A stretch of DNA of 26,603 nucleotides from a virus (Duplodnaviria; Caudoviricetes): positions 1-26,603 of IMG/VR virus record IMGVR_UViG_3300011261_000111; one strand, given 5' to 3'. Positions 1-26,603 of this stretch are shown here, piece after piece; position 1 is the stretch's first letter, and the number at the start of each line of letters is the position of its first letter. Made by a program: the position numbers and the translations under genes. The notes under the pieces were generated by a model, which was not told the origin of the DNA, made no database searches, and worked only from the letters and a program-made list of their open reading frames with translations.

Positions 1-39
1 TTTTTCCTTTCCCTTATCTTATTTGTGTGTAATATTTTT

Positions 40-91
40 TCAGCAACCGTCAGCAAATGGGTGTTTTCTTCAGCAAATGGCGTTTTGTTGA
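40..91. repeat. Iteron-like repeats TCAGCAA x3 plus one inverted TTGTTGA
   Basis: TCAGCAA at 40-46, 50-56 and 70-76 (TCAGCAAATGG twice); inverted copy at 85-91; same motif family as 19305-19790. Confidence 0.6.
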
Positions 92-140
92 GGATTTTGG
101 TATCTTTTAAGCTCATTAATTAGGCTAAGAGGCCACCCCC

Positions 141-386
141 ATGCAGCTAATAATCAGCTTTATCTTTAACTACATCAAAACCAGAATCACAGCAGAATTG
201 CTTAAAAAGCTCGCTGGACTGCTTATTGCTGAGGCAGTAAAAAGAACAGAGCTAAAGACGGATGATGCCGCGCTGGATCTATATAACGCAATTGAAGACG
301 GCACCAAGGAAGAGCAAGAGGCAGCCATTGCAAAACTTGTTGACTCGCTAGGAATTGACGCAGAAAAACTTTTTTCTAAAAAATAG
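141..386 (+). CDS. Small helical protein with hydrophobic/amphipathic N-terminus, function unknown
   Basis: 81-aa ORF with AAGAGG SD upstream and TGGTATCTT extended -10-like site near 98-106. Confidence 0.75.
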   Translation: MQLIISFIFNYIKTRITAELLKKLAGLLIAEAVKRTELKTDDAALDLYNAIEDGTKEEQEAAIAKLVDSLGIDAEKLFSKK

Positions 387-414
387 TTGCAATTATTTTT
401 ATATAGATTAATAT
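387..414 (+). promoter_or_regulatory. Sigma70-like promoter of the RNA cluster with AGATTAAT box
   Basis: TTGCAA(387-392)-16 nt-TAATAT(409-414); AGATTAAT at 405-412. Confidence 0.65.
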
Positions 415-424
415 TGATTTGTGT

Positions 425-562
425 CTTAGGGCGATGCGGTGCAAACAAGTTTGGGTTACTCCTTTACCCTACACGCTTGAACAGCAATATAAGTAAATCG
501 TCTAGCGCAGGGTTTTAGTAATTTTTCCCCTCATAGCTTGGTTTCCTTCTCCAAGTGCGCGC
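425..562 (+). ncRNA. Putative structured sRNA with C/U-rich anti-SD loops
   Basis: Hairpins GGGT-TACTCCTTT-ACCC (453-469), AGGG...CCCT (509-531) and CTTGG-TTTCCTTCT-CCAAG (537-555); closing stem GCGCA/TGCGC (505-509/556-560); no plausible ORF. Confidence 0.45.
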
Positions 563-573
563 ATAAAAGAAGG

Positions 574-714
574 GTGTTTTAATCTACCTTGTTACTTTAT
601 CGTGTGGCGAAGGCGATAGCAGGCCGAGTTCTGTGTTTTTACTGAATGTGTGCACGCAGGATGTAAAGTAAGTCTAAGAGGTTCGAATCCTCATAACAGG
701 GTAGATCAAAACAT
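574..714 (+). ncRNA. tRNA-like structured RNA without canonical anticodon arm or CCA
   Basis: 574-594 pairs with 694-714 (20 of 21 including GU); T-arm GAGG-TTCGAAT-CCTC at 678-692; D-like hairpin TATCGT-GTGGCGAAG-GCGATA at 598-618. Confidence 0.6.
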
Positions 715-911
715 AAAGATAAAAGTGTTCCTGCACTGCTTCGGCATCAGGCTTTCAAGACCATAATTTATGGCCGCACCTCTCAGACTAGGCAATTAGA
801 GCCAAAATCTCAAGTGCGAGTTTCATCTTCATAATAGGAGGTGATATATCTTCGCCCAATGCTGGGCGGTGAAAACAAAGCCTGTAACGCTGTGAAGCGA
901 CAAGGTTTAAT

Positions 912-989
912 TGGGAGGAAGCTATCTAGGTGATGGCACTCGGCTGTTAACCGAGAATAAGGTGGGTTCGAATCCAACCCTCCCAGCCA
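912..989 (+). tRNA. tRNA-Asn(GTT)
   Basis: Acceptor TGGGAGG/CCTCCCA, anticodon arm CTCGG-CTGTTAA-CCGAG, T loop TTCGAAT, discriminator G, encoded CCA. Confidence 0.95.
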
Positions 990-993
990 ATTC

Positions 994-1069
994 AGGCCTA
1001 TAACTTAATGGTTAAAGTAAGGTGCTCATAACACTTAAATCGTGGGTTCGATTCCCCGTAGGCCTACCA
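994..1069 (+). tRNA. tRNA with CAT anticodon, probably Ile2 (lysidine) rather than Met
   Basis: Acceptor AGGCCTA/TAGGCCT with C4-G69 and C5-G68 (TilS determinants), loop CTCATAA, T loop TTCGATT, encoded CCA. Confidence 0.9.
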
Positions 1070-1072
1070 ATT

Positions 1073-1207
1073 TAGTTTTTATTCGCATGGTGAATGCACG
1101 GGCTGACGTGCTAAAGACAAGAGCAGATACATTAAGCTCGTCCCTGATTCAGGACTGCCGAGTAAGCTAGAAATCAGCACTAGCCACCAGCCGAATAAGA
1201 ATTACCA
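1073..1207 (+). ncRNA. C4-antisense-type RNA (P1 C4 / P4 CI-like fold)
   Basis: TGGTG/CACCA core stem; hairpins GCACG-GGCTGA-CGTGC and GCTAG-AAATCAGCA-CTAGC whose loops (GCTGA/TCAGC) can kiss; 13-bp outer stem 1073-1085/1192-1204 followed by CCA. Confidence 0.8.
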
Positions 1208-1235
1208 AGGTTCGGATGCCATAAGCCCAATAATC

Positions 1236-1260
1236 AAGAGCAATTTAATTGTTCTTTTTT
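1236..1260 (+). terminator. Putative intrinsic terminator closing the RNA cluster
   Basis: AAGAGCAAT-TTA-ATTGTTCTT followed by a T run (AT-rich stem). Confidence 0.5.
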
Positions 1261-1261
1261 A

Positions 1262-1290
1262 TTGACTATAAAAGATTAATGTTTTAAATT
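1262..1290 (+). promoter_or_regulatory. Sigma70-like promoter with AGATTAAT box in spacer
   Basis: TTGACT-17 nt-TAAATT; AGATTAAT at 1273-1280; AAGGAG SD before 1315. Confidence 0.7.
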
Positions 1291-1314
1291 AGACGGATCA
1301 ACAAGGAGAAACAC

Positions 1315-1647
1315 ATGAGCAACGAATACAAAATATTCTGGATTGGCGCGCTACTGGTTCGCAACAATATGCAGCTAACACCACCACTAAACATGCCAAA
1401 CGGTTTAACCAGCCAAGACGGCAAGACGTTTTCATTCAATGGCGGCTCATTTACCGCAGAAGAGGCGAGACACTACTTGAAGCATAAGACGTTGGATATC
1501 GTTGAAAAACACGACAGCGAGCGCCTGACGAAGCGTGAAGAGGTTGCTTTGCGTATATTCGTGGCTGGTGTAAACGATCACGGTTTTGACGCAATTGCGC
1601 CATCATATGCAATGGCCGACGCATTTTTAGAGGAATCAGGCAAATGA
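1315..1647 (+). CDS. Hypothetical protein with common phage C-terminal motif (LTKRE...YAMADAFL)
   Basis: 110-aa ORF, strong SD, ATGA overlap with next gene. Confidence 0.85.
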   Translation: MSNEYKIFWIGALLVRNNMQLTPPLNMPNGLTSQDGKTFSFNGGSFTAEEARHYLKHKTLDIVEKHDSERLTKREEVALRIFVAGVNDHGFDAIAPSYAMADAFLEESGK

Positions 1648-2117
1648 ACAGAGAAGAATTGCTAAATTGGTTTTTAGAAAACCCTGAGTGCTGGGGAGTC
1701 GTTCCCGAGGTATATGATTGGACTTTCCAGAATGGACAATACGTCCACACCCTACACGACCCAATCACTATGGACGACTGGAACCGCGCTAAGATTGTAC
1801 CGAGAATTAACGCTCGCGTACTGGCTGAGAAAGTAGGTAACAAGCACGACACGGGCAAGCCGCTTTATAACTTGATACCTGTACACGCTGAGGCCGAGTT
1901 TGTAGACGTTTTAACATTTGGTGCAACAAAGTATGCGCCTAACCAGTGGCGCACCGTACCGAACGCCACGGGTCGATACACAGCCGCAGCGATGCGACAT
2001 TTAGCAGCGTATCGAATGGGCGAGACTCACGACATCGAAAGCGGCAAACACCACCTTGCACACGCCATGTGCTGCTTAGCTTTCATCATCGAATTAGACT
2101 TGGAGCAAGACAAATGA
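1644..2117 (+). CDS. dATP/dGTP diphosphohydrolase-like (DUF5664) protein
   Basis: Motifs GNKHDTGKP, VLTFGATKYAPNQW, AAMRHL, DIESGKHHLAHA. Confidence 0.85.
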   Translation: MNREELLNWFLENPECWGVVPEVYDWTFQNGQYVHTLHDPITMDDWNRAKIVPRINARVLAEKVGNKHDTGKPLYNLIPVHAEAEFVDVLTFGATKYAPNQWRTVPNATGRYTAAAMRHLAAYRMGETHDIESGKHHLAHAMCCLAFIIELDLEQDK

Positions 2118-2383
2118 AAATCCTAGACGCAACAGCAGAACAAAAAGCAGCAATCGACGGCATCGACTGGGAGGAGCGTAAGAGCCTAGCCTACCCAGAA
2201 GACGCGCTGGCAAAACAATTTGAAGCGGCTAGAGCAAAAGTTAAAACCGAACTACCAAAGGCCGAAAAAGAGTCAATCGTCAGACACTACAAAGAATGGA
2301 AACGTAAGCGCCTAACGTGTAAAAAGTTTCGCGTATCGATGATTGACTTGGAAAAAATACTGAAAGAAGAGGGGATCGTTTAA
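2114..2383 (+). CDS. Hypothetical protein, possible C-terminal HTH
   Basis: Start reassigned to ATG 2114 (GGAG SD, ATGA overlap); basic helical C-terminus. Confidence 0.75.
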   Translation: MKILDATAEQKAAIDGIDWEERKSLAYPEDALAKQFEAARAKVKTELPKAEKESIVRHYKEWKRKRLTCKKFRVSMIDLEKILKEEGIV

Positions 2384-2748
2384 TGGGAATGTCAAAAAAG
2401 AATGTCGAGCGAGACAAAGAGATTGTTCGACTTGCCGAAAGCGGAATGAAGCGAAACGACATAGCGAAAAAGTTTGGGCTCAATGCTGACGCTGTTTCGA
2501 AAGTCTGCGTCAAAGGCGGTTTTCATTTCCAGAAGCGACCAAGTACAGAGCTAAAAAAAGAAGTCGCAAAATATCGCTGCCGTAACTCGCTAGAAAATAC
2601 GGCCAAAAAATACGGCATTTCCAAGTCGGCAGTCATTGGGTATCACCAAAAATACGGTGAAAACGAAGAGGAAAAGACGCACACTGTTCGAGTGTTAAAA
2701 TCGGTTCCTGATAATTTTATTGCACCAACGCGCGGGATTGGGTGGTAG
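2383..2748 (+). CDS. Tandem helix-turn-helix DNA-binding protein
   Basis: GMKRNDIAKKFGLNADAVSKV and SLENTAKKYGISKSAV HTH patterns. Confidence 0.8.
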   Translation: MGMSKKNVERDKEIVRLAESGMKRNDIAKKFGLNADAVSKVCVKGGFHFQKRPSTELKKEVAKYRCRNSLENTAKKYGISKSAVIGYHQKYGENEEEKTHTVRVLKSVPDNFIAPTRGIGW

Positions 2749-2750
2749 TT

Positions 2751-2978
2751 ATGAAAAAGCCAAAACGCGAACCTATGTATTCGCTGAAAGATTACGCAGA
2801 GTTGATAGGCGGAAATGTGTTCTCTATGGCTGGCTGGATATCTCACAAAGAAAAGCTAGAAGGGAAGATAGAGGATCATCATTACTCAGGCATAGGTATG
2901 TATGGATCTTCAATAAACAAAGTAAGCAGGTACCTGCTTAGCGTCTTAAAGAAAGCATTTGCTGATTATAAAAAATAA
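2751..2978 (+). CDS. Hypothetical protein, possibly DNA-binding
   Basis: Last ORF of the + operon, ends just before a terminator; start could be GTG 2742. Confidence 0.7.
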   Translation: MKKPKREPMYSLKDYAELIGGNVFSMAGWISHKEKLEGKIEDHHYSGIGMYGSSINKVSRYLLSVLKKAFADYKK

Positions 2979-2981
2979 AAC

Positions 2982-3006
2982 AAAGGGGCTAATAAAGCCC
3001 CTTTTT
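2982..3006. terminator. Bidirectional intrinsic terminator
   Basis: AAAGGGGCT-AATAA-AGCCCCTTT between convergent genes. Confidence 0.85.
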
Positions 3007-3007
3007 A

Positions 3008-4240
3008 TTATGCTCTCTTTACTACTTGCAAGAAAGACCCAACCTCAACCGTCATGTTTGTTGTGTTTGTCTGGTTCGCAACTTGAAGTTTTACATAGTC
3101 GTTAAACCTCAAACTTAGAGGGTAATAGAAGCTAATTAGCGCCACATCACGACCACCAATAATCGATAGAACTTGCTGTGTTGCCGTATATACTTCGACA
3201 AATTCAGATTCCGAAGAGTCCCATTTAGTCAGCCTTACCGAAATAACGTTATTTGCACCTCCATCAATATAGAATGTCCCGATTGCTAAAAACTCCTGCG
3301 GATTCTTTCCGTCGTTTTTTAGTTGGCCATTAACATCGCTAGAAAAGTGCTGCAAATTGCTAGCACTCCAAGTTCCAGCCGCATCAACAAAAACTCCCGC
3401 TGTGCTTATTGTGGTTTCAGTTTCAGAGCTGACAATTAAGCGACCGCCTTCATGCGTGTTTCTAAGGCCGTTATTATCACGCCACTCGCACACTAGGTCT
3501 TCTGGATCTAGGTTTGGGAAGAGTTGATTGTCGCCAGAGCTAACAACGCCGTTTCGCGAGTACTGTCCGCCATTCATTTGACACAACGAACTGTCTAAAA
3601 AGTTTGACGTTGAGAAGTCGCAGAAACTTGCTCCTGACGGTAGGTCAACACGCATATTCGATCTAAATCGGCTATCTAGTGTTAGTGCTGTACCTGCCTT
3701 AAATAGCGATCCAGTAAACCCAGAATCAAGTCCACGCGTCAGGCATGTGTCAATAAATATTCCGTTCATGCTTCCTGATAGTGTCAATTCTGGAGACCCG
3801 CCGAAAATGCCGCAGTTAAGCATACTAAGCTGTCTGTATCCATCAAGCTCACCTAGACTTGAGCAATCATAGAAATTGACAGAAAGCATTTCCATTGCAG
3901 ATTCGCCAGAATCCGAAAGGTCGTTAACTTTTGAGTTTGCACCTGTCACGGAAATATAAATGTTGCTGATAAAGACGTTTCCCGCGCCAGATCCGCTAAA
4001 AAGCGTAAAATTGTCTGCGGTTGATCCGATACCAGTTAGGTCTGACTGAGTTCCACGAATAAACAACCCTCCGGACGGCACGGTGATTTCATCTACCTCA
4101 AGAAGCCCGTTGTAATCTATCCAGTATTCCACGTCAGAACTTGGATTTGCTGGCATATCTGACCGTTTTTTTACCCAGACAATTGTGCTAGGCGTGCTTT
4201 CTGATAGCTGTGCAAATGAAATGCCTGAACTTGGGTACAT
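3008..4240 (-). CDS. Probable virion protein with beta-helix-like region and C-terminal beta-sandwich
   Basis: 410 aa, S/G/T/N-rich beta-strand repeats, downstream of the MCP. Confidence 0.6.
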   Translation of the reverse strand: MYPSSGISFAQLSESTPSTIVWVKKRSDMPANPSSDVEYWIDYNGLLEVDEITVPSGGLFIRGTQSDLTGIGSTADNFTLFSGSGAGNVFISNIYISVTGANSKVNDLSDSGESAMEMLSVNFYDCSSLGELDGYRQLSMLNCGIFGGSPELTLSGSMNGIFIDTCLTRGLDSGFTGSLFKAGTALTLDSRFRSNMRVDLPSGASFCDFSTSNFLDSSLCQMNGGQYSRNGVVSSGDNQLFPNLDPEDLVCEWRDNNGLRNTHEGGRLIVSSETETTISTAGVFVDAAGTWSASNLQHFSSDVNGQLKNDGKNPQEFLAIGTFYIDGGANNVISVRLTKWDSSESEFVEVYTATQQVLSIIGGRDVALISFYYPLSLRFNDYVKLQVANQTNTTNMTVEVGSFLQVVKRA

Positions 4241-4608
4241 TATTCATCCCTCCAATGATAGGCTTTAACATACGTAGCACCTGTAATCCCCGATAGCGTC
4301 ATACTAGAAAAAACCACGCAACCTTCAAACTGTGGAGGCGTATAGATGGCATTGCCAAAGACGACATCGGTCGCGTCAATAATTCCGTTGCCATTTGACG
4401 GCTCAAGTTTCTGTCCGTTGAACGCCCCCGCCTTAAAAGTAACCGTGCCGCCGCTTGGTGTTACTGGTGATTTTTGAGCGTCATAAAATTGCAGGTAGCA
4501 TTGGCCTGTACTGTAAGACGCGCTCATGTCTTGGATTTCATACTCACCGTCAGCGATAGGAATATAAACATCACCCAAATCCGTCTTAAATTGGTATTGA
4601 TTAGCCAT
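4240..4608 (-). CDS. Probable virion structural protein
   Basis: 122 aa, beta-rich, translationally coupled to neighbours in head region. Confidence 0.65.
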   Translation of the reverse strand: MANQYQFKTDLGDVYIPIADGEYEIQDMSASYSTGQCYLQFYDAQKSPVTPSGGTVTFKAGAFNGQKLEPSNGNGIIDATDVVFGNAIYTPPQFEGCVVFSSMTLSGITGATYVKAYHWRDE

Positions 4609-4609
4609 T

Positions 4610-4915
4610 CTACTTACCCCAGCCTAATGACTTGGCGCGTTTACGAAGCGTGCTGATCTTGCTATTTCCGCCTGCTGCTTGGCCTGTTTTATCAAGAATG
4701 AAAGCGCGCAATTCCGCTTCTTCGTCCGATCCAGATTCCTCAACGATCTCTTGCTTTGGCGTTGCCACTTCAAGCTCAACTTGCCCAACAGTTACTGCTT
4801 TAGCGCCAAATAGATTTGGATTGCTTGTTTCAATAACAGTGCCAACCTCTATTTTTTGCAGCTTTCCAGCAACTTGATAGAAGCAATTTTCTTTTATTAC
4901 TTTTCGATTATACAT
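4610..4915 (-). CDS. Post-capsid small protein with HeH/Rho-N-like C-terminus
   Basis: 101 aa directly after MCP; ELEVATP motif; ELRAFILDKTGQAAGGNSKISTLRKR; GGAG SD. Confidence 0.65.
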   Translation of the reverse strand: MYNRKVIKENCFYQVAGKLQKIEVGTVIETSNPNLFGAKAVTVGQVELEVATPKQEIVEESGSDEEAELRAFILDKTGQAAGGNSKISTLRKRAKSLGWGK

Positions 4916-4932
4916 TTCAAATTCTCCATAAT

Positions 4933-4954
4933 AAAAAAGGGAGCCGAAGCTCCC
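4933..4954 (-). terminator. Intrinsic terminator after major capsid gene
   Basis: GGGAGC-TTCG-GCTCCC-TTTTTT on minus strand. Confidence 0.9.
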
Positions 4955-4982
4955 CTTTGTCGGCTAATGCCAGTTATCAACC

Positions 4983-6035
4983 TTACGCTGTAGTAGCGTA
5001 AAGAACACCTGAGCGGCCTTCGTAGTCCTGCATTACCTGAATACCCATTGCACCCCAAGTAATGAAGTTATGAGCATCGAAAGGGTTAGCGCGCTGAACT
5101 GGGATAGTAGAGACACCCATGCCAACAACTGGGCGAATGATTGAGCTATCCAACACCATCGCTAAGATTTCGTTACCAGACAATAGAGCTGTCTCTTTTA
5201 CCGCTGCAATGCCGTTTAGAGCGCGAACAGCGTCAAGCATAGTGCCAAAGCCGCCATCGTTATCAGAGTAGTAACGCTCTAGGTTGCTCATGATTTCACG
5301 AGAAACGTAGAAAGTAACCTGACCCATAACGTTGTTCGTAATACGCAAAACGTCGCGCTGAGCTTTGAACTCGTTGCGAACTTGCTGCGCAGTAGTTGCA
5401 CCAGCTGTAAGATCAACACTCAAAGAGCTAGAAGCTACACGAGAGTCAGCTTTTAAACCAGACCAAGTAGCACCGTTAAACTCGATTGAGGTATCACCGT
5501 TAAAGATGTAATCAACCATCTTGCGACGAGTTGCTTTTACAGAATTACGCTGATCATCGATTAGGCCGTCGAAACCTTCTGAACGCTGACCCGCTAGTTC
5601 ACGCCACTCACGACCAAAGCCATCTTGGTGAACAGGAACAATCGCAGAGTCGTATGCGTATTGCGTTTTATCCATAGTAACAACAGTCTGACCACTCAAA
5701 GTGGTTTTAGCGTTACCAGAATCAGACGCTTTGCGGTATTTGTATTCGATCTTGCCAATATCAACCGAACGAGCTAACGGTAGCAAGTCGTTCAACAGAA
5801 CGTCACCCTCGTCATTACGCATGACTTCTTTGGTAATGTTGTCGAACTCAACATACACGTCGCGCGGGATAGTTGCCGCTGCGTTGGCATTCATGCCTTG
5901 CATTGTCGCCATGCTGCGCTCGTAGTTATTGAAAAACTCGCGTCGGCCTTGAACTTCGTGCCACTGCTTAGTTGCGTTGGCTAAGTTCGACTGGCTGTTT
6001 GCAAATAACTCTTTTGTCTCTTTAAATCCGTACAT
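4983..6035 (-). CDS. Major capsid protein
   Basis: 350 aa, follows protease and cement genes, followed by UUCG terminator; motifs LLNDLLPLARSVDIGK, PVHQDGFGREWR. Confidence 0.85.
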   Translation of the reverse strand: MYGFKETKELFANSQSNLANATKQWHEVQGRREFFNNYERSMATMQGMNANAAATIPRDVYVEFDNITKEVMRNDEGDVLLNDLLPLARSVDIGKIEYKYRKASDSGNAKTTLSGQTVVTMDKTQYAYDSAIVPVHQDGFGREWRELAGQRSEGFDGLIDDQRNSVKATRRKMVDYIFNGDTSIEFNGATWSGLKADSRVASSSLSVDLTAGATTAQQVRNEFKAQRDVLRITNNVMGQVTFYVSREIMSNLERYYSDNDGGFGTMLDAVRALNGIAAVKETALLSGNEILAMVLDSSIIRPVVGMGVSTIPVQRANPFDAHNFITWGAMGIQVMQDYEGRSGVLYATTA

Positions 6036-6046
6036 ATTTCAGCCTC

Positions 6047-6481
6047 TTAAAATTTAACCGCAACAAGTGTGGTAGCAGAAGTTGTAATAATCTGATCGGC
6101 ATAGCAGATAATGTCGTCAGTACCCACAACACCAATACGCAACAAGCCAGCACCGTCAGCAGCAAGAGGTGTGTCAACCGCTGTGATAGTTTGACCAGTA
6201 GCAACAAGCATGTTGTAACGCTCGCCCTTCTGAGGCTCGAAAGCAACCAAAGTATCGCCAGCCGCCCAAGCGTCAGTAGTTGAACCTTGTTGCAAGAAGT
6301 TTAGGTCAGCAACATAAAGATTAACACCTGCGCCTGCACCATCGGTATTGAACGCTGTAAAAGCGCCAGCATTTTTGAAAAGCAACGTGCCCGGCAATGT
6401 TGATGCCGCTGCAAGTGCCTCGTCTTGGATTGGCTTGTTGCATTCAACGGAGCCACGGAAAATCACATTAGTAGTAGCCAT
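6047..6481 (-). CDS. Capsid cement/decoration protein
   Basis: 144 aa, A/G/T-rich, between scaffold and MCP. Confidence 0.75.
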   Translation of the reverse strand: MATTNVIFRGSVECNKPIQDEALAAASTLPGTLLFKNAGAFTAFNTDGAGAGVNLYVADLNFLQQGSTTDAWAAGDTLVAFEPQKGERYNMLVATGQTITAVDTPLAADGAGLLRIGVVGTDDIICYADQIITTSATTLVAVKF

Positions 6482-6491
6482 GTATTACCTC

Positions 6492-7784
6492 TTATGGTAG
6501 CTCGCGTGAAAATTCTTGTTTGTCTGCGTTAACTACTGGCTCACCGCCAGCCGCATAAGTCGCAGAACCTTCAATGTCAGCACCGAACGCAACTTTCAAT
6601 GCGTTAGTAGACATTGATTTGATTTCGTCAGCAGACAAGCCTTTTGCCTCTGCTTTAGCTTCAAGCGGTGCGCGCTCGGCTTTTTCAGCAGATTGTGCGT
6701 TTGCTTCTAATGAGGCGATTTTGTCAGTAAGAGGCGCAAGCTTCTTATCTAAATTCGCTTCCATTTTTGCGGATTGCGCATCTAAGAGCGCTTGCATTTC
6801 TTCTGGAGTCATTTCTAAACCCTCGTTAGTTGAATTTGTAACGCTTTCATTATAAGTCTCTTGAATGGGCTTTGCAAACCCCATGTTTTTGATGAATGTT
6901 TTTAGGCTGTTTGTCACCCAAGACAGTTTTCGTCTAACCTTTGTCTTTTCTGTGCCTAACTTAACTTCACCGTCAAGAATGGCATACTCGACACGATAGT
7001 AGTCACTTGTATTGTCTTCTCTTGTCACTTCATATACGCAAGCTCGATCTGATATGTCAGATATCCAAATATGCTTTGCGCCAATCTCATTTTTTGCAAT
7101 AGCATCTTCAATCATATCTCTAAGTTGGCGCATAAGCTCGTCTAAGGATTCGTCCTCAAATTCCTCATTACCCTCAAAGCTAGCCAAGTCCACATCGGCC
7201 GCATTTACCATCATGCCTACGCCTTGCTCAGGTGTAGCGGCACCGATTTGATTGGGCAGAATAGCGTTATGGTCAAACTTCATATTGCGAGCGATCCAAG
7301 TGTATTCCACCTCGGCAGCGTTCATCTGTGGCTTTTCCAACACTTCACGCTCAAGCAAAACGCCAGTGCTTGTATGGATCGGCACACCGTTCTTTTCCAT
7401 GTTCGCGATGGCTTCCAAAAGCTCTCGACCTTTTTCGTATTTATTCGCTTCGTCTATGTCGATAACTGTGTCGTGATAAACTTTGCCGTTTTTACGCTCT
7501 ACGTTGGCTACATAAGCACCAGCATAGAAATTCTTTCTCGCATATTGATCATTTGCGCTGATATATTTGCCGTCCTTCTCTGGATGGCCTACCGGAGCTT
7601 GAACACCTTCGAGAGTCATGTAGGATTTATCAATCTCTTCGGCAAGGTACAAGCCGCCATTCATGACGATGTTATCAGGCAAAGTGGCCGAGTTAATGAT
7701 GATGCAATCAGCACCGTCGACCATTTCACGACGCACCATTGATGCGTTGATAGTGAGCGGTATTTGTAAGAGTTCTTTAGGCAT
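6492..7784 (-). CDS. Prohead protease/scaffold (DUF2213-like)
   Basis: VMNGGLY, APVGHP, HTSTG and FDHNAILP motifs; helical C-terminal scaffold-like region. Confidence 0.8.
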   Translation of the reverse strand: MPKELLQIPLTINASMVRREMVDGADCIIINSATLPDNIVMNGGLYLAEEIDKSYMTLEGVQAPVGHPEKDGKYISANDQYARKNFYAGAYVANVERKNGKVYHDTVIDIDEANKYEKGRELLEAIANMEKNGVPIHTSTGVLLEREVLEKPQMNAAEVEYTWIARNMKFDHNAILPNQIGAATPEQGVGMMVNAADVDLASFEGNEEFEDESLDELMRQLRDMIEDAIAKNEIGAKHIWISDISDRACVYEVTREDNTSDYYRVEYAILDGEVKLGTEKTKVRRKLSWVTNSLKTFIKNMGFAKPIQETYNESVTNSTNEGLEMTPEEMQALLDAQSAKMEANLDKKLAPLTDKIASLEANAQSAEKAERAPLEAKAEAKGLSADEIKSMSTNALKVAFGADIEGSATYAAGGEPVVNADKQEFSRELP

Positions 7785-8319
7785 TAGTTTTATCCTCGTA
7801 AAGTCTTGATTCTAGCAAATCTGCTTCTTTGTTGCGTCTAGTTTTATAGGAGTCACCAAAATCTCGTAAGTTAGCCAGCGCACCGACCCAGTCGCCCGAA
7901 GTAGTTTGCCGCCAGAAGTTAGGCGTTGCTTTCTCTAATGATCCGTATTGAAAGGCTACACTAGCAACAACTGTTTGAGCTTCGTTAGGTAGCATAGAAA
8001 ACGGTGTAAAAGATTCTTTATTCCAAGCAGAAATAAGTCTTTCGGCCGCCTCTTTATGGGCAAACTTATTTATTAGATCGCATTCATCAGCGGTAATAGT
8101 TAGCGGATGGTCGCGCAAAAACGCCACAGCATCAAATCCAGTGCGACCGCAATAAGGGGAAAGTTTATCTCTTACCTGTCTTGGTATCTCGCTAGGCGAG
8201 CGTTGACCTACATCGAAACCACTTGCAACCGTGACACCTGACTTACTTCCGCCAGCATTAGGAACATAGCCGACTAGGCTGCGTCCTTCAAATTCAGATA
8301 TGACGCTGAAATCAATCAT
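7777..8319 (-). CDS. Endolysin, pesticin C-terminal (T4-lysozyme-like) muramidase
   Basis: IDFSVISEFEG..GYVP..SGVTVASGFDVGQ, VVASVAFQYG, TRRNKEADLL. Confidence 0.85.
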   Translation of the reverse strand: MIDFSVISEFEGRSLVGYVPNAGGSKSGVTVASGFDVGQRSPSEIPRQVRDKLSPYCGRTGFDAVAFLRDHPLTITADECDLINKFAHKEAAERLISAWNKESFTPFSMLPNEAQTVVASVAFQYGSLEKATPNFWRQTTSGDWVGALANLRDFGDSYKTRRNKEADLLESRLYEDKTNA

Positions 8320-8993
8320 ACATTATTCGCCTCATGCAATTTGGTGTAAATGGACTGCCCTCGCGCGCGTATCTGGTCTTTTTCCACTTGGCCTAACTCG
8401 CGTCTTTCTTGGCAGTACTCAAGGAACACGCAGCCGTCAATGTCACCGCTAGGCGTGACGACTGGGTAAATGTAAATGGATTTTACGCTGTGTTGCTCAA
8501 GTATAGGATAGGCGCAAGGCGCTTCTTTCTCTGCAATGGATATATCAGAAACTTCGACAGACTTGCCGATAATGATGCTTCGCGACCACTTGCCATAAGT
8601 TGACATCGGCATACTTTGTACACGCCCAGTAATTCGAGGAAACTTGCCGCTAGATCCTTCTGCTTTGATTGAGAAGCTAAGCAGGTGGACACAGCCTAAT
8701 GATGTGCGCCCATTGTGAAACAAGCCCATACACGCTCTGTCAGCGCCAAAGTCCTTGGCCAATTCCGTAAGCTCTCTATCCGCTTCTTCTTCCGCGAGCG
8801 CCAGCGTTTTAAGCGATTTCTTGGCAGGCAATGCCGCATTGACGATGTTGTGAATGCTTCTAGTGTTCGACAATAAAAGCATCACCATCTTGGTCATAAA
8901 CGTGATAGCAGCAAGGATAACAAGAGCCGCAATCAATGGCGTAAACCACGGGTAATCCTTCACAAAATTCAGTAGAGGTATAATTTCAATCAT
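8316..8993 (-). CDS. Single-TM GAF-domain protein, probable T4 T-like holin
   Basis: One N-terminal hydrophobic helix, then GAF-type motifs (FGADRACMGLFHNG; VKSIYIYPV..IDGCVFLEY); overlaps the endolysin start. Confidence 0.65.
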   Translation of the reverse strand: MIEIIPLLNFVKDYPWFTPLIAALVILAAITFMTKMVMLLLSNTRSIHNIVNAALPAKKSLKTLALAEEEADRELTELAKDFGADRACMGLFHNGRTSLGCVHLLSFSIKAEGSSGKFPRITGRVQSMPMSTYGKWSRSIIIGKSVEVSDISIAEKEAPCAYPILEQHSVKSIYIYPVVTPSGDIDGCVFLEYCQERRELGQVEKDQIRARGQSIYTKLHEANNV

Positions 8994-9049
8994 TGAGGCG
9001 CGCTTATGTCATTAGTTTGGTGAATGATAGCGCAGTTTTTGGAAGATGT

Positions 9050-9075
9050 AAAAAAGCCGCTACTTGAGCGGCTTT
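9050..9075 (-). terminator. Intrinsic terminator after SSB
   Basis: AAAGCCGCT-ACTTG-AGCGGCTTT with A-tract on + strand. Confidence 0.85.
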
Positions 9076-9149
9076 GGTTTAAAGAACTCGACCTAGCAAT
9101 CTAAATTGCATCCAAGCCTGTTCGTTGGTTAGGCATAACGCCATGAGGA

Positions 9150-9746
9150 TCAAAATGGGATGCTCGAATCAGCAACCCAGCCTAGAGCAAGTGCTTTGTT
9201 AATGTCGCCGCCTACTTGCTCATGCGCTTTGATTTGATCAATAGTAGCGCCTTTTTGCGCTGGTTCACCAGCTGGCTCTACATTTTCCCATGTTGCAACT
9301 GGTGCCGATGCAACTGGAGCTGCGCCAAAACTTCCAAATGACTGCGGCTGCGGTTTAGGCTGTGCTGGCTGTTGGTTAAATCCGCCTTGTTGTTGTGCTG
9401 GTTGTTGGCCAGAAGATTGTGCAGCCTGTCCGCCAGTGTTTACACTTTCAAGTGATGCGTCGATAATCTCTATAGAAAGAATTGTTCCGTTATTCCCTTC
9501 GAATGTACGGATCTTTTGGCGCTTACCAAGCACCTCAACTACAGCACCTTCAACCAATGCTTGACGGTAAAAATCAATTTGCGCCTGCGCTTTAGCAAAT
9601 ACAACCGCTTCATAATTAGTCCATTCTTTTTGCTTTGTCTCTCGATCATAGTATTGCTGCCCTAGACGAATACCAAAGCCAACACTTTCGCCCGCTGCAA
9701 ATTCGCTTGCTGGCTTGTTCAATTTACCCGTGATTGATACTGACAT
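9150..9746 (-). CDS. ssb: Single-stranded DNA-binding protein
   Basis: OB-fold N-terminus (YYDRETKQKEWTNY), Q/P/G-rich linker, C-terminal DSSIPF tip. Confidence 0.85.
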   Translation of the reverse strand: MSVSITGKLNKPASEFAAGESVGFGIRLGQQYYDRETKQKEWTNYEAVVFAKAQAQIDFYRQALVEGAVVEVLGKRQKIRTFEGNNGTILSIEIIDASLESVNTGGQAAQSSGQQPAQQQGGFNQQPAQPKPQPQSFGSFGAAPVASAPVATWENVEPAGEPAQKGATIDQIKAHEQVGGDINKALALGWVADSSIPF

Positions 9747-9920
9747 TTACTTCTCTTCCTTCTCTTCAAAACACTCAATAGCCTGACCTTTTGGCAGCGT
9801 CAAACCGTCATTTGAAATACGCGCAATCGATGTAATTACGCGCTTCTTTTTGCAGTAGTAGTCGCCAGCAATTCCTGCTTTCTTTTCGCAGTGCTGGCAA
9901 GATGTGCATGGTTTAGTCAT
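9747..9920 (-). CDS. Small Cys-rich protein (57 aa, not in ORF track)
   Basis: MTKPCTSCQHC...YYC...ECFEEKEEK; fills the gap exactly and abuts the SSB start. Confidence 0.7.
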   Translation of the reverse strand: MTKPCTSCQHCEKKAGIAGDYYCKKKRVITSIARISNDGLTLPKGQAIECFEEKEEK

Positions 9921-10608
9921 TAAAGGTCATTCCCTCGTCAAAGAAAGCATTTAACATTTGCTCTTCATTAGCGCCAATTGTTAGCTTTCTATTTATAGAT
10001 TTGGCGCGCTCAACAAACTTCTCGCGCTCGGTTTTTAGTGGGCGTACGTATTTTGGAATAATTGATGATATTTGTTGTGATCTGTGGTTCTTAACAACCA
10101 AGACAGCATTATCAAAAATCGTTGAGTTTGCTATAACTATAAGCCTATCTCCATCTGTCCATGTATCCACGATGCAGTGCTCGTCAATATTAAAATTCTT
10201 ATTTTTAACTACTGGCGCACCTTTAGAATCATACTCACACTCCTCCCCAACTTTCGGCATGTAGGGTTGTCCAAAAGCCTTATCTGTGAGATTTTTCAAG
10301 TGCGGACGGATAGAGCAGCCATTACATGTTGCGTGTCCACTCCATGTATGCGTTGCTACATTATTGCATCCTGTACAACCACATTTTTTATCGCCTTCGT
10401 TTGAGTTAACCATATTTTCCTCCTTTTCTGCCTTGGCATCTAGCCAGTCTTGTTTTGTTATTGAGGCTTCATCGCATAAGCTATATAGCTTTATGGAGCC
10501 AATAAGCCCGCCCCACGACCAAAGCCCACTGATTTCACCAGGTAATTCGTCGTGTGGCCACGTTGCGAAATTATCAACCAAACACTTTAACGCTTGCTGT
10601 CTGTTCAT
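9913..10608 (-). CDS. Hypothetical mosaic protein with internal Cys cluster
   Basis: 231 aa, AAGGAG SD, CGCTGC...CNGC and MPKVGEECEY segments. Confidence 0.8.
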   Translation of the reverse strand: MNRQQALKCLVDNFATWPHDELPGEISGLWSWGGLIGSIKLYSLCDEASITKQDWLDAKAEKEENMVNSNEGDKKCGCTGCNNVATHTWSGHATCNGCSIRPHLKNLTDKAFGQPYMPKVGEECEYDSKGAPVVKNKNFNIDEHCIVDTWTDGDRLIVIANSTIFDNAVLVVKNHRSQQISSIIPKYVRPLKTEREKFVERAKSINRKLTIGANEEQMLNAFFDEGMTFND

Positions 10609-10635
10609 TTTGTTCTCCTTGTTTAATTTCCATTC

Positions 10636-10664
10636 ATACTAATCAAGCATTAATCTTATTGCAA
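10636..10664 (-). promoter_or_regulatory. Sigma70-like promoter with AGATTAAT box
   Basis: Minus strand TTGCAA-TAAGATTAATGCTTGAT-TAGTAT (17-nt spacer). Confidence 0.7.
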
Positions 10665-11612
10665 GGAGAAATATTTAGTTTTTTGCATGTCTACTTGTTT
10701 TAGGAAATTTTCGGATCTGACTTTGCCTTCATCATTCAATACTGCCGCTATAGTTGAGCACTGGCACGAAATTTTGTTGCCGTCACGATCGAACCAGTCG
10801 GCCTCTTCTTTCTCTGTGCCTACCCACCCATGCCTCTGGGCGTGCCACCTGCGCGTATTCGACTTCAATGCAGACAAGTGCATAACGCCAACGTTTAGGC
10901 CAATCTGCCTAGCCTGCTGTCTCTCGCCTTTCTTAGCGCGTCTGTGTGACTCGTTTATCTCTGTGCGTGCAATGCGAAGGGCGCGAGCGTAAGAGGCTTT
11001 ATCGCTGCCGTCGTTCCACTCAGGCAGGCCGATTGTGTTGTATATCTGTCTAGCTATCACGCGCGGACTATCACCATTCGCCATGCCGTCAGAAAGCACG
11101 CGAGATAGGTTCGTTTTCATTTCCGATGATAGGTTTTGCATTTCCTCAAATACGCGCGCCTTTGCTAGTTCGACACGCGCCTGATGTGGTGCGGCAAGAA
11201 TGGCGCTCTGTACGGTCACTGGGTACTCGGCTAGTGTCGTTTGCGCTTGTAGATTAACCACCTCAGCAGACGCGCCAGTATCGCTTGACGCTTGCACGGC
11301 TTCGTACATGTACCAATCATAGTTGCCGCCCTCAAGTAGTTGTTGCTCGATGATGCGGCCTATCTCGCTTGGTATTTGTCCCAACAATGCAGGCGTAACC
11401 ATGTATTTGTAGGTTGCCTCCGCATTAAAGATGATACCCGCCTGATCAGCTCCTACACGCTCTTTTGGAATGCGGTTCATTAATGCAAGAACCTGATTTT
11501 GTATGCGACGCATTGACGCTTTGAGCTTCTTGTCGGCAGTGTTATTGATGCCGATTGTTTGCGTAGGCGCTTTGGGGTTATTTGGTAAAATAGGTTTGCC
11601 GTTCATTGCCAT
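10656..11612 (-). CDS. Head morphogenesis protein (SPP1 gp7 / Mu gpF family)
   Basis: RALRIARTEI, HLSALKSNTRRWHAQRHG, ISCQCS. Confidence 0.9.
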   Translation of the reverse strand: MAMNGKPILPNNPKAPTQTIGINNTADKKLKASMRRIQNQVLALMNRIPKERVGADQAGIIFNAEATYKYMVTPALLGQIPSEIGRIIEQQLLEGGNYDWYMYEAVQASSDTGASAEVVNLQAQTTLAEYPVTVQSAILAAPHQARVELAKARVFEEMQNLSSEMKTNLSRVLSDGMANGDSPRVIARQIYNTIGLPEWNDGSDKASYARALRIARTEINESHRRAKKGERQQARQIGLNVGVMHLSALKSNTRRWHAQRHGWVGTEKEEADWFDRDGNKISCQCSTIAAVLNDEGKVRSENFLKQVDMQKTKYFSLQ

Positions 11613-11656
11613 AATTGGTGTCTCCAGTGGAATAGATAAATAATAGCAAATAAAGG

Positions 11657-11685
11657 TTGCTAAGTCTTTTGTTATAGATTAATGT
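11657..11685 (+). promoter_or_regulatory. Sigma70-like promoter with AGATTAAT box
   Basis: TTGCTA-17 nt-TAATGT; AGATTAAT at 11676-11683. Confidence 0.7.
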
Positions 11686-11709
11686 TAGATTGATTAATTA
11701 GAGAGGTGA

Positions 11710-11832
11710 ATGGTTATGTGGTCAATAACTATAGGAAAACTTGTTGTTTCGAACTGCAAGTATAAGGGGGACGTTATGTTTTTTGACAGGGCAGCTAAAC
11801 ATTTGTTTTGGTGTTTTTGGTGGTGCATATGA
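11710..11832 (+). CDS. Small Trp-rich protein (40 aa, not in ORF track)
   Basis: GAGG SD, ATG 11710 or 11716, ATGA overlap with next gene. Confidence 0.55.
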   Translation: MVMWSITIGKLVVSNCKYKGDVMFFDRAAKHLFWCFWWCI

Positions 11833-12035
11833 CCACAAAAATAATTCAGGAGCTTGTGGGGTTGGCGGTTGAGAAGTCAAAGGGAAAGATTATGCACCTT
11901 GACTACTACGGGGAAGATATGGCGATCATTGAAATATCCGAGCGCGGTGCAGTATATGCGCTCTTTAAAGAAAGGCTTTGCATAACTGACGCATCCCAGC
12001 TACAGGCCGCAATCGACAAGGTGAAAGCATTATGA
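11829..12035 (+). CDS. Hypothetical protein
   Basis: Start reassigned to ATG 11829; ends AAIDKVKAL. Confidence 0.75.
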   Translation: MTTKIIQELVGLAVEKSKGKIMHLDYYGEDMAIIEISERGAVYALFKERLCITDASQLQAAIDKVKAL

Positions 12036-12277
12036 TTTTAGAAGACTTAAGGATACAGCTAAGCACATTTGGAAGAGATAAAGGAAAATACAAAGGGCGT
12101 GCTACTTTTGTAAATGAGCAAGGATCTGTAACGATCAATCTTACTAAAAAGCATTGCGAAAACATATTTAGTATATGCGCCGATGGAATAATTGACACAG
12201 CAAAAGAAGCTGCCGATTCTCTTACTATATCTGTCATAGAGCATGATGCCGCAATAGATAAAATCAAGGAGCTATGA
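12032..12277 (+). CDS. Hypothetical protein
   Basis: 81 aa, ATGA-coupled; ends AAIDKIKEL. Confidence 0.8.
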   Translation: MILEDLRIQLSTFGRDKGKYKGRATFVNEQGSVTINLTKKHCENIFSICADGIIDTAKEAADSLTISVIEHDAAIDKIKEL

Positions 12278-12278
12278 A

Positions 12279-12533
12279 ATGAACACAAAAGAAACACTGA
12301 GATTAGTAAAAGAGTACGACTTTAAGTGGCCGCTAGGGTATTTCGACGAGTTCGCAATGTGTGAAGTCGAGTACATGGATGATGTTAAAAAAGGACAAAT
12401 ATTTAGTCGCTACAAAGAAGGGATGACAGATTTCGACTTTAGCGTGGTATGCGATAAAGAATATTTCGACGCTGCAGGTCTACAGTATCTAATAATGAAA
12501 GACATATTAGGTGATAATGAAAACCCCTCATAG
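12279..12533 (+). CDS. Hypothetical protein
   Basis: 84 aa, AAGGAG SD, ends within terminator. Confidence 0.8.
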   Translation: MNTKETLRLVKEYDFKWPLGYFDEFAMCEVEYMDDVKKGQIFSRYKEGMTDFDFSVVCDKEYFDAAGLQYLIMKDILGDNENPS

Positions 12534-12550
12534 CGAGGGGTTTCTTTTTT
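12521..12550. terminator. Bidirectional intrinsic terminator
   Basis: AAACCCCTC-ATAGC-GAGGGGTTT plus T tract, between convergent genes. Confidence 0.85.
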
Positions 12551-13958
12551 ACTCTTCTGGCTCAACGTCTTCCATATCTTCTTCCCTGATCGACTCTTCT
12601 GGCGTTAACGGATCATAACCCGCAGCCTCTCGAACTTCATCACCTGTAAACGTAGCAACTCCAGTACCTATAAGCGTCTGAATAATCTCAGCCATCTTTT
12701 TAGCGTTATCTAGCTTCTCTCCTCTGGATGGCTCAAGCAACGAATCCCAGTAGATCCAGTACTGTTCGCTTTTCGCAATAACACCGTATTTTTCAAGCCA
12801 CTTGATAAACTTCTTGATAAATCGGTCTATCTCGTTGGCGCGTCTTGACTCTGCTTGCTGGTCTAGTGTGTCGCCATTTTCTTGGCTAGCTTGGTTGCCC
12901 GACTGGTTACCCTCAAGGATCGTAAGTGGCGTTTTAACGGACGCAGCAAACGATCTCTTGTTAGAGTCCAAGAACTTCTCTGGATCAGGAAGCGCTGCGA
13001 CCATAGGTGTTGCCTTCATACCCTTCATCATAAAGGAGTTATCAAAGCCCTTGTTCATGTCGCCCAGTTTTTCGCCAATCTTTGCCGCCAATTCCTCTGG
13101 TTTGCATTCATACATCAAAGCAAGCTCTTGAACGCTAGCGCCTTCTTGGATCTCAAGGTTTAAAGGAGTGCGCGCATTCTTCCAGAAACCTTCACCGCCT
13201 GCACCGTCGATTTTCTCGATGTTGATTAGGTTATTTAGTCCGGCCTCAAGTTTTGATGTGCCGTATATGCTGTTACCGCTGGCACCGTCTGCCCAAATGA
13301 TCACTCGGCTTTCGTGGACAGTCACTTTACGCACTGAATCAGGGTTGCCGTCACCTAATGCGGATTCGTTATACATGTAGGTTTTAGGCAGGCCGTAGCG
13401 TTCGTCTTTTTCGTCTTGGTAAGTGTCTTCTACTTCAAGTTGAGACTCGTACAGTGGAATGATCTGTTTAACGGCTTTTTCCGAAAGGTTGCCCGTTATC
13501 TCTTGATCCCATTTCTTACTATCAGCAACGACCATCAAGAAGCCAGCATAACGCCCGACGCTTTGACGGGTATCAAGCATCTTACAGTTAGCCCACAAGT
13601 CTAAACGGTTGGCCAGCTTATAGAATGCTTTCTCCCATGCCGTTTCCTTAGACTTACGATCCTCAACGGTACGCACCCACGGCCATGACTGCCAACACTT
13701 ATCAACCATCACTTCAATGCCAGCTTTACCCAAGCCTGAACGCTTGTAAGCCGTAAAGAAATCGGTGAAGCATGGGTTAACTGGATAGCCGTAATCGTTC
13801 CAGCATTGTGGGTGCTTGGTGTCGATACTAGCTAGCGCCATTTGCTGTCTTAGCGTGTTGCGGCTGTCATTGGCGGCAAAGTAGTGGTTAACGGCTAGCG
13901 CAAGGCTTGGATTACTTTCCGCCTTTTCGGCAGCGTTGTTCTTGTATCGTGTAGACAT
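12549..13958 (-). CDS. Portal protein (DUF1073 family)
   Basis: About 469 aa; WNDYGYP, YGLPKTYMY, VHESRVI, GGEGFWKNAR; start 13958 or 13970. Confidence 0.9.
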   Translation of the reverse strand: MSTRYKNNAAEKAESNPSLALAVNHYFAANDSRNTLRQQMALASIDTKHPQCWNDYGYPVNPCFTDFFTAYKRSGLGKAGIEVMVDKCWQSWPWVRTVEDRKSKETAWEKAFYKLANRLDLWANCKMLDTRQSVGRYAGFLMVVADSKKWDQEITGNLSEKAVKQIIPLYESQLEVEDTYQDEKDERYGLPKTYMYNESALGDGNPDSVRKVTVHESRVIIWADGASGNSIYGTSKLEAGLNNLINIEKIDGAGGEGFWKNARTPLNLEIQEGASVQELALMYECKPEELAAKIGEKLGDMNKGFDNSFMMKGMKATPMVAALPDPEKFLDSNKRSFAASVKTPLTILEGNQSGNQASQENGDTLDQQAESRRANEIDRFIKKFIKWLEKYGVIAKSEQYWIYWDSLLEPSRGEKLDNAKKMAEIIQTLIGTGVATFTGDEVREAAGYDPLTPEESIREEDMEDVEPEE

Positions 13959-14015
13959 GAAAAAGCCCATCTGTATGTGTATGGGCTTAATTGTAGCGCG
14001 GTTGGGTTTTTTGTG

Positions 14016-14267
14016 CTAGTTGTTGGCTTCTGGTGGTTCTTTTAGGTTGAGCGTATCAAGCGCCTGTCTACTTATCTCCGCATTAGCCTCGTCTAGCTTT
14101 CTTTGCAGCCTATCAATCATAAGATCACGATAACCAAGCTCGGCCGCTATCTCAGACTTACCAACTAAGTTTTCTCGTGTTAATGCTAAAACATGTCGGC
14201 AGTAATAGTTCCCAAGCATGTCAAGCTCAACAATGTCACGGTCTTTATCGTACTGTTTATCAATCAT
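14016..14267 (-). CDS. Hypothetical protein (MIDKQY cassette A)
   Basis: 83 aa; YYCRHVLALTRENLVGKSEIAAELGYRD; GAGG SD. Confidence 0.8.
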   Translation of the reverse strand: MIDKQYDKDRDIVELDMLGNYYCRHVLALTRENLVGKSEIAAELGYRDLMIDRLQRKLDEANAEISRQALDTLNLKEPPEANN

Positions 14268-14286
14268 AAAACCTCACTTTTTTGTG

Positions 14287-14571
14287 CTAGTTAGAGCATG
14301 TTATCTCACCAGTTAGCATGGTTCCGTCGTCAAGAACAATGGCGCTTGCGCTATATCCCGATCCGCAACCATGGCCCATGCTCGACTTTTCACCAATAGG
14401 AACAAGCTTAAAACTAAACCTTCCACCCATAATCAAAACTTTCATTTTTGATATAACCGATTCATTAGAAATATATCTATCGTTAATATTTTGAAAACCA
14501 GCCTCGACGCTCTCATCAATAAGTGATGGAGCACCCCAAAAAACCCCGCACGTATACTGTTTATCGATCAT
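14287..14571 (-). CDS. Hypothetical protein (MIDKQY cassette B)
   Basis: 94 aa; GAGG SD, ATGA overlap. Confidence 0.75.
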   Translation of the reverse strand: MIDKQYTCGVFWGAPSLIDESVEAGFQNINDRYISNESVISKMKVLIMGGRFSFKLVPIGEKSSMGHGCGSGYSASAIVLDDGTMLTGEITCSN

Positions 14572-14816
14572 AAAACCTCACTCAAACACTTCATTTGCAC
14601 GCCATCTTTAAACGCAAGAATGGCGAACTCTTTAGATTCCACGGTTAACTCTCGACCATTGCGCACCGCCTCGAAGGTGATGCGTAACAATTGACTATCA
14701 CCACCTGTACGCTCAACAAGTTGCTGCGTAGCCTCGCCATACTGCCAGTCACGCATAACGGTCTCGGCATAGTTGCCAGTCTGTATGCACATTTCAAATA
14801 GGATGGGGAGGATCAT
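14568..14816 (-). CDS. Hypothetical protein
   Basis: 82 aa, coupled at both ends. Confidence 0.75.
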   Translation of the reverse strand: MILPILFEMCIQTGNYAETVMRDWQYGEATQQLVERTGGDSQLLRITFEAVRNGRELTVESKEFAILAFKDGVQMKCLSEVL

Positions 14817-15082
14817 TAATAATACCCCGCTTGTGTTAGTTGATTGTAATGATTCATTGTTTCTTGCTTACACAGGTAGCCAGACTGCAAATATCTCCTT
14901 AGACTTTCAATGTCTTTAGGTTTTTTTAAACCCCAATAATTTAAAAACTTATTTGCTCTATCTCCGCATTTTTCGCAAATGTCGATAACACCAAATTTCT
15001 GCCACGGTTCTGCTATCTGCTTACCTCTGAATGATGGGATATAAGATCCACACCTTCCACAAAGGCAGGGCTCAACATTCAT
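14816..15082 (-). CDS. Putative zinc-finger protein
   Basis: CGRC...CEKC; coupled at both ends. Confidence 0.75.
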   Translation of the reverse strand: MNVEPCLCGRCGSYIPSFRGKQIAEPWQKFGVIDICEKCGDRANKFLNYWGLKKPKDIESLRRYLQSGYLCKQETMNHYNQLTQAGYY

Positions 15083-15324
15083 AGCTCATCCCTCTCTAGT
15101 TTATTTGCGTAGTCTTCAAGTTGCTCAACTGGGCACATTCTCCCTGCGTTTGTAGGGTGATGGCATAGCTTTGCCGCCTCCCGCACCGCCTCGGCCTTTA
15201 GTTTGTTTATATCAGATCTCGTATACAGCATAAGCTGCTTCATTTGCGTAAAAACTTGAGAGCTTGTCATTTCATTTTCAGCTATTAGTCTTTCAATTTC
15301 GTCTACACGATCCGCAACAGCCAT
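15079..15324 (-). CDS. Hypothetical protein
   Basis: GGGAG SD before ATG 15324; KLKAEAVREAA motif common in phage small proteins. Confidence 0.75.
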   Translation of the reverse strand: MAVADRVDEIERLIAENEMTSSQVFTQMKQLMLYTRSDINKLKAEAVREAAKLCHHPTNAGRMCPVEQLEDYANKLERDEL

Positions 15325-15326
15325 AA

Positions 15327-15467
15327 TCAAAACTCCCTCTTAAAAAATTCAACCGCAGCTTGCTTGCCCTGCGTTAAGTAGATATAGGCCATTACAGATA
15401 GGCCGCCAGTGATAAATGTTAAGCAAACCGCAACCACGAATGCGGCTAGGATAAAGAATTCGGTCAT
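15327..15467 (-). CDS. Small single-TM membrane protein (46 aa, not in ORF track)
   Basis: MTEFFILAAFVVAVCLTFITGGLSVMAYIYL...; GGAG SD, ATGA overlap. Confidence 0.7.
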   Translation of the reverse strand: MTEFFILAAFVVAVCLTFITGGLSVMAYIYLTQGKQAAVEFFKREF

Positions 15468-15688
15468 TTTGTTTCTCCACGGGCTTTGGCTAGTACGACT
15501 TTAATTCTATCAGTCTTAATAATGCCCTCTAGACAAAGAAGACTTTCAAGCATATCGTACATTTCAGCATTGATAGCATCCAAGTCCGACACCTGCGACA
15601 CAATCGCATTCCAATCGTCAATTGGACAATTAACAACACCGTCACACGCGAGTCGACGCTCTCTGAATATCGTTTCTAGGTCTTTCAT
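15464..15688 (-). CDS. Hypothetical protein
   Basis: 74 aa, GAGGAG SD, ends LAKARGETK. Confidence 0.8.
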   Translation of the reverse strand: MKDLETIFRERRLACDGVVNCPIDDWNAIVSQVSDLDAINAEMYDMLESLLCLEGIIKTDRIKVVLAKARGETK

Positions 15689-15710
15689 AGTTCATCTCCT
15701 CATTGATTTA

Positions 15711-15807
15711 ACATTAATCTAAATGATAGAGTGGAAATAGGCAAGGAAAGAATTGATTAATTTATTTTAAAATAATGCTTGATAAGATTAATCCATTAGA
15801 TTAATAT
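15711..15807. promoter_or_regulatory. Divergent sigma70-like promoters with three AGATTAAT boxes
   Basis: Minus: TTGCCT-17-TAGATT; plus: TTGATA(15779)-17-TAATAT(15802); boxes at 15714-15721 (minus), 15785-15792 and 15798-15805. Confidence 0.7.
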
Positions 15808-15840
15808 TACTACATCAACTAACGAAATGGGGAAAATAAG

Positions 15841-16023
15841 ATGACTAAACCTATTAAAAATAAAGATATTGAAGCACTAGCAAAAAAAGCTGCCAATGCT
15901 TGGATTACAAAAGATACGGAAGTTATGAATGAAATACAAAACTCAGAATTAGTTATTAATATGCCTATTTTTGTATATCAAGCATTTAGGCAGAGAGTCT
16001 TAGAACTGTGTAAAGGGAGATAA
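15841..16023 (+). CDS. Hypothetical protein (AT-rich island)
   Basis: 60 aa, directly downstream of promoter. Confidence 0.7.
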   Translation: MTKPIKNKDIEALAKKAANAWITKDTEVMNEIQNSELVINMPIFVYQAFRQRVLELCKGR

Positions 16024-16025
16024 TT

Positions 16026-16247
16026 ATGGCTACAATTATTAAGGGGGTTGTAAAATTAAACAAAAAAGAATTTAACATAGGCTTGCAGTTGGGTTTTTTA
16101 AAGAGAATTATAAAATCACATAATGAGAGTATGTTTGAGACTATAGCGGACGATTTTTCACAGTATTCAACATTTGAATTAGACCTAGATATAGATCAGA
16201 ATTTAAACGTTTTTGATGGTGACTTAGTCGAGGGCATATCATATTAA
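16026..16247 (+). CDS. Hypothetical acidic protein (AT-rich island)
   Basis: 73 aa, GGGAG SD, followed by terminator. Confidence 0.75.
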   Translation: MATIIKGVVKLNKKEFNIGLQLGFLKRIIKSHNESMFETIADDFSQYSTFELDLDIDQNLNVFDGDLVEGISY

Positions 16248-16249
16248 AT

Positions 16250-16276
16250 AAAAAGCCCTCGCAATGAGGGCTTTTT
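16250..16276. terminator. Bidirectional intrinsic terminator
   Basis: AAAAAGCCCTC-GCAAT-GAGGGCTTTTT. Confidence 0.9.
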
Positions 16277-16277
16277 A

Positions 16278-17648
16278 CTACCTCCCAAACAAGTTTGTAA
16301 AGCCGCCAGTTTGATCTGGCACAAAGCACATCACCAAAGCATCGGCAATGTTAGGCGACTTAATGCCGCGCTTCTTCATATCCTTCTTAGACTCCACCTT
16401 AACGCGCATGTTTCCGTCATACTCTCGACGGGGCGCGGTCAACTCGAACTTCAATTCTTCTAGGTGCGGCAAATCTGGATCGATACTGATCAGCTGATCA
16501 ACAGGGAATTCATCACCATACACCGCAGCACGATAGGTGTTGTAAAACCTGTCAGCAAGGGTGAACCAAGCTTGAGCCTTGATGTTTGAAAAGTGATCCT
16601 TGTTTGTCTTGCCTTCCTTGTATACCGAATCAGGACGACTAACGGCACCGCCAGCGTTAAAGCCAGTAGCAACAATAGTTCTATACTCGTTTTGCGCTAA
16701 CTGCCTAAACTCGGCTTTAGAACCAGCGCCCACACCGATTGAGTCGAACACTATCTCTGCACCTTCCGACTGTGCCACAGCATACACCTTGCGAGCCGAT
16801 TCTATTACGTCGCCCTTGTTCCAAGCGTCGCACCCGTATACGCGCGAACCATGAGCCTTCACGATTGCGTTATCGTCGTCGCCTTCATCTGCCACGTCAT
16901 AGCCAATCACACGCTTTCCTGACGCCTCTAGTTCAAAGCCTATTGCGGCCTCTATCCATTCCATACGGATGATACACAAATCACCGTGAGCAACAGGCAT
17001 ACCAAGATAAACATGCTGATAAAGCGTGTAGTCGCGCTCCTTCATGATTTCCATATCAACACGCAATTCATCGGGGAAGCGTGGGTTTTCTGTGTAGTTT
17101 ATCTTTTTGCTTATGCAGTAGCGCTTGCCGTCCATATAGTCTGGGTAATGGCGTTTACTAACAAACATTTGATAAGTGGCATCAAGCGGGGTTTCTGGGT
17201 TGAATGCGCACCAGATTTCGGATCCTCTTTTTCGCAATGTTGGTATAAGCATCTTCCAAGAGTCAGAGGAAACATTGGCTGCCTCCTCAACAAATGCGCA
17301 ATCAAAGTTTGCATAACCCTTCACTTTTTGCTGGTTCCTATGCAGACCTTCGAACTTAAAGGCCCCGCCAGATGTTGTGCATCTTATCTCTTTTTGCAGT
17401 ATGTCAAAATGCGCATTTAGGTCCCTTCGATTTATCTCTTCGACAATCTCGGCATAAACAGAATCATCAATGGATTTCATAATTTCCCTAAAACACACAA
17501 TACGCCAACCAGAATACAAACAATTAGTCACTAAGAGCGTGACCAGCGTTCTGGTTTTTGCACTACCGCGACCACCGTAGGCAACCTTGAACCTAGCAGG
17601 CTGTAAGAATTCTCTAAACGCTGGAAATATTTCGATCTTTTCTCTCAT
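16278..17648 (-). CDS. terL: Terminase large subunit (PBSX-like)
   Basis: Walker A YGGRGSAKT, Walker B AFVEEA, IPTLRK, nuclease GYDVADEGDD and SPNIADAL. Confidence 0.95.
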   Translation of the reverse strand: MREKIEIFPAFREFLQPARFKVAYGGRGSAKTRTLVTLLVTNCLYSGWRIVCFREIMKSIDDSVYAEIVEEINRRDLNAHFDILQKEIRCTTSGGAFKFEGLHRNQQKVKGYANFDCAFVEEAANVSSDSWKMLIPTLRKRGSEIWCAFNPETPLDATYQMFVSKRHYPDYMDGKRYCISKKINYTENPRFPDELRVDMEIMKERDYTLYQHVYLGMPVAHGDLCIIRMEWIEAAIGFELEASGKRVIGYDVADEGDDDNAIVKAHGSRVYGCDAWNKGDVIESARKVYAVAQSEGAEIVFDSIGVGAGSKAEFRQLAQNEYRTIVATGFNAGGAVSRPDSVYKEGKTNKDHFSNIKAQAWFTLADRFYNTYRAAVYGDEFPVDQLISIDPDLPHLEELKFELTAPRREYDGNMRVKVESKKDMKKRGIKSPNIADALVMCFVPDQTGGFTNLFGR

Positions 17649-18208
17649 GACTTCCTCATCCAGTCGCCGACAACTTCTTTCTCTTTTTTTCTGGCTGCGT
17701 CATTGGCCAGCTCTGCTGTCGGGAACACTCCAAGGTATTCGCATTTGCCATTTTGCCTAACTCTAGCTATATATCCATATATCTCACCCTTATTGCTTCC
17801 TTTCCTGTACCTATTTATTGAGACACCTTTATACCCTGTAGCAGTGTCTTTATTTCCAACCCTATTCCAAGCATTTTTTTTCATGTCGGCTGCTCGTAGG
17901 TTGTTTGACTTGTTATTCTTCTTATTCCCATCTATGTGGTCAACAACTTCTGGTAGCCATCCATTGTGCATAAAAAAGCAAATCCTATGGCACGAAACGT
18001 AGGCGGATATTTTTTCTCCGTTAACAACTCTAGTTAGTTTTGCTCGAATATATCCAAGCTTATCTGTATTGCTTGGACTGGTGCCCGCGTACTTGGTATT
18101 CCACCAAGCTGGGTAGGTGTAGTTTGGCTTCCATGTTAAAGTGCCACTTTCTGAGCAGTAGTTGAAGCGTGATTTTATATAGTCTAAATCTTTGACGAAA
18201 TCTTGCAT
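17645..18208 (-). CDS. HNH homing endonuclease with C-terminal AP2 domain
   Basis: VDHIDGNKKNNKSNNLR; TGYKGVS...YLGVFPTAELA; inserted between terS and terL. Confidence 0.9.
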   Translation of the reverse strand: MQDFVKDLDYIKSRFNYCSESGTLTWKPNYTYPAWWNTKYAGTSPSNTDKLGYIRAKLTRVVNGEKISAYVSCHRICFFMHNGWLPEVVDHIDGNKKNNKSNNLRAADMKKNAWNRVGNKDTATGYKGVSINRYRKGSNKGEIYGYIARVRQNGKCEYLGVFPTAELANDAARKKEKEVVGDWMRKS

Positions 18209-18317
18209 AGCGGTAACCTCGTTATGGTTAGTCGTTACTGATGATAGTGTTGCGCCAAGCTGGGTAACGAATCCAGCCTTTCAGCCGCTAAACCTAGGCG
18301 CAATAATGATTATATCA
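18209..18317 (-). promoter_or_regulatory. Promoter plus structured c4-a1b1-like leader of the HNH gene
   Basis: TGATATAAT extended -10; stem TGCGCC/GGCGCA (18251-18302); loop UCGUUAC complementary to downstream GUAACGA and AUAACGA at the SD. Confidence 0.6.
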
Positions 18318-18686
18318 TTCCTCTACCACATGATAAACAGGCGCTTGCAATTTCTCGCCTCCGCTGGTGTGGTCTATTTCTTGCTTGTCACTGTAGCCGT
18401 GCTTAGTAAGCATCATCTTAGTAATGACTGCATTAAAGTTGCTTGAAAGGCCACCTTTAATCAATTTTTTCTCTTGACATTCTTTGATTTCTTCTAAGAT
18501 GTCCGATAATTCTGGATAAGTCTTTTCCTGCTCCCACTTATAAAGCGTGGATCTACTGCGTTTAACGTAGCCAGCAAGGCCAGCAATAGTAGGTACAAGC
18601 TCGCCATCTTCTTCGTACTTCTCAAGATAAAGCCTAGCGTTAGCCAGTACTTCATCATCGTATGTCGTAGGTCTTCCGCCTGCCAT
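18315..18686 (-). CDS. terS: Terminase small subunit (P22 gp3-like)
   Basis: GRPTTY, VPTIAGLA..SRSTLYKW, ITKMMLTKHGYSDKQEIDHTS. Confidence 0.9.
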   Translation of the reverse strand: MAGGRPTTYDDEVLANARLYLEKYEEDGELVPTIAGLAGYVKRSRSTLYKWEQEKTYPELSDILEEIKECQEKKLIKGGLSSNFNAVITKMMLTKHGYSDKQEIDHTSGGEKLQAPVYHVVEE

Positions 18687-18714
18687 TATCTATCCTCCCA
18701 TTCGTCGGCTGTCA

Positions 18715-18906
18715 TCACAAATACCTCCAACTGAATCTACCGCTAATAAGCGATCCGTCCAATAATTGATATTCTAACATATCCCCGCGATTGGCAATAT
18801 AACCCGTACGCTTGGATGTCACTTCATTCCCGTCAACAATGATAACCAGATTGCAGCCGACTGGTGGCAGGGTGTCTGGTGGGTTTAGTTTTAAGTCTGA
18901 CATCAA
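18715..18906 (-). CDS. Hypothetical protein
   Basis: 63 aa, overlaps upstream gene stop. Confidence 0.7.
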   Translation of the reverse strand: MMSDLKLNPPDTLPPVGCNLVIIVDGNEVTSKRTGYIANRGDMLEYQLLDGSLISGRFSWRYL

Positions 18907-19196
18907 ACCACCCGCTTAAACGTAAACAGCTTACCTTTAAAATGCTTATCCCAGCGAACAGAAAAACCACTACCATCAGCAGGAACCAATTTACCCAAGC
19001 CGCCATTACCCAAAATCTGATATTGCGGCATAGCTGGCTCGTCAGAATCAGCAGCGGTGCAAACAATCTCGATCTCACTGTGATCATGGTAATCACGCAT
19101 CTTGATAGTAGCCGAACCTTTGCCGATCACTTCATTGTAAAAAGCCAGCCGCTTTTCGATCTTGTCGTTAACAACTTCTTTGGACGTGTACGCCAT
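18903..19196 (-). CDS. Hypothetical protein
   Basis: 97 aa, GAGG SD, own promoter. Confidence 0.8.
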   Translation of the reverse strand: MAYTSKEVVNDKIEKRLAFYNEVIGKGSATIKMRDYHDHSEIEIVCTAADSDEPAMPQYQILGNGGLGKLVPADGSGFSVRWDKHFKGKLFTFKRVV

Positions 19197-19233
19197 TTTT
19201 TTACCTCTTTCTATAATTAATTCATTTGAATTA

Positions 19234-19262
19234 ATATTAATCTAACTTCATCAAAAGCGCAA
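19234..19262 (-). promoter_or_regulatory. Sigma70-like promoter with AGATTAAT box
   Basis: Minus strand TTGCGC-TTTTGATGAAGTTAGAT-TAATAT. Confidence 0.7.
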
Positions 19263-19294
19263 CCGAAATCAAAAATAAGCCAATTTCACCCGAA

Positions 19295-19810
19295 AAAGGC
19301 CGTTTTGCTTAAAAAAAAGGGGGTTTGCTGAAGGATGTTTAAGAAATCTTCAACACGAACCATTCTCAACAACTATAGTAGGATAAAATAAAATATGTAT
19401 ATATATCATATACTTATATATATCTATATATACTTATATACCCTTATTATCTATCTATTTATCCTTTTGCTTAATTGTTTAAAGCCTCCCAGTCTGCCTT
19501 TTTTTATTTCATAGATTAATTATTGTTTGTGGGATTTTTTATGGTGAGCATTTTTATGTTGGTAATGGGTTATATAGGGGATGGTCTCATGGGGGCTGTT
19601 AAGCAAAATCGACTGAATTGCATGAAACCCGCGCCATTACTGGGCTGTAGCCTGAAAATAGGCTCTCAGCAAGTGTTAAACAACCTTAAACAAAACCGCT
19701 TTTTTTTAAACAAATCAAATAAACGGCATTTTTTATTCTTTAAGTGTATGATTTACATAGCTTTTTTGTTGCTTAATTTGTTTAAACAGTGTTTAGGTGA
19801 TGTGTCGGCC
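19295..19810. other. Putative replication origin: TGYTKAA iterons and AT-rich tract
   Basis: Direct copies at 19305, 19325, 19336, 19467, 19475, 19769; inverted at 19599, 19666, 19676, 19686, 19706; (TA)n-rich tract about 19385-19445; no credible ORF. Confidence 0.6.
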
Positions 19811-19950
19811 TATTCTAAGGCGTTTTAAGCTCACTTTGTTGCCATCCTGTGTATTGCCATGAAATTGAGCGAAAATGCGCTTACGTGAGCTATGGTGAAG
19901 TTTTAGCGGTATTTTGGGCGTGTATTTTCAAGCAGTAAATATCAGGCAAT

Positions 19951-19971
19951 AAAAAACCCTCCGAAGAGGGC
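19951..19971 (-). terminator. Intrinsic terminator
   Basis: CCCTC-TTCG-GAGGG-TTTTTT on minus strand. Confidence 0.85.
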
Positions 19972-19977
19972 TTAGTG

Positions 19978-20397
19978 TTATTGATACTTTTTCCGTTCTG
20001 CCTTGATTCTTTCCATTATCGCGTCATCAAGATATGTAAAGTAGCCTAGCCGGACAGGTTTTCCGTTTATATTTTGCCTGACTGCCCATTTCCGCTTCTT
20101 TTCAATCCAAAGAACGCCCTTATAGCCGCTTTCGTTATCTTCGCTTAAGACAAGGCTTTCTCGCCTCTCCATTTCTTTTGATGATATTTTCTTCATGCCA
20201 TAGCATACGCGATAGCCAAATCTGATCTCAGCGCGAATCCTAGCATCAATCGCTAGATGTTCAAATTTGAAGAACCCAAGCATTTTAGTGTTACCGTTAA
20301 CGCGAATTTGTGCCGCCCATGTTCTTGCATGGCTGCTGTAGAATACGCCTATCTTTTTGCTTAGGGTTATGTGAGGGGTGTTGTGGTGTGGTTGCAT
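19978..20397 (-). CDS. Tandem AP2-domain protein without HNH motif
   Basis: Two AP2 repeats (GVFY..TWAAQIRVNG..LGFF; GYKGVLW..KWAVR..LGYF); start reassigned to ATG 20397. Confidence 0.8.
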   Translation of the reverse strand: MQPHHNTPHITLSKKIGVFYSSHARTWAAQIRVNGNTKMLGFFKFEHLAIDARIRAEIRFGYRVCYGMKKISSKEMERRESLVLSEDNESGYKGVLWIEKKRKWAVRQNINGKPVRLGYFTYLDDAIMERIKAERKKYQ

Positions 20398-20492
20398 GAT
20401 ATTTACTCTTGTCAAAGCTGTCATAAAGGATGCGGAAGACTGTGACAAGTAGCTTTTCGGGTGGCCGCCCTATCCGCAGATCCATTATAACA
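20398..20492 (-). promoter_or_regulatory. Promoter plus structured c4-a1b1-like leader of the AP2 gene
   Basis: TGTTATAAT extended -10; UGCGGAUAGGG-CGGCCA-CCCGAAAAGC...UCCGCA; internal CUUGUCA complementary to downstream UGACAG and UGACAAG. Confidence 0.65.
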
Positions 20493-20516
20493 CTTGATGA
20501 AGGTAATAAAAACTTA

Positions 20517-22076
20517 TCAGATATCTATCGTGCAAATCACCACGCTCACGCGCGCGTCAGGGAATTGATTATGCAGTACTTCGCTATATTGCACACTCTT
20601 GGCACCATTCACGGGCTTGTCACGCATACCGCTTGGCAGTATTGCAACGAGTCTACCGCCTGGCGCCAATTGCGTAACAGCATGCTCTAGGTGAAGTTTT
20701 GCGCGCCCTTCGCTGAACGGTGGGTTCATAATGATTCGATCATAAATCGGACGATCGAATTTCAGAAAGTCGGCTTTATCTACGTTGTAGCCTTTACTCT
20801 TTAGAATCTCACAATGCAGCTCTGACAGCTCAACGCACTGTATACGATGCTTTCCGTCGATGTGGTCCGCCATTGACCCTTGACCAGCGGAAGGTTCCAG
20901 AACCGTGTGATCACTGTTAATTTCAGCCATCGTCACAACGTGTGCCGCTAACTCGTCAGGTGTTGGGTAAAACTGGTGCGTTACTTTGTCGGGTAGCTCA
21001 CCCGTTAAAATGATATTTGCTATCACCTCATTCGGTGAGTAGTCGAACTTGATCACATCAGTCTCGAATGTCTTACGCCCATCGTATGTGCGCTTTTCAA
21101 TACGAGTCTTTACGCCACCGATACTTTGCAAAATATCAATAACTTTTTGCTTGTGGTTCGTTGATGGTTCAAAGATCATACCGTTAATTCGACCCTCACT
21201 CAGTTCATGCAATACACTGTCAGCGATTGGGTTGTTGATCACTTTAAAGTCTTTGTGCGCTTTTTCAGGCTTTCGAATGCTGGCGTGAGATAAAGCGGCC
21301 GGATATAAAAACGCTAAAATCTGATTTAATTGCCACGCAATGTCTGGATGGATTTCGATGTGCGCAGTGCCTTTCAAATATACTCGCACGCGAATGGTAC
21401 CACCGTCCCAATCAAACCATTCACCCGTGTAGTTGTATTGAGTTCGCAGCTTTGTCGATGATGTTCCGTGTCGCGGTTCGTCGCGCCCCAGTAGCTTGGC
21501 AATCACTTTACGCAAATCATCGATGTGACCGCCTTTTGTGTGATTAGGAAACCAGCCGTTTTCTATCACGTTCGCCATGATCATGCGCTTTCTGAACCCT
21601 GTTGGTGAGTTGGTAACATGTTCACCACTCAAGCTGCGAAAGATCCCGTCCACGCGCTCTGCAATGAACTGGCTACGCATACGAAGCAGATCCTCGAATG
21701 TCGCGTACACCGCAGCCACTTCGAACGCTGGGCACTTTCGCTCTCTGATCATATCGTGCCATTCATCGCGGCGCTTTTGCGGCATGTGGTCATATACGTC
21801 TGTCATGTTCATAGCGCGTTGCCAGTAGTTTGAATTGATCAAGCCTGTGGCATCATCTAAATTAAACATTTTCGTGTAGATGGCTGACGCTCGGTCTTTG
21901 TTTGCCGCTTCCACAAATGTGTCGAACGCTTTCGAGAAATCGACCGATTCTATTGTATTGATTGCGCGCTTTAGGTTTTCCACTTCACTGTCGTAAGACG
22001 CTATAAGTGGTTTCAGTAGATCGGTGCTTGCTGGTGCGAAAAATGAATTGACGATATTTGATGGTAGTGTTTGCAT
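20517..22076 (-). CDS. DUF4942-domain SAM-dependent amino-methyltransferase (m6A-type)
   Basis: QFYPTP, VLEPSAGQG, IIMNPPF; N-terminal ERVDGIFRSLSGEHVTNSP region. Confidence 0.85.
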   Translation of the reverse strand: MQTLPSNIVNSFFAPASTDLLKPLIASYDSEVENLKRAINTIESVDFSKAFDTFVEAANKDRASAIYTKMFNLDDATGLINSNYWQRAMNMTDVYDHMPQKRRDEWHDMIRERKCPAFEVAAVYATFEDLLRMRSQFIAERVDGIFRSLSGEHVTNSPTGFRKRMIMANVIENGWFPNHTKGGHIDDLRKVIAKLLGRDEPRHGTSSTKLRTQYNYTGEWFDWDGGTIRVRVYLKGTAHIEIHPDIAWQLNQILAFLYPAALSHASIRKPEKAHKDFKVINNPIADSVLHELSEGRINGMIFEPSTNHKQKVIDILQSIGGVKTRIEKRTYDGRKTFETDVIKFDYSPNEVIANIILTGELPDKVTHQFYPTPDELAAHVVTMAEINSDHTVLEPSAGQGSMADHIDGKHRIQCVELSELHCEILKSKGYNVDKADFLKFDRPIYDRIIMNPPFSEGRAKLHLEHAVTQLAPGGRLVAILPSGMRDKPVNGAKSVQYSEVLHNQFPDARVSVVICTIDI

Positions 22077-22101
22077 TTTAGTCTCCTTTTCAGTGATCGC
22101 A

Positions 22102-22139
22102 ATATTAATCCATTAAATTAATCTTATCAAGCATTATTT
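22102..22139 (-). promoter_or_regulatory. Sigma70-like promoter with two GATTAAT boxes
   Basis: TTGATA-AGATTAATTTAATGGAT-TAATAT; 23 nt identical to 15770-15792. Confidence 0.75.
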
Positions 22140-22144
22140 GAAAT

Positions 22145-22166
22145 AAAAAAAAGAGGCCGAAGCCTC
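22145..22166 (-). terminator. Intrinsic terminator
   Basis: GAGGC-TTCG-GCCTC-TTTTTTTT on minus strand. Confidence 0.9.
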
Positions 22167-22182
22167 CTTGTGTTTTTACGAT

Positions 22183-22743
22183 CTAGGCCACAGCCTCCAA
22201 TCGTCTAGCCAGCTCCAATCCGTCCGCATCAATCTCTTCTTGCGTGCGGATCTCTCTGTCTTCATCCCAAATATAGAAATTCTTATCCATGCTTATGATT
22301 TCCTCGATTTTCTCAACTGTCATTGGCGCTTTAGCCGAACAAAACACTAAGGCACAATTCATGCGGAATCTTGGCGTAACCTCGCCTAAATACTTGTTAG
22401 CCGCAATAAGCGCGTCTTCAATCGCCTGAGTCCAGCTAACATTTGTCAGCGTGTAGCCCACGTCGTGAATGTACTGTTTGTCGAAATTTCCAAACGCATC
22501 TTTAAGCGCAACGACCGGATAAAATTTCCAGTCGAGTTTGATCTTGTTGAACAAAGCTGTATCTGGATCGAATAAAGCCTCTGTCATCGGCTGGACACAC
22601 GTCTTTCGCTCTGGATGAATGCGGTTAACAAAATAAGAGCGCCCAAGCGACACCGTAAAAACCACAGCATGCTTATGCAAGTTGGCCTCGATCATCACCT
22701 TGGCGCGCTTGAATTGGTTGTTTGGTTTGCGTTGTTTAGCCAT
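22183..22743 (-). CDS. Hypothetical protein
   Basis: 186 aa, basic N-terminus, followed by terminator. Confidence 0.8.
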   Translation of the reverse strand: MAKQRKPNNQFKRAKVMIEANLHKHAVVFTVSLGRSYFVNRIHPERKTCVQPMTEALFDPDTALFNKIKLDWKFYPVVALKDAFGNFDKQYIHDVGYTLTNVSWTQAIEDALIAANKYLGEVTPRFRMNCALVFCSAKAPMTVEKIEEIISMDKNFYIWDEDREIRTQEEIDADGLELARRLEAVA

Positions 22744-22927
22744 TATTCTTCACCTGATTTGCCTGCAAAATCTTATCAATCTTCTTGGCGTACTCGATGG
22801 CCGTGGTTTTGCTTGACGTGTGCTTTCGGTTCGGTAGCGCCCAACGTTTCTTGCCCTCGTCGCGCGGCACAGTGGCTAGTCCAATAACGATGTCTAATTC
22901 TTTTGGTTCTGAGTAGATGAATGTCAT
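22736..22927 (-). CDS. Hypothetical protein
   Basis: 63 aa, AAGGAG SD, WALP motif. Confidence 0.75.
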   Translation of the reverse strand: MTFIYSEPKELDIVIGLATVPRDEGKKRWALPNRKHTSSKTTAIEYAKKIDKILQANQVKNNG

Positions 22928-22937
22928 TTTGCGCTCC

Positions 22938-23153
22938 TTAAATTTCGTCGTAGGCTTCTTGAAGGAATCTTTTAATATCTTCTATATCATCTTCACCATC
23001 AAGATTATGAACGGCGTCATATAAAATTGACTCTAGTTCATCAATAATTAAATCTACTTTACCGCAAGCTGCCTCAACTGCATCTTCAATCTCCGATAGT
23101 TGAGTATCCATTATCGCTTCAATCATATATTTCAAATCATTTCGCATTGTCAT
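22938..23153 (-). CDS. Small highly acidic protein
   Basis: 71 aa, very D/E-rich, GGAG SD. Confidence 0.75.
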   Translation of the reverse strand: MTMRNDLKYMIEAIMDTQLSEIEDAVEAACGKVDLIIDELESILYDAVHNLDGEDDIEDIKRFLQEAYDEI

Positions 23154-23329
23154 TTTGTTTCTCCAATATTGAATGTAATTCCACGTTTAACCATTTGTTC
23201 AACCATTCGCTGCCAGTCAGTAGGTGCCTGATCGAATTGGCAGCCGTTTACTTGCATAGACAAGCCGTCAAGCATTTTTTCAATAAAGTTTCTTGACTTA
23301 ATAACTTTATCTGAAATCATGTTATCCAT
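23150..23329 (-). CDS. Hypothetical protein (59 aa, not in ORF track)
   Basis: MDNMISDK...FNIGETK fills the gap with overlaps at both ends. Confidence 0.7.
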   Translation of the reverse strand: MDNMISDKVIKSRNFIEKMLDGLSMQVNGCQFDQAPTDWQRMVEQMVKRGITFNIGETK

Positions 23330-23537
23330 ACTTCAAATCCTCAAATTTTTGCAGCGCCTCAGCATCATCGCGAAGAGCTTTAGCTGTTTTGATCAGGTCG
23401 CGCTCAAAGGTGGTATAATCCACCTCCTCGCCTGATTCGTCGCACACCATAAACGTAATGATGTCGTCTTCTTTGTCGTAGTCGGTGACCATTACTTCTA
23501 GGTCACCAATGTCGTTATGTGAGTATGGGAAGAACAT
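23322..23537 (-). CDS. Small acidic protein
   Basis: ATG 23537 coupled to YopX stop, GGAG SD. Confidence 0.75.
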   Translation of the reverse strand: MFFPYSHNDIGDLEVMVTDYDKEDDIITFMVCDESGEEVDYTTFERDLIKTAKALRDDAEALQKFEDLKYG

Positions 23538-23875
23538 TAACAAGACTCCAGAAGATCTGAATTTTCGTGAATATTGCCTATCACTTTAACTGGGTGACAC
23601 ATATCCGCTAACCCACCTACATCGCTTGCAATATACATGGAATCGCCGTTGTCCCATGATATAACGGAATAATAATGCTCCTCATCCTCTACAATGTCGC
23701 CCTCGTAAATCTCGACACCGTTGTTGTCGGTTAGGCCGGTGAATTGCATTAATTTGTGATGCCTAGTTACCCCCTTGATTATATTCATAAAAAATACAGG
23801 TGAAGCCCTCAAAACTCCCCAATCAATAAGCATCTTGTCAATATCGTTCCATGCTCTAAATTTAATCTCTCGCAT
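23537..23875 (-). CDS. YopX family protein
   Basis: MREIKFRAW...LMQFTGLTDNNGVEIYEGDIV...VIGNIHENSDLL. Confidence 0.9.
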   Translation of the reverse strand: MREIKFRAWNDIDKMLIDWGVLRASPVFFMNIIKGVTRHHKLMQFTGLTDNNGVEIYEGDIVEDEEHYYSVISWDNGDSMYIASDVGGLADMCHPVKVIGNIHENSDLLESC

Positions 23876-23904
23876 TTCCTTTCTCCTCATCATCTGATTT
23901 ATTA

Positions 23905-23933
23905 AGATTAATTTATACCTATTACCTTTGCAA
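23905..23933 (-). promoter_or_regulatory. Sigma70-like promoter with inverted AGATTAAT box
   Basis: Minus strand TTGCAA-17 nt-TAATCT; AGATTAAT on + strand at 23905-23912. Confidence 0.65.
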
Positions 23934-23951
23934 CAATTATTTCAATTAATT

Positions 23952-25589
23952 TTAAAAGTTAGGATTTATGTAGATCACCTTGCCGTCAAACGCACACACA
24001 CCAAGCGATACAAGTACGGGGAAAATGTTCTCTCTCAGGTTTTTCGTCAGGTCTGGTGTCGTCTTAAACACGCTGTTCGGCTTTACGACGGGTGAAAGCG
24101 TGGTGAATTTCCTGATCTCGATTTTAGTGTGTTTGTGCTTGCTCTCGTGCTTAGCAAAATGCAATGCGTCGTAAGTCGCTTTAATCAATGCCGCATCACC
24201 AGCAATACCTTTGTTTTCAGTGATATCAAGAATGCCTTTTTTGAATTGATCGAAGATTTCAATAGCCATACCAACATGTTTTGCTGACACTTTCTTTTTT
24301 CGTGTGCCGTGCATTTTCCATTCTTCGCTGATGTGAATAATGCAGGCCAGCTTGCAAATCTGCTTGTCCGCTTTGCCGATAAAGCCTCGAAGCATGTTGT
24401 TACCAAATTGCCCGTCTGCCTTCATTTCTGACTCATACTCGCACATTTTGTCTAATATGCTCTCGTAACATTCATGGTTAATAACAAGCTCGGTTTCGTC
24501 TGCATTTATGACATTATCAATCATGCCGTCGTAGTCCGCTTGAATCGATGAATCCATAGGAACTTTCTTTTTCGGGTCACGATAGCCGAGCATGTCAGGC
24601 TCTTTCACAAGTAAGAAACGCTCAGCAATGCCGCGACCAGATAAGCCAGCCTGCAAAATGGCATCAATCGCAGGATCTTGAGCAAGCACCGAAAAGCACC
24701 CTTTCACTAATCCGTTAAAACCGACACGAGACGATCTTTTTACGCATACCATTTCATTGTCCCATAGCGACAAGATAAGCCCCATGTTTGAGCCTTTCTC
24801 GCTGTACAACCCACCAATAGGTACCGTGATTGATTCCGCCTCAGCTGACAATACGTTAACGATGCCGCCATGATCGATAGCTGCTTTCTCTAGCGCTTCC
24901 GGTGTCGCATCGGAAATCATCGGGCTAATCTGACCAAGACTTGGAAGCTCAAGTTTTAGCTCGTACAACTTCATTTCGTCCTGTTCGCTTAACCCTTTTT
25001 GGTTCTTTCCTTTTGCCTCTAGCTCCTCAATTTCCTTGATCGTTGCGGCCTGTTTCATCGCTCGCGTAGTGTTGGTTTTCTTGAATGACAATCCAGACTG
25101 CTGTGATAGGTACTTATGAACACCTGATTTCCCCGTGCTTGGCGGCTGAGAGCTACAAACAAAAATATTGATAGGGCTGCCGGACTCTTGACGATATGCC
25201 GAGTCAATTTTATAGGTGAAGTTCCATACCGCAGCGCTGGCCACGCAACCTAGCGCGTGAGCAAAGATCGTGTTAACTGGAAACTGAATCGTCTTAGATA
25301 TCGCCTCAGACATTTTGCCGATCATCAATTTCGGCTGGTGAATCTTAATCGCTGTGTATGCCTGCTCTTCTCCTATTAAATCGTGTCTGATTTGTGGCCA
25401 GTACTGAGGGTGCATATGCTCAAGCGTCGATTTTGAATGATCAATATTGCTTGGTATCGGTGCCAATATCTGTTGGATCGGCATACCTATCTTTGACGAT
25501 AAAACAGCCGCACCTCTGAAAATATCGCCGTTGTTGATCGCCATTTCTTCTTGAAGTAGTTGTGATACTTGTTCTGTTGTGTATGACAT
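23952..25589 (-). CDS. DUF3987/YfjI-family replicative helicase-like ATPase
   Basis: Walker A QPPSTGKS, SDATPEAL, LSAEAE, GRGIAERFL. Confidence 0.8.
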   Translation of the reverse strand: MSYTTEQVSQLLQEEMAINNGDIFRGAAVLSSKIGMPIQQILAPIPSNIDHSKSTLEHMHPQYWPQIRHDLIGEEQAYTAIKIHQPKLMIGKMSEAISKTIQFPVNTIFAHALGCVASAAVWNFTYKIDSAYRQESGSPINIFVCSSQPPSTGKSGVHKYLSQQSGLSFKKTNTTRAMKQAATIKEIEELEAKGKNQKGLSEQDEMKLYELKLELPSLGQISPMISDATPEALEKAAIDHGGIVNVLSAEAESITVPIGGLYSEKGSNMGLILSLWDNEMVCVKRSSRVGFNGLVKGCFSVLAQDPAIDAILQAGLSGRGIAERFLLVKEPDMLGYRDPKKKVPMDSSIQADYDGMIDNVINADETELVINHECYESILDKMCEYESEMKADGQFGNNMLRGFIGKADKQICKLACIIHISEEWKMHGTRKKKVSAKHVGMAIEIFDQFKKGILDITENKGIAGDAALIKATYDALHFAKHESKHKHTKIEIRKFTTLSPVVKPNSVFKTTPDLTKNLRENIFPVLVSLGVCAFDGKVIYINPNF

Positions 25590-25807
25590 TATTTGGCCTT
25601 ATTGTTAGGTGATGTAGGTGAAACCATAAAGTGAGTTACTGAGCCTTGAAATATTTCATCCAGATCTCCGTCTCTATCTTTCCATATTCCACTATCAAAA
25701 TAACAGTCGATCAATCGTCCATGATAGCCATGCGGTTTGACCTCAACCCAAATATCCACTATCAAACCCCTTGGGGTTTCGCCCTCAACACTAATCCATT
25801 CACTCAT
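25589..25807 (-). CDS. DUF551-like protein
   Basis: MSEWISVE...VTHFMVSPTSP. Confidence 0.75.
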   Translation of the reverse strand: MSEWISVEGETPRGLIVDIWVEVKPHGYHGRLIDCYFDSGIWKDRDGDLDEIFQGSVTHFMVSPTSPNNKAK

Positions 25808-26016
25808 AAAACCTCCCCACCTTCTACCTTTCTATATTTCATTGCCGCTTCGCAGTAAGATAGAAGCTCGTCAATGCTTTCAAACTCCTCATTTTCTCCA
25901 TCAATAGATAGAAATAATTCTCCACCAGAAACCCCAATATTTCCGCCAACCCCGTCAGACTCTAGCCAAGTTGCCACTTTGTGAAATCTAATCATCTTCT
26001 TGATTTCTTCTATCAT
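25804..26016 (-). CDS. Hypothetical protein
   Basis: Start reassigned to ATG 26016 (GGAGG SD, ATGA overlap). Confidence 0.75.
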   Translation of the reverse strand: MIEEIKKMIRFHKVATWLESDGVGGNIGVSGGELFLSIDGENEEFESIDELLSYCEAAMKYRKVEGGEVL

Positions 26017-26603
26017 AAAACCTCCTGCCTCATTGATTTTTCGCACCAGTAGCCCTCTAAAGGAGGAATCATCACTGGCACATCTAAACACTCTGTGAAT
26101 TTAACGTGATCCCAAATGTTAGGAACCGCAACCGCAATATCATTGCCGTACTGTTTTTTGCAGTACTCCACTGCCCACACTAGGCGTGCTGGATGACCGC
26201 AAAAGACAATCATTATGTCCGCGCTCAACTTTTGGCGCAAATAGGTAGCATCAATGTAGTCAGTGACGATACATAATTTCTGTGAATGTTGGCCTAGAAT
26301 GCAAATACCTTCGTCCGTTAATTTTCCGCCCCTAAAGTCTTTTTCCTTAATAAAATCAACTGGCTTTCCATATGCCGACAGCGTAACTACTGCTTGACCA
26401 CTATAAACGTAGTGAATGGGCGCAACGATTCCGTATTCATTAAAAAAATACGGCTTCTCGATTTCGGCATTGTCGCGGATCATTTTTGCCGCCTCACCTT
26501 TATCGGTTAGCCCAACAGGTGCAGCTTCCCTTTTCTGGCTTGGTGAGTACCCCATGCGTTCTTTTAGCATCCGAAACGCTTCACCAATATCGATTTGGTA
26601 GAC
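26013..26603 (-). CDS. Probable primase-like (degenerate TOPRIM) protein, 5' end outside window
   Basis: Frame stays open to the window edge (VYQIDIGEAFRM...); LCIVTDYIDATYL resembles a TOPRIM strand; upstream of helicase. Confidence 0.5.
   Translation of the reverse strand, partial: VYQIDIGEAFRMLKERMGYSPSQKREAAPVGLTDKGEAAKMIRDNAEIEKPYFFNEYGIVAPIHYVYSGQAVVTLSAYGKPVDFIKEKDFRGGKLTDEGICILGQHSQKLCIVTDYIDATYLRQKLSADIMIVFCGHPARLVWAVEYCKKQYGNDIAVAVPNIWDHVKFTECLDVPVMIPPLEGYWCEKSMRQEVL

Follow-up and report, generated by a model that had tools for sequence, protein, structure and literature searches.

Phages do make stable, tRNA-shaped RNAs that do not decode, as exemplified by RNA C of phage T4 (rnaC, or species 1 RNA; NC_000866.4, positions 70908–71046), which is described in the accessible parts of two reports as expressed late and of unknown function (PMC3014915; PMC9697503). 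Other tRNA-like RNAs depart from the standard plan in different ways. Allo-tRNAs are defined by a 12-bp acceptor branch divided as 8/4 or 9/3, and some allo-tRNA-like RNAs lie in polycistrons and are not aminoacylated by Escherichia coli enzymes, according to the available portion of PMC7609411. The Y RNA YrlA is a non-decoding tRNA mimic with a T arm, carries the motif GNCGAAN0-1G near its 5′ end, and is encoded beside Ro60 (PMC4201824, available in part). With respect to phage genomes, tRNA-rich regions are proven counter-defence loci, as far as the accessible sections of PMC11555353 and PMC13096335 describe them. Examples are tRNA-Tyr of T5 and SP15 acting against retron-Eco7, tRNA-Lys acting against PrrC, and tRNA-Tyr of T6 acting against Septu. 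In the SP15 case, rescue was lost on changing the anticodon (PMC11555353, in the part available), and the choice between "decoy or supplement" is left open in the corresponding part of PMC13096335. Finally, the PeSL cassettes of T4-type phages are short conserved modules—promoter and stem-loop units between protein genes—that mark DNA exchange in a hypervariable region, as described in the available part of PMC2839356.

The RNA element considered here (positions 587–701, plus strand) lies in a 26.6-kb virus record of IMG/VR, which was analyzed in its entirety (hereafter the window) and has an estimated completeness of 60%. Genes for terminase, portal, head-morphogenesis, head-decoration, and capsid proteins are on the minus strand. 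Among annotated phages, the best match to the capsid protein is 43% identical, and closer capsid relatives (65–87%) occur in metagenome bins labelled Thalassolituus, Marinomonas, and Acidiferrobacterales, so that a marine gammaproteobacterium is the likely host. An Rfam int-alpA match (38.4 bits, with a gathering score of 35.8) was observed at 18233–18304 on the minus strand, between the small terminase gene and an HNH gene. The gene at 3008–4240 has no relative in viral_contigs.

A plus-strand stretch of about 900 bases (390–1310) is non-coding and constitutes an RNA array, with a tRNA-Asn, a tRNA-Met, and one more folded RNA at its end. No open reading frame of at least 60 amino acids was found to overlap 574–714, leaving no coding alternative. 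The array was compared with those of two close IMG/VR relatives, L002 and L003—capsid 87–88% identical, leader and spacers the same, but contents differing—and with DNA-type contigs of seven public runs (X1, X2, X4, X5, X7, X12, and X16). A candidate array promoter (TTGCAA, 16 nt, TAATAT; 387–414, plus strand) has both hexamers invariant in all three aligned arrays; a consensus promoter scan, returning two sites against 2.8 expected, did not include it. The conserved structured leader RNA of the array (418–573, plus strand) is present in all three arrays, with 5 of its 37 predicted pairs changed on both sides; it heads the array in L003 (1617–1780, minus strand) and L002 (8875–9045, minus strand) as well, and has no Rfam match. 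A hairpin-rich spacer (821–907) lies ahead of the tRNA slots and is kept in L002, L003, X1, X2, X4, and X5 while its neighbors vary. The slots themselves hold tRNA-Asn(GTT) (912–989, plus strand; 42.3 bits in Rfam) and tRNA-Met(CAT) (994–1069, plus strand; 54.3 bits), both called by ARAGORN and both with CCA encoded. The last RNA is a multi-hairpin structured cassette (1078–1200, plus strand; z = −3.44, 0 of 200 shuffles) with a GGGCTGAC motif. RNAs of this type occur once in the window and twice in L002 (8695–8815 and about 8336–8503, minus strand), with the motif occurring once in L003 (about 1520, minus strand). The interior of the 1078–1200 cassette is exchanged in X1 and X5, and neither Rfam nor phage blastn gave a match to this RNA. 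Just behind the array lies a dATP/dGTP diphosphohydrolase gene (1644–2117; PF18909, E = 6.7e-31).

In an initial annotation, 574–714 had been described as having an acceptor-like helix of about 20 bp, a 6-bp D-like stem with GG in its loop, an arm of about 55 nt replacing the anticodon arm, and a T loop directly preceding the acceptor strand, and each of these features was located there. The long helix (574–594/694–714) does contain 20 pairs over 21 positions, the exception being an A581·C707 mismatch. However, only its inner 8 pairs, formed by 587–594 and 694–701 (plus strand), belong to the element as an acceptor-like stem, whereas the outer 13 positions, 574–586 and 702–714 (plus strand; pair probability 0.73–1.0), are a closing stem common to other cassettes. 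The predicted pair probabilities of the acceptor-like stem are 1.0 for the outer five pairs and then 0.88, 0.60, and 0.44. The T arm (678–692, plus strand; probability 1.0) carries the loop TTCGAAT (682–688) on a stem of only four pairs (678–681/689–692), the fifth position being an A677·A693 mismatch, and the single unpaired A693 separates it from the acceptor strand. CCA is not encoded, in agreement with the annotation: TAG follows directly after G701. The D-like arm (597–619, plus strand), with stem 597–602/614–619 and an 11-nt loop containing GG at 606–607, can be drawn as proposed, but has a probability of just 0.25–0.37 at 37 °C because a helix between 592–600 and 663–671 competes with it. 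At the place of the anticodon arm is an irregular 55-nt arm (621–675, plus strand), consisting of a 4-bp closing stem (621–624/672–675; probability only 0.12–0.13), a 9-bp helix (628–636/654–662; 0.71–0.83), and a variable tip. Fourteen candidate hairpins, each closing a 7-nt loop with four or more of five pairs, are drawable within 597–675, yet none is a credible anticodon arm; a Y-U…R loop is present in one of the 14, on a stem of three G–U pairs and a mismatch. The absence of a 7-nt anticodon loop, as originally described, is thus upheld. A degenerate class II tRNA parse (stem 616–620/628–632, loop AGGCCGA) was rejected, having four of five pairs, no U33, and a 44-nt variable region. By inspection, the element has no equivalents of U8–A14 or G15–C48.

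The 574–714 segment as a whole folds with z = −4.37, none of 200 shuffles being as stable, and its reverse strand with z = −4.28. For the core without the outer stem (587–703), z is −1.30 and 18 of 200 shuffles are as stable, indicating that most of the folding signal comes from the closing stem. Among 188 tiles of 141 bases covering the window, z is below −4 for the tRNA-Asn tile only; the tile over the element, which cuts the outer stem, is outside the top 10. Shuffling 574–714 reproduced a T arm like this one in 18 of 20,000 cases, and such arms occur about 0.1 times per shuffled whole window. With the acceptor, D, and T helices enforced, the cloverleaf was calculated at −46.2 kcal/mol, versus −46.3 kcal/mol for the free minimum, in which 592–600 pairs with 663–671 and the D arm is lost. 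This latter fold is the minimum-energy fold at 37 °C, where 2,000 sampled folds included the rival helix 1,062 times and the full cloverleaf 212 times. At 10, 20, and 25 °C, the rival helix occurs in 47, 167, and 260 per 1,000 samples, respectively, and the full cloverleaf in 235–256, with both the 8-bp acceptor and the D-like arm belonging to the minimum-energy fold at 10–25 °C. The cloverleaf is hence predicted to be one of two near-equal folds.

The element is outside the tRNA, tmRNA, Y RNA, and allo-tRNA families and is uncatalogued in Rfam 15. Its TTCGAAT loop on a 4-bp stem has the T54-U55-C56-R57-A58 signature of the tRNA T arm (RF00005), but the 5-bp stem, 7-nt loop, U33, and purine 37 of the tRNA anticodon arm are lacking, and a further pair is removed by G648T in the variant described below. 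ARAGORN, as had been expected, and three Rfam searches gave no call on the element, while the nearby true tRNAs scored 42–54 bits; at E values as high as 10 there was no Rfam tRNA match, even when the search was confined to 151 bases, and no hit to a known tRNA carrying an insertion emerged. Together with the missing anticodon loop, these results bear out the initial view that this is not a decoding tRNA. tmRNAs have an alanine acceptor with G3–U70 and a tag reading frame; in the element, the third pair is U–A or U–G depending on register, and there was no ARAGORN tmRNA call and no Rfam match. The 8-bp acceptor and 4-bp T stem do reproduce the 8/4 division of an allo-tRNA acceptor branch, a plan that is also common to tRNA-Sec-like tRNAs. 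However, the anticodon arm and the long variable arm of allo-tRNAs are both absent in the element, which instead has one 55-nt arm, a 2-nt variable linker, and the extra A693 between the T stem and acceptor.

The GNCGAAN0-1G motif of YrlA is matched by 606–613 in the D-like loop, and by 1,190 of 20,000 shuffles (6%) as well. In YrlA, the acceptor stem is a hairpin between the T and D arms (PMC4201824, in the part available), whereas the arm order of the element is acceptor 5′ strand, D-like arm, long arm, T arm, and acceptor 3′ strand, with the acceptor ends open. YrlA is encoded within about 4 kb of a Ro60/TROVE gene; no such gene was found in any of four phage records, one of which is at least 90% complete, while the window record, at 60% completeness, ends 573 bases upstream of the cassette; the control was found in 2 of 14 genomes.

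Among known RNAs, T4 RNA C comes nearest, the two having a plan in common but no sequence homology. Both lie in a phage tRNA cluster, have acceptor-like ends and a TTCGAAT T loop directly ahead of the 3′ strand, replace the anticodon arm by long structure, and lack CCA in the gene. RNA C differs in its two long arms and 5-bp T stem and has matches in 751 phage records, whereas the element combines a D-like arm with a T stem of 4 bp and a generic closing stem, and is rare. A six-sequence RNA C covariance model (R2) gave 174.5 bits for T4 and 6.2 bits for the element (E = 9.9), the latter through the T arm only, and the pairwise score between the element and rnaC was equalled by 126 of 500 shuffles. 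A local resemblance to rnaC around 623–649 was dismissed as lacking significance: with the T arm excluded, 333 of 500 shuffles did as well. This precedent for the architecture had escaped the initial annotation, as had the generic nature of the outer helix and the swappability of the element.

Further anticodon-less tRNA-like RNAs, from unrelated phages, were observed among the loci retrieved by pattern. An unrelated phage (L038) carries two in tandem in its tRNA region (589–710 and 462–575, minus strand), with a common scaffold and different long arms; a single-sequence covariance model of the element (R1) scores L038 at 17.9 bits (E = 0.13), and a weak, two-sequence model of the L038 RNAs, the pair most like the element (R3), gave no match at 587–701 up to E = 10. 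In L008, L010, L020, L040, L070, L043, and L054 (near 590–710; 361–465 in L043), an acceptor and T arm occur without an ARAGORN call, several of these having a leucine-type D arm and a long helix replacing the anticodon arm. A relative at greater distance, L093, carries at the corresponding genomic position (4765–4889, minus strand) a tRNA with a 53-nt D-loop insertion, whose anticodon loop is CACTTAA (A at 33), and which was missed by ARAGORN but scores 45.4 bits in Rfam.

In the three arrays that were read completely, the closing stem, with flanks GTGTTTT… and …TCAAAGCAT-like ends, is wrapped around four distinct payloads—this element (141 nt, flanks included), payloads of 57 and 107 nt in L003, and one of 120 nt in L002. 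Payloads without the acceptor/T-arm module are also held by it, and most of the other payloads are not tRNA-like. Two payloads of this stem in L003 (1305–1420 and 1565–1630, minus strand) have ATAG…CGAAGCTA in common; as judged by eye, an H-type pseudoknot is possible in the larger one, which also contains a T-loop-like GG-TTCGTAT-CC with just two contiguous pairs. In X1, X4, X5, and X7, similarity to the window ends at 580–582, with other letters beyond, and in X12 position 582 is joined to 708 by 91 other letters, that is, by a different payload in the element's own slot. Other slots of the array contain tRNA-Trp in L002 and L003 and inserts of 71–110 letters in X1 and X5. The element is missing from all four related records searched, three of which are incomplete; X1, X2, X4, and X16 are without cover over the element, which by itself says nothing on absence. 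From the four payloads, and from the like behavior of the seven runs, it follows that the 13 outer positions form a generic cassette stem and that the tRNAs and non-coding RNAs of the array are exchanged slot by slot. By analogy with the PeSL cassettes, this exchange may occur by recombination at the flanks, although the modules here are two halves of one stem around an RNA payload rather than promoter and stem-loop units. The more original point is this generic closing stem, which makes the array modular.

A variant of the element was found in X5 and X7 (two of the seven runs; seawater, one study), which carry 590–701 with nine differences, 103 of 112 bases being identical (92%). Its similarity to the window stops at 701, and since this limit falls at the acceptor-like stem, 587–701 was defined as the unit. 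Three of the nine differences are displayed, all of them in the long arm and none in the D stem, T stem, or acceptor. G660A changes an arm pair from U–G to U–A, while G648T and T649C, in the arm tip, break a mini-stem (640–642/648–650) and spare an alternative register (640–642/650–652). The variant's flanks differ from those of the window, but inspection by eye of the loose contig ends shows every one of the 13 outer positions paired: there are double changes at 583/705, 584/704, and 586/702, the mismatch at 581/707 is repaired, and two further changes are one-sided. Positions 588 and 589 are changed too, with pairing kept if 699–700 are unchanged. The covariation seen is that of the generic flank, the core having been read at three of its nine differences. 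Decay without compensatory change, named in the initial annotation as an argument against its own reading, is not apparent, this one variant keeping its pairing where the letters are visible. The upstream context of the variant is a hairpin found in L002 and not that of the window, so that the element occupies another slot there. By these comparisons, 587–701 moves as a unit.

No homologue besides this variant was obtained by pattern searches, blastn, a single-sequence covariance model, or searches of bacterial genomes. The exact T arm and acceptor pattern had no match in viral_contigs; two gapped patterns retrieved 64 and 34 loci, among which nhmmer found no homologue; and a flank pattern gave 53 loci, with the 5′ flank in only one of these, the L003 phage. 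Against 50,697 phage records, blastn returned one 24-nt chance match to the element and only tRNA matches to the region, and nothing useful for the leader or an L002 cassette. The covariance-model search of phage sequences proposed in the initial annotation was carried out with R1, and yielded the element itself and weak tRNA-type matches only in 76 sources (a subset of the loci), and no match in 56 further sources. The element had no match in 401 genomes from the order to which a Thalassolituus metagenome-assembled genome belongs, and 3 of 86 family genomes matched in short tRNA-region pieces only. A metagenome scan with a spacer gave three loci, namely one copy of the L003 contig and two chance matches, and a scan of genome_contigs with a capsid alignment gave 19 loci, none having the array.

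Overall, we consider it probable that 587–701 is a genuine tRNA-like RNA that does not decode, is under selection, and is housed in an exchangeable cassette. As to its role, we tentatively favor that of a decoy, without decoding, for tRNA-binding or tRNA-cutting proteins of the host, a quite possible reading that we hold at somewhat below even confidence. The array would be transcribed as one RNA from the promoter near 387–414, and a double-strand cut of the RNase III type in the closing stem—suggested by the pairing of leader with trailer in that stem—would free the ends. RNase P and CCA addition could then treat the 12–13-bp acceptor/T stack as a pre-tRNA, giving a stable RNA of about 115–120 nt. 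Its elbow, formed by G606/G607 and the T loop, would offer a tRNA surface, with the long arm lacking an anticodon, and the RNA would thereby occupy tRNA-targeting nucleases or sensors while staying out of decoding.

The decoy reading is favored because the element has slots and a predicted transcript in common with true tRNAs, because its patchy distribution is as expected of a cartridge directed at particular defences, and because an HD_4 domain gene, of a RelA/SpoT-type hydrolase family, lies directly behind the RNA array of L003 (358–873, minus strand; absent at that place in the window). Phage tRNA-rich regions being proven counter-defence loci also favors it, the variable tRNA array resembling these regions as a likely counter-defence locus itself. 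On the other side, the counter-defence tRNAs decode and the element cannot: the loss of rescue on anticodon change, in the accessible part of PMC11555353, makes the supply of decoding tRNA the proven mechanism, which counts against a decoy. The missing equivalents of U8–A14 and G15–C48 and the 4-pair T stem likewise count against decoy tRNA mimicry. For the reading as a whole, the rarity of the T arm among shuffles, the near tie of the cloverleaf with the free minimum, the variant, the exchange of payloads, and the precedent of T4 RNA C speak in favor, and the majority of the rival helix at 37 °C, the ordinary stability of the core, the single variant from one study, and the absence from the four related records speak against. 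No account of this element or of anticodon-free phage tRNA decoys was found in the literature covered, the original T4/T5 small-RNA papers and most subscription journals being outside that coverage.

It is also conceivable, though unlikely, that the acceptor/T half is a maturation and stability handle and that the 55-nt arm works by binding a protein or target RNA, which corresponds to the scaffold proposed in the initial annotation. The 9-bp arm helix is indeed the best-supported inner helix and its pair is kept by G660A, and other phage RNAs of like plan (L038 and L040) have unrelated long arms. However, of the three changes displayed, the tip loop contains two, so that its sequence is not fixed, and no target or partner for the arm was identified. 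Distinctly unlikely, in our estimation, is a structured RNA of another type, with helix 592–600/663–671, no D arm, and the T loop serving an internal tertiary contact. This would agree with the calculated minimum at 37 °C, with its majority among the 2,000 samples, and with most payloads of the same stem not being tRNA-like, but the rival helix recedes at 10–25 °C, an exact tRNA T loop is followed by an 8-bp stem, and a GG lies 12 nt past the acceptor strand, at about the D-loop place.

The element could in principle be a tRNA gene that has an insertion, is decaying, and is passed on without function, but this seems improbable. The D-like loop can be aligned with a D arm belonging to a phage tRNA-Cys (24 bits, E = 0.004), a match that is partly imposed, as the locus had been fetched by a pattern holding the motif; moreover, L093 provides a relative with an inserted tRNA, and most relatives are without the element. 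Yet no Rfam tRNA match appears at E up to 10, versus 45.4 bits for the inserted tRNA of L093, no remnant of an anticodon arm is seen, and the unit survives under another flank with 103 of 112 bases unchanged. A role as an RNase P signal punctuating the array transcript for the neighboring RNAs is very improbable: the 12–13-bp acceptor/T stack has the right shape and the non-coding stretch of about 900 bases has two true tRNAs, but the ends of the element are sealed by the 13-position stem, relatives with an equal leader lack the element, indicating that the neighbors do not depend on it, and the idea is further weakened because the closing stem holds payloads without the acceptor/T-arm module. 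Mimicry of a Y RNA, binding host Ro60 (Rsr) through the D-loop motif, is scarcely credible. In its favor is the presence of that motif near the 5′ end together with a T arm, as in YrlA (PMC4201824, available in part); against it are the frequency of the motif in shuffles, the lack of a TROVE gene in all four phage records, the D-then-T order with open acceptor ends, and the lack of an Rfam match.

The element presents the plan of T4 RNA C in an unrelated sequence, and in a slot occupied by other RNAs in natural relatives. This exchanged slot offers a ready comparison, the promoter region and closing stem being constant and the payload varying. If, as the decoy reading has it, the element protects from tRNA-cutting defences, non-decoding tRNA mimicry would join tRNA supply as a means of counter-defence, and a whole set of uncatalogued phage RNAs would be flagged by the closing stem. 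More speculatively, and in our view doubtfully, the array may be a plug-in RNA arsenal, in which the closing stem would be both the transcript release signal and the DNA exchange point, allowing tRNAs, tRNA mimics, and small pseudoknots to be exchanged by slot in response to host defences, and 587–701 an anticodon-free decoy cartridge that jams a tRNA-cutting or tRNA-sensing immune protein. Were this so, it would amount to counter-defence by RNA mimicry, which is absent from the literature searched, and would provide a lead to the role of T4 RNA C.
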